From Mobula hypostoma (lineage: Eukaryota): a stretch of DNA of 64,000 bases. Every line of letters starts with the position of its first letter. The first letter of the stretch is position 1. The stretch lies in assembly GCF_963921235.1 (NCBI RefSeq), contig NC_086097.1:101558001-101622000 (forward strand). Direction: 5' to 3'. This document shows positions 1 to 64,000 of the stretch, in pieces. The translations under genes were made by a program, and so were the position numbers. The notes under the pieces were generated by a model. It saw nothing but the letters and a program-made list of their open reading frames with translations. It made no database searches and had not been told where the DNA came from.

Positions 1-184
1 GGAAACTAACGAAAGATTGTGTTTTTGCATACTCATGCCTTGGTTTATTCACGCAAACTGATTAATTAGTTTAAGTTTTCTTGTTGGTGTCAAATGGAGT
101 TTATTGCCTTATTACGAGGACGGTGAGGTACAGGCACAATGAAAACCTGCTTGAAAACTTGATTTTCATGGAAAAAAAACTTTT

Positions 185-680
185 AATCAGTTTGTTATTA
201 TCATGTGTACCGAGATACAGTGAAAAATTTGTATTTCTATGCCATCTATATAGATGATTTCAAAACATCAGTACATTAAAGTAGTTCAAATGGAAAAGCA
301 ATTGCAGAATGTAGTTACAGTCATGGCAAGTGTGTAGCGTAGGTAGAAAATAAGGTGTATAGGCCCATGACGAAATAGTTAGTGAGATCAGAAGTTCATC
401 TCATCATATGCCAAGTCCTTTCAAGAATCTTATAGCAGCAACATCAAAGCTCTCCATATGCCTGATGTTTTTCTTAGTTAGCCTAGGGTTATGTGGTGTG
501 GAATGTACATTTGTCTTTTTTTTAATGTTGTGATGTGGCAATTTGTGGGGGTTGAATCTAATGAAAGTCAACTTGTGTTTTTTGAGGTAATTCAAGCAGT
601 ATGGTTTGCAGAGATGGGAGTTTATGTCCACAGTGTCTGGTCATAAAGGTTGTCATGAAATTGCAAGATGTGGAATCCCA
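185..680 (-). mobile_element. Rex1/Babar-type LINE 3' fragment, degenerate
   Basis: Tail tgttattatcatgtgtaccgagatacagtgaaaa and body resemble the other Rex/Babar copies in the window. Confidence 0.5.
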
Positions 681-929
681 CAAAGATAGCAATTGGTCCT
701 CAGCTCTTTACAATCTAAATCAAGGCTAGCTGGCAAAATAGAGATATGTAGGGAATTAATAATTGCTACAAAGAGATATGGTATTAAAATCATAAATTTA
801 CCTCCCAGGAGGGGGAGGGCATTTGGCCCATTATGTCAGCCTAATTCTACCTTCCAATTCTGGGCCCTAGCTTTCCAGAAATTAGACTATTTGACCTTGT
901 GTGGAGCATTGAGCCCCATTGCTTCCCCT

Positions 930-1095
930 CGACTTCCTGCGGGTTGTACCTCTCACCCACACACTAGCCAATTAACCCAGCAACTTGCTCAGCTTCGGGG
1001 TGTGAGAGGTAAATCATGGGTAAACACAAGATGGACGCTGCTGGATGTCGGGATTGAACTTGGGTCACCGGAGCGACAATTGTGTTACTGGGCTG
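930..1095 (-). mobile_element. V-SINE (HE1-like) fragment
   Basis: Reverse-complement similarity to the tRNA head and V domain of the SINE at 47326-47620. Confidence 0.45.
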
Positions 1096-1179
1096 TTCAA
1101 AGTCTCATCCAAATTCAATTTAAATGTTATGATGGTCGCTTCCTCTAACAGCCAGGCTTCCACCCCACCATCTGAAAGA

Positions 1180-2170
1180 AACCACTTGGACATATTTTAC
1201 CTCTGATTCTTCTGTCAATTACTTTAATTTTTGATCCTTCTGTTATGAGTGATAGGCCATTCCCATTTATTTCAATTTAGTCCTTCATCTCTACACTTCG
1301 TGAGATTCCCTTTATCCTCATTGTTCTGAAGAAAACAGCACCAGCCTATTCAGTCATTCTATGTATCTGTAGTGTTCCAGCTCCTGCAGTAAATCACCTC
1401 TGAACTCTGAAGTGCAATCACATCTTTAATGTGATGACCAGAACAGTACACAGTATTCAAACTGTGACTTAATATGCACATTGGTTCTCGTATAATTTTC
1501 CAGTCTTGTATTGAGTGCCCTGAGTAATAAAGGAAAATATCTCCTGACTTTTTAATTACTTTATTGACCTATCTTGCTACATGTATGCACTCTCCAAGAT
1601 TCCTTTGTACCTCCACAACAATCAACACCCTGCCATTTATTTTGTATTCCCTTAACTTGTTGCCTATCTCCTGACGGTATTGTCCTGCAGCTCAGGGTTA
1701 AATTCCGTTTGTTCCTCTTCTGCCCATTTGATCAGGTCCTGTATATCTTTTTGAAGTTGAAAGCTTTTCTCTCTCTCTGCCAACCACATGGCCAATTTTT
1801 GTAACATCTGATATTTTTATTACATTACAGTATTACATTTCTATACATGCTGATCTGAATCGTTAATTTGTTTTACAAAAAAGCAAGAAGTCAAGTGCTA
1901 GCTCAATGGAACTCCACAGTTAATAGTCTCCATTCAGAAAAATACCAATTTTCAAGTGCCTCTGCTTCCTAACTAGGCTGATTTTTGGATCGAATATGCG
2001 ATTCTCCCTTTAATCCCAAGATCTATTTACTTTTTTGTTTGTCCAAATTGCCATTTGAGATTTTGTCAAGAATCTTGCTAAAATCCTGGCAGACTACAGC
2101 AAATGCACTGCAATATCCGCATCACCTTCTGAAAGCATTCAACTTCATCCTACACATCCTTCTTTAATAA
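1180..2170 (-). mobile_element. Old CR1 LINE ORF2 and 3' fragment
   Basis: Degenerate EYCVLFWS and DF-K-FDK motifs on the minus strand. Confidence 0.55.
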
Positions 2171-4955
2171 ATCATTAACAGTCCCTGGCTCTCCCCCCCA
2201 CTTATTTTTTGAGGGCTGTTGTTCAGAGCTCATCTATGTTCACCCTTGTTTGTTCCTCTTTCTCCTTATGAAGTTATCTAATAGATTTGGCTTTTGTTTA
2301 GTTTTACCTGAAAGTATATTTCTACTCTTCACTAATTTCCCTTCTGCCATCATGCTATTCTTTCAGATGAAGTGTCCTGCATAGGAATATGACTATTCTA
2401 CTTCATTATATATTTTTTTTAAAAATTGGAAGCTTAAAGAATAATAAATGTTAGTATGCAGAGTGATTTGGGGCATTGTAAAATATGTAAGAATAGCATA
2501 CAGTAAGGAAAGTAGTATATTGGACTTTATGACTAAGCAGGATAGTATGTGATTTGGAGAGGAACTTGTAAGCCTGTTAATGAACGATATGGCCTCTGCT
2601 CTTACATGCAGGGTATTGGTTTGAGATAGTACTTGGCAAAAGCATGGTGAGTTGCTGCAGTGCTTTTGTAGAAGTAGTATTCTTATTCATGATTCACTTC
2701 CATCGTTCTACTGGTTTAAAATAGTTATGAAGAAGGATACGACCAGATCAAGAGCTAAGGCAGTTCTGGTTCAAGATGACGCTGAGCTGTGATGTATGTC
2801 AAGGTCGTGACTCGGATTAGTTGTTTGATAGGTTCATAGAGATAGTTTTGGGGACAATGTGAGGAGTTAGGTCACATTTTAGACTTTGGGGATAGGGATG
2901 AGGGGGAATTGGAGGCCAATGATGTGGGGGTCAGGTCAGCAGGTAAAGACAACGGATAGTGCCACCCCCCCCCCCCCGGTCAAAGGTCTGTTTGGCCAGG
3001 AGGCATGAGTGCTAATGAACCTTCCCCCTAGGGTCTGAGGGCCATGCGAGTCCAGAGGTCAAGATCAGAAATTTAAATTCCCATGGTCGGTGAACTTTGG
3101 GTCAATACCAAACATTGAAGTTTGGAGCCCCTGGGCCAAGGACTCCAGAGGTGGTCTGGCACTGGTGTTGGAGGCCCGTGAGTGGGAGAGTGGGAAAGGG
3201 GCTTGTTTTGCTGCTGATGGTGTTGTTTGTATTGTTCTGCTGAATATCGTGGGCATAATGTGTGGTGACATTTACAGGCAATGCATTTCACTGAATGGTT
3301 TGATGTACATGTGATAAATAAATGGATCTGAATTTGAAGTTTCTGAACTGGGACAGAACAAATTTTGGAGCCATTATGCAGGATCTTGCAGCAGTTTACT
3401 GGGCAAGATTTTTTGCAGAAGTGTCTGCCAAGTAGGAGACCTTAAAAAGTATGATGTCGATTAGGGCTCTGGTTAACAAAAAGAGAGAATCTCTTTATGG
3501 CTGCAGAAGTGTAGGAATGCACTTACGAGAGATGTTGGGAGTGTAGAAAAAGGATAAGAGCTGGCAAGCAGCGAGAACATTTCCAGAAGGTTCTATAGCA
3601 TATTAAGAGTAAAATGATGGCTAGAGAGAGAATAGGTCCCTTTGAAGATCATTGTGGCCTTCTATGTGTAAAACCAAAAGAAATGGTAGGGATTTCTCTT
3701 CTATGGAGAAAACAATGGAAGATAAGGAAATGGGGATAATGAGTGGCTCCACCTTGGACCACGTACAAATTAGCAGGGATGATGTACTAGAGGCCTTTAA
3801 AGTGCATTCAGGTTCACAAATCCCTGAAGCCTGATTGGGTGCATTCGCGGACCTTGTGGGAAGTTGTGGAAGAAATTGCAGAGGCCCTTAAAAAGATTTT
3901 TGCTTCATTTCTGACCACAGGTGAGCTTCCAGAGGGCTGCTAGTGTGGTAACATAAAATGAGTATCAGAAAAAGCCAAGAAGCTACAGGCCAGTGAGTCA
4001 GACATCGTTAAATTGCTGGAGGGGAAATGAAGAACTGGATCTACCAGCACTTGGAGAGACGAGGTCTGATTCATGATGGTCAGCACAGCATGGTACTGTG
4101 TGTGGGAAACTATTCACCCCCCTCAGAAGTTTTCATGTTTTATTGTTTTACAGCATTGATTCACAGTGGATTCAGTTTGGCTTTTTTTTACTCTGGTCAA
4201 CAGCAAAGCACTCTTTCGTATCAAGGTGAAAACAGATCTAAATTAAATTAAAAGTGATCTAAATTAATTAAAAATATAAAACATAAAATAATTAATTACC
4301 TCAGTATTCACTCCCTTTTAATATGACACACCATATCATCACTGGCACAGCCAATTGGTTTTAGAAGACACATAATTAGTTAAATGGAGATCTATTTTTG
4401 GAAACCTGTGTGCAGTCAAGGTGTTTCAATTGATTGTAGTAAAAATACACCTGTGTCTGGAAGGTCCAACTGCTGGTGAGTCAGTATCCTGGCAAAAATT
4501 GCACCATGAAGACAAAAGAACACTCCAAGCAACTCCACAAAAAGGTTATTGAAAAGCACAAGTCAGGAGATGGATCCCTTGGAGTACAGTTAAGTCAATC
4601 ATCAAGAAATGGAAAGAATATGGCACAGCTGTAAATCTGTCTAGAGCAGGCCATTCTCAAAAACTGAGTGACCATGCAAGAAGGGGACTAGTGAGGGAGG
4701 CCACCAGGAGACCTATGACAACTCTGGAGGAGTTACAAGCTTCAGTGGCTGAGATGGGAGAGACTGCACATACAACAACTGTTGCCCAGGTGCTTTATGG
4801 GAGAGTGGCAAAGAGTAAGCCACTATTGAAAAAAAAACTCACGTGACATCTCAGCTGAAGTTTCCCAGAAGGCACGTGGGAGACTCACAAGTCAACTGGA
4901 AGAGGGTTCTATGATCTGATGAAACCAAAATTGAGTATTTTGGCCATCAGACTAA

Positions 4956-6048
4956 TGTGACGACAAACCAAGTTATCAGAAGATTGATGCTGATGAAAGA
5001 GATAAGTGAGACAATGGAGAAACATTCAAAATGCTAATAAGAGAGAAAAGAGAGATTAACGAGAAAGAAACACATTTCAGAATATTAACAGACCGGTTGC
5101 TTTGAAGCTGAACTGTTTGAAGTTTGATGGACAGGCGATACCCCAGCAGGGGGTTAAAAAGAACAGGTTCACTAAGGCACGACACATCACGAGATAACGA
5201 GACCCTGGAAGAGCAGTGTGCCCCCACAAATTGGTAGGAGTTGGAGGTCTGGTTCGAGGGAACCGACCATAGACTGACAGGGTGAAAAGGGACGATCGGC
5301 AGGAACCTGGTGTGTGTGTTCACCCTTGCCTGGGTGCCAGGTTCACTGCGGAAGAACAGTTGTATCCAGAACGGAGGGGTCAGTCGGTGACCACAGAAGA
5401 CATAAAAGGGTTCGCCCAAAGCCAACTGCGAAGAACATCAAAGGTCTGTCTGAATCAAAATTTGCCCTCTCCCCCTCTCCCCCTCTCCCCCTCTCCCCCT
5501 CTCCCCCTCTCCCCCTCTCCCCCTCTCCCCCTCTCCCCCTCTCCCCCTCTCCCCCTCTCCCCCTCTCCCCCTCTCCCCCTCTCCCCTCTCCCCCTCTCCC
5601 CCTCTCCCCCTCTCCCCTCTCCCCCTCTCCCCCTCTCCCCCTCTCCCCCTCTCCCCCTCTCCCCCTCTCCCCCTCTCCCCCTCTCCCCCTCTCCCCCTCT
5701 CCCCCTCTCCCCCTCTCCCCCTCTCCCCCTCTCCCTCTTCTCCCCCCCCCAACGGCACAACAGCGATTACTGCGAACTGTACTAAGCTGAACTGAACTCT
5801 GCATCACTTAAGACTGATCATGATCATTTTACCCCTAGACTGGGATAGAGCTTGGCTGATTCCTGTTACCCTAGTTCTGTGTACACGTGTGTATTAACAT
5901 CGCTAACCTGCTGCATTTACATCCTTACGATTAGAGTACTGTGTTACTTATTTCTTTAATAAAACTTTATTAGTTTCTGTTAAACCAGACTCCCAACTAA
6001 GTGGTCCATTTCTGCTGGTTTGGCAACCCAGTTACGGGGTACGTAACA
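4956..6048 (+). mobile_element. Solo LTR, family A
   Basis: TGTGACG...CGTAACA termini, 4-bp TSD ctaa (4952-4955 and 6049-6052), AATAAA at 5958. Removing it restores the Tc1 sequence. A second copy is at 40011. Confidence 0.92.
5465..5750. repeat. (CCCCCTCT)n pyrimidine tandem repeat, about 35 copies
   Basis: Directly visible 8-bp unit with a few shortened units. Confidence 0.97.
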
Positions 6049-7157
6049 CTAAACACTATGTTTGGTGTGACCCAAACACTGCACATCATCAAAAACACAC
6101 CATCTCTACCGTGAAACATGGTGGTGGCTGCATCATGCTGTGGGGATGCTTCACTGCAGCAGTTCCTGAAGGCTTGTGAAGGTAGAGGGTAAAATGAATG
6201 CAGCAAAATACAGGGAAATCCTGGTGGAAAACCTGATGCAGTCTGCAAGAGAATGGCAATGTGGGAGCAGGCTTGTTTTCCAGCACGACAGTGACCCCAA
6301 GCATAAAGCGAAAGCTATGCAGGAATGGCTTAAAAACAACAATGTTAATGTCCTGGAGTGGCCAAGTCGGAGTTCAGACATCAATCCACTTGAGAATTTG
6401 TGGCTGGACTTGAAAAGGGCTATTCACTCATAATCTCCATGCAATCTGACAGAGTTTGAGCAGTTTTGTTAGGAAGAATGGGGAAAAATTGCAGAGTCCA
6501 GATGTGCAAAGCTGATAGAGACCTATCCACACAGATTCAAGGCTGTAATTGCTGCCAAAGGTGCATCTACTAAATACTGACTTGAAGGGGGTGAGTAATT
6601 ATGCAATCAATTATTTTGTGTTTAGTAATTGTAATAATTTTAGATGGATTTGTAGAAATTTGTTTTCATTTTGATATGAAAGTTTTTTCTCTTGATCCGT
6701 GTCAAAAAAGCCAAATTAAATCCACTCTGATTCAATGTTGTGAAACAATAAAACATGAAAACGTACAAGGGGTGTGAGTATGTTTTATATGCACTATGTC
6801 TGGCCGATTTCTTGCCGTTCTTCAGGGAGGTAACCAGGATGGTAGATGAAGGTAGGGCAATGGATATTGTCTATATGGATATTAGCAAAGCTATTGATTT
6901 GTTCCATCATGGCAAACTAGTCTGGAATGTTAGATTGCATGGGATCCAAAGGGAAATATTGGATTGGATTCCCAATTTAGTGTTAGGAAGCAGAGGGTGA
7001 TATCAAGATTTGTTTCTTGAACTGGAGGCCTGTGTTAACTGTTGTGCCACAGGGATTGGTGCTGCAACCTATGTTGTTTCTAACATATAAGCGATTTGCT
7101 GTGAATGTACAAGGCATGGGTAGTAAGTTTGCAGATGATACTAGACTAGACTTTGAA

Positions 7158-7460
7158 GTTAATAACTCATCTCCTCCTACCTTAGGCCACGAACTTATCA
7201 ATCACCCCTGATGAGTTATTAACCTCAAACTTTCTGCATGATCACTAAAAGAGATCACTAAAACTGCATGTGCATGTAACGAGAGCTGTATGACTAATTC
7301 CTTCTACCGTAGGCCATGAACTTATCAATCACCCCTGCTGTGGGCATGACCGCTGGACTGAGTGTGTAAATGTAGGAGGGGACTGTTGAAAAATAAATGT
7401 GCTAGGTTTTCTAAAATTGACTCCTACTTTAGGCCACAAATTTATCAATCACCCCTCGTA
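7158..7460 (+). mobile_element. Mariner-type MITE right end with a triplicated TIR motif
   Basis: Ends ...ttatcaatcacccctcg-TA (reverse TACGAGGGGTGATTGATAA, mariner-like). A 28-bp motif occurs at 7182, 7309 and 7429. Confidence 0.6.
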
Positions 7461-8217
7461 CATATTTGGTCTACTGCCATAAAAATGCAGGATGTGTTTG
7501 GCACAGGTGGGGTGCAGCATTTTCACTAGATTGGCACCAGAGTAGCAGTTTGGATGTGTGAAGATAGAGCAGACTTAAATTAAATTCTGTAGAGTTTGGA
7601 AGAACAGGACAGAATCTCATTGGAACATACAGAGGTCCTATAGGCCTCAACAGATCAGATGCAGGGAGGATGTAGTCCCTGGTTGAAGAGAGAAAACCGA
7701 AATCACAACGTCAGGATAAGGAATGAGTTATCTAGGATAGAAATGGGTTGGAATGTCTTCATTGAGAGTAGAGTGTGTTTTCTTCGAAGGATGAGGCTCC
7801 ATCAAGCTCTTGTGTTCTTGTATTCGAAACAACAATTGATATATTATTGGCTATGGAGGTGTACCATCTGTCCCAACTTTACAAATGTTTTTCTAAACAT
7901 CTGCAATTCAGTTTTGTCCATAAGTCAGAAAATATGTCTGCACATAAAATATGCAACTGGTAGACATGCTGCTGAGGTGGAGGCAATTAGTTCTGAATTC
8001 TTTTTAAACTAAAGCTATATATCAAATGATGATGGAACTATTCTTCTAAATTTCCTTATAACCTCAAATATTTTTGTTAACACTCCTATGAGCCCAGGTA
8101 TATCTTGCATCACAAATTTTTAGTTTGTTTTGCGTATCAGGTAGGGGGAGGAAAATGGGGGAACAAGAAGAGGATTAAATGCAGAGCTTTTAATATGATT
8201 CCCTTTTGTCTTCTCAG

Positions 8218-8305
8218 TCTCACACTATTTTGCTAGTTCAGCCTACCAAAAGGCCTGAAGGGAGAACTTATGCTGATTATGAGTCAGTAAATGAATGTAT
8301 GGAAG
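8218..8305 (+). CDS. ERH: Enhancer of rudimentary homolog, coding exon 2
   Basis: ttctcag| acceptor, then 88 bp translating [30 protein letters not shown], then |gtgag donor. Matches the vertebrate ERH N-terminus. Confidence 0.97.
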
Positions 8306-8708
8306 GTGAGTTCTCCTCCATTGTTTTGAATGCCATAGTTACAAGAATTTGCATTTCTGTTTCTGTGTTATGACCTCTGAATAACTCAGTCAAATACCTG
8401 TGGTCAAGGATATATGCAGACATCCCACCCTGCAAAAACTCATTTCAGGGAGGTAGCACCCCCACCCCCCACAACCCCATAATCCCCCTCCCCCGTCAAC
8501 CTCCAAGGGTGTATGTAATACTTTGTTTAATGATTTTGTCTAATCTGTAAACCAAGTTGGGTGTATGCAGAAAATGTGACATTAAAGTGTGTACATATAT
8601 TATCATGTTTATTCTATTACAACTTTAAGCAAGTCTACAGGGAGTTTGGCCTCATCATGTAGGACATCAATAGCGTAGCTCCTTGGCAGCTAGCCAGCTG
8701 GTTTAAAT

Positions 8709-8755
8709 CAGGGGTCCCCAACCTTTTTTGCACTGCGCACCGGTTTAATATTGAT
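8709..8755 (+). mobile_element. hAT (Charlie-like) MITE left end, truncated
   Basis: caggggtccccaacc TIR; no matching right end found. Confidence 0.5.
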
Positions 8756-9369
8756 TAGTTTAATTTGCCAGCATTTGTTATTTGAATTTTGGTTCTGAAT
8801 CAGATTATGAGGGAGAAATGCACTTCCTGTTTCAGTACCATCATTGTCTTCTAATCTCACAACCAAATGATGGCCTTTGTGATAGTGCAGCACTATCTGT
8901 GTGCTTGTGTTGTCAGCCAACAGCTTGCAGCGGGGTTAGAATCCACACTGGGATTTTCTTTTTAAACTGTACACCACGTTGTCCCCAGCCAACAGTTCTT
9001 TTGGTGGCAACTTTATCTTTTTGCTGTTTTTTTAAGATTCCATGCAGATAGTTAATAGAAAGGACGAGAGCAACTCTATATATTAAAGAAGGAGACTATC
9101 CTGAATAGATTTTAATTTTTTTGAGGGAGATGTGGAGTGGGGAGATGAGATTAGGTAAATACTGACGTAAACTAAGTAAGTAGGAGAAACTTTGAAAAAG
9201 TACTTTGCATCTTTCTCCAGTGAAAAGGTCTAAGGTCATCCTAATAATGGTAAAGCAGGATACAGAGAGGATCAAGGATAACTTAAAGCTTGATATAATT
9301 ATGAGGGCCATAGACATAGACGGTCAGAGACTTTTTCCCAGCACATAGTCTAGAACTTTAACAAAGGCA

Positions 9370-9730
9370 AAGGGCGTATGTAATATTTGGTCCCGGAGGG
9401 CTGAAGAAGGAATTTGATAGGAAAGGAGAGTGTACCGTGGGACAAAGGGAAGGAGGAGGGGCACCAGGGGCAGTAATATGTAGGGTGAGGAGAAGAGAAG
9501 AGGTAAGAGAGGAGCCAGAGTGGGAAAGGAAGAAAAGGGAAGGGGGAGCGGGAAAATTTACCAGTTAGAGAGATCGACATTCATGCCTCATCGTGGCAGT
9601 AGAGGAGGCCATGGACCAACATGTTGGAATGGAGATTGGAATTAAAATGGTTAGCCACCGGCAGATCCTGCTCTTTGCAGATGGAGCAAAGGTGCTCAGT
9701 AGAGCATGTCAGGTCTCACTGGTGGTTGGA
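9370..9730 (-). mobile_element. Penelope-like element 3' fragment, degenerate
   Basis: Similar to 17600-18100 (ttcatgcc, gtagaggaggcc, ggaattaaaatg) with a purine-rich tract. Confidence 0.6.
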
Positions 9731-9864
9731 AGGCTGCATCAGGCTGGCATTGTGGGGTCCTCTACAGACAATACATCACCCTAGTGGCTGCAAGGGGAAA
9801 AGAATGGTGCGGAGTTGCTCCAAGGTATGGAGATAGATGTGTCCATTCATCCACAGCAACTGGT

Positions 9865-10418
9865 TCATAGAGCATAGGGAAAAATACAGGCCCTTCAACC
9901 AAAAATGTTGTGCTGACCATGTAACCTACTCTAGAAGCTGCCTAGAACTACCCTACTGCATAGCCCTCTATTTTTCTAAGTTCAATCTACATTTCTAAGA
10001 GTCTCTTAAAAGACCTTATTGTATCTACCTCTATAACCATCAGTGGTAGTGCATTCCATGTACCCACCATTCTCTTAATGAAAAACTTACCACTAACATC
10101 CCTTCTGTACCTACTTTCAAGCACCTTAAAACAATGCCCTTTATGTTAGCCATTTCAGCCTTGGGAAAAAGCCTTTGGCTATCCACACAATCAATGCCTC
10201 TCATCATCTTATACACCTCTAACAGGTCACCTCTCATCCAAGGGGAAAAGGCCAAGCTGACTCAACCTATTCTCCAATCCAGGCAACGTCCTTGTAAATC
10301 TCCTCTATAGTATCCACATTTGCCCAAAGTGAGGTGACCAGAACTGAACACAATATTCCAAATCGGGTCTGACCAAAGACTTGTATAGCTGTAACATTAT
10401 CTCACGGCTCTTGAACTC
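9865..10418 (-). mobile_element. CR1 3' end
   Basis: EVYKMMRGIDCVDSQRLFPKAEMAN. Same subfamily as 14365-14855 and 46655-47182. Confidence 0.85.
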
Positions 10419-10419
10419 A

Positions 10420-10840
10420 AAAAGATTTCAGTCGCTGTGGCTGGAGGGGCCGCAGGTTTGAGTCGCTGGGTCCTGATGCTCTTAATGAGTCTATAGACGG
10501 GAGGCCAGTTCCTGTGTTGTGCTGAGCTCTATCCACAACTCTGCGGTTTCTGCAGTCATGTGCAGAGCAGCTATCATACCAAGCTGTTAAGCTTTCAGAT
10601 AGAATACTTTCTCTTGTGCATTGATAAAAATTGGTAAGAGTTGACTGGAACACACGAATTCCTGTAGCCTCCTGAGTACATAGTGATGTTAGTCAGCTAT
10701 CCTGGCTGTGGCATCAATGTGCTTGAACCAGGAAAGGCTGTTTGTGATGTTTACACCTTGGAACTTGAAGCTCTCCGTCTCAACACCATTGATGTAGATA
10801 GGAGCATGTGTACCATCCCCACTTCCGAAATCAATAACTG
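10420..10840 (-). mobile_element. Rex1/Babar LINE fragment
   Basis: TLTNFYQCTRESILSESLTAWY motif (ORF 10417-10653). Confidence 0.7.
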
Positions 10841-11076
10841 TGGTGCCAGTAATATGGTTTTATTTAACTGAATATGCTGACTGCAAACAGTTTTATTCTT
10901 TAAGTGTTCGGACTAACCAATGCTTGAAGCTTTTCCTCCACTGATGCTGACAGATAAGGTCAATCTACAGCATCTTACACTCTTAGTTGAGGCATAATAC
11001 TGTGGAGTGAGCTAGTTACTTTAGAGTCGAAATTACAGAAATTAAATCTTTCTCTCTGCCTCCCACCACTTACTAG

Positions 11077-11197
11077 GTGTTTGTAAAATGTATGAAGAGC
11101 ATTTGAAGCGAATGAATCCGAACAGCCCATCAATCACATATGATATAAGCCAGCTCTTTGATTTCATCGATGATTTGGCTGACCTCAGTTGCCTTGT
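11077..11197 (+). CDS. ERH: Enhancer of rudimentary homolog, coding exon 3
   Basis: tactag| acceptor, then 121 bp translating (G)[39 protein letters not shown](V), then |gtaagt donor. Phases are compatible with exons 2 and 4. Confidence 0.97.
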
Positions 11198-11575
11198 GTA
11201 AGTATAATCCACTTAAGTTTCTTGCTAGAATTGGCTATCAATAATAGTGCTGTATTGTACGCTTTTGCTTCAAATGTGCAGTGGTGCTCTGCTCACCTGT
11301 CCCGCTCTTAGCTTGCAGAAGCACCAACTTGCTCCAGTGTGGTATGTTTAGCAGTTCCAGGTGGCAAGCATGTTCTGTGTGTGGAAGTGCTATCGGTCAA
11401 GATACTGAACCCATTTATACTGTCGTCTTCTGTGTATTAGGGTCCTATTTTGTTTGTTAGATAACACAGAGGCAGACACGATGTATCGTGACAGGAAGAT
11501 GGTTGTTTTGAATACTAGATACAGAGCTCAGTCTTGTGCTATGACATTGTCATAGCATCTGTTATGTGTCTACAA

Positions 11576-12200
11576 GCTCAAGTTTAATTTTGAGTTTCTC
11601 AAGTTTAATTGTCTTTCAACCATACAAATGAATACAGTCAAACGAAAGAGAGTTCCTCCGGGGCCAGATGCAAAACACAGAAAAGACAGTCACCTATGGC
11701 ACACAGCACGGAGTGTGCATATAGTTACAAAAGAAGAAAAACATGGTCACAGAAATATATCGCTCAGATCCCTGAGTGCCATTGCCTGTTGATGATGTTG
11801 CAGTCGTCCTCATCACATGCTAGTGCAGCCACAGACAAATGCAATCCAGCTTCCTCTCCACCAAATGAACACTGGGGGGCAACATTTACAGGAGGAGCCA
11901 GCCTCAACCTAGCATGGATTCCAGCTGTTTCCCACTCTGGCCTCTCCTTCCCTTGGCAGCTGCAACTGGTGACCCCCACAGCCTGATGGCTTAGTCTCCA
12001 CAACACGTAGCTCCCCCACTGTTAATCTCACCAGTGAACTGAACTTGCAGAATTCTGTATTATCAGTGTCCAACATGGTCTTGTGATCACAATAAAAATG
12101 TCCAGGACAATCATTTCCACTGTTTGACTGTGCACCGCCTTCCTCCTTGGTTGGCTGTAGCTGCCAGCAACACAGTGCACAAGCCCGGTTCCACTGCCAT
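11576..12200 (-). mobile_element. Non-autonomous element with a Rex1/Babar-type 3' tail
   Basis: Tail tttaattgtctttcaaccata...aacgaaa..gttcctcc is shared with the Rex/Babar at 20164 and with 60335. The body is non-coding. Confidence 0.5.
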
Positions 12201-12412
12201 TGAACAACTCGCCAGAAGGGCAGCTCTTGATGTTCTCAATATCTTGCCATCACATAGAAGGTAAGATTGCAAACACAATAGGTGCTAATCTCCCTCACAA
12301 AATGACAGGTTCACTTCCCAATGCATTAAATCCCATATGAGAAACATGTTACACTGCCTGATTTTTTTTCTTTGACTGATGTTATTCTCTCCTGGTAGGG
12401 TCACATGTAAAT

Positions 12413-12650
12413 GGGTGATACAGTAGTACAGCTGGTAGAGCTGTGTTACACAGCTCCAGAAACCCAGGTTGAATCCTGACCTCAGTTGCTGTCTTTCTGG
12501 ATGTTCCACACCTATGTAGGTACCTGAGTGAGTGGGAGGAGGAAGATGGTGACAATGTGGAAAGATTGATTAAAAAAAAGAATTAGCATGGGATTGGTGC
12601 GAAAGGTTGGGCTAAAAGGCCTTTGTTCTTGCTGTGTGACCCTGCCTTCT
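12413..12650 (+). mobile_element. V-SINE-like tRNA-derived SINE, degenerate
   Basis: Head with A/B-box remnants (cagctggtagagc, ggttgaatcc) and a CR1-like tail. Confidence 0.45.
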
Positions 12651-13484
12651 ATGGATATGGCTGGTGTGCTCATAACCTTTGAGGAGTAGCTGACAGAAAG
12701 CACACAATTCTTCCTTAAGCTCCACCTTGTCACTTCTGCCAGTACATCATCTCAACACAACCTTGCAACATTCGTGTGTGTGTGCGTTGCAATGACTCGC
12801 TCTAAACATTTTTGGGATTTGAAGAGTAGTGGACAAGCATCAAAGGCCTGCAGGAAGATCTCAAGGAAAGAGGACTCTCAAGTGTCCCATCTGATGCAGG
12901 AACAATTTTCAGACAAAGCATTTTCATGAGCAGTGTGCTCCAGTATCTGCAGTTTCTATGTCTCATGTTCATGAGCAATGTGGGTGGGGTTTCCATTTTG
13001 CCCTCCTACTGCATAAAACATGAAAGAGTGTGCAATATACAGAGAATAACTGATTCGACAGCTTCATAATCAGACCAAAGCTCTGCACTCTGCAGCACTT
13101 AACCGTGTATGATGCTGTACAACTTAACAGCTTAATGGGTGCAGAAAGCTCCAAAAAAATCCTTGTCCTTAACAATGGTAGAAATTTTGGAAATAGGCTA
13201 AAGCATGTTCAAATGGAAGTACTGATTAGATGATACACCACAACTTCCTCATGAGATATCACTAGGCTCAAGTACAGCTTCTATACACTGCTATAAGATG
13301 GACTCTGACCTCAGTCTATCTTGCACCTTATTGTCTACAAGCACTGCACTTTCTCTTTAGATGCTGCACTTTATCTCCATTCTGTTATTGTTTTACTTTG
13401 TTCTACCTCAATGCATGGTGTAATGACTTGATCTGTATGAACAGTATGCAAGTCAAGGTTTTCACTGTATCTCAGTTCACCAGT

Positions 13485-14345
13485 GAAGCCAGTCTTCAGC
13501 CATATTGATTCACTTCTGTGGTATCTTGAAAGCTGATGGCACCAGATATAACTAATACATTGGGACTGGTCTGCACTGGATGTAGTATTGAATACCTATT
13601 CTCCACAGTGAGACATGCTCTTAGCTTCTCCATTGTTGTTACAACACTGCTATCTACCCAACAATGTGGAAAACTGCCCAGACATACCCAATTCATGAAA
13701 AGCTGGGCAAATCCAATCTGGCTAATTACCACCTAATTAAACTACCAGTAGGCATCAGCAAAGTGATAGGTGTTATCAACAGCGCCACAGGAGGCACATA
13801 CTCGCAAGTAACCCACTCACTGATGCTCAGCATGAATTTAACCAAAAATGCTCTTCTGCAGCTTCATCATAGCCTTTGCCCATAGTGTTGAATTCCAGAG
13901 GTGAAGTGTCATTAATACAGCATTTGTCTAATTCTGGTGTTGAGAACATTGGTAAAACTGAAGTCAGTGGGCACAGGGAAAGCCTGTATATTCCTCGTAT
14001 GTTGTGGCCAAGGTTCTTGAAGGTCAGTCAATGCAGGAGTTTCACAAGATGATGTCCTACGTCCAAGCATCTTAAGCTGATTCATCAATAACCTTCCTTA
14101 AAGCATAAGTTGACAAATGGGAACATCTGCTAATGACGGGATAGTTTTCAATCACCTCATTTTGAAATGGGCAACACACACAAAATACTGGAGCAACTCA
14201 GCAAGTTGGGCAGCAGTTGATGTTTCAGGCCAAGATTGCAAAGAACAAGGAAGCATTGAGAGGTAGGCTGATGAGTAGCAAGTAACATTCTGCACTAGAA
14301 AATACCAGGCTGTGACCATCTGCAAGAGTCTATACACCTAATTTT
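13485..14345 (+). mobile_element. Ancient CR1/L2-group LINE RT fragment
   Basis: WKTAQTYPIHEKLGKSNLANY resembles the WK.A...P..KK......NYRPISL RT N-terminal motif. Confidence 0.55.
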
Positions 14346-14364
14346 GATATTCATGGGCTTATTT

Positions 14365-14855
14365 GGATACTGTGCTCAGTTCTGGTCACCTCACTGCAGG
14401 AGGGACGTGGAAACTATAGAAAGGGTGCAGAAGAGATTTACAAGGATGTTTCCTGGATTGGCAAGCATGTCTTACGAGAATAGGTTGAGTGAACTTGGCC
14501 TTTTCTCCTTGGAGCAACAGAGGATGAGAGGCATTGGTCGTGTGGATAGTCAGAGGCTTTTTCCCAGGGAAATGGCTTACACAAGAGGGCACAGTTTTAA
14601 GGTGCTTGGAAGGAGGTACAGAGGGGTTGTCAGTGGTAAGCTTTTTATGCAGTGCATGCGTGGAACAGGCTGCCAGCGACTGTGGTAGAGATGGATACAA
14701 TAGTGTCTTTTAAGAAACTCCTGGATAGGTACATGGAGCTTAGAAAAATAGAGGGCTGTGGGTAACCCTAGGTAATTTCTAAAGTAAGTATATGTTCGAC
14801 ACAGCATTGTGGGCCGAAGGGCCTGTATTGTGCTGTAGGTTTTTTTTATGTTTCT
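14365..14855 (+). mobile_element. CR1 3' end
   Basis: YCAQFWSPH..RDVETIERVQKRFTRM, 3' hairpin and ttatgtttcta tail. Confidence 0.88.
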
Positions 14856-15727
14856 AGGAAATTTCTGGAAGCAATTGGGAAGGCACAGGGATATATACAT
14901 CCCAAAAATAAAGAAGTATTCAAAAGGCAAGATGACACAACTGTGGCTGACAGAGAAGTCAAAGACAAAGTAAAAGCCAAAGAGAGGACATATAGTAGAA
15001 CAAAAATTAGTGGGAAGTTAGAGGATTGGGAAGCTTTTAAAAACCAACAAAAGGCCGCTAAAAAAGTCATCAAGATAGTAAAGATGGAATACGAAAGTAA
15101 GTTAGCCAATAATATTAACGAGGATACCAAAAGTTTCTTCAGATACATAAAGTGTAAAGGGGAGGCTAGAGCGGATATTGGACTGATAGAAAACAATGCT
15201 GGAGAGGTAGTAATGGGGAAAAGAAAACTGCAGACAAATTGGCTAAGTATTTTGCATCAGTCTTCACTGTGCAGTTTGGTGGAAGTTCCAGAGTGTCAGG
15301 GATCAGAAGTGTGTGAAGTTGCCATTAGTAGGGAGAAAGTTCTTGGAAAACTGAAAGGTGTGAATATAGATAAATCACCAGGATGGTTCACACCCCAGGA
15401 TTCTGAAAGAGGTGGCTGAAGAGATTGTGGAGGCATTAGTAATGATCTTTAAAGAATCATTAGATTCTGGAATGAGTCCAGAAGACTGGAAAATTGAAAA
15501 TATCATTCCACTCTTCAAAAATGGAGAGAGGCTGAAAAAAGGAAATTATAAGCCAGTTAGTCTATCATCAGTGGCTGGGAGGATGTTGGAATCAATTGTT
15601 AAGGATGTGGTTTTGGGGTACTTGGAGACACATGATAAAAGAGGCTGTAGTCAGCATGATTTCTGTGTTGGAACCAATTCTTTTTTACATTGTGTCAATA
15701 ACTTGGATGATGGAATTGATGGCTTTG

Positions 15728-16981
15728 TTCAAAGGTTCATTTATTTGGTAGTGTGGGTAATGCTTGCCACTCCCACTTTCAGCTTCTACCGCTGGCTAGA
15801 AGTCTTCGAAAAGGAGAGATGAATGTGTAAGTCACTCTCTGCCTCTCCAACAGCAAGCCTCATGTACTGCCTCCTTGCTGGCGACACATGGAAACTGAAC
15901 TCCTTTTGGACTCAGGCTGAACTACAGAGGACAGGGAGGAGATCTGGCTCCTGCACATGGGGCATGCAGGCCCACCGGTGTGTGGACACACCCTGATGCT
16001 CGTGAACCAGATTCCCAGCTATGGGTAAATAGCCACACTGCATTGTGAGCAGCCTCGGGAGAGATGAAGGCTACGGGAGTAAACCCAGACAGCAAATCTG
16101 GAGTGGAGCCCCTAAGGCGGATGGACGTCACTGAACATCCTTCTGGCAGCTCGTGCAGCCAAGCTAATGCCAAATGTATTGCTTCTTAAGCTTTCCTTTG
16201 AACTACACTGGTGAGACTGCGAGGAAGATCTTGACAACTGGGCACCTCAGGGTCTCTATACCTTCCGCGCAGGCTTGTGGTGATGGTGATCATCACACAT
16301 TGTCCTTTGAGACAGACGGACGCCAACCAAACAACTCTGAAGTTCTTCTTCTCCAGATAGCCACGAAACTGAGAAAAGAACAGCAGTATGATCATCAACC
16401 CCCAAATCCCTCCTCCCCACACAAAAAAATGAACAAAACGGAACTGGAACATCAACTCTGAAATCCCTTTCCCCCGCACAGAAAAAACAAGAAAGAGCGG
16501 GTAAAAAAACACAGAATGTGAAAAACTATGAGACTGAAAAAGAAGTCTATAGTCCAAGTCCATATCCAAAATGTAGAAAGCCTAGTTCTCCCTCTCTGTA
16601 GCAGAGCGATCTCACCAGCAATTCCAAGGGCAGTCTCCCCACTCTGGAGCAGAACAATCTCACTAGCGATGAAAAGGCAAACAGCCAGTGTTTTAATCTT
16701 CCTTGTCACCTTAATCTGTGAACAATGAAAGCTTTCATTGGTGGAATGGAGTTGACTGTTGGCTCACAGCCTTCTCGCCATGAGGTTCCCGCACACTGTC
16801 AGTGCCTCCTGGAATCCCCTCAGAGACTGAACACCCAAACGACCTCCAAACGGCAAATCACAACAGTTCCAGAATCACATTCAAGATGAAAAGCAAATGT
16901 AAAAGAAGTGTAAATGTCATGATTTATACAGAAGATGTTGACTGAAGGAAAGGTGTATGCAGGCGCCATCTTGACCGGAAG
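15728..16981 (-). mobile_element. 5'-complete non-autonomous retroelement with a Rex/Babar-like tail, carrying a nested insert
   Basis: Minus-strand 5' end cttccggtcaagatggcgcc and 3' tail aataaatgaacctttgaac. Interrupts a CR1. Confidence 0.55.
15750..16335 (+). mobile_element. Unclassified SINE-like, possibly RTE-derived insertion
   Basis: GC-richer non-coding block ending in a caaccaaacaac tail, inserted in the 15728-16981 element. Confidence 0.35.
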
Positions 16982-17433
16982 ATGTCGCAAAGTTTGCGAA
17001 CGATATGAAAATAAGTGGAGAGGCAGGTAGTTTTAAGGAAATAGGGAGACTACAGAAGGACTTGGGCAGATTAGGAGAATGGGCAAAGAAGTGGCAGATG
17101 GAACACAGTATTGAGAAGTGTATGGTCATGTATTTTGGTAGAAGAAATAAAAGGGTAGACTATTTTCCTAAATGGAGAGAAAATTGAAAAAAACTGAGCT
17201 ATAAAGGGACTTGGGAGTCCTTGTGCAGGATTCCCTAAAGGTTTTTTTGTGTGTGTTGCTTGAAATTCCAGCATCTGCAGATTTCCTCATGTTTGCCTTC
17301 TTTGGATGAGATGAAGCTAAGAGGAGATTTAATGGGGCTGTTCAAAAATTATGAAGGATTATGGAGGGGCTCGATAAATTAAACAGGAAGGGGTCATTTC
17401 TCTGAACTATGTCAAAAATAGAGTGCACCAAGT

Positions 17434-18648
17434 AAAACGCAAACATGAGGAATTCTGTGGATGCTGGAAATTCAAGCAACACACATTAAAGTTGCTGGTG
17501 AATGCAGCAAGCCAGGCAGCATCTATAGGAAGAGGTACAGTCAACGTTTCGGGCCGAGACCCTTCGTCAGGACTAACTGAAGGAAGAGCTAGTAAGAGAT
17601 TTGAAAATGGGAGGGGGAGGGGGAGATCCAATATGATAGGAGAAGACAGGAGGGGGAGGGATGGAGCCAAGAGCTGGACAGTTGATTGGCAAAAGGGATA
17701 TGAGAGGATCATGGGACAGGAGGTCAAGGGAGAAGGACAAGGGGGAGGGGGGGAAAAAACCCAGAGGATGGGCAAGGGGTATAGTCAGAGGGACAGAAGG
17801 AGAAAAAGGAGAGAGAGGGAAAGAATGTGTGTATATAAATAAATAATGGATGGGGTATGAGGGGAAGGTGGGGCAATAGTGGAAGTTAGAGAAGTCATTG
17901 TTCATGCCATCAGGTTGGAGGCTACCCAGACGGAATATAAGATGATGTTTCTCCAACCTGAGTGTGGCTTCATCTTGACAGTAGAGGAGGCCGTGGATAG
18001 ACATATCAGAATGGAAATGGGATGTGGAATTAAAATGTGTGGCCACTGGGAGACCCTGCTTTCTCTGGCGGACAGAGCGATCTCCCAGTCTGTGTCGGGT
18101 TAACCAATATATAGAAGGCCACATCGGGAGCACCAGACGCAGTATATCACCCCAGCCGACTCACAGGTGAAGTGTTGCCTCACCTGGAAGGACTGTCTGG
18201 GGCCCTGAATGGTGGTAAGGGAGGAAGTGTAAGGGCATGTGTAGCACTTGTTCCGCTTACAAGGATAAGTGCCTGGAGGGAGATCAGTGGGGAGGGATGG
18301 GGGGGACGAATGGACAAGGGAGTCATGTAGGGAGTGATCCCTGCGCAAAGCGGGGGGGGGGGGAGGGAAAGTTGTGCTTAGTGGTGGGATCCCGTTGGAG
18401 GTGGCGGAAGTTATGGAGAATAATATGTTGGACCCGGAGGCTGGTGGGGTGGTAGGTGAGGACCAGGGGAACCCTATTCCTAGTGGGGTGGCGGGAGGAT
18501 GGAGTGAGAGCAGGTGTGCATGAAATGGGGAGATGCGATTGAGAGCAGAGTTGATGGTGGAGGAAGGGAAGCCCCTTTCTTTAAGAAAGGAGGACATCTC
18601 CCTCGTCCTGGAATGAAAAGCCTCATCCTGAGAGCAGATGCGGCAGAG
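17434..18648 (-). mobile_element. Penelope-like retroelement (Neptune-like), 5'-truncated: RT C-terminus, Cys linker, GIY-YIG endonuclease and pLTR
   Basis: RICSQDEAF...FLKERGFP, CKRNKCYTC, GVIYCVWCSRCGLLYIG (GIY-YIG), HFNSTSH and LIFRLGSLQPDGMN. Frameshifted. Confidence 0.9.
17539..17574 (-). ncRNA. Minimal type I hammerhead ribozyme motif in the Penelope-like pLTR
   Basis: Minus strand AGUC-CUGACGA-A-GGGU(CUCG)GCCC-GAAA-CG-UU/GACU: stem I AGUC:GACU, intact core, stem II and a palindromic ACGU stem III. Confidence 0.78.
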
Positions 18649-19721
18649 ACATTGGCTCAATGGAAGAAGCCAAAGAGTGGTAGTAGAGGATTGCTTCTCA
18701 GAGTGGAGGCCTGTAACTAGTGGTGTGCCACCGGGATCAGTGCTGGGTCCATTGTTATTTGTCATCTATATCCATGATCTGGATGATAATGTGGTAAATT
18801 GGATCAGCAAATTTGCTGATGATACAAAGATTGGAGGTGTAGTGGACAGTCAGGAAGGTTTTCAAAGCTTGCAGAGGGATTTGGACCAGCTGGAAAAATG
18901 GGCTGAAAAATGGCAGATGGAGTTTAATACTGACAAGTGTAAGGTTTGGAAGGACAAACCAAGGTAGAACATACAGGGTAAATGGTAAGGCACTGAGGAG
19001 TGCAGTAGAACAGAGGGATCTGGGAATACAGATGCAAAATTCCCTAAAAGTGGCGTCACAGGTAGATAGGGTCGTAAAGAGAGCTTTTGGTACATCGGCC
19101 TTTATTAATCAAAGTATTGAGTATAAGAGCTGAAATGTTATGATGAGGTTGTATAAGGCATTGGTGAGGCCGAATCTGGAGTATTGTGTTCAGTTTTGGT
19201 CACCAAATTACAGGAAGGATATTAAGAAGGTTAAAAGAGTGCAGAGATGGTTTACAAGGATGTTGCCAGGACTTGAAAAACTCAGTTACAGAGAAAGGTT
19301 GAATAGATTTATTCCCTGGAGCGTAGAAGAATGAGGGGAGATTTGATAGAGGTATATAAAATTATGATGGGTATAGATAGAGTGAATGCAAGCAGGCTTT
19401 TTCCACTGAGGCAAGGAGAGAAAAAAGAACCAGAGGACATGGGTTAAGGGGGAAGGGGGAAAAGTTTAAAGGGAATATTAGGGGAGGCTTCTTCACACAG
19501 AGAGTGGTGGGAGTATGGAATGAGCTGCCAGACGAGGTGGTAAATGTGGGTCCTTTTTTAACATTTAAGAATAAATTGGACAGATACATGGATGGGAGGT
19601 GTATGGAGGGATATGGTCCGTGTGCAGGTCAGTGGGACGAGGCAGAAAATGGTTCGGCACAGCCAAGAAGGGCCAAAAGTCCTGTTTCTGTGCTGTAGTT
19701 TTTCTGTGGTTTCTATGGTTT
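18649..19721 (+). mobile_element. CR1 RT-3'UTR fragment
   Basis: VTSGVPPGSVLGPLLFVIYIHDLD..SKFADDTK and ttctatggtttct tail. Confidence 0.9.
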
Positions 19722-20163
19722 CTAATTTGCAGGTTGAGTCTGTGGCGAGGAAGGCAAATGCAATGTTAGCATTCATTTCGAGGGACTAGAATATAAAAGT
19801 AAGGATATAATGTTCAGACTTTATAAAACACTGGTGAGGCCTCACTTGGAATATTGTGAGCAGTTATGGGCCCCTTATCTCAGCAAGAATGTCCGAACCT
19901 TCTCAAGTGTCAGCACAATGTTCACAAAAATGATTCCAGGATTGAATGGCTTGTATTATGAAGAGTGTTTGGCTCTGGGCCTGTATTCGCTACAATTCAG
20001 AAAAGTGAGGGGTGACCTAATTGAAACTTATCAAATGGTGAAAGGTCTTGATAGAGTGGATGTGGAGAGGATGTTTCCTATAAGGGGAGAGTCTAGGACC
20101 AGAGGATACTGCCTCAGCATAGAGGGGCATCCTCTTAGAATGAAGATGAGGAGGAATTTATTT

Positions 20164-22016
20164 CAAGTCAGGTCAGGTCGCTTTTATTGTCATTTCAACC
20201 ATAATTGCTGGTACAGTACACAGTAAAAACGAAACAATGTTCCTCCAGGACCATGGTGCTACATGAAACAACACAAAACTACATTAGACTACAGACCCAC
20301 ACGGGACTACATAAAGTGCACAAAACAGTGTAAGACAGTACAATAATTAATAAACAAGACAATAGGCACAGTAAAGGACAAATTACAATATAATAAATAA
20401 TGTAAATGTAAACAATGCTTTAGCAGGAATTGAGAGAAAATGAGCAAAAATTGCAAAGGGAGTGGAGTGGTGTTCAGTTGAGTGTGTGTCAGTTGATGTC
20501 AGACTATACTGGGAATTGAGGAGTCTGATGGCTTGGGGGAAGAAACTGTTACATAGTCTGGTCGTGAGAGCCCGAATGCTTCGGTACCTTTTGCCAGATG
20601 GCAGGAGGGAGAAGAGTTTGAATGAGGGTTGCGTGCGGTCCTTCACAATGCTGTTAGCTTTGCAGATGCAGCGTGTGGTGTAATGGTGGGAAGAGAGACC
20701 CTGATGATCCCTTCAGCTGACCTCACTATCCGCTGCAGGGTTTTGTGATCCGAGACAGTGTGATTTCCGAACCAGGCAGCGATGCAGCTGCTCAGGATAC
20801 TCTCGATACATCCTCTGTAGAATGTGGTGAGGATGGGGGGTGGAAGATGGACTTTTTTCAGCCTTTGCAGAAAGTAGAGACACTGCTCGGCTTTCTTGGC
20901 TATGGAGCTAGTGTTGAAGGACCAGGTGAGATTCTCTGCCAGGTGAACACCAAGAAATTTGGTGCTCTTAATGATCTCTACAGAGGAGCCATCAACGTTC
21001 AGCGGAGAGTGGTCGCTCCATGCTCTCCTGAAGTCAACTTTTGTTTGCAGATACAGGTTGTTGGCTCTGCACCAGTCCGTCAGCCACTGCACCTCCTCTC
21101 TGTATGCTGACTCATCGTTCTTGCAGATGAGACCCACCACAGTTGTCATCGGCAAACTTGATGATGTAATTCAAGCTGTGTATTGCTGCACAGTCGTGGG
21201 TCAGCAGAGTGAACAGCAGTGGACTGAGCACACAGCCCTATGGGGCCCCCATGCTCTGTGTGGTGGTGTCAGAGATGCTGCTCCCGATCCGGACTGACTG
21301 AGGTCTCCCAGTCAGGAAGTCTAGGATCCAGTTGCAGAGGGAGGTGTTCAGGCCCAGCAGGCTCAGCTTTCCAGTCAAGTGCTGAGGAATGATTGTGTTG
21401 AATGCTGAACTGAAATCTGTGAACAGCATTCGAAGGTACGTGTCTTTTTTGTCCAGGTGGAGGGTGGTGGCGATGGCATCGTCTGTTGAGCGGTTGGGAC
21501 GACACGCAAACTGCAGGGGGTCCAGTGAAGGGGGGGGCAGCAGGGTCTTGATGTGCCTCATGACGAGCCTCTCAAAAACACTTCATGAGGATGGATGTGA
21601 GTACAACAGGACGGTAATCACTGAGGCAGGACAGTGAAGACTTCTTCGGCATGGGGACGATGGTGGAGGCCTTGAAGCACGTTGGAACGACAGCGCTGCT
21701 CAGGGAGATGATGAAGATGTCAGTGAGAACATCTGTGAGCTGGTCTGCACATCCTCTGAGCACTCTGCCAGGAATATTATCTGGTCCAGCAGCCTTCCAT
21801 GGGTTGACCCTGCTTAAGAGTTTTCCTCACATCGGCCTCTGTAAGACACAGCACCTGGTCATCGGGAGGAAGGGTGGTCCTCCTTGCCACCATGTCATTT
21901 TCTGCCTCAAAACGAGCGTAGAAGTTCTTCAGCGCATCTGGGAGGGAGGCATCACCAGCACAGGCAGGTGATGTTATCCTGTAGTTGGTGATGTCCTGAA
22001 TGCCCTTCCACATGCT
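20164..22016 (-). mobile_element. Rex1/Babar LINE, 5'-truncated and frameshifted RT
   Basis: [65 protein letters not shown] and a (cctga)n tail. Confidence 0.9.
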
Positions 22017-23129
22017 GTCCTGGAAATGGCTGTGGATTTGCTGGGCGTGTGCATGCTTTGCCTTTGGCAGAGAGTGGTGAATCTGTGGAATTTGTTGCCA
22101 CAGGCGGCTGTGGAGGCGAAATCTTTACAAATAGTTATGGCAAAGGTTGATAGATTCTTGATCAGTCAGGACCTGAAGGGATATGAGGAGAAGGCACGAG
22201 ATTGGGGCTTAGAGGAAAAATGGATCCGCCATGATAAAATGGTGGAGCAGACATGATGAGCCAAATGGCTTAAATCTGCTCCTATATCTTATGGTCTCAT
22301 CTTCTAAATTCAGCCTCACCACTGTCTGGTTTGGATGCAAGTAATACCCTGTCTGACATAGGCCAGCATGCCAAAGCTACTTTCACCATTCTGTCTACCT
22401 GTGACACCACTTCAGGGAACTTTGTCTTTGAATCCCAAGGACCCTTTGTTTTCCACTCTCTGATGCTCTACTGTTTATTGTGAAAATCTGATTTCTCTTT
22501 TTAAAAAAAAATGCAGCAGCTCACATTTGCCCCAATTAAGCTTCATTTGCTGTTTCTCAATCCCTTACCCAACTTGTTAAGTACCACCTAATAAGAATGT
22601 GAATACTTACTTGCCAGCATTAGTGGTTTCCAAAAAGGCACAGCTTAATGGACTGATAGTGATGCTTGGTCCATCCATTAATGACCACTTTCCCAAGGAG
22701 TCCTTCCAACTTCACTTTAATCTGCACCTATTATCTAGGGGAGAATCATCTATATACTGCAGATGGGTAGTTGAATGGTTATTTTCTCCTGATGTAAGAA
22801 GGAGACTCAAGTTTCAAGCTCAAAGATGCAGGGAGGGCGATGCCAAGTTCCAACAAACGGAGAACTTTATAGTATTTGAAGATGAGATTCACATTCTACA
22901 TTCTGCAGTAGTTGCCTAACCAGAAGTCTTGTTTAATGAAGCAGGGTCCTTGGTGGTGGATATGTAAGAGGAGGGGGAGAACCCCTTGGAAGAGAGAATA
23001 AAGTTTCAATGTGCCTGTCAGAATAAAAGGTAAAGATAACAGGTTTAGGGAACGTTGGTTTTCAAGAGATATTGAGCCCTGGTTAAGGAGAAAATGGAGG
23101 TGCATTGTAGGTCCCATCAACCTCAATGC

Positions 23130-23935
23130 TAGTATTTACCCTATCTATATCCCTTATAATGTCTTCTCAATGTCTACATTCTAAGGAATAAAGTCCCAAC
23201 CTATTCAATTTTTCCTTATCAGTCAGGTTGTCCTTGTAAATTTTCCTCTGTACTCTTTCAACCTTATTTACATTTTCCTGTAGGTATAGGTAACCAAAAC
23301 TGCACACAATACTCCAATTTAGGCCTCACCAGTGTCTTATATAACTGCAATATAACATCCCATCTATTGTACTCTGTACTTTGATTTATGAAGGCCAATG
23401 TGCCAAAAGCTTTCTTTATGACCCTATCTATCTGTGACACCACTTTCAAATTACGGACCTGTATTCCCACATCCCTTTGTTCCTCTACACTCCTTAGTGC
23501 CCTCCTGTTTACTGTGTAAGATCTACCCTGGATGGTCCTACCAAAGTGCAACATCTCCAACTTGTCTGTATTAAATTCGTTTGCCATTTGTCAGCCCATT
23601 TTCCCAGCTGACCCAGATCCCTCTGCAAGCCATGATAGCCTTCCTCGCTGTGTACTACACCCTCAATATTGGTGTCATCCTCAAATTTGCTGAACCAGTT
23701 ACCACATTATCATCCAGATTGTTGATTATAGATGACTAACAACAACAGACCCAACACGGATCCCTGCAGCATTCCACTGGTCACAAACCTCCAATCAGAG
23801 ATACAACCCTCTACTATCACTCTCAGACTTCTCCCACAACGCCACTATCTAACCCAGTTTGCTACCTCATCTTGAATGCCAAGCGACTGAACCTTCTTGA
23901 CCAACCTCCCATTAGGTACTTTGTCCAATGTCTGT
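23130..23935 (-). mobile_element. CR1 fragment
   Basis: LYKTLVRPKLEYCVQFW and SKFEDDT. Confidence 0.8.
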
Positions 23936-23969
23936 TAAGGATGATTTAAATATTTCTGATAGGCCCCTG

Positions 23970-26040
23970 ATAGGATGAATAAATCTCCAGGGCTTGACAA
24001 GGTGTTTCCTTGGACCCTGTGGAAAGCAAGTGCAGAAATTGAAGGGGCCCTGGTAGAGATATTTAAATAATTTTTAATGACTATTAGGGTACCAGAGGAT
24101 TGGAGGATTTGCTGTTTAAGAAAGGCTTTAAAAATAAACCAGGAAATTATAGGCCGGTGATCCTGACAAAAGTAGTGGGAAAGTTATTGGAAGGTATTCT
24201 AGGGACCGGATGAATATACGAGTATTTGGATAGACGTGGACTGATTGGGGTTAGTCAGCATGGCTTTGTGTGTGGTAGGTCATGTCTAATGAATCTTGTG
24301 GAGTTTTTTTCAAGGAAATTACCAAATAAGGTGATGAAGACAAGATAGTGGATGTTGTCTATGTGGACTTGCTAAAGGCATTTGACAAGGTCCCGCATGG
24401 GAGGTTGGTCAAGAAGGTTCATATCAATGATCTGGATGATGATGTGGTTAATTGGATTAACAAATTTGGGGATGACACCAAGATTGGGGGTGTAGTGGAG
24501 GGCAAGAAAGACTATCACAACTTGCAGTGGGATCTGAACCAGCTAGAAAAATGGGCTGGAAAATGGCGGATGGAATTTAATGGAGACAACTGCAAGATGT
24601 TGCACTTTGAGAGGACCAGTCACGGTTGGTCTTACATAGTGAATGGTAGGGCACTGAGGAACAAAGGAATCTGGGAATTTAGCAGTGTTAGATGATCAGT
24701 CCTCTTTCCATACTCTGCATCTTTCTACTAAATTGAATGCTGAATTGTGGAAGTTGTATGAAAGATGGTTGCAATAAAAACTGTTTGCAGCTCTGTTGTC
24801 CATAGTACATTGAAAGTGGCAGGACAAGATAGATAGGGTCATAAAGCTTTTGGCACATTGGCCTTCATAAAGTATTGAGTACAGGAGATGGGCTTTTATT
24901 TTGAAGTTGTAAAAGGCGTTGGTGAGGCCTAATTTGGAGTATTGTGTGCAGTTTTGGCCACCTACCTGCAAGAAAGATGTAAATAAGTTTGAAAGACTAC
25001 AGAGAAAATTTGCAAGGAGGTTGCCAGGACTGCAGAACCAGAGTTATAAAGAAAGATTGAATAGGTTAGGACTTTATTCCTTGGAACGTAGAAGATTGAG
25101 GGGAGATTTGATAGAGGTATACAAAATTATAAGGGGTATAGATAGGGTAAATACAAGCAAGCTTTTTCCACTGAATTTGAGTGGGACTACAACTAGAGGT
25201 TAAGAGTGAAAGGTAGAGCGTTTAGGGGAAGATGAGAGAAACTTCTTCACATAAAGAGTCGCGATAGTGTGTAGAGGGCATTTCCTATCATGAGAGGCTG
25301 GATAACTTGTGTTGTTTCCTCTGGAGGGGTGGAGATTTGCAAGATGATGAGAGGCATAGATAGAGTAGACAGGGTTGAAGTGTCTAATACCAGAAGGTAT
25401 GTATTGAAGGTGAGAGAGGGTAGGTTCAAAGGGGTATGAGGGTAGGTGTTTTTTTTTTACTCAGTGGTGGATGCCTGGTGTGGTGGTGGAGGCAAATATA
25501 ATAAGAGGCTTTTAAGAGACATTTTAGATAGGCACATGGATGTGAGGAAGGCATTGTGTAGGTCAGTGTTTAGATGTTTTTGATTTGCTTTTTATCTGGT
25601 GTGGCACAACATTGTGTGCCAAGTGGTCTGTTGCTGTAGTGTACTGTACTGTTCTAAGTTTTAACACAAGTGGTGCATGCACACTTGACTTCAAAGTTTA
25701 AGCAAAGTTTGGATAGGTACATGGAGGGCTATTGTCTGGTTACCGGTTGATAGGAGTAGGCAGATCAGATGGTTTGGCACAAAGAAGATCAAAGGTAGGC
25801 AACCTTAAACACAAATGGTTTTCTAGCATGTATTATTCATTAGTTTGAGGCAAAACATAACTAGATGTACTTAAATGGATAATTCCCATATTTCAAGTTT
25901 TTTATGGCATTTATCTGGCCCACCGTCCGCTCATTAATATGCGATCCGGCCCCCAGAGGCAAAAAGGTTGCCAACCCCTGAAGTAGATGAACTGAAGGAC
26001 TTGTTTCTGTGCTGTACTTTTCTATGATTCTATGACTGGG
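23970..26040 (+). mobile_element. CR1 ORF2-3' end with internal deletions and nested insertions (another CR1 3' end at about 25280-25660; hAT MITE)
   Basis: KPGNYRPV, KAFDKVPHGRL, KFGDDTKIGG and LEYCVQFWP. Confidence 0.78.
25790..25980. mobile_element. hAT (Charlie-like) MITE
   Basis: TIRs caaaggtaggcaacc and ggttgccaacccctg; 8-bp TSD aagaagat/aagtagat. Confidence 0.75.
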
Positions 26041-28064
26041 ATGCAGCCCATTTCTTTGGATGATTAAGACCAGCTTTTATTTTTCTCCCTCAGAATCCTT
26101 TGGGAGATCAAAGTGTATAGTTTCCCATTTTCGTTATGGAAATCTGCAGATGACTTCATTCTAATCCTGACTGGCATTAATCCAATGAACTGACACTTCA
26201 GTTTCTGCAGTAAGGCAACTGAATTAACAAAATAGCAGTGGAAAAGTTGGAGGCTGCTTCCAAACTGGAATACAGTTGTGATTGAAATTTTTTATAACTG
26301 CAAGAATATAGTCAGTTCCCAGTCGTCTGCTGATAGCAGGATCTTGAAGCTGACCACGGTGGACCAGGGAGATCCCAAAGATACATGGTGTGACTGCTCA
26401 AACACACGGCCTGGCGAAAGCATGGCTGCTGCTCATCTCCCTCTCGTAAAATAACTTGCATCTGCTCAACCTGATTTTGGCCTCCCCATCACCAAAAGCT
26501 AGAGCTGCCAGCAGTTGTTACAGCAACCATCTTCCATACAACTTGTACAATTAAGTGTGTCAGTGAAGTAGAAAAAGGCAGAGTATGGAAAGAGAACTGA
26601 TCATCTAGCACTGCTGAATTATCATCACAACCCCATAGCCAGGTACAGTTCAACCACAGATTTTCTGGATAGGCATTTTGCCTACTTCCATTGTAATGGC
26701 TCTGGAAGAACTTTTTCTTCAGCCTGTCTACCAACTTAAGGGCAACAAAAGATGGGGAGTAGATGCCAGTCTTTATAATAATAATAATGATGCATTCCAA
26801 ACATGAGTAACAAGTTCAGAGCAAAGCCTCCAGTGTGTATTGAGTTGCTGCATTCATTGACTTCAATAGCTCGGTAGCATCTTTGTCCGAGTCTGGTTGT
26901 GAGCTCAAACCTCACTTCAGTACTAGGAGCTCCTAACCAGGAGCAAGGTTCCCAGCAATGCCCACAAGTCAAAGTTGAATTTATTGATGTGACAAGTATA
27001 CGTGTGCATACGGTTAGTGAAAAACTTACTTGTGGCAATATCACAGGCACATATCATCAGATAATCAGCAATCACAAGAACAACCTAAGTTAAACAAGAG
27101 TGTTTTATCTGTGGGATGCCATGTCAAAATACTGCCTGCATTCACTTTATTTGTACCAAATGGATCCTATTGTGGTATTCAGAAAAGAAGGGCATTCTTT
27201 GGTGTCCTGATAAATATTTCACCATCAAATGTACTTATTTTTCAAAACATTTAACATTTTCAAATAGCTGTTTATGAGAATTTACCAAATGTGTTCAAAT
27301 GTTGTGAAAGTTGCTATATAAATGTCTATGCAATAATTAGTTGCATGTGTTTCTTGAATTGGCTTGTGTCCTATAAACATTTGCTTTGCTGTTGTATCCT
27401 GTTCCAAGCCTGCCCCTCCCATTCCTCACTGGCTAGCTGTAGTCAGTAAAAAAATACATAAATCTCCTACTTGGCTTCTGTGAGGAGATTTTTCCTAATG
27501 TTCTTTTCTTTCTAAATCATTTTGGTGAAGTATTTTTTCTAAACTTCCAGCCTAGTATATGAAAGTATTTTTTATTTGTCCAGAATGACTTAATAGACCT
27601 CACTCGCACACTTGTAGATATGATTTCGTCTGCTAATTTGAAGGACTTGTTGAACGTACACATGTGCAGGAAACTCAAATGTAAGTTTCGCATTCAAAGT
27701 AATTGGAGAAATTTGCTGTTTACAGCTGGTGCCTTACCAGTCCCAGTGTTCACATGAATCCCATTTTACACCAATGTAGCTGATTCTTAACTGTCCTGTA
27801 GTTTAGAATGCTGACCGACATTAAACTACTCAAACGTCAAGTCAGCTACCACCACCAAGGAGTAAGGGGATGAAACATGTCAGGACAATCAATGCATCGT
27901 TTCATAAGATAAACCAGACAAATTCTGCTCCATGTAAGTCCTGGCACAAGGGAGTCTTAGTCATATTAAGGAAGTTAAAATCACCCATTATTTTCACTTC
28001 TTTCTGTGATCTTCATTTACATTATAATCACACACTCATCATTGAATGATGTTCTATTGGTTTG

Positions 28065-29900
28065 TAGAAGCTGGAAAGGGTACAGAAAAAATTCACGAGG
28101 ATGTTACTGAAACTGGAGGGCGTAAGTTTTAGTGAGAGCCTGGATAGGCTTGGGTCTTTTCTCCCTGGAGCACAGGAGTCTGAGGGATGAACTCGTAGAG
28201 GTACAATTTGTAAGATCATGAGCAGTGTAGGTAAGGTGGAAGGTCAAAGTTTTTTTTTCCCAGAGTAGGGAAATCTAAAGCCAGAGGGCTCAGACATAAG
28301 ATTGGATGCGAAAAATTTAAAAGGGACCTGAGGGGCAGGTTTTTCCACATGGGTTGATGAGTACCATATGAAATAAGCTGCCAAAGGGAAAGTGCAGAGG
28401 TGAGTACAATTTAGTTAGATACATGTATAGAAAAGTTTAGAGGATATGGTCCAAACACAGGCAAATGGGACTAGCTTGGTCATCTTGGTCAGTGCTCAAG
28501 TGCCTGTATCTGTGCTATATAACTCTTTGAATCTGTAATTTTACAGAAAGTCACAGACTAAGGCCAAAAGTTCCTCTTAGATGTTCTTGCAATCACAGTT
28601 ACAGTTATTGACAAATCATGGCAACCTCTCAATGGGCTCAAGATTTGCGAAAGAGGAAAATCTCTTTGATGGAATTTTGGAAGCCAGGGCTCTGAAGTTG
28701 CTTGTTCCTCTCAAACTTTATGCACTTAAGCAGAGGTCATCTGAGAGTAGGGAAGCTTCTCTCTAATTGAATTTTCCTTCCTCTGTTGTGGAGTGAAACT
28801 GCACACTTAAGTCCAAATGTGTCACACCAATGTTCTCTTCATTGAACCTACCAGTTACTGAAAGACCTGAATAGAGTAGACTGCTTCCATTAACCCAGCC
28901 AAATGTGAAATGTTGCTCTTTACATTTAACCTTGGTAGTATACTGTTAAGGGGAAGAGCCTAACAGTGTTGATGAGCAGAGGGATCCTGGGGTCCAAGTT
29001 CACAGCTCCCGGAAAGTGGCTACAGAGGTTGATAGGGTGACCTATGGCATGCTTGTCTTCATTAGTCAAGTCATTGAGTTCAAGAATCAAAAGGTTATGT
29101 TGCTGCTTTTTAAAACTCTAGTTAGGCCACTTCTCGAGTATTGCTTACAGTTCTGGTCATCCCGTTGGATGTCAAGATTTTGTAGAAGATGCAGAAGAGG
29201 TTTAACAGGATGCTGCCTGGATTAGAGGGCATATGCTACAACAAGAGATTGGACAAAGTTGTGTTGTTTTCTCTGGAGTGGTGGAGGCTGACTGGAGATC
29301 TGATAGGGGTTTATAAGATTATGAGAAGCATAATCTTATAAACAGAGTACAGTATCGGTTTCCCAGGGTTGAAATGTCTAAAACTACAGGTAATGCATTT
29401 AAGGTGAGAGGGGATAAGTTTAAAGAAGATGTGAGAGGCAAGTTTTTTGCACAGAGAGTGATGGGTGCCTGGAATGCACTACCTGGAGTGGTGTAGAGGC
29501 AGATCCGTTTGGGACTTTTAAGAGACATTTAAATAGATGCGTGAATGTGAAGAAAATGAAAGGATATGGGCATTGTGTAGGCAGTGGGGATTAGTTTAGT
29601 TGGCTATTTGATTAATTAGTTCAGCAGAACTTTGTGGGCTGAAAGGCCTGTTCCTGTACTATTCTATGTTCATTAGTAGGAGAGTCTAGGATCCAAGGAT
29701 GCAGCCTCAGTAAAGCTGAGATTTTCTACGGCCAGAAGGTGGTGAGAGCAATGGAGGTCAAAAAGGCAGAGATTATAAGGTTGTTGAGTGGTAAGTGGGT
29801 TAAGAGCTACTGGAAGAAGGCAGGAAGATGAGGTTTAAAAGAAATCATGATTGAACTGCTAACAGACTCTATGGGTCAAGCAGCCTGATTCTGCTTTATG
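28065..29900 (+). mobile_element. Cluster of three CR1 3' fragments (about 28065-28520, 28890-29675, 29675-29900)
   Basis: LERVQKKFTRML, LVRPLLEYCLQFWS and CR1 3' tails. Confidence 0.7.
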
Positions 29901-30078
29901 GTACTATTGTACAGCACAGGAACTGACTCTTTGGCTGACCATTGTTCGTCATTTCCATGACAGTAGACTGAGATCTTTATCATTTCATGTACAGCTTGAA
30001 ACTTCATTGACACAAAACATTGGTGAAATCTATTTTATTCTTGTTTTCGATTGTCCCTGCACCATCCCTGACCTGTAG

Positions 30079-30181
30079 ATATCGAGCAGATACTCAGACA
30101 TACCAACCCTACAACAAGGACTGGATCAAGGAGAAAATCTATGTCCTGCTGCGGAGACAAGCCCAGCAATCGGGAAAGTAA
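30079..30181 (+). CDS. ERH: Enhancer of rudimentary homolog, last coding exon
   Basis: ctgtag| acceptor, then (V)[39 protein letters not shown]+88+121+103 = 315 nt = 104 aa plus stop, the canonical ERH length. Confidence 0.97.
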
Positions 30182-30320
30182 GTGGAGCCCCACCCTGTGT
30201 CCAAATAAGCCAGTGCAGCTTATTATATGGAAAGCACATCTCAAATACATGCATAGCCAAGAACCCTCACTCTACAGGAGATTGAACAGTGCTACACTGC
30301 AACACGATATGCCTTTGGTG

Positions 30321-30326
30321 AATAAA
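30321..30326 (+). promoter_or_regulatory. Candidate proximal polyadenylation signal of ERH
   Basis: AATAAA 140 nt after the stop, followed by a T-rich tract. Confidence 0.45.
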
Positions 30327-30652
30327 AACTTTCTTTTGTACTGACTTGCAGTAGACATTAGTGGTTTTAAGCAGTTTTGAATTTTCATCGATGACCATTA
30401 CAAGCAGCACATAATGCTTTTCTCGGAGATTAGTTAGTGGATACCTCAAAGACCGTTTTGGATGGCTCATCTTAGAACGTAATACTACTGTGTTTTCAGT
30501 CCATGATGTGTTATTTTTTAAACAGTAAAGCACAGATCCCCATATTTCACATTTGCACTGTGGCATATTGGAAGAAGTGCATGAAATAATGTAGGTTGAA
30601 GAGTTCTGTATGCTGTGTAGTGTAATTTATGCAACTTTTGTAATCTTTAAGC

Positions 30653-30658
30653 AATAAA
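30653..30658 (+). promoter_or_regulatory. Candidate distal polyadenylation signal of ERH
   Basis: AATAAA at the end of an AT-rich non-repetitive 3'UTR, with upstream TGTA motifs and a GT-rich element (gtggtgtgtg) about 35 nt downstream. Confidence 0.65.
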
Positions 30659-32226
30659 ACTTGATGTTGTATCTTGACTCTATTGAGTTAGTGGTGTGTG
30701 ATGTCCCATACTTATACCAGTTCCTATTATATCCTGATGCAGGTTTTCAGCTGGAAACATTGATAATTCCTTTCCTCCAACAGATTGAGTGTTGCTTTAG
30801 ACGCCAGACTCTTATCTCCTATGCCTTTTGTGCCTCTTTCTCCCTCAGGTTGGTGCTTGAGTAACTTTTGGAGAAGTTTTTCAGTTTGCTTCAATTGTGG
30901 ATGAAATGTGGTTGAGGGAGAAGAGCCTGGAACAGACATTTCTTCACTTTCTTAAAGCTCAGCAAGCCACTTCCACACTAAGCCCCAATTAACCATATCC
31001 CCTTTGCTCAAAGTAGCTCTTAGCTAAGCAATATTTTTTGGATCAAAATTCTCCAACTTAGTTCTGAGTTCTTATGTGACCCGACCTTTCCCCACCACTG
31101 TAACCTCTGCTCTAAAATCTGGCTTCTTGAATTTAATTTACTCCAGCCTTCCTTTGGCTAACGTGGCCCAAGTCTAGGAATTCCTTCCTCAAACCTTGGC
31201 TTGTATTGAATTGTGTTATATTAAACATCAGGAATAATATAAAGTTACTGGGCTTCTCTAAGCTGGCAGCAAATCTTCACCTTGTGCTCTCGAAGTCTAG
31301 CTCTTTTCACTAAATCAATGAATCTCTCACAAATTTGCATCAGTACTTAATATTTCTTGTACCTTGGGTGTATGCCTGGGATTCAGGACAATACTCCAAG
31401 TTTTTCTTCAGAGTGGTGAAAATTATTGTTTTTTTACTGTTGAATTATGACTACATTTGAGTCGACTGGATACAAGGATCTCTAATGCTAGTAAGTCTGT
31501 TATCCATCACTATTCATCACCACAAGCTGACACAGACCTACTAATGTTACCCAATAGTAATCTGATATAACCAGGTCACAGAGTCATATAGCAGAGAAAC
31601 AGGCCCTCTTCTCCCATCAGGCCAAGTATTCGTCTATCGGATTACCATTTACCAGTCAGTGGCCTTGTATACCTTTGCAAATCAAGTACTCATGAAGATA
31701 CTTGAATGTCATCAGAGTCTGCCTTCACCCTCAAGAAGAAAGTTCTAACCACCCTCTGGGTGAAAGAATTCCTTCGCTCCCCTCCTTCTCCAATTTGAAA
31801 TCTGTGCCTTCTAGTTTTAGACACTGATATGGTGAAATGTTTTCTACTATTAATGTTACTCATAATTTTGTATTCTCTATCATTTTGGAAACTGTTGGGG
31901 GGAGGGGGAATGGTCTTTCAGAGGAGAGCAACCACAGCAGTCCAGTCTGCAGTACAACTAACTGTTGCACAGAGGGAGGGTGGAGACCCAATAGTTCGGG
32001 AGACAGACAGCAGATTCTGTGGTTGCAAAGACTGGTGTCTTTAAGTTCAGAATACCAAGTTTGAGGATGTCTCAGAGAAGTTGAAGAACATTCTTAAGGG
32101 TGAGGATGAGCAGTCAAGGGCCACTATCATTGGTATCATTTGCACAGTTAGAGAGAGGAATATGGCTCTGCAGAGTCAATATAGGACGTGAGGCAGAAGG
32201 TTAAAAAGCAGGATCTCGGATTGTTA

Positions 32227-33366
32227 AAAGTTCAAAGTAAAATTTATTATTAGAGTACATACATGTCACCACATACAACCCTGAGATTCTTTTTCTGCGG
32301 ACAAATCTATAAAACAGTAACTAAACAGGTGTAGTGCCTTGGTCCACATCTTTAAATGTTATGCTCATTTCATTTAGCAACTCTGTAAGAGCTGTTTGTT
32401 CTACATTCAGCCTGTTTGGGTTATTGTTGAAGATAAGGAATGTGTGCCATTCAATTAGTGGGAGGTTTTCTTTGGTGAGGGACAATAAGGTTGGTCTTGG
32501 GCTTTTGTTCATTGGGAGATGAAGAGAGAAGACGCTGGGGAGAACCAGTCGTAGGATACGACCCGGTGGGACGCTCATTTGTTCGAGATGGATTGTGAGC
32601 GACGCTTGGAAGGTGGTGTGTGCTTTTCCATTGACCGAGGGCCCAGCGCGTGAGTAACAGAGAAGTTCAAGATGAGCTCCAACTTATGCACATTTGCTGC
32701 TTCATTAGAATGGGCCCTTTTCTTTAGTTAGATTCATAAATATAATTCCTTTAATCGTATGCAGTGTACTGTATGTTATTTTACGGCATTAATTTATAAC
32801 AGGATAGTGAATGTCACAGCATCCACTCAAACGGGGTTCGGAGGGGGGATTGCCTGGGCCTCAATCTCACATGTCTGGCAGGGCTGGAGATTGTCTTCCC
32901 TACAGCTTGTCTTACTCAGCGAAGGAAACCAGAGTGTTTCACAGGATTGACGGATAACAAACTACAAATGCGGATATAAATAGTAATAAATAACAAGCAT
33001 GATAACGAGATGAAAAGAATCGTTAAGTGAGTGTGGTTATCTGCTTTTGTTCTAGAGCGGTAGTGACTGTTCTCAAACCTGGTGGTGTGAGTCCTGAGGC
33101 ATTTGTACCTTCCACCTGATGGTAGCAGTGAGAAAAGAGCATAGCCTGGGTGGTGGGGACCTATGGCAATGTTTCATGTAGATGCACTCAGTGGTTGGGA
33201 GATTTTTATCCATGATGTACTGAGCTGAATCCGTCCACTACCATTTGCTCTTGTTGACATTGAATGAGAGGTTGTTGTTATTACACCACTCAGCCAAATT
33301 TTCAATCTTGTTCCTGTATGCTGATTCATCACCACCTTTGATACACCCCACAACAGTGGTGTCATC
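32227..33366 (-). mobile_element. Rex1/Babar LINE 3' fragment, interrupted by a solo LTR
   Basis: aaagttcaaagtaaaatttatt tail; DDTTVVG and E.AY..KIENL.EWC.NNNLS.NV on the minus strand. Confidence 0.72.
32330..32941. mobile_element. Solo LTR, family B (612 bp)
   Basis: TG...CA termini and 4-bp TSD cagg (32326-32329 and 32942-32945). Removal restores the Rex/Babar tail. Confidence 0.78.
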
Positions 33367-34814
33367 TCTGTATTGCTCCCAGAGACAGTACCAGTCCAGC
33401 CATCAGCTATGGCAGGGCTTACGTTACATACTAGAACACGTTATGAAATGAAGTCAGGCAGCATCACTGACAACATGTTCTGAACTGAGGGGAATGTGTA
33501 TGTCACCACAGACCCTGACAGGCTCCAGTACATCTGATTCAGCAGTCACTGTTGCGGATGTAAAGTCAGTCCAGAAGGGTGAACCTGCAGAAAGCCTCAT
33601 GTCTGGATGGTATCCCTGGTCATTTGCTTAGATCCTGTGCAGATGAGCTGCAAGGGTATTTGCAGACATTTTTAACCTCTCTCCACTTCAGACTCTGGGT
33701 CCTTTCTGCTTTAAGAAAGCCATTAATATCCCAATATCCAAGGGAAACAAAACAGTCTGCCTTAATGACTACTGCTCAGTAGCTCTGACATCTACCATCA
33801 CTGCAATTCAGGAGAATGAGGGGAGACCTCATTGAAACCTATCAAATGTTGAAAGGCCTTGATATAGTGGATGTAGAGAAGACTAGACCATAAGGCATAG
33901 AAGCAGAATTAGGCCATTCAGCCCATTGAGTCTGCTGTACTAATCCATCCTGGCTGATCCCACTCAACCCCATATAGTTGCCTTTTCGCCATAACCTTTG
34001 ATACCCTGACCAATTAGGAAACTATCAATTTTCGCTTTAAGTATACCAATGGTCTTGACCTGCACAGCTGTCTGCAGCAGAACATTCCAGAGATTCACTA
34101 TTCTCTGGCTAAAAAAAATTCCACCTTACCTCTGTTCTAAAGGGTCGCCCGTCAATTTTGAGGCTATGCCTTCTAGTACTGGACCAACCCCACCATAGGA
34201 AACATCCTCTCCACATCCACCTTATCTAATCCTTTCAACATTTGGTAGGTTTCAATGAGATCTCCCCACATTTTTCTAAATTCCAGTGAGTACAGGCCCA
34301 AAGCTGCCAATGTTTCTCATGTTAACCCATTCATTCCCAGAATCATCCTGGTGAACCTCCTCTGGACTGTCTCCAATGATAACATATCCTTTCTGAGTAA
34401 GGTTCCCCAAAACCATTGACAGTACTCCGAGTGCGGCCTGGCGGTCTGACTAGTGTCAGCATTATCTCCTTGCTTTTATATTCTATTTCCCTTGAAATGA
34501 ACGCCAGCATTGCATTTGCCTTCTTTCCACTGACTCAATCTGAAATTAATCTTCTGGGAGTCCTGCATGAGGACTTCTATGTCCCTTTGTACCTCTGATA
34601 TTTGAATTTTCTCCACATTTAACTAATAGTCTGCACTATTCTTCCTTTTATCAAAATGCATTACCATACATGTCCCAACACTGTATTCCATCGGCCACTT
34701 TTTGCCCATTCTTCGAATTTGTCTAAGTCCTGCTGCAATCACATTGCTTCCTCAGCACTACCTACCGCTCCACCTATCTTCGTATCATCCGCAGACTTTG
34801 CCACAAAGCCACCA

Positions 34815-35371
34815 ATGCAGGAAGGCAGAGGAGGTGGAGTGGCGCCCTTGACTAGGGATGAAATCAGGGCGAGTATGAGAGACGATACAAGATCTACGAA
34901 GCAGAATGTTGAGTTCATCTGGGTAGAGATTAAGAATAGTAAAGGGAAAAAAATCACTGGTGAGAGTTGTCTATAGGCCACCTAATAAAAATATTGCAGT
35001 GGCAGCGGCGATTAACCAAGAAACAACTGAGGCTTGTAAGAACAGAACGGCAGTTGTCATGGGGGATTTTAACTTCCACATAGATTGGGTGAATCAGGTT
35101 GGTCAAGGAAATCTTGAGGAGGAATTCATAGAATGCATCCGTGATGGCTTTCTTCAGCAGCATGTTAGTGAACCTGCAAGGGAAAATGAAGTCTTAGATC
35201 TAGTCCTGTGCAATGAGGTAGATAAGATTAACGATCTTGTAGTCAGGGATCCTCTTGGAAAGACTGATCATAGTATGATTGAATTTCGCATTCAGATGAA
35301 GGATGAAATAGTTACATCCAAAACTAGTGTATTATGCTTGAACAAAGAAGACTACAACAGGATGAGGGAGG
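34815..35371 (+). mobile_element. CR1 endonuclease fragment, inverted relative to its neighbours
   Basis: EGRGGGVA, VYRPPN, MGDFN, LDLVLCN and LGKTDH. Confidence 0.85.
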
Positions 35372-35510
35372 ATTTCTATTCAAAAAGTTCAAAGGAACAC
35401 CTAAACAAGCCTAGTGCATTTTGGAAACATAGAAAATAGGTGCAGGAGTAGGCCATTCGGCCCTTCGAGCCTGCACCGCCATTTATTATGATCATGGCTG
35501 ATCATCCAAC

Positions 35511-38309
35511 TCAGAACCCCGCCCCAGCCTTCCCTCCATACCCCCTGATCCCCGTAGCCACAAGGGCCATATCTAACTCCCTCTTAAATATAGCCAATGA
35601 ACTGGCCTCAACTGTTTCCTGTGGCAGAGAATTCCACAGATTCACCACTCTCTGTGTGAAGAAGTTTTTCCTAATCTTGGTCCTAAAAGGCTTCCCCTTT
35701 ATCCTCAAACTGTGACTCCTCGTTCTGGACTTCCCCAACATCGGGAACAATCTTCCTGCATCTAGCCTGTCCAATCCCTTTAGGATTTTATACGTTTCAA
35801 TCAGATCCCCCCTCAATCTTCTAAATTCCAACGAGTACAAGCCCAGTTCATCCAGTCTTTCTTCATATGAAAGTCCTGCCATCCCGGGAATCAATCTGGT
35901 GAACCTTCTTTGTACTCCCTCTATGGCAAGGATGTCTTTCCTCAGATTAGGGGACCAAAACTGCACACAATACTCCAGGTGTGGTCTCACCAAGGCCTTG
36001 TACAACTGCAGTAGTAACTCCCTGCTCCTGTACTCGAATCCTTTCGCTATAAATGCCAGCATACCATTCGCCTTTTTCACCGCCTGCTGTACCTGCATGC
36101 CCACTTTCAATGACTGGTGTATAATGACACCCAGGTCTCGTTGCACCTCCCCTTTTCCTAATCTGCCACCATTCAGATAATAATCTGTTTTCCTATTTTT
36201 GCCACCAAAGTGGATAACTTCACATTTATCCACATTAAATTGCATCTGCCATGAATTTGCCCACTCACCCAACCTATCCAAGTCACCCTGCATCTTCTTA
36301 GCATCCTCCTCACAGCTAACACTGCCACCCAGCTTCGTGTCATCCGCAAACTTGGAGATGCTGCATTTAATTCCCTCATCCAAGTCATTAATATATATTG
36401 TAAACAACTGGGGTCCCAGCACTGAGCCTTGTGGTACCCCACTAGTCACCGCCTGCCATTCTGAAAAGGTCCCGTTTATTCCCACTCTTTGCTTCCTGTC
36501 TGCTAACCAATTCTCCATCCACATCAATACCTTACCCCCAATACCGTGTGCTTTAAGTTTGCACACTAATCTCCTGTGTGGGACCTTGTCAAAAGCCTTT
36601 TGAAAATCCAAATATACCACATCCACTGGTTCTCCCCTATCCACTCTACTAGTTACATCCTCAAAAAATTCTATGAGATTCGTCAGACATGATTTTCCTT
36701 TCACAAATCCATGCTGACTTTGTCCGATGATTTCACCACTTTCCAAATGTGCTGTTATCACATCTTTGATAACTGACTCCAGCAGTTTCCCCACCACCGA
36801 TGTTAGGCTAACCGGTCTATAATTCCCCGGTTTCTCTCTCCCTCCTTTTTTAAAAAGTGGGGTTACATTAGCCACTCTCCAATCCTCAGGAACTAGTCCA
36901 GAATCTAACGAGTTTTGAAAAATGATCACTAATGCATCCACTATTTCTTGGGCTACTTCCTTAAGCACTCTAGGATGCAGACCATCTGGCCCTGGGGATT
37001 TATCTGCCTTCAATCCCTTCAATTTACCTAACACCACTTCCCTACTAACATGTATTTCGCTCAGTTCCTCCATCTCACTGGACCCTCTGTCCCCTATTAT
37101 TTCTGGAAGATTATTTATGTCCTCCTTAGTGAAGACAGAACCAAAGTAATTATTCAATTGGTCTGCCATGTCCTTGCTCCCCATAATCAATTCACCTGTT
37201 TCTGTCTGTAGGGGACCTACATTTGTCTTTACCAGTCTTTTCCTTTTTACATATCTCTTAAAGCTTTTACAGTCATTTTTTATGTTCCCTGCCAGTTTTC
37301 TCTCATAATCTTTTTTCCCCTTCCTAATTAAGCCCTTTGTCCTCCTCTGCTGAACTCTGAATTTCTCCCAGTCCTCAGGTGAGCCACTTTTTCTGGCTAA
37401 TTTGTATGCTTCTTCTTTGGAATTGATACTATCCCTAATTTCTCTTGTCAGCCACGGGTGCACTACCTTCCTTGATTTATTCTTTTGCCAAACTGGGATG
37501 AACAATTGTTGTAGTTCATCCATGCAACCTTTAAATGCTTGCCATTGCATATCCACCGTCAATCCTTTAAGTGTCATTTGCCAGTCTATCTTAGCTAATT
37601 CACGTCTCATACCTTCAAAGTTACCCCTCTTTAAGTTCAGAACCTTTGTTTCTGAATTAACTATGTCACTCTCCATCTTAATGAAGAATTCCACCATATT
37701 ATGGTCACTCTTACCCAAGGGGCCTCTCACGACAAGATTGCTAATTAACCCTTCCTCATTGCTCAAAACCCAGTCCAGAATAGCCTGCTCTCTAGTTGGT
37801 TTCTCGACATGTTGGTTCAAAAAACCATCCCGCATACATTCCAAGAAATCCTCTTCCTCAGCACCTTTACCAATTTGGTTCACCCAATCTACATGTAGAT
37901 TGAAGTCACCCATTATAACTGCTGTTCCTTTATTGCACACATTTCTAATTTCCTGTTTAATACCATCTCCGACCTCACTACTACTGTTAGGTGGCCTGTA
38001 CACAACTCCCACCAGCGTTTTCTGCCCCTTAGTGTTACGCAGCTCTACCCATATCGATTCCACATCTTCCCGGCTTATGTCCTTCCTTTCTATTGCGTTA
38101 ATCTCTTCTTTAACCAGCAACGCCACCCCACCTCCCCTTCCTTCATGTCTATCCCTCCTGAATATTGAATATCCCTGAACGTTGAGCTCCCATCCTTGGT
38201 CACCCTGGAGCCATGTCTCTGTGATCCCAACTATATCATAATCATTAATAACAATCTGCACTTTCAATTCATCCACCTTATTACGAATGCTCCTTGCATT
38301 GACACACAA
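35511..38309 (-). CDS. CR1 ORF2: APE endonuclease plus reverse transcriptase, 932 codons, no AUG start
   Basis: NARS, ITETW, GGGVA, YRPP, GDFN and SDH (EN); NYRPVSLT, DFQKAFD, GVPQGSVLGP and FADD (RT). No stops or frameshifts. Confidence 0.95.
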   Translation of the reverse strand: MCVNARSIRNKVDELKVQIVINDYDIVGITETWLQGDQGWELNVQGYSIFRRDRHEGRGGGVALLVKEEINAIERKDISREDVESIWVELRNTKGQKTLVGVVYRPPNSSSEVGDGIKQEIRNVCNKGTAVIMGDFNLHVDWVNQIGKGAEEEDFLECMRDGFLNQHVEKPTREQAILDWVLSNEEGLISNLVVRGPLGKSDHNMVEFFIKMESDIVNSETKVLNLKRGNFEGMRRELAKIDWQMTLKGLTVDMQWQAFKGCMDELQQLFIPVWQKNKSRKVVHPWLTREIRDSINSKEEAYKLARKSGSPEDWEKFRVQQRRTKGLIRKGKKDYERKLAGNIKNDCKSFKRYVKRKRLVKTNVGPLQTETGELIMGSKDMADQLNNYFGSVFTKEDINNLPEIIGDRGSSEMEELSEIHVSREVVLGKLKGLKADKSPGPDGLHPRVLKEVAQEIVDALVIIFQNSLDSGLVPEDWRVANVTPLFKKGGREKPGNYRPVSLTSVVGKLLESVIKDVITAHLESGEIIGQSQHGFVKGKSCLTNLIEFFEDVTSRVDRGEPVDVVYLDFQKAFDKVPHRRLVCKLKAHGIGGKVLMWMENWLADRKQRVGINGTFSEWQAVTSGVPQGSVLGPQLFTIYINDLDEGIKCSISKFADDTKLGGSVSCEEDAKKMQGDLDRLGEWANSWQMQFNVDKCEVIHFGGKNRKTDYYLNGGRLGKGEVQRDLGVIIHQSLKVGMQVQQAVKKANGMLAFIAKGFEYRSRELLLQLYKALVRPHLEYCVQFWSPNLRKDILAIEGVQRRFTRLIPGMAGLSYEERLDELGLYSLEFRRLRGDLIETYKILKGLDRLDAGRLFPMLGKSRTRSHSLRIKGKPFRTKIRKNFFTQRVVNLWNSLPQETVEASSLAIFKRELDMALVATGIRGYGGKAGAGF

Positions 38310-38548
38310 AGCCTTCAGGCGCTCTTTTACAACTCTCTTAGCCCTTATACAATTATGTTGAAAAGTGGCCCTTTATAATGCTTGCCCTGGATTTGTCGGC
38401 CTGCCACTTTTACTTTTCTCCTTAGTACTTTTTGCTTCTACCCTCACTTTACACCCCTCTGTCTCTCTGCACTGGTTCCCATCCCCCTGTTGTGAACTAA
38501 CCTCCTCTCGCCTAGCCTCTTTAATTTGATTCCCACCCCCCAACCATT

Positions 38549-39078
38549 CTAGTTTAAAGTCACCTCAGTAGCCCTCGCTAATCTCCCTGCCAGGATATTG
38601 GTCCCCCTAGGATTCAAGTGTAACCCGTCCTTTTTGTACAGGTCACGCCTGCGCCAAAAGAGGTCCCAATGATCCAAAAACTTGAATCCCTGCCCCCTGC
38701 TCCAATCCCTCAGCCACGCATTTATCCTCCACCTCATCGCATTCCTACTCTCGCTGTCACGTGGCACAGGCAGTAATCCCGAGATTACTACCTTTGCGGT
38801 CCTTTTTCTCAACTCCCTTCCTAGCTCCCTATATTCTCCTTTCAGGACCTCATCCCTTTTCCTACCTATGTCATTGGTACCTATATGTACCACGACCTCT
38901 GGCTCCTCACCCTCCCACTTCAGGATATCTTGGACACGATCAGAAATATCCCGGACCCTGGCACCAGGGAGGCAAACTACCATCCGGGTCTCTGGACTGC
39001 GTCCACAGAATCGCCTATCTGACCCCCTTACTATCGAGTCCCCTATCACAACTGCCCTCCTCTTCCTTGCCCTACCCT
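38549..39078 (-). CDS. CR1 ORF1 C-terminal SGNH esterase-like domain, 5'-truncated
   Basis: VIGDSIVRG, CLPGA, HIGTND and DGLHLN. Ends EVTLN-TAG. Confidence 0.9.
38552..38558 (-). promoter_or_regulatory. Candidate -1 ribosomal frameshift slippery site U_UUA_AAC
   Basis: ACT TTA AAC TAG at the ORF1 end, correctly phased; the -1 frame is the ORF2 frame. Confidence 0.5.
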
Positions 39079-40010
39079 GTGGACTGATGAAGTTAAAATA
39101 GAACTTTTTGGCCACAATGAGCAAAGGTATGTTTGGAGAAAAAAGGGTGCAGAATTTCATGAAAAGAACACCTCTCAAACTGTTAAGCAAGGGGGTGGAT
39201 CGATCATGCTTTGGGCTTGTGCCGCAGCCAGTGGCACGGGGAACATTTCACTGGTAGAGGGAAAAATGAATTCAATACAATACCAGCCAATTCTGGAAGC
39301 AAACATCACACCATCTGTAAAAAAGCTGAAGATGAAAAGAGGATGGCTTCTACAACAGGATAATGATCCTAAACACACCTCAAAATCCACAACGGACTAC
39401 CTCAAGAGACGCAAGCTGAAGGTTTTGCCATGGCCCTCACAGTCCCCCAACCTAACCATCATCGAAAATCTGTGGATAGACCTCAAAAGAGCAGTGCGTG
39501 CAAGACGGCCCAAGAATCTCACAGAACTAGAAACCTTTTGCAAATAAGAATGGGCGGAAATCCCCCAGGCAAGAATTGAAAGACTCTTAGCTGGCTACAA
39601 AAAGCGTTTACAACCTGTGATACTTGCCAAAGGGGGTGTTACTAAGTACTGACCATGCAGGGTGCCCAAACTTTTGCTTTGGGCCCTTTTCCTTTATTTT
39701 ATTTTGAAACTGTAAAAGATGGAAATAAAAAAGCAATCTTGCTTAACATATTAAAGAACTGTGTCATCTTTACGCCTTTTGGAAATCGGGTCATCTTTTA
39801 CTCGCTTAGCTATTCACGGTAACAGAAATTTTGACCAGGGGTGCCCAAACTTTTGCATGCCCCTGTACTTATTAAATTCATCTTCCATTTCTTTGTCCCC
39901 CATTACTACCTCACCAGCATCATTTTCCAGTGGTCCAATATCAACTCTCGCCTCCCTTTTACTTTTTATAACTGAAAAACTTTTTGTATCCTGCTTTATG
40001 TTATTGGCTA

Positions 40011-40917
40011 TGTGACGAAAGAGGGTTACAAAAGTACACATAGACTAAGATGTTAACTGTCCTGTGCTAGCACCAGTGGGATCAACAGTTGATCTGCCAC
40101 CTGTCTTCAGGAGAGAGAGATAAGTAAGACAATGGAGCAGCATTTGGAAATGTTAATGAACAGACAAGAGAGTTTAACGGAAGGAGACACCGGTCTGAAT
40201 ATTGTCAAGACCGGCTCCTTTTGAACCCTGAACTGTTTGAAGTGTGATGGACAGGCGATACCCCAGCAGGGAGATAAAAACGGGCAGGTTCGCTAAGACA
40301 ACACACACACGACACCACGAGGTAACGAGACCCTGGAAGCGGTGCGCCCCCACAAGTCGGTGGAAGTTTTGGAGATCTGGTTGCGGGACCAGCCATAGAC
40401 GCACAGGGTGGAAAGATACGGTCGGCGGGAACCTGGTGTGTGTCCGCCCTTGCCTGGGTGCCGGGTTCACTGCTGAAGAACGATCGTGTGTGGAACGGAG
40501 GGGTCACAGTCGGTGACCTCAGAAGACATTACAAAGGGCTCGCCCGAAGGCTAACTGCGAGGAATATTGAAGGTCTGTTTGGAATCCGATTTGAATATTC
40601 ATTCGTTCTCTCTCTCCTCTCTCCAACGGCACAACAGTGATTACTGTGAACTGAACTGAACTCAATTGAACTGAATTTTGCGTCACTTGAAACTGGTCAT
40701 TTACCCCTAGATGGCGATAGAGCTTGGTTGATCCTGTTATCCTAGTTCTGTGTACATGTGTGTTTATCATTGCTGAACTGTTGCATTTATTATCCTTTTG
40801 ATTAGAGTACTGTGTTGCTTATTTCTTTAATAAAACTTTCTTAGTTCCAGTAATCCAGACTCCAACTGAGTGGTCCATTTCTGCTAGTTTGGCAACCCAG
40901 TTATGGGGTACGTAATA
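40011..40917 (+). mobile_element. Solo LTR, family A, second copy
   Basis: TGTGACG...CGTAATA termini, 4-bp TSD gcta (40007-40010 and 40918-40921), AATAAA at 40829. Homologous to 4956-6048. Confidence 0.92.
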
Positions 40918-42680
40918 GCTAGTTTCCCCTCATATTTCATCTTTTCCCTTTGTATGCCCTTCTTAGTTGCCTTTTGTTGGATTTTAAAAACTTCACAAAC
41001 ATCCAACTTCCCACTCACTTTTGCCTCATTATATGTCCTTAACTTCCCTTGTCAGCCATGGTTGCCTACTCTGCCATTTGACAACTTCTGTGAGATGTAC
41101 CTATCCTGGGCTTTGTGAACTATTCCCAGAAACTTCAGCCATCTCTGCTCTGTTGTCATCACTGCTAGTATCCCTCTCCAATCACCCGGGTAAGCTCCTC
41201 TCTCATGCCTCTGTAATTCCCTGTATTCCATTAGGCTACTGATACATCTGACTTGTGCTTCTCCCTCTCAAACTGCAGTATGATTTCAATCAAATTATCA
41301 CTGCTTCCTAAGGGTTCCTTTAAGCTCCCTAATAAAATCTGGATTATTACACAACACCCAATCTAAGATAGCATTTTCCCAAGTAGGCCCAAGCACAAGC
41401 TGCTCTAAAAAGCCACCTCATAGGCATTCAAAAATTCCTTCTCTTGCGATCCGACACCAACATTATCTTCCCAATCCCTTGCATAGTGAAGTCCCCCATT
41501 ACAATTGTGACATTACCTTATTACATGCCCTTTCCAGTTCCCTTTGCAATCTCAACCCCACATCTTGTGGAGGCCTATATATGATTCCAATTATGGTTTT
41601 TTTCAGCCTTGCAGTTTCTTAATTCCACCTACAAAGATTCAATATTCTCTGACCCTATGTCAATTCTTTCTAAAGATGTAATTCCATCTCTTTCCAACAG
41701 AGCCACACTATGCCTTCCTGCCTGTCCTTTTGATATAGCATATATGCTTTGATATTAAGCTCCCAACTATGACCTTCTTTCAGCCCTGACTCAGTGACGC
41801 CCACAACTGATCAATCTCTAATTCCGCCACGAGTTCATCCACCTTATTCCAAAGGATGCTCGCAAGGATGTTTCCTCTGGTGGAGAAGTCTAAGACTAGA
41901 GGACACTGCCTCACATTCGAAGGACCATCCATTTAGAACGGAGATGAGGAGGAATTTCTTTAGCCAGAGAGTGGTGAATCTGTGGCATTCGTTGCCACAG
42001 GTGGCTGTGGAGGCCAAGTCATTGGGTGTATTTAAGGCAGAGATTGATAGATTCTTTATTATTCAGGGCACATGAAAGAATACAGGGAGAAGGCAGAAAA
42101 TTGGGGCCGAGAGGGAAAATGGATCAGCCATGAAAAAAAGCTGGACCAAACTCAATGGTCCAAATGGTCTGATTGTGCTCCTGCACCTTGTAGTCTTATG
42201 GAGAGCTTTGAGAGACTGGTTATGGCATGCATCAACCCCAGCGTTCTGGACGACCTTGACCCACAGCAATTTGCTACTGCCGAAACTGGTCTACAGCTGA
42301 CAATATTTCCCTGATATTACATTCATTCTGGAGCATCTGGACGGTAAAGACACCTACATCAGTCTATTGTTTATCGACCACAGCTCCATCCTCAATATAT
42401 AATTCATCACCAAACTCTGGATCCCAGAGATCAATGTCTCCCTCTGTAAATGGATCCTTGACTTCCTGACCAGCAAACTGCAATCAGTAAGGATAGGCAG
42501 TAACACCATCACCATGATTAATTTAAACTCTGGTGTTCCACAAGGTTGTGTCCCCAGCCCCCTACTCTATTCCCTGTACACGCATGACTAGCCAGATTCT
42601 GGTCTAGCTCAGTTTACAGATTATACCACTATAGTGGGCTATATCTCAAATAACTGAGATGGAGTACAGGAAGGAGATAG

Positions 42681-43079
42681 GGCATAGAACATAGAATAGT
42701 ACAGCACAGTACAGGCCCTTCGGCCCACAATGGTGTGCCGACCCTTAAACCCTGCCTCCCATATAAGCCCCCACCTTAGATTCCTCCATATACCCGTCTA
42801 GTAGTCTCTTAAACTTCACTAGTGTATCTGCCTCTACCACCGACTCAGGCAGTGCATTCCACGCACCAACCACTTTCTGAGTAAAAAACCTTCCTCTAAT
42901 ATCCCCCTTGAACTTCCCACCCCTTACTTTAAAGCCACGTCCTCTTGTATTGAGCAGTGGTGCCCTGGGGAAGAGGCGCTGGCTATCCACTCTATCTATT
43001 CCTCTTATTATCTTGTACACCTCTATCATGTCTCCTGTCATCCTCCTTCTCTCCAAAGAGTAAAGCCCTAGCTCCCTTA
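42681..43079 (-). mobile_element. CR1 3' end with TSD
   Basis: LRELGLYSLERRRM...FFTQKVVGAWNALP; 7-bp TSD gagatag (42674-42680 and 43080-43086). Confidence 0.88.
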
Positions 43080-44249
43080 GAGATAGAGAAGGACATGATG
43101 TCATGAAAACAATTTTTGCTCAACTGCCAGCAAAACTAAAGAGCTGGCCTTTAATTGGGGGAGGGGGGGCGGCGGGGGGTGCAGTGCACATGCTCCTGTC
43201 CACATCAACGATATTGAGCTTTAAGTTCTTGGGAGTGAACATCACTCATAAATAGCCTGTCCTGGTCTAACCACATTAATATCATGGCTGAGAAATCTCA
43301 TCAATTCCTCCATAGGATGCTAAAGAATTTGGCATGTCTCCTTTACCTTTACCAATTTTTTATCATTGCAGCATTGAACGTATTCTATCTGGAAGTGTAA
43401 CAGCTTGCTATGGCCACTACTCTGCACATGACTGTAGAATCTGCAGAGCTGTGAACTCAGCCCAGCCCATCACAGAAACTCGCTTCCCTCTATGAACTCT
43501 GTCTATATTTCTCACTGACTCACTAAAGCGACCAACATAATCAAAGCCGTCACTCACCCTTGACATTCTGTTTTCCGTCTTCTTCCGTTGGGCATGTTAC
43601 AAAAGCCTGAAAGAACGTACCTGCAGGCTTAAGGACAGCTTCTATCCCATTTTTATCAGGCTCTTGAAGAGAACTCCTGTAAGATAAGTTTCGATACTTG
43701 CCCTCATCATGATCTTGCATGTTACTGTTTACCTGTACTGCCCTTTCTCGGTGGCTTTTACACTTTATTCTGCATTGTTATTGCTTTACCTTTTTCTACC
43801 TCAAAGCACTGTGTAATGATTTGATCTGTATGTAGTACGCAAGACAAAATTCTCACTGTAGATGTGGCAATAATATTCCAATTCCAACATCAGCACCACA
43901 CACCGGTGAGGGTAGAAAGAGAGGAAAGGTCAGATAAATGCTGCTAAGGAATTGGTGTAGGAGGGAGGGATTCTGGTTCTTGGACCTTGGGACCTCTTCT
44001 GGGGCCAATACACACGAAAGAAGGATTGGTTCCCCTTACGTTGGGGAGGTTTAATATTATGGCAGGGAGATTTGCTGGTTCTACACAGATGATTTAAACT
44101 TATCTGGCAGGGAGGCTGGGACCCAAAGCAGTATGAAAAGATTAAGGCAAATATATAAATTAAAACAAAGCCAGAAGGCAGGTGCAGGGCAGGGAGTAAT
44201 GAATGTCTGCTAAGGTATACCGCATGTATTTTAACAAGGCAAGTCAGAA

Positions 44250-46050
44250 CATGGAATAGTACAGAACAAGAAGAGGCCTTTCAGTTCACAATGTTGTACC
44301 AAACTAGCTAAAAAGCAAATCTAAAACACTCAAACACTAATCTCTCCTACCTACACAATGTCCATATCCCTCCATCTTCCTCACATCCATGTGCCTATCT
44401 CTTAAAAGCCTCTGATATATTTACCTCTACCACCATACCAGGCAGCGCATTTCTGGCATCCACCACTCTCTGAGTAAAAAACTTGCCCCTCACATCCCTT
44501 TTCAACTACCCCCTCTCACCTTCAATGCATGCCTACCCTAGGAAACAGATACTCCCTGTCTACTCTGTCTATGCCTCTCATAAGCTTATAAACCTCTATC
44601 ACATCTCCCCTCAGCTTCTGCCACTCCAGAGAAAATAACCCAAGTTTATCAAGTCTCTTATGAAAGCCCATGCCCTCCAAACCAAGCAGCATCCTGGTAA
44701 CCTCTTCTGTACCCTCTCCAAAGCCTCAACATCCTTCCTATAGTGAGGCAACCAGAACTGTATGCAATACTCCAGATGTGGTATAAAGTTGCAAGATAAC
44801 CTTTTCACTTTTGAACTCAGTGCCTCGACTAATAAAAGCAAGGATTCCATAAGCCTTCTTAACCACCTCATCGACCTGTGTAGCCACTTTCAAGGAGCAA
44901 TGAACACGGATCCCAAGATCTCTCTGCTCAGTAACACTGTTAAGGATCCTTGCGCTTGCCCGACTGAGATGCAACACCTCACATTTATCTGGGTTAAACT
45001 CCATCTGCCATTGCTCTGCCCATATCTGCAACTGATCTATATCAAGCTGTATTCTTTGCCAATCTTCTACACTATCCACAATCTTGGTATCATCCACAAA
45101 CTTACTAACCCACCCACATACATTTTCATCCAGGTCATTTATACACATCACAAACAACAGAGGTCCCAGCACAGATCCCTGCAGAACTCCACTAATTACA
45201 GACCTCCAGCTCAAATAAGTCCCTTCAACCACTACCCTCCGCCTTCTATGTGGAAGCTAGTTCTGAATCCAAAAAATCAATTCACCTCAGACCCTGTGCT
45301 TCTTAATCTTCTGTATTAGCCTTTGTCAAACGCTTTACTAAAATCCTTGTAGATAACATCCACTGCCCTACCTTCATCAATATCTCCATCATCTTGTCAA
45401 AAAACTCAGTCTTGGTAAGACATGACCTGCCCTGCCAAAGCCATGCTGGTTCTCCCTAATTAAGCCATGGGTTTCCAAGTGTTCATATATCTTGCTCCTA
45501 AGAATTTTTTTTCCAGCAATTTTCCTACAACTGATGTGAGACTCACTGGTCTATAGTTCCCAGGGTTTTCTATTGTTCCCTTCTTAAATAGAGGTACAAC
45601 ATTAGCCAACCACCAGTCCTCTGGAACTTCACCTGTGCCGAGCGAGGACATGAAGATACTGGTCAAGGCTCCAGCAATTTTATCTGTTGCCTCCTTCAGT
45701 AACCTGGGGTAAATCCCATCAGGTCCTGGAGACTTGTCCACCTTAATACTTATTAGGAGGCCCAACAGTTCCTCCTCCTAAATGCCCTAACATATTTATA
45801 CACTCAGCACTGATCTCCAGGTCTCCATGAACTTTTCCTTAATAAATACTGAAGCAAAATACTCATTAAGTACCTCACTCACATTCTCCGCATCCCTTTA
45901 TCCTTGAGTGGTCCCACCCTCTCCCTAGTTATCCTCTTACTCTTGATGTATATATAGAATGGCTTGGAATTCACCTTAATCTACCTCCCAAGGATTTTTC
46001 ATAGCCCCTCGTGCTTTTCTAATTCCCTTCTTTAGTTCTTTTCTGGCTAG
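44250..46050 (-). mobile_element. CR1 ORF2-3' end, degenerate
   Basis: DKSPGPDGIYPRLL, GNYRPVSLTS, QGSVLGPLLF and SKFVDDTK. Confidence 0.88.
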
Positions 46051-46286
46051 GGAGCTCAGAAAAGAGATATCTTGAACTTAAATGATTCCTTAGTTAAGAG
46101 ACCATTTCAGTTATGAGGAGAGATGGGAAAGGCTGGGTTTGTTTCCTTAATGAGACAGAGAGAGGACTTGAAGGAACCAGTCATCAAATTATTGGACATG
46201 GAGACAGGCCCATCTTCCCAACTAGTCCCTCCTGACCAAAATGCCTTCCTGAGCTATCCCGTTTGTTCGACCCATTTCCTCTTAAA

Positions 46287-46371
46287 CAGGGGTTCTGTTC
46301 CCAAATATTTATATGCCATAGACCCTTAGCATTAACACAAGGGGTCCGAGGACCCATGTTGGGAACCCCTG
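46287..46371. mobile_element. Short hAT MITE
   Basis: caggggtt...gggaacccctg TIRs. Same family as 63062-63144. Confidence 0.7.
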
Positions 46372-46654
46372 CTCTAAACCTTTCTTAACCATGTCTGTAA
46401 AATGTGCAATTGTACCTGCCTCTAGTATCTATCTCACACACCCACCACACTCTGTGAAAAACTTACTTAAGCTAAAATTCCTTTAACTATCTTGAAATTT
46501 ATTAAGGTCACTACCTCCAAAATGTTGATACTCACACCACTTGTCCAGTTACATTTCCCAAGACCAAGTCCAGTGCTGCTGCTTCTCTAGTCAGAATGCC
46601 TCAAGGATCTCCACCCTACTCAGTCTTTCACACTAAAGCAATCCCAGTTGTCTA

Positions 46655-47182
46655 GAAACATAGAAAACCCACAGCACAATACAGGCCCTTCAGCCCACAA
46701 TGCTGTGCCAAACATGGACTTACCTTATAAATTACCTAGGGTTACCCCTAGCCCTCTATTTTTCTGAGCTCCATGTACCTGTCCAGGAGTCTCTTAGAAG
46801 ACCCTATTGTATCTGCCTCCACCACCTTCGCCAGCAGCCCATTCCACGCACTCACCACTCTCTGCGTAAAAAACTTCACTCTGACATCTCCTCTGTACCT
46901 GCTTCCATGCACCTTAAAACTATGCCCTCTAGTGTTAGCCATTTCAGCCCTGGGAAAAAGCCTCTGACTATCCACACAATCAATGCCTCTCATTATCTTG
47001 AACACCTCTATCAGGTCACCTCTCATCCTCCGTCACTCCAAGGAGAAAAGGCCGAGTTCACTCAACCTATTCTCATAAGGCATGCTCCCCAATCCAGGCA
47101 ACATCCTTGTAAATCTCCTCTGCACCCTTTCTATGGTTTCCACGTCCTTCCTGTAGTGAGGCGACCAGAACTGAGCACAGTG
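46655..47182 (-). mobile_element. CR1 3' end
   Basis: MRGDLIEVFKIMRGID...FFTQRVVSAWNGL. Confidence 0.88.
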
Positions 47183-47325
47183 TTCATTTTAGGGAAGTTG
47201 AAATCTTCCACCACTCTAAACCTTTTACACTTACCGTCTGACTGCTCCTCTATCTCCGGATTACTGTGAGGAGGCCTCTCAGCTTAGTGATAACCACCCC
47301 CCCCCCGCTTTTGTTCCTAAGCTCA

Positions 47326-47620
47326 GCTGGCATAGCGGTTAGTGCGATCACTTTACAGCACCAGCGATCACCAATCAGGGTTTGATTCTCAAGTGTGTGT
47401 GAGGAGTTTGTATATTCTCCTTGTGACCGTGCGGGTTTTCTCCCACATTCCAAAGATGTACTGGCTACTTGTGAGTTGTGGGCTTGCCGTGTTGGTGCCA
47501 TAAGCACAGGCAACACTTGTGGACTGCCCCAGTACAATCCTCCAGCTGTGCTGGTTGATCCAAACAACCCATGTCACTGTTTAATGTTTTGACGTATCTG
47601 TCAGATAAAGCTAATGTCTT
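47326..47620 (+). mobile_element. V-SINE (HE1-like) tRNA-derived SINE
   Basis: A box tggcatagcgg, B-box-like ggtttgattc and V-domain ggagtttgtatattctcc...cccacattccaaaga. Confidence 0.65.
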
Positions 47621-47689
47621 TTTTTTTCATCTCTGGTGTCTCAAAAACAACTCTTGCTCAAGATCAGTAAAATGTAGTAACTGACTTCA

Positions 47690-48715
47690 TTCAGGAAGGG
47701 GAAGGAGGATGGAACATGCACCAGTCCGCATTAGTGGGTCAGCAGCTTTACATTGGATTACCTGTCCGGGGCCCAGCACAGAGATGCATTCACAAGGCAG
47801 CTGCATCACAGACTCTCGATTAAAGATGTTTAGCCTATCACTGAACACTCTTAACAAACTTCTACAGCTGTTCAAAGTATCCTGACTAGTTGCATTACGG
47901 TCCTCAACAACATCTCAAATGTGCAGCAACATAAAAATCTGCAGAGAATAGAAACATAGAAACATAGAAAATAGGTGCAGGAGTAGGCCATTCGGCCCTT
48001 CGAGCCTGCACCGCCATTTATTATGATCATGGCTGATCATCCAACTCAGAACCCTGCTCTAGCCTTCCCTCCATACCCCCTGACCCCCGTAGCCACAAGG
48101 GCCATATCTAACTCCCTCTTAAATATAGCCAATGAACTGGCCTCAACTGTTTCCTGTGGCAGAGAATTCCACAGATTCACCACTCTCTGTGCGAAGAAGT
48201 TTTTCCTAATCTCAGTCCTAAAAGGCTTCCCCTCTATCCTCAAACTGTAGCCCCTCGTTCTGGACTTCCCCAACATTGGGAACAATCTTCCTGCATCTAG
48301 CCTGTCCAATCCCTTTAGGATTTTATACGTTTATAGTTGACTCCTCATCACTGGCGGTATCAACAGGAGGCTTTGCCTCAGGAAAGCAATATCTATCATC
48401 AAAGATCTCCACCATACAGGCCATGCCAGCTTCGCATAGCTACCATTAGGCAGCAGGCACATAAGCCTGAAATCCCACACCACTGGGTTCAAGAACAGCT
48501 ACTCCCCTTCAACCATCCAGTTCTAGAACCAACCTGCACAACCCCAATCACTACGTCAGGACTGTAACATTATGACCATTTTGTACTACAATGGAATTGT
48601 TCCTTGTTCCAATGGTGTAATTTACATATAATATTTTTATTTTTAATGTGCCTGTGATGCTACTGCAAGTACATTTTTCATTGCACCCGTGACAATGACA
48701 ATAAACCTGACTTGA
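47690..48715 (+). mobile_element. Rex1/Babar 3' fragment, interrupted by a young CR1
   Basis: Degenerate RT C-terminus and a caataaacctgacttga tail. Confidence 0.6.
47952..48332 (-). mobile_element. Young CR1 3' end, same subfamily as the intact copy
   Basis: Only about a dozen substitutions versus 35424-35793; TSD atag. Confidence 0.93.
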
Positions 48716-48959
48716 TCATTTAAAGGGCATCTTCCCTCAATAGCACGTTACTCCTTACTCAATATTGTAAAAGAGGAGGTGGTATTACATCTCCATCACT
48801 CCCGATGATTCTGAATCACGGAATGTGTTGCCGGTCCTGCTGTTTCTTTCAGGCACGTCTGGCGATAACAACAACATCAGCAAACCAACACTCAATTCAT
48901 CTGCCTTAATGTCTGACTTGTAGTGATATTCGTTGAAGAATTACTGGTTTGGACACAGC

Positions 48960-49550
48960 ACATAAGACACTGCAGATGATGGAATCTGGAGAAACAAACG
49001 TCCTGTTGGAATAACTCGGCGTCAAGTAGCATTGGTGGGGGCAGGCGTGAGGTCAGCATTTCAGCTTGAGACTCCACATCAGCACTGAAAGTGAGGGGGA
49101 AAACAGCCAGTATAAGGGGAGGGGGGGGGGCGACCAAGATAGAGGCTGGTTGGTGATAGGTAGATGAAGGACAGGTGAAAGATGATGGGCAGATGGAGCC
49201 AGCTCCAGTAGAGGGAGGGGTGGAGAATGCTGATAGATGGAAGCAGACAAGGAAAATTAAGAACAGGCAAGAGAAAATCTGCAGATGCTCAAACTCTGAG
49301 CAACACACACAAAATGCCGGAGGAACTAGGAGGCCAGGCAGCATCTATGGAAAAGAGTAAACAGTCGACATTTTGGCCAAGACCCACCAGGACTCATGAA
49401 GGGTCTTGACCCAAAACGTTGACTGTTTACTCATTTCCATAGATGCTGCCTGGCCTGCTGTGTTCCTCCAGCCTTTAGAGTGTGTTGCAATGAAAATTAA
49501 GGGCTGATGGAGCCAGGTGGAGGCAGAGGCTGGGGGGTAATAAGCAGGGA
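48960..49550 (-). mobile_element. Older Penelope-derived element, host of the palindromic insert
   Basis: Degenerate CTGATG..GAAA motif at about 49055-49085 on the minus strand and a purine-rich tract. Confidence 0.5.
49262..49491. mobile_element. Palindromic non-autonomous Penelope-derived element
   Basis: Inverted arms 49300-49385 and 49401-49488; 10-bp TSD gaaaattaag (49252-49261 and 49492-49501). Confidence 0.8.
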
Positions 49551-50609
49551 CATAAAGCATTAGTGGCACAGCACTCACTCTGAACTACACTGGAAATTGT
49601 GTACATGTCTGAGTGTGGATCTGGATCCCGGGATTCAACAATGTCTCAGCCATCAGTAAGATGTCTTAGCCATCAAGGCTGAGAGCACAATTTCACAAGC
49701 AAAATGTTATCGCTTCCTAGACAAACCTAACCTTACTAGGTTCATATACAGAACCAAGTTTACAACATCAATGTATTCAAAGGGGCCTCTCTGCAAAATG
49801 TAGATCAGAATTTACCATTTACTCTCCTCTCCTCCCATTCACACTATCTGAAATAAACCATACCACCAAATATTTTAATCAACTTTTTAAATCCATTTTT
49901 AAAAAGTTATCCCTTTTGTAAGAGTTGTTTGACGAGAACCTGTTCCCAATAGTAGGACAACCAATGATCAGAGGCCAAAACAACAGAGCAGATTTGGGGA
50001 AATTATACACACAGTTGTCGGGTGATCAAAATAGATTCAACACTAACTTTCAAAAGAGATTTGTATAACTATTGAAAGGAGGAATATTTAAAACATGTTA
50101 GGGGAGAAAGCAAACGGATTTCAAAGAACCAACACTTCTGTTGTGCACAATTCTGTATCTATCAATAAGTTTAAGTTTGAATGAACAAGCCCCAGCTGCA
50201 TGTGTTCCTCAGCTGTCAGAATTTAATCTTTATAATGAGCTCCTCGCAAGAGCCAAGTCTTTTGGCCACTGCCTTAGAAGCTTTAAGAGGGACTTTTCTT
50301 GGTTGTACAAACACATCTGGAGACTACCATTACCCGAATATCTGTGCACTCCTACAAAGAAAGTTGAAAACTAATTTGCAATTAAATACTAGAGTGCATC
50401 AATCATTTAAGTTCCCTGTTTAATAAACTCAGTCTTAATGGCCATTTTCTCCAATAACGAGATTGAAAAGTACTGAGTAATAATGGCACAGAGTGTTGAT
50501 TAAAATGGCAATATTTCATTATTGTGTATCTTCCCTCTTTATCATTTTTGGTGGTCCGTTTAGCATCCGACCACAACAGGGTCAGGGTCAGTTAGAGATA
50601 AACAATAAG

Positions 50610-52290
50610 TTATTGATCTGGATAAAGGAACTGATGGCTTTATGGCCAAACTTGCAGATGACACTGAGACAAGTGAAGGGCAGATTGTGTGACAGAGTCA
50701 TGGACTCCACAGAATGGCTTGGAAAGGTTGGGAAAGTGGGAAAAGAGGTGGCAAATGGAAGGAAGTAACAGGAACTGGGGGGTTATGCACTTAAGTAGGA
50801 AAAATAAAGCAGTAGATTGTTTCTTAAATGGGAAGGGAATTCAGAAATCAGAGGTGCAAAGTGACTTGGGGTCCCTAGTCCAGGATTCCTTAAAGGTTAA
50901 CTTGCAGGTTGAGTCGGTAGTAAAGAAGGCAAACGCAATGTTAGCATTCATTTCCAGAGGACTAGAATATGCAAACAAGGATATACTGCTGAAGGATGAG
51001 TGACTGAAGAAGTGGTGCAGGGGGTAGGTTTTCAGATTTCTGGATCATTGGGATCTCTTCTGGGGAAGATAGAACCCATGCAAAAAAGGACAGTTTATAC
51101 CTGGACCCAAGGGGAACCAATATCATTGCAAGCAGGTTTGCTAGAGCTGTTGGAGAGGGCTTAAACTAATTTGGCAGAGTGATGGGAACTGAAATGATAG
51201 AGCTGAGGATGCAGCAGTTGGTATACAAGTTGATGCAGTGTGTAGTGAGACTGCAGGCAAGGACAGGCAGATAATTGACAAAATTGTAGTCAATGAAATG
51301 ACTGTAACATGGGGCAAAATCAAAAAGGATAATCATTTCTGGTTGGTTACAGGTGACGAATGGTATTCCGCAGCAGTCAGTACTGGGACCGCTTCTTTTC
51401 ACATTATGCATCAATGATTTGGATAATGGGATTGACGACTTTGTGACCAAGTTTATAGATGATACGAAGATAGGTGGAGGGGCAGATAATGTTGAGGAAG
51501 CAGGTAGTCTACAGAAGGACTTAGACAGATTAGGCGAATAGGCAAAGTGGCAAATAGAATATACCGTAGGGAAGTGTAGGAGGAATAAGGGCATAGACTA
51601 TTTTCTAAGTGGGGAGAAAATTCAAAAATAAGGTAACTTGTAGGTTGAGTTGGTGGTAAGGAAGGCAAATATAATGTTAGCATTCGTTTCAAGAGGACGA
51701 GAACATAACCAGCAAGGATGTAATGCTGAGGTTTTATAAGGCATTTGGAGTTTGAGAGCACTTTTGGGCCCCTTATCTAAGAAAAGGTGTGCTGGCATGG
51801 GAGAGGCTTTAGAGGAGGTTCATGTAAATGATTCCAAGAATGAAAGGGTTAACATGTGAGGAGCGTTTGATTGGTCTGTGCCTGTACTCATTGGAGTTTT
51901 CAAGAATGAGGGGCAATCTCATTGAAATCTATTGAACATTGAAAGGCCTAGGACAGAGTGGATGTGGAGATGATATTTCCTATAGTGAGTGAGTCTAGGA
52001 CCAGAGGGCACAGTCTCATTATAGAGTGACATCCATTTAGAACAGAGATAAAAAGGAATTTCCTTAGCCAGAACACGGTGAACGTGTGGAATTCATTGCC
52101 ATAGATGGCCGTGCAGGTCAAGTCACTGAGTATATTTATAGCAGTGGTTGTTAGGTTCTTTGTTAGTCAGTGTGTCAAAGGTTACAGGGGGAAGGCAGGA
52201 AAATGGAGCTGAAAGAGTAGTAAATCAGCCATGATGAAACAGTGGAGTAGGCTCAAGAGCTGAGTGGCCTAATTCTGCTCCATGTCATCT
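50610..52290 (+). mobile_element. CR1 fragments: RT piece 50610-50995; ORF1 end joined by deletion to RT-3'UTR 50995-52290
   Basis: FRFLDHWDLFWG; QQSVLGPLLFTLCINDLD..TKFIDDTK. Confidence 0.8.
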
Positions 52291-55200
52291 GGTCTTAGAT
52301 TCTCCCACCACAGGAAGCATCCTCTCCACATCCACTCTATCAAGACCTTTCACCAGTTGATAGATTTCAATGAGGTTACACCTCATTCTTATGAATTCTA
52401 CTGAATACAGAGCCATCAAACATTCTTCATATAACAAGCCATTCAATCTTGGAATTATTTTCGTGAACCTCCTTTGAAACCTCTCCAGTTTCAGCACATC
52501 CTTTCGAAATAAGGGACCCAAAACTGCTCAGAATACCTCAAGTACATCCTTGCTTTTATATTCTAGTCCTCTTGAAATGAATTCTAACATTGCATTTGCT
52601 TTCCTCACTACAGACTCAGTCTGCAAATTAACCTTTAGGGAATCCTGCACAAGGACTCCCAAATCCCTTTGCACCTCAGATTTTTGCATTTTCTCTCTAT
52701 TTAGAAAATAGTCAACCCTTTCATTTCTTCTACCAAAGTGCATGGCTATACAATTCCCGAAACTGTATTCCATCTACCTTTTCTTTGCCCAATCTCCTAA
52801 TTTGTGGGCACGTGGCCAAGTGGTTAAGGCGTTCGACTAGCGACCTGAAGGTTGTGAGTTCGAGCCCCAGCCAAGACAGCATGTTGTTTCCTTGAGCAAG
52901 GTACTTAATCACACAGTGCTCTGCAACGACACTGGTGCCAAGCTGTATGGGTCCTAATGCCCTTCCCTTGGACAACATTGGTGTTGTGGAGAGGGGAGAC
53001 TTGCAGCATGGCAACTGCCAGTCTTCCATACAACCTTTCCCAGGCCTGCGTCCTGGAGAGTGAAGACTTTCCAGGCGAAGATCCATGGTCTCGCAAGACT
53101 AACGGATGTCTTATTTTCTCCTAATTTAAGTCCTTTTATAGCTTCTTTCCTTCCTCAAAACTACCTGCCTCTTCGCCTATCATCTGCAAACTTTGCAACA
53201 AAGCCACAATTCCATCATCCAAGTCATTGACATATAACGTAAAAAAATTGCTCCCAACAAAGACCCCTATGGAATGCTACTAGTCATCGGCAGCCAACCA
53301 GGTAAGGGTCCCTTTAATACCACTCTTTGCCTCCTGCCAATCAGCCACTGGTTTATCCATGCTAGAACCTTTCCTGTAATATCATGGGCTCATAGCTTGT
53401 TAAGCAACCTCGTGTCACACCTTGTCAAAAGTTCTTCTGAAAATCCAAGTACACAACATCAGCCAATTCTCCTTTGTCTATCCCGTTTGTTATTTCCTCA
53501 AAGAATTCCAACAGATTTGTCAGGCAAGATTTTCCCTTGAGGAAACCATGTTGACTACAGCCTGCTTTGTCATCTGCCAAGTACCTGAGATCTCATCCTT
53601 AATAATCGACTCCAACATCTTCCCAACCATTGAGGTCAGACTAACTGGCCTGTAGTTTCCTTTCTTCTGCCTTTCCCCCTTCTAATCAATTCTGGTTCAT
53701 TTCAGAACACCCAATCCAGAATAGCTGATCCCCTAGTGGGCTCAACCATGAGCTGCTCTAAAAGGCCATTTCATAGGCATTCTAGAAATTCCCCCTCCTG
53801 GAATCCAGCACCAACCTGCTTTTCCCAATCTACCTGCATATTGAAATCCCCCATTACTATTTTAACATTGGCCTTTTGGCATGCATTTTCTATCTCCTGT
53901 TGTAATTTGTAGACCATATCCTTACTACTATTTGGGGGTCTGTATACAATTCCCAGCAGGGTCTTTTTACCCTTGCAGTTCCTTAGCTCTATCCACAATG
54001 ATCAAAACACCCTCTGACCCTATGTCACCTCTTTCTAAAGATTTGATTTCATTTTTTACCAACAGAGCAACACCACCCCCTCTGCTTTCCTGTCTGTCTC
54101 TTTGATACAACATGTATCCTTGGACATTAAGCTCCCAGCTATAATTTTCTTTCAGCCATGATTTAGTGATGCCTACAACATTACACCTGCCAATCTGTAA
54201 CTGTGCTGCAAGTTCATTTACCTTATTCCATGTACTGCACGCATTCAAATGTAACACCTTCAGTCCTGTATTCACTCTTTTCAATTTTGTCTACCTTTTA
54301 AGTTCCAACTCATCCTGTTGACTACAATTTTGCCCTTTCAACAGCATCTCCTCACCACACATTGCTCTGTTTGTAAACTAGGTACCTCACCTTCAGCACT
54401 ATTATCCGCCTTTCCTACGATATTTCTGTATTGAAATATACGCAGCCCAGGACACCAGTCACTCCATGCGCAACCTTTTGATTCCTAACTTTGAGGTCTT
54501 ACCAACATCTATCTCCACAACCTCTCCACTAATTGTTCTGGCAGTCTAGTTCCCATCCCCCTGAAACTCTCGTTTAAACCCGAGCGTGCAGCATTAACAA
54601 ACCTTCCCACTAGGATATTAGCCCCCCTCCAGTTCAGGTGCAAACCATCCCTTCTGTACAGGTCCCACCTTCCCTGGAAGAGAGCCCAATGATCCAAAAA
54701 TCTTATGCCCTCCCTCCTACACCAACTCCATTGCCACATATTAAACTGTATAATTTTCCTAGTTGCCCTCACTAACATGTGGCACCGATAGCAATCCTGA
54801 AATCACAACTCTGGAGGTCCTGCCCTTTAACTTAGAATCTAACTTCCTAAACTCACTATGCAGAACCTCATCACCTGTCCTGCCCATGTCATTGGTACCC
54901 ATGTGGAGCACAACTTCTCACTGTTCACCCTCCCACTTAATTATGCTGAGGATTTGATCCAGGATGTCCCGGATCCTGACACCCAGGAGGCAACATACCT
55001 TCTGGGAATCTCATTCTCGCCCATAGAACCTCCTCCGATCCATTTCCCTAACTAATAAATCCCTTTCACCATAGCCTGCCTCTTCTCTCCCCTACCATTC
55101 TGACTCAGTGCCAGAGAATGGACCACTGTGACTTTCCTCTGCTAGGAGAACCACCCCCTCCCAGCAAATCCAAAGTGATATACCTGTCGTTGAGGGGGAT

Positions 55201-55640
55201 GGCCACAGGGGTACTCTGCCTTTCCCTGTCCTGACTTCTTCCAGTTTCCTGTGTCCCGTACCTTGGGTGTAACTACCTCTCTATATGTCCTATCACCCCC
55301 TCAGCCTCCTGAACGATCGGAGTTCATCCTGTTCCAGCTCCAACACCTTAATGCTGATTGTTAGAAGCTGCAGCTGGATGCACTTCTCGCAGATGTAGTC
55401 ATCAAGGACACTGGAGGTCTCCCCGCCTTCCTGCAAGAGGAGCATTCTACAATCCTGCCTGGCAGCTCTACTGCCCTAGCTGAGCAGATATAAAGAAGGG
55501 AAGGGAAAAAACAACTTAACCTAGAGCTTTACTTTTCTTTCTCTGACTGAAGCTTCTCTTTGCTGAAGCTTCAAAGAGTTTAGGGCTCAAGATCACCGCT
55601 CTGACTCCGTTCACTCAGACAGCTGCTGCAATGATGTCGT
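52285..55640 (-). mobile_element. CR1 retaining the 5' region (ORF1 zinc-finger/zipper and esterase, EN, deleted RT)
   Basis: DDYICEKCIQLQLL at about 55350-55400, FLDHWALFQGRWDLYRRDGLHLN, VYRPPN and MGDFN. Confidence 0.85.
52804..53116 (+). mobile_element. tRNA-derived CORE-type SINE, full length
   Basis: A box 52813-52823, B box 52858-52866, ccttgagcaaggtacttaa core and an 11-bp TSD tctcctaattt. Confidence 0.88.
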
Positions 55641-55647
55641 ATATTTA

Positions 55648-56114
55648 AGGCTGATTTACACTTCTGCATACAGGCTACGCCGTGGACCTGATTTATACTT
55701 TTGTGTAGCCCTACACCATAGCCAGCATGCGTGGTTGTGTCTGCGTCGCTCTGCAATTCACTGCCAAAACGCTAGTTGGCGGTGGGATTTCTATGCCACT
55801 GTGTTGAGTTTCTTCGTGAGGGACATGGACGAGGAAATGCATTTCAAATATTTTCAGATGTCAGCAGGTAGATTTGACAATTTGGTTCATCGTCTCCAAC
55901 CATTTATTTCATATCAGTGTACAGACACGGTGGAGAAATGCAACTGGAAATGCGTAGGAGGAAATGCGATGCTACCAAGTGGACCAATCACAGTTGTTGC
56001 AGTCTGCATCGCCGTGATGCGTGAGGTACATTTTTGGGAAAGTGCACGTCACCCTACAGCGTAGGGTATGTGGTACCTATGGCGTATATTTGACACAGAA
56101 GTACAAATTGGGCT
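55648..56114 (+). mobile_element. PIF/Harbinger non-autonomous element
   Basis: 19-bp imperfect TIRs (aggctgatttacacttctg and cagaagtacaaattgggct), TTA TSD. Internal [27 protein letters not shown] resembles the Harbinger transposase N-terminus. Confidence 0.78.
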
Positions 56115-56689
56115 TTACACAGCACGGAAACTGGCCGTCACCTATACCTACTAAGTTTCCTTCCCGAGTTAATCCTATTTGTCTTTGTTCGGCCTGTTTC
56201 TATTTGTGCCACTTCAGGTATGTAGAAATTTATTCAATTTTAGTTAGGGTATTAAGTTATATATCATTTTCTTGAATGCCAGACAACAAAAAGTAGAGTA
56301 AATTTGACCTGAGGAAATCTGCTTAAATCATTAAAAGTGAACAGGGAGTACCCACTGAGGGAAAATTTGACAGTACATTGGCTTCCTGAATGAACCTGTC
56401 CAAACTAGTCCATACTCCAAACCTGCTTTAATGTAAGGTCAAGTGATTTTGGCAAGTTGACTATGTGACAAACGTCGCCTTATTTCTTGGCACTGGTCAA
56501 CTGAAAGTAGATAACTTCTTGGAAACGTAACTTCCTCTCCTTCCATCTCGTTACAATCTATTTGGAGGTTGAATTTTATGTTGTCGGATATTAAACTCCA
56601 TTTTTTTTATTGCTGGAAGTCTCTGAAGTACAAAAAAAAGAATTAAAGTCCATAGATTTTATTTATCCATTGTATGAGATTTTAAGACA

Positions 56690-57715
56690 TTTTCCAGAAC
56701 TTTTAAGTAACATGGATACTGGTGGATACCTGGAAGATATATCGGGTTGCATGGAATTCAAGGGAAGCTAGTGAATTGGCTCAATGACTAGAAGCAGAGG
56801 ATGATTGTTGAAGGTTGATTCTCCAACTGGAGGATTGAAAACACCAGAGGTCTATACTGGGAACTCTATCATTCATTATGTATAGGGACGCAAATGGTTT
56901 GGATATGAATGTACATGGTGTAATTAGCAAGTTCGCTAATGACACCCAAACTAGGGTCCTGCTAATTTGAAACAGGTCACAATGAATTACAAAGAGATCT
57001 CGATCAGTCAGGTAGATGGGTTGATTTCAACTTGATAAGTGTGAGGTGATGCATTTGGACAGGGCACAGACTAGTGTTGTGCAACAGAGGGACCAGGGAG
57101 TACAAGGGCACAGTTCTCTGAAAGTGGCCACGTGAGTAGACCAGGTAGTGAAGAAGGCTTTTAGCACATTGGCTGGCCTTTGGAAGTGGGGACATTATAT
57201 TTCAGCTATGTAAGCTGTTGATGGGAACATTGTGTACAGTTTAGGCCATGCTGGTACATTGTCAGGCTGGAGAGGATGCAGAAGAGATTGCTGCATCATC
57301 TAGAGGACTGGAGATGTAGTGAGATCTTGGCCATGCTGCAACTTTATTCCCTGTAGGGGTGATCTTGTAGAAGTTTTTAAAATCATGAGGGGTACGGATA
57401 AGGTTGGTGGTCAGAGTCTTTTCTCCTGGGTTGGGAAGTCCAAAACTAGAGGGCATAGATACAGTTAAGAGGAGAAAATTTTAAAAGAGACCTGACAAGT
57501 AATTTCTTTATAGAAAAGGTAGTGAGTACAGTATCTGGAGTGAACAGCCAGAGAACATGGTGAAGGTAGGTACAATTATAAAATTGGATAGGTACATGGA
57601 GGAGAGGAGCTTGGAGGGTTATGGACCTGGGACTAGCAGGGAGGAACATGTGGTCAATATGGATCAGTTAGGTCAAAGGGCCTGTTTTGCTGCTGTATTA
57701 CTCTATGACTGTTTT
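56690..57715 (+). mobile_element. Old CR1 RT-3' fragment
   Basis: ISKFANDT, LKVAT..DQVVKKAF and ctctatgact tail. Confidence 0.75.
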
Positions 57716-57784
57716 TTCTGTACTTACTGCCGGGACATGCAACATCAGCTGATCACCCAAAGATCTGTTAACTCCAGCTATGAT

Positions 57785-57790
57785 TTTATT
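57785..57790 (-). promoter_or_regulatory. Candidate polyadenylation signal of the GALNT16-like gene
   Basis: AATAAA on the minus strand about 410 nt after the stop. An alternative lies near 56229-56234. Confidence 0.35.
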
Positions 57791-58201
57791 TACAGTCTAG
57801 TTGTGAACAACAAAAACTCACAAACCCGCCATGAGTTTAAACGTGAAGAAGTGATCAATAGGGTAGTGGTGTAATAACACTTCCGGAACGGGTGATCAGG
57901 TTAGCTTTCTGACCTTGCAACACTCTGCATGTGAACAAAGTGACTAACCCTCTGAGACTGCTCTGGGGTCACTAAAATATTACATTAACATCCTGCCCAC
58001 TATGACGGGAACCCGGGGAATGAAGTTGTTTGTGTTGGAGACAGCTCCAGTCCCATCCATACTGAGTTGTGTCGAGGCTCCAGACCCAATGTTTCTTCTC
58101 TGTGTAGTTCATCAGCATCCCATCTTGTTGAACTGTATCTCAGGAGTGAAAATCCCAGTTCACATGTATGCACGTTGATATGGGCCACACAACTTCTGAT
58201 G

Positions 58202-58354
58202 TCACCTGACTTTCAACACATCCCACTGTTGGCTGTAAAGCTTGGGCTGACAAGGTGTGGTGCCCACCTGGTTGGCATCCAACTTGGCTGCTTGGCTGTC
58301 CAAGCACACCCCAGTTATAAGGTGTTGGATGGCTCCTCCCTTCAGTGCCCATTT
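58202..58354 (-). CDS. GALNT16: Polypeptide N-acetylgalactosaminyltransferase 16-like, last coding exon
   Basis: Minus strand tttcag| acceptor, then KWALKGGAIQHLITGVCLDSQAAKLDANQVGTTPCQPKLYSQQWDVLKVR-TGA. Contains CLD and QxW lectin motifs and is in frame with the 63475-63591 exon. Not present in the supplied ORF track. Confidence 0.87.
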   Translation of the reverse strand, partial: KWALKGGAIQHLITGVCLDSQAAKLDANQVGTTPCQPKLYSQQWDVLKVR

Positions 58355-58639
58355 CTGAAATTAACAACAAAGGGGCAATGATTATATACAGTTATGACAG
58401 ATTTTAACCTCATTTAAACATTTGGTGCATCCCAATGTGATTCACAGACATAATGCAGAAAACATTGTTGGATTTCATGAATAGCAATGTGCTAATGTCA
58501 TTGTGCTGTTGGTAAAGTCTATCATTCGGGACACCCCTGTACATACTCATGGGATCTGTAATGTCCTTTTCTCATCCCATCTGACAGATGATGCCTTCTG
58601 TGAGAGATTCGGCAAATCTCCAATGCCAAGTCATGAAGT

Positions 58640-58960
58640 TTGTCGGGTGTTGCAGTGTCACAAGTACTGCCTTTCAGATGAGATTAACCAGAGGAGTTGT
58701 TAACATTGAAAAGATTCCAAAGAATCCAATTGAAAAGGAGCAGCAACATTATCTGGGTGTCTCAGCATATACTTATCGCTAAATTTTTCCCTACAAGAAA
58801 TAATATCAAATGATCTAGTCACATCTATGTTGCTATCTGTGGCAGGCTGCTGACTGCAAGTTGATTGTGACATTCTTTGCAACAGTCACCAAATCTCAAA
58901 AGGAGTTAATTGGTTAAAAAAAATCTGTGGTGTCTGAGGGTTATGACAGGGGCCTCAGAA
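58640..58960 (+). mobile_element. DeuSINE (SacSINE1/AmnSINE-like) remnant
   Basis: gcctttcagatgaga..taacc, tgatctagtca..tgttgct..tgtgg and ttaattgg motifs resemble the Deu domain. Confidence 0.5.
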
Positions 58961-60334
58961 AATATCGGCTTTTCTTTCCTTCTTCTGAACAACTCTCCCT
59001 TGGAGTAGCAATGGAACTGGAGCCTGGGATTTGTCCTCCAGTTTCGAGAATTAATCGAGATCCCATGACCAAGAACACTGCTTCACCATTGATCCCTCTA
59101 ATACACAGCTGCCTACTTCCTAATTGAGTCTCAGCTCCAGAAAATTGTTTTTTCTTTTAGTTTGAAGGTCAGATAAGTAAACCACACAAAGCAGATGGTT
59201 GTTTAATTCCACTTTATATCTCATCCAAGTTCCTGACAACTGAGATAGTTTTATCTGCACTGTTATCTTGGCAATGGTTTGATTGGAAAGAATCCCTTAA
59301 TCTGAAAGGCTATTAAAAGTAATTGCCTGTTTTGTCAGCATGAATAATTAATGTCTAATTAAAGCAGTGTGTGAATGTGCAGAATGGGACAGTAATGCTC
59401 AGTCCTAAATATTAACAGGACAAGGCAGAGAGAGGTGGCAAAGAAAAAAGTGACCAGAAAGGAACGTAGGGAAGTGTTTAAAAAAAAGGCTTGGCTTAAC
59501 ACGGAACATTATATACTCCAAAGTGTACAATTGTCTATTAATCAAATGAAACAGCCATAGTTAATAAACAGGCTGAGAAAAACTCCAGGATTAAAGGGAA
59601 AAGCCCACAGAAATGCAGAACATAAGGGGTATACTCTTACGGCTAGAGAAGAAAGCATCAAATTGAAACTTGAAGAGAAAGTTGAGAGAGACATTGAGAG
59701 TAATACAAATGTTAAGACCTACAAGAAAGCAATTGATAAGAATAATTCATGCTCCTTAAAAAGAGCAATAGAAAGCTGGCCAACTCGTTGTCTGGTTTGT
59801 TTCAATCTTCACTGCAGGGAGAGGGATAATGGTCCTGACATTTCAGTAAAGCTAAAAATGAATCAGGGTCTGGAACTCAGCAAAATTAACACAAGCAGGA
59901 AGAGAGCATTAAAGGAAAAGGCAAATCCCCAGGGCCTCTTGGTTGCTATAGTGACGTTCTAAAGCCAGAAAGTGACAAAGTTGCAGATGCTTTATTCATT
60001 AACATTTCAAAGCTGTTTTAGTTCACCAGTTGGACATTTCAACAGCACACTTACATGTGTAAATTAGCTTTTTTTTATAAGGAAGATGAGGAGAGGGGGC
60101 CAGGAAATTGTAGCTATTTGTTATGGAGAAGTTTCTGTGATCTGTAATTAAGGGCAAAATGATTCTGAGCTGATTAAACCAGTCAAGAAATGCATTGGTT
60201 TTAAATTTACCATCTCTTATTTCTAATCTGCCTATCGGCTCGCTCCTCCCTAACCTTTCAATCTCTTCCATCCTGCAATGACACAGCAGTGCAGTTAGTA
60301 CAACTGCTGCTGAACAGCTTCAGCAACATGGGTT

Positions 60335-60660
60335 CAAGTTCAAGTTCTGTGGTCATTCAACCAGACTTAACTCTCCATGAATACAGCCAAACAAAACAGT
60401 GTTCCTCTGGGCCCAGGGTGTGAGACAGAGTGCCAACAGCAAGCATATATATATATATAGTAAGATATCAGTAAAATACAGTCACAAAAAAAATATATAT
60501 AGTCCAAGTCCCTAAATCCACAAATGTTGCAGCAGTCTACAGCTAAAGACAATATGTCTCGTTTTCTGCTGAGTGAACACTGGGCAGGCCGCACCAACTC
60601 CAGCTTGGACACCAGCCACATTGCCCTGGCACTGTATCCCAACCTCAGGTGTGGAATGAG
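60335..60660 (-). mobile_element. Non-autonomous Rex/Babar-tailed element inserted in a V-SINE-like repeat (60280-60860)
   Basis: caagttcaagtt tail; gaatacagccaaacaaaacagtgttcctc is shared with 11576. Confidence 0.5.
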
Positions 60661-61146
60661 ATTCACTTAGCCCAGTTTTCTCCCACATCCCAAGACATAC
60701 TGGTCAGCAGGTTAACAATATGGTGGAAGGTTGGAAAAGCAAAGGGTTCTTGATGGGCATGTGAGAAGATATGGGGTAGAAGGAACGAAGTGGGGGAATG
60801 GATTGATGGGATTGGATTTGATGGGATGGGCCAAATGACCACCTTCTCTGTCATAATAAATATGAGAAATACTCCATGGCTGGGCAATGTTAATTCTAAT
60901 CCCTCCAACATCTGAGTTAAATTAGAGACTGCAGAAACTGGAATCTGGAACTGCTGAAATTCCAAGGAATGCAGGATCTTGACCACCCCTCTGCCTCCAC
61001 AGAGGCTTCTCAACCTACTGAGTTCCTCCAGTATTTTTTATTTCTTCTAAATTGATTTAGTCCACATTGTCAGCTATACCATTCAACTTCCAAAACCTGG
61101 AGCTGGCAATTCCTATCTTTAATGCCTCTGCCTGTCTTTCCTCCTT

Positions 61147-61330
61147 GGTGTTATTGCTGACTGCCTTCGAGTCATCATCGACTCATGGCAACCCTATGAA
61201 TAGTGTAGCTTTCCATAGGGCTTTTGTGGCAAGATATGGAAGTATTCTTCTGCACAGATACTGCTGCCCAGTTTGGGACCCGGCTGGATTTGAATTCAGG
61301 ATCATCCGCCTCGATACCACTACACCAGTA
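61147..61330 (-). mobile_element. tRNA-derived SINE with an RTE-like tail
   Basis: Minus-strand B-box-like gaattcaaatcc; 3' end ccatgagtcgatgatgactcgaaggcag-caataaca. Confidence 0.55.
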
Positions 61331-61483
61331 GCCTCCTTAAGGCCACCTTTTAAAGCAACCTTCTGGGTAAAGCTTGGGTCAGCTGTGTCATACACAGTGC
61401 TGTCTGCTAACACACCCACATTGATGCAATACTTCATGAGATGATATTGATGAAAGAAAAACAACGGGGTGGGGGGGGGAAAC

Positions 61484-61615
61484 GATGAAGGGTGTCAGCC
61501 CGAAATGTCCACTGTTTATTCATTTCCATCGATGCTGCCTGGCCTGCTGAGTTCCACCAGCATTTTCTGTTTGTTGCTTTGGATCTCCAACATCTGCAGA
61601 TTTTCTCTTATTTGT
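61484..61615 (+). mobile_element. Short Penelope-pLTR-derived element starting inside the hammerhead core
   Basis: gatgaagggtgtcagcccgaaatgtc...gatgctgcctggcctgctgagttcc...atctgcagattttctc. Confidence 0.75.
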
Positions 61616-61784
61616 GAATCGACAGAGTGAGGGGTGGGATTGTTCCTAACAAACCCAAATGCCCTGCCCAACATACTTTTAATTACATTGATGCTGGTAA
61701 GACTAAATTCTGGTTAGAAGCATGGTTAGGTGAGAACAGCAGGAAATATGAAGGATGAGGATGTACTTTCATAGTGAGAAGTTA

Positions 61785-62295
61785 CCAGGACTTTCCTTGA
61801 CTTGAGGGCCTGAGATATAAATAGAGGTTGTGTAGATTAGGACCATAACACCATTAGGCCATTCAGCCTATCGAGTCTGATCGATCATTCCATCAAGGCT
61901 GATCCCGGATCCCACTCAACTCAACTTTATTCCCTGGAATGTAGGAGATTGAGGGGTGACCTGATAGAGGTATAAACATTCATGAGGGGTGTAGACAGGG
62001 TGAAAGTACATAGTCTCTTTCCCAGAAAGGGGTTGCTTAAAAATAAGAAGGCATAGGTTTAAGATCAGAGCAAGTGATGGTAAAAGGACACCTGCGCAAC
62101 TTCTTCATGCAAAGGGTGGTGTGTATTTGGAATTATGGTTGAGGGGGGCACATTAGTAACATTTAAAACCTGTTTAGCTAAAAACCTGGACACAGGTTTA
62201 AAGGGCTGTGGACCAAACACAGCCAGATGGTATTAGCTCACTTGGCATAGATGAGTTGAACCAATGGTCCAGTTTCTATGCTGTATGACTCTATG
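61785..62295 (+). mobile_element. CR1 3' fragment
   Basis: RLRGDLIEV, FFMQRVVCIWN and ctgtatgactctatg tail. Confidence 0.7.
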
Positions 62296-62534
62296 GCTAA
62301 GTGGTTTCACCTTAGAATAGCCTTAGCTAGGTGCTATCTTTATTAATGGCCAAATAACACAAAAGAAGGCTTTGTACCCAAGTTTGCTTATTGTCCTAAG
62401 CTTTATTGTAGAATAGGTGAGGTAGATGGATGAACAGAATTATAAAAGCACAATGGAGGATTAACAGCGTGATTATTCTGCATGTAAATTATATCAATGT
62501 GAGGGAGGAAATACATATTGAACCAAACACAGCT

Positions 62535-63330
62535 AGATCCAAAGCAAAGAAAGAACTGCTGGAGAAACTCAGGGGTTCAGGCAACAGCATGGCATCACTA
62601 AATTTTGGGTCAAGCATGTTGAGGGGAGATGGACCAGCAGCTGACAGATAGAACCAATAGAGGATGGGTTGATGGGCAGGTGGGGCCGGGGGGAAGGGTA
62701 AAGTAAGCAACAGAGGCTGGGAGGTGATCGGTGGACGCAACAAAGGGCTACAGGTGATGGAATCTGATAAGAAACCAGATATGTGAGGCATGGTAGACAG
62801 ATGGATACAGTGGGCAGACAGGGGTTTTAGTGGCTAGAGTGTGGGGGAAGAGGGGGAGAGACAAAAAAGCAGTAAGGAGGGGTCTGGGGGCTGAGAAGGG
62901 AACAGTGGGGCATGCGGGTTAGCTGAAATGCCCATGCCATTGAGCTGGTAGATCCAGAAAAGTCATCAACCTAATCCTGCTTTCCTCTCTACAGATACTG
63001 CCTGACCCACTGAGTGTTTCCAGTATTTTCTGTTTTTATTCCAGACTTCCAGCATCTAGAACAGTGGTTCCCAACCTTTTTTTTATGCCAGGATCCCCCT
63101 ACCATTAATTGAGGGGTCTATAGACCCCAAGTTGGCATCCCCTGATCTAGAGAGCTTTGCTTTTCAACACACCAGATTATCTAGTTTGAGAATCAAAGTC
63201 CAGATGCTAGAAGTCTGAAATAAATACAGTAAACACAGGTAATGCCTGTGGAGAGGCAGAGTTGACACTTGTTAGATAAAGGGACTTCAACCTGAAATGT
63301 TTTCTCTTGTTTTGGCTTCTGCAGATTCCA
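62535..63330. mobile_element. Cluster of degenerate Penelope-derived fragments in both orientations
   Basis: actgctggagaaactcag (-), purine-rich tract and cagatactgcctgacccactgag...ccagcatct (+). Confidence 0.5.
63062..63144. mobile_element. Short hAT (Charlie-like) MITE
   Basis: cagtggttcccaacc and gttggcatcccctg TIRs; 8-bp TSD atctagaa/atctagag (NTCTAGAN target). Confidence 0.82.
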
Positions 63331-63474
63331 CCTGACTTGCTGGGTGTTTTGCTGTGTGTGACCTGCACACTGTCCCCACTCTCAGCACTGTGTTGGCTGG
63401 GGAAGGAGGTTGCAGTCTGCCTTGTAGTAATGGTGAGAGGGCCCTCCCCTCTGCCTGTGCTCTTTGTCTCTTAC

Positions 63475-63591
63475 CTGTCTGCCATCCCCTTGGTTGCACT
63501 GGTCCAGCACAACCTGTGAATCTGTGGAGAAGTTTGTAATCGCCACACACTTGTCCATCTGCTTAATCATGGATTCAGACAAAACCCATTC
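63475..63591 (-). CDS. GALNT16: Polypeptide N-acetylgalactosaminyltransferase 16-like, penultimate exon (ricin-B lectin domain)
   Basis: Minus strand tctcagcag| acceptor, then EWVLSESMIKQMDKCVAITNFSTDSQVVLDQCNQGDGRQ, then |gtaaga donor; 117 bp, phase 0. Ricin-type motifs. Convergent position next to ERH matches vertebrate GALNT16-ERH synteny. GALNT14 is the closest alternative. Confidence 0.85.
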
Positions 63592-63849
63592 CTGCTGAGA
63601 GTGAAACAGTCAAAAACCCAGTCAGAGCTCCAGCATAACCAAAGTTATATCAGCAGCTTCATATATCTATAAAACCATTCCCTTTCTCCAGGTTCCTTCT
63701 TATCTTGTCTTATCAGAACAAAGGAGTTGGTCATCTGGCCCACTGGCTCCAAGCAGCCTCCTAAAGGAGAACTCCCATCATCCCCTTCTGTGTAACCCTA
63801 CCACTTGTTCTTTCTCACACAAAGCTTCACAACTCTTCAGTGGTTCTTT

Positions 63850-64000
63850 TGACACTAAGGACAATTATCCTACCAACCCACACGTCTGGAATGCAGGAGG
63901 AAACTGGCTCAGCCGGGGGAAACTCATGTAGCCACAGGGATTATGTGCAAACCCCACACAGTCAGTACATGAGATCAGGATCGAATCTGTGTTGCTGGAA
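63850..64000 (-). mobile_element. V-SINE fragment
   Basis: Reverse V domain (ggaatgcaggaggaaactgg, tgtgcaaaccccacaca) and B box (gatcgaatc). Confidence 0.55.

Follow-up and report, generated by a model that had tools for sequence, protein, structure and literature searches.

Among the closest known counterparts of the arrangement studied here are the Dictyostelium elements TRE5-A and TRE3-A, which, like CR1, are two-ORF, APE-type non-LTR elements, and which need a -1 frameshift for ORF2 according to a figure legend in PMC5911963. Because it has been stated for these two elements, the idea of frameshifting in LINEs in general has a precedent. TRE5-A and TRE3-A differ from CR1 in being L1-clade elements of amoebae, and the passage concerned in PMC5911963 is silent on CR1 and on vertebrates. 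SART1 and L1 resemble CR1 in their bicistronic LINE RNA and low ORF2 output, but give a separate ORF2 protein. Reviews call the translation of LINE ORF2 an open question (PMC3894237, PMC3708506).

Coronaviruses (including IBV) and retroviral gag-pol use the same class of heptamer in the same phase, with a structural protein upstream and the polymerase in the -1 frame (PMC5009743). Their signals rely on a pseudoknot or hairpin 5-9 nt downstream, of which none is conserved in CR1, and CR1, unlike the hosts of these signals, is a non-LTR element without a protease. In the arterivirus nsp2 signal (PRRSV) and in cardiovirus, the stimulator lies 11-14 nt away and is linear or protein-bound (PMC5009743), which matches the constant start of the CR1 G-tract at +11. 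However, PRRSV uses a poly(C)-binding protein together with nsp1beta, whereas the CR1 tract is G-rich.

CR1 is the dominant retrotransposon of most vertebrates (PMC13343379). The canonical vertebrate element has an esterase ORF1, an ORF2 with APE and RT, and a 3' hairpin with a microsatellite (PMC13343379, PMC8665684); the word frameshift does not occur in the main text of either paper, and CR1 goes unmentioned in the searched part of PMC5009743. We found no report of CR1 frameshifting in the literature searched, which includes PMC10275272, PMC11835228 and PMC4255032; the founding CR1 papers and Repbase entries lie outside this scope and may mention the ORF overlap or the slip site.

We analysed a 64,000-nucleotide stretch of the Mobula hypostoma genome (the window), in which a sequence-only reading had proposed that a -1 slip joins CR1 ORF1 to ORF2. 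The junction has a slippery heptamer in phase, a stop codon directly after it, an open -1 frame, a G-tract at a fixed distance and no conserved AUG. Our comparisons support the proposed interpretation, and we put at roughly 0.83 the probability that a programmed -1 ribosomal frameshift yields a CR1 ORF1-ORF2 fusion. The signal is real and conserved, and is very probably one for programmed -1 frameshifting; the element that carries it is very abundant in vertebrates, and its candidate stimulator is unusual.

The CR1 copy in the window

A single, 5'-truncated CR1-type LINE copy occupies the minus strand from ~39075 to 35424. It begins within ORF1, with neither a 5' UTR nor an ORF1 start, and retains the 3' part of ORF1 with its SGNH/GDSL esterase domain (38549..39075, minus strand; PF13472, E 7.6e-18). 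As the promoter and ORF1 start are missing, the copy is dead as an element. In full-length family copies ORF1 has 311 aa, with a Cys motif at the N-terminus. The nearest named homologue of ORF1 is from Mobula hypostoma (96%), and esterase ORF1 homologues occur in birds, turtles, squamates, frogs and coelacanth. ORF2 comprises 953 stop-free codons with Pfam domains Exo_endo_phos and RVT_1: on the minus strand, the APE endonuclease lies at 37641..38318 (PF03372, E 5.1e-12), the reverse transcriptase core at 36189..36842 (PF00078, E 1.2e-33) and the stop at 35513-35511. The 3' UTR (35424..35510, minus strand) is predicted to fold into a hairpin and ends in a microsatellite-type repeat, whose unit is present 1-2 times in family copies; there is no poly(A). 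All of the canonical CR1 traits named above are found here, APE and RT lying in one ORF. Chondrichthyan L2 elements have been reported to lack ORF1 (PMC13343379), which bears indirectly on the assignment to CR1 versus L2.

The best 40 of 915 candidate matches to the junction in the animal's own genome are 99-100% identical; judged by sequence, the window family (family A) is young and actively spreading. For the comparisons below, 57 family copies were retained from 60 loci after removal of two of another family and one duplicate; they are the best-scoring, and so the better-kept, copies.

The 5' end of the copy abuts a Tc1/mariner DDE_3 transposase fragment on the plus strand (39026-39547, with a terminal-repeat-like end at ~39840-39865), with no evident target-site duplication. 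This fragment itself sits inserted within an older CR1 RT fragment. Between 6779 and 62133, both strands carry additional decayed pieces of CR1 ORF2, over 30 in all, one of which (48049-48330) is 93% identical to the young family.

The end of ORF1

On the minus strand, positions 38558-38552 read TTTAAAC, and the final codons ACT TTA AAC TAG place this U_UUA_AAC heptamer (38552..38558) in X_XXY_YYZ phase directly before the UAG stop (38549..38551), just as the sequence-only reading had described. The heptamer is intact in 54 of the 57 family copies. Phased X_XXY_YYZ heptamers occur at 1 of 172 codon positions in the ORF1 part, namely the last one, and at 1 of 951 in ORF2. U_UUA_AAC and G_GGA_AAC rank among the most shift-prone heptamers on mammalian ribosomes (PMC5009743).

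Two sets of relatives were compared. Nine local lineages came from genome searches with the two older CR1 families of the window and with divergent ORF1 proteins; their modal linkers measure 125-314 nt, all 2 modulo 3 when intact. A metagenome scan, with a pattern taken from the middle of ORF1 and not using the heptamer, gave 53 loci, of which 20 reach the junction with enough flank and 29 or so end before the ORF1 stop. For most of the 20 the nearest protein is a hummingbird ORF1; distant proteins are nearest to one group and one lone locus, and a loach L2-type protein to three loci. These three L2-like esterase-ORF1 elements (L149, L165, L167) lack the heptamer and serve as a control; they have in common a short ORF1-end motif and a C-rich spacer. 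The lineage counts given here are not independent trials: the lineages share ancestry, many are represented by one decayed copy each, and the frame count is anchored on the motif.

For the heptamer count, the ORF1 stop was located by translating from the esterase D-x-x-H motif; two of 20 lineages without this anchor were left out, and both carry the heptamer. Across the remaining 18 lineages, agreement at the seven positions is 17, 18, 18, 18, 18, 18 and 18, always immediately before the stop. The last codons are xxT TTA AAC in 17 lineages and xxG in one, the lone exception being G_UUA_AAC, a site of the equine arteritis virus type (PMC5009743). The stop stands at the same place in all 18 (TAG 12, TAA 5, TGA 1). 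Third positions of the nine ORF1 codons preceding the heptamer codons agree in merely 6-12 of 18 lineages, position -10 excepted. This position (window 38561, minus strand, counted from the ORF1 stop) is a wobble G in 17 of 18 lineages and possibly belongs to the shift context. Both Leu positions of the DGLHL motif in ORF1 are encoded by several codons across the 18 lineages, and in the window ORF2 TTA accounts for 13 of 92 Leu codons and AAC for 12 of 44 Asn codons. We thus read the heptamer as conserved at the nucleotide level, in its synonymous positions, beyond conservation of the protein. Counting against the frameshift reading, 38/180 junctions in the own genome and 6/20 in the metagenomes do not have even xTTAAAC and a stop; these are decayed copies or L2-like.

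Two older CR1 families in the window carry the same site at the end of ORF1. Family B has the heptamer at 54572..54578 (minus strand), the stop after it having decayed to GAG, and a third family, C, has a decayed C_TTA_AAC followed by TAA at 51160..51169 (plus strand).

The protein ends bear the same mark. Among 187 ORF1 homologues reaching the catalytic motif, 120 end in Leu-Asn (83 of 95 closer ones and 37 of 92 from a further search), including those of sharks, rays, coelacanth, frogs, turtles, squamates and a hummingbird. In an alignment of 22 sequences with a mean identity of 35%, Leu-Asn never varies, unlike the catalytic His. As some of these endings lie 5-13 residues further from the catalytic motif, Leu-Asn follows the stop and not the fold. 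Eight of the 187, all distant and known as protein only, end in Gly-Asn, which G_GGA_AAC, the second of the highly shift-prone heptamers, would encode. A few homologues end in, or pass through, Lys-Asn or Phe-Phe, and about a third of the distant proteins have no ending of any such kind. No relatives of the distant Gly-Asn-ending proteins were found in the viral contigs or prokaryote genomes scanned, and an own-genome search with one of them returned local families only. Two CR1 ORF1 proteins (P0022, P0083) are recorded as from Pseudomonas aeruginosa and the fluke Protopolystoma xenopodis; these records are probably host contamination.

Alternatively, ORF2 might be initiated internally and independently of ORF1 (IRES-like, at a non-AUG codon or from a subgenomic transcript), with the heptamer merely encoding a Leu-Asn that is needed. 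Initiation of the IRES type has been proposed for LINE ORF2 (PMC3894237), and Leu-Asn could matter to ORF1p. However, a requirement of the protein would not hold TTA, AAC and the wobble T before them constant, and the linker lacks conserved structure and contains no stops all the way back to the heptamer. We consider internal initiation very unlikely.

The -1 frame between ORF1 and ORF2

ORF2 lies in the -1 frame relative to ORF1 on the minus strand, and a 78-codon linker without an AUG (38319..38552, minus strand) leads from the slip site to the endonuclease. If stops were as dense as in the other two frames, 78 codons would stay open with p about 0.001. As had been noted from the sequence, TAA at 38375-38373 is the only -1-frame stop between heptamer and endonuclease, and the prediction that it is a private AAA>TAA change was borne out by comparison with family copies and other contigs. 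All 29 other best-matching copies read A at 38375. In the 57 family copies, the codon (38373..38375, minus strand) is AAA in 48, AGA in one and TAA only in the window, with seven not located; contigs of other organisms carry the other base in seven of eight runs, the eighth having no coverage there.

The -1 frame is open in 44 of the 57 copies, in line with the expectation for the family, and is also open in other lineages. Eight copies carry a single stop, no two at the same codon, and five were left unscored for frame, four of them with 1-nt indels and the fifth (L019) open by a separate comparison. Within-family variation looks neutral, with no sign of selection on the linker in a test that lacks power. 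Four of the 57 copies (L043, L054, L059, L060) have in common an in-frame 27-nt linker deletion between short direct repeats. In family F (L214-L253), a frame-breaking 16-nt linker deletion is present in roughly a quarter of 34 copies. This deletion looks recurrent, as it lies between direct repeats and occurs on two backgrounds; alternatively, a defective sub-lineage may be spreading.

Between lineages, the endonuclease is in the -1 frame in all 19 lineages in which its start was found (21 examined). Over 1053 linker codons in these 19, the -1 frame holds nine stops and the other frames 74 and 102. Eight of the nine fall in single decayed copies, and the ninth, in family B, proved on re-alignment not to be a majority stop (no codon had one in more than 5 of 30 copies). 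The linkers, of 31-105 codons, span a threefold length range and cannot be aligned between lineages. Chance or functionless inheritance could be invoked, in that the lineages have common ancestry and within-family variation is neutral, but despite these unalignable linkers the reading frame, the heptamer and the spacing of the G-tract persist from rays to birds and further. The lineage comparisons largely refute such an explanation, to which we give next to no weight.

The sequence-only reading had called ORF2 AUG-less. The first in-frame ATG of the window copy is indeed late (37913-37911, at IMGDFN, 132 codons after LCVNARS and within the endonuclease), so that initiation there would remove about 130 endonuclease residues in the window family. 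The description holds for this family and four more of the 19 lineages, but not in general: 14 of 19 linkers contain an in-frame Met, anywhere from codon 2 to codon 87, and in four lineages, several of them bird-like, it is codon 2 of the -1 frame.

A Met before or at the endonuclease start in 14 of 19 lineages means that termination-reinitiation could serve those lineages and makes it the main rival. Here, as in L1 or SART1, a ribosome that had terminated at the ORF1 stop would begin again in the -1 frame, from a nearby AUG or non-AUG codon, giving a separate ORF2p, and the heptamer and G-tract would together be the reinitiation signal. The mechanism has been tested in SART1 and is favoured for L1 (PMC2881922, PMC3894237, PMC5009743); a fixed stop position and a frame open from the stop would be expected under it too, and the AUG at codon 2 in bird-like lineages suits it. 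It leaves unexplained the synonymous conservation of the X_XXY_YYZ pattern, the exclusive use of the -1 frame and the apparent replacement of the heptamer by other slippery dipeptides in distant ORF1s. Moreover, five of 19 lineages have no AUG and the rest no fixed start position, and the window family, unlike SART1 with its UAAUG stop-start, has no AUG overlapping or adjoining the ORF1 stop in the ORF2 frame. We regard reinitiation as unlikely, but in Met-bearing lineages it could be at work alongside frameshifting.

Frameshifting is favoured because it alone explains why the heptamer is conserved at synonymous positions, why only the -1 frame is used, why the linker is stop-free but otherwise free, and why five of 19 lineages, including the actively spreading window family, have no AUG. 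Under this model, most ribosomes would stop at UAG and release ORF1p. In a few per cent, the Leu- and Asn-tRNAs on UUA/AAC would shift back by one base, CUA (Leu) would be read next and translation would continue into an ORF1-linker-EN-RT fusion, of about 1,320 residues in the window family. Slippage would set a high ORF1p:ORF2p ratio, as in Gag/Gag-Pol. If so, the CR1 enzyme is made as an ORF1-ORF2 fusion, which would correct the annotation of CR1 ORF2 and the calling of 'intact' copies, provide a design rule for CR1 retrotransposition assays, and add to the cellular frameshift signals a very widespread one that is stimulated by something other than a standard structure.

ORF2 might also be translated from a spliced RNA with an acceptor at the junction, the heptamer region acting as branch point and the AG lying at +2/+3 or +10/+11. 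Of 20 lineage representatives, 12 have an AG ending at +11 and 14 have one ending at +3, and the sequence around the ORF1 stop resembles a branch-point motif. Neither AG is universal, however: that at +11 is missing in families A and D and that at +3 in TAA-ending families, the two positions, 8 nt apart, would give different frames, and the junction has no polypyrimidine tract. Among the joints listed, none has GT..AG ends on the element strand, which counts for little as the contigs of the eight runs are only guessed to be RNA. We judge splicing extremely unlikely. In two runs of one study (X1, X4), a well-covered contig skips 248 nt (38279-38528), removing the linker and the start of the endonuclease; the skip has non-splice ends and is perhaps an amplified deletion derivative.

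The G-rich tract and candidate stimulators

A conserved G-rich tract of G5-N2-G3 pattern occupies +11 to +20 after the heptamer (38532..38541, minus strand) and is a candidate linear stimulator. G is found at +11 to +15 in 18, 18, 17, 17 and 16 of 18 lineages and at +18 to +20 in 15, 15 and 13, and the run starts at +11 in all 18. In the -1 frame, the amino acid whose codon ends at +11 differs between lineages, an indication that the G-run is constrained at the RNA level. The tract had been described from the sequence as beginning 6 nt after the heptamer; in the window family it does start at +7, but between lineages it is conserved only from +11.

A G-quadruplex, as the sequence-only reading had suggested, does not hold as a general stimulator. 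A two-tier pattern is possible in seven of 19 lineages (the window family and six others) and not in 12, and the one three-tier match is a decayed copy with an expanded G-run. Quadruplex stimulators that have been tested are three-tier with 6-8 nt spacers, and fewer quartets give less shifting (PMC3919603). Nor did we find a conserved downstream hairpin: by single-sequence MFE and shuffles over 60 nt in 19 lineages, 18 had z values of -1.8 to +1.3. Strong folding downstream (z -3.3) was confined to sauropsid-like metagenome copies (L141, L143) with TGA after the heptamer.

The CR1 junction therefore has the phased heptamer, open -1 frame and synonymous conservation of a frameshift signal and, in place of a hairpin- or pseudoknot-type stimulator 5-9 nt downstream, for which single-sequence prediction of pseudoknot-free folds gave no conserved candidate, a linear G-tract at +11. 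The missing conserved structure counts against frameshifting, since a bare heptamer gives low shifting. Stimulators 11-15 nt 3' of the site form a minority class, linear or protein-associated, and in pea enation mosaic virus a stop immediately following the slip site has a stimulatory effect of its own (PMC5009743). Given frameshifting, the chances are about even that the stimulator is the linear G-tract together with the adjacent stop. The G-run at +11 to +20 might then act at the leading edge of the ribosome, helped by the stop, with a bound protein or a second RNA mediating its effect.

We considered, and rejected, a long-range interaction in which the G-tract pairs with the 3' UTR. In family A, the 3' UTR is the best partner element-wide (-20 kcal/mol, rank 1/71 and 1/68). 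The pairing is not general: in three other families, represented by six copies, it ranks 5-35, and the motif of every family finds its best partner in the pyrimidine-rich 3' end of family A. In several copies of families E and I (L199, L209-L211, L236), the G-tract has grown to runs of 10-17 G, which suggests polymerase slippage.

The window family carries a second, in-frame copy of the G-rich motif 54 nt further on (38475..38489, minus strand), and the alignment of other families starts at 38489, corresponding to their stop+8. ORF1 of the window family is 82% identical to that of family D, whereas its endonuclease is 44% identical to family D and 54-56% to families F and B. Similarity to family D at the DNA level fades near 38490, and similarity to families F, C and B begins at 38489, at their G-motif. 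The second G-motif is likely what remains of the junction in another CR1 lineage, and would mark the crossover from which this mosaic family arose. The crossover, inside the linker, added 54 nt and kept the frame; that recombination between two lineages did so counts in favour of frameshifting. In one run, a contig has the heptamer directly before the second G-motif, as the parental form would have.
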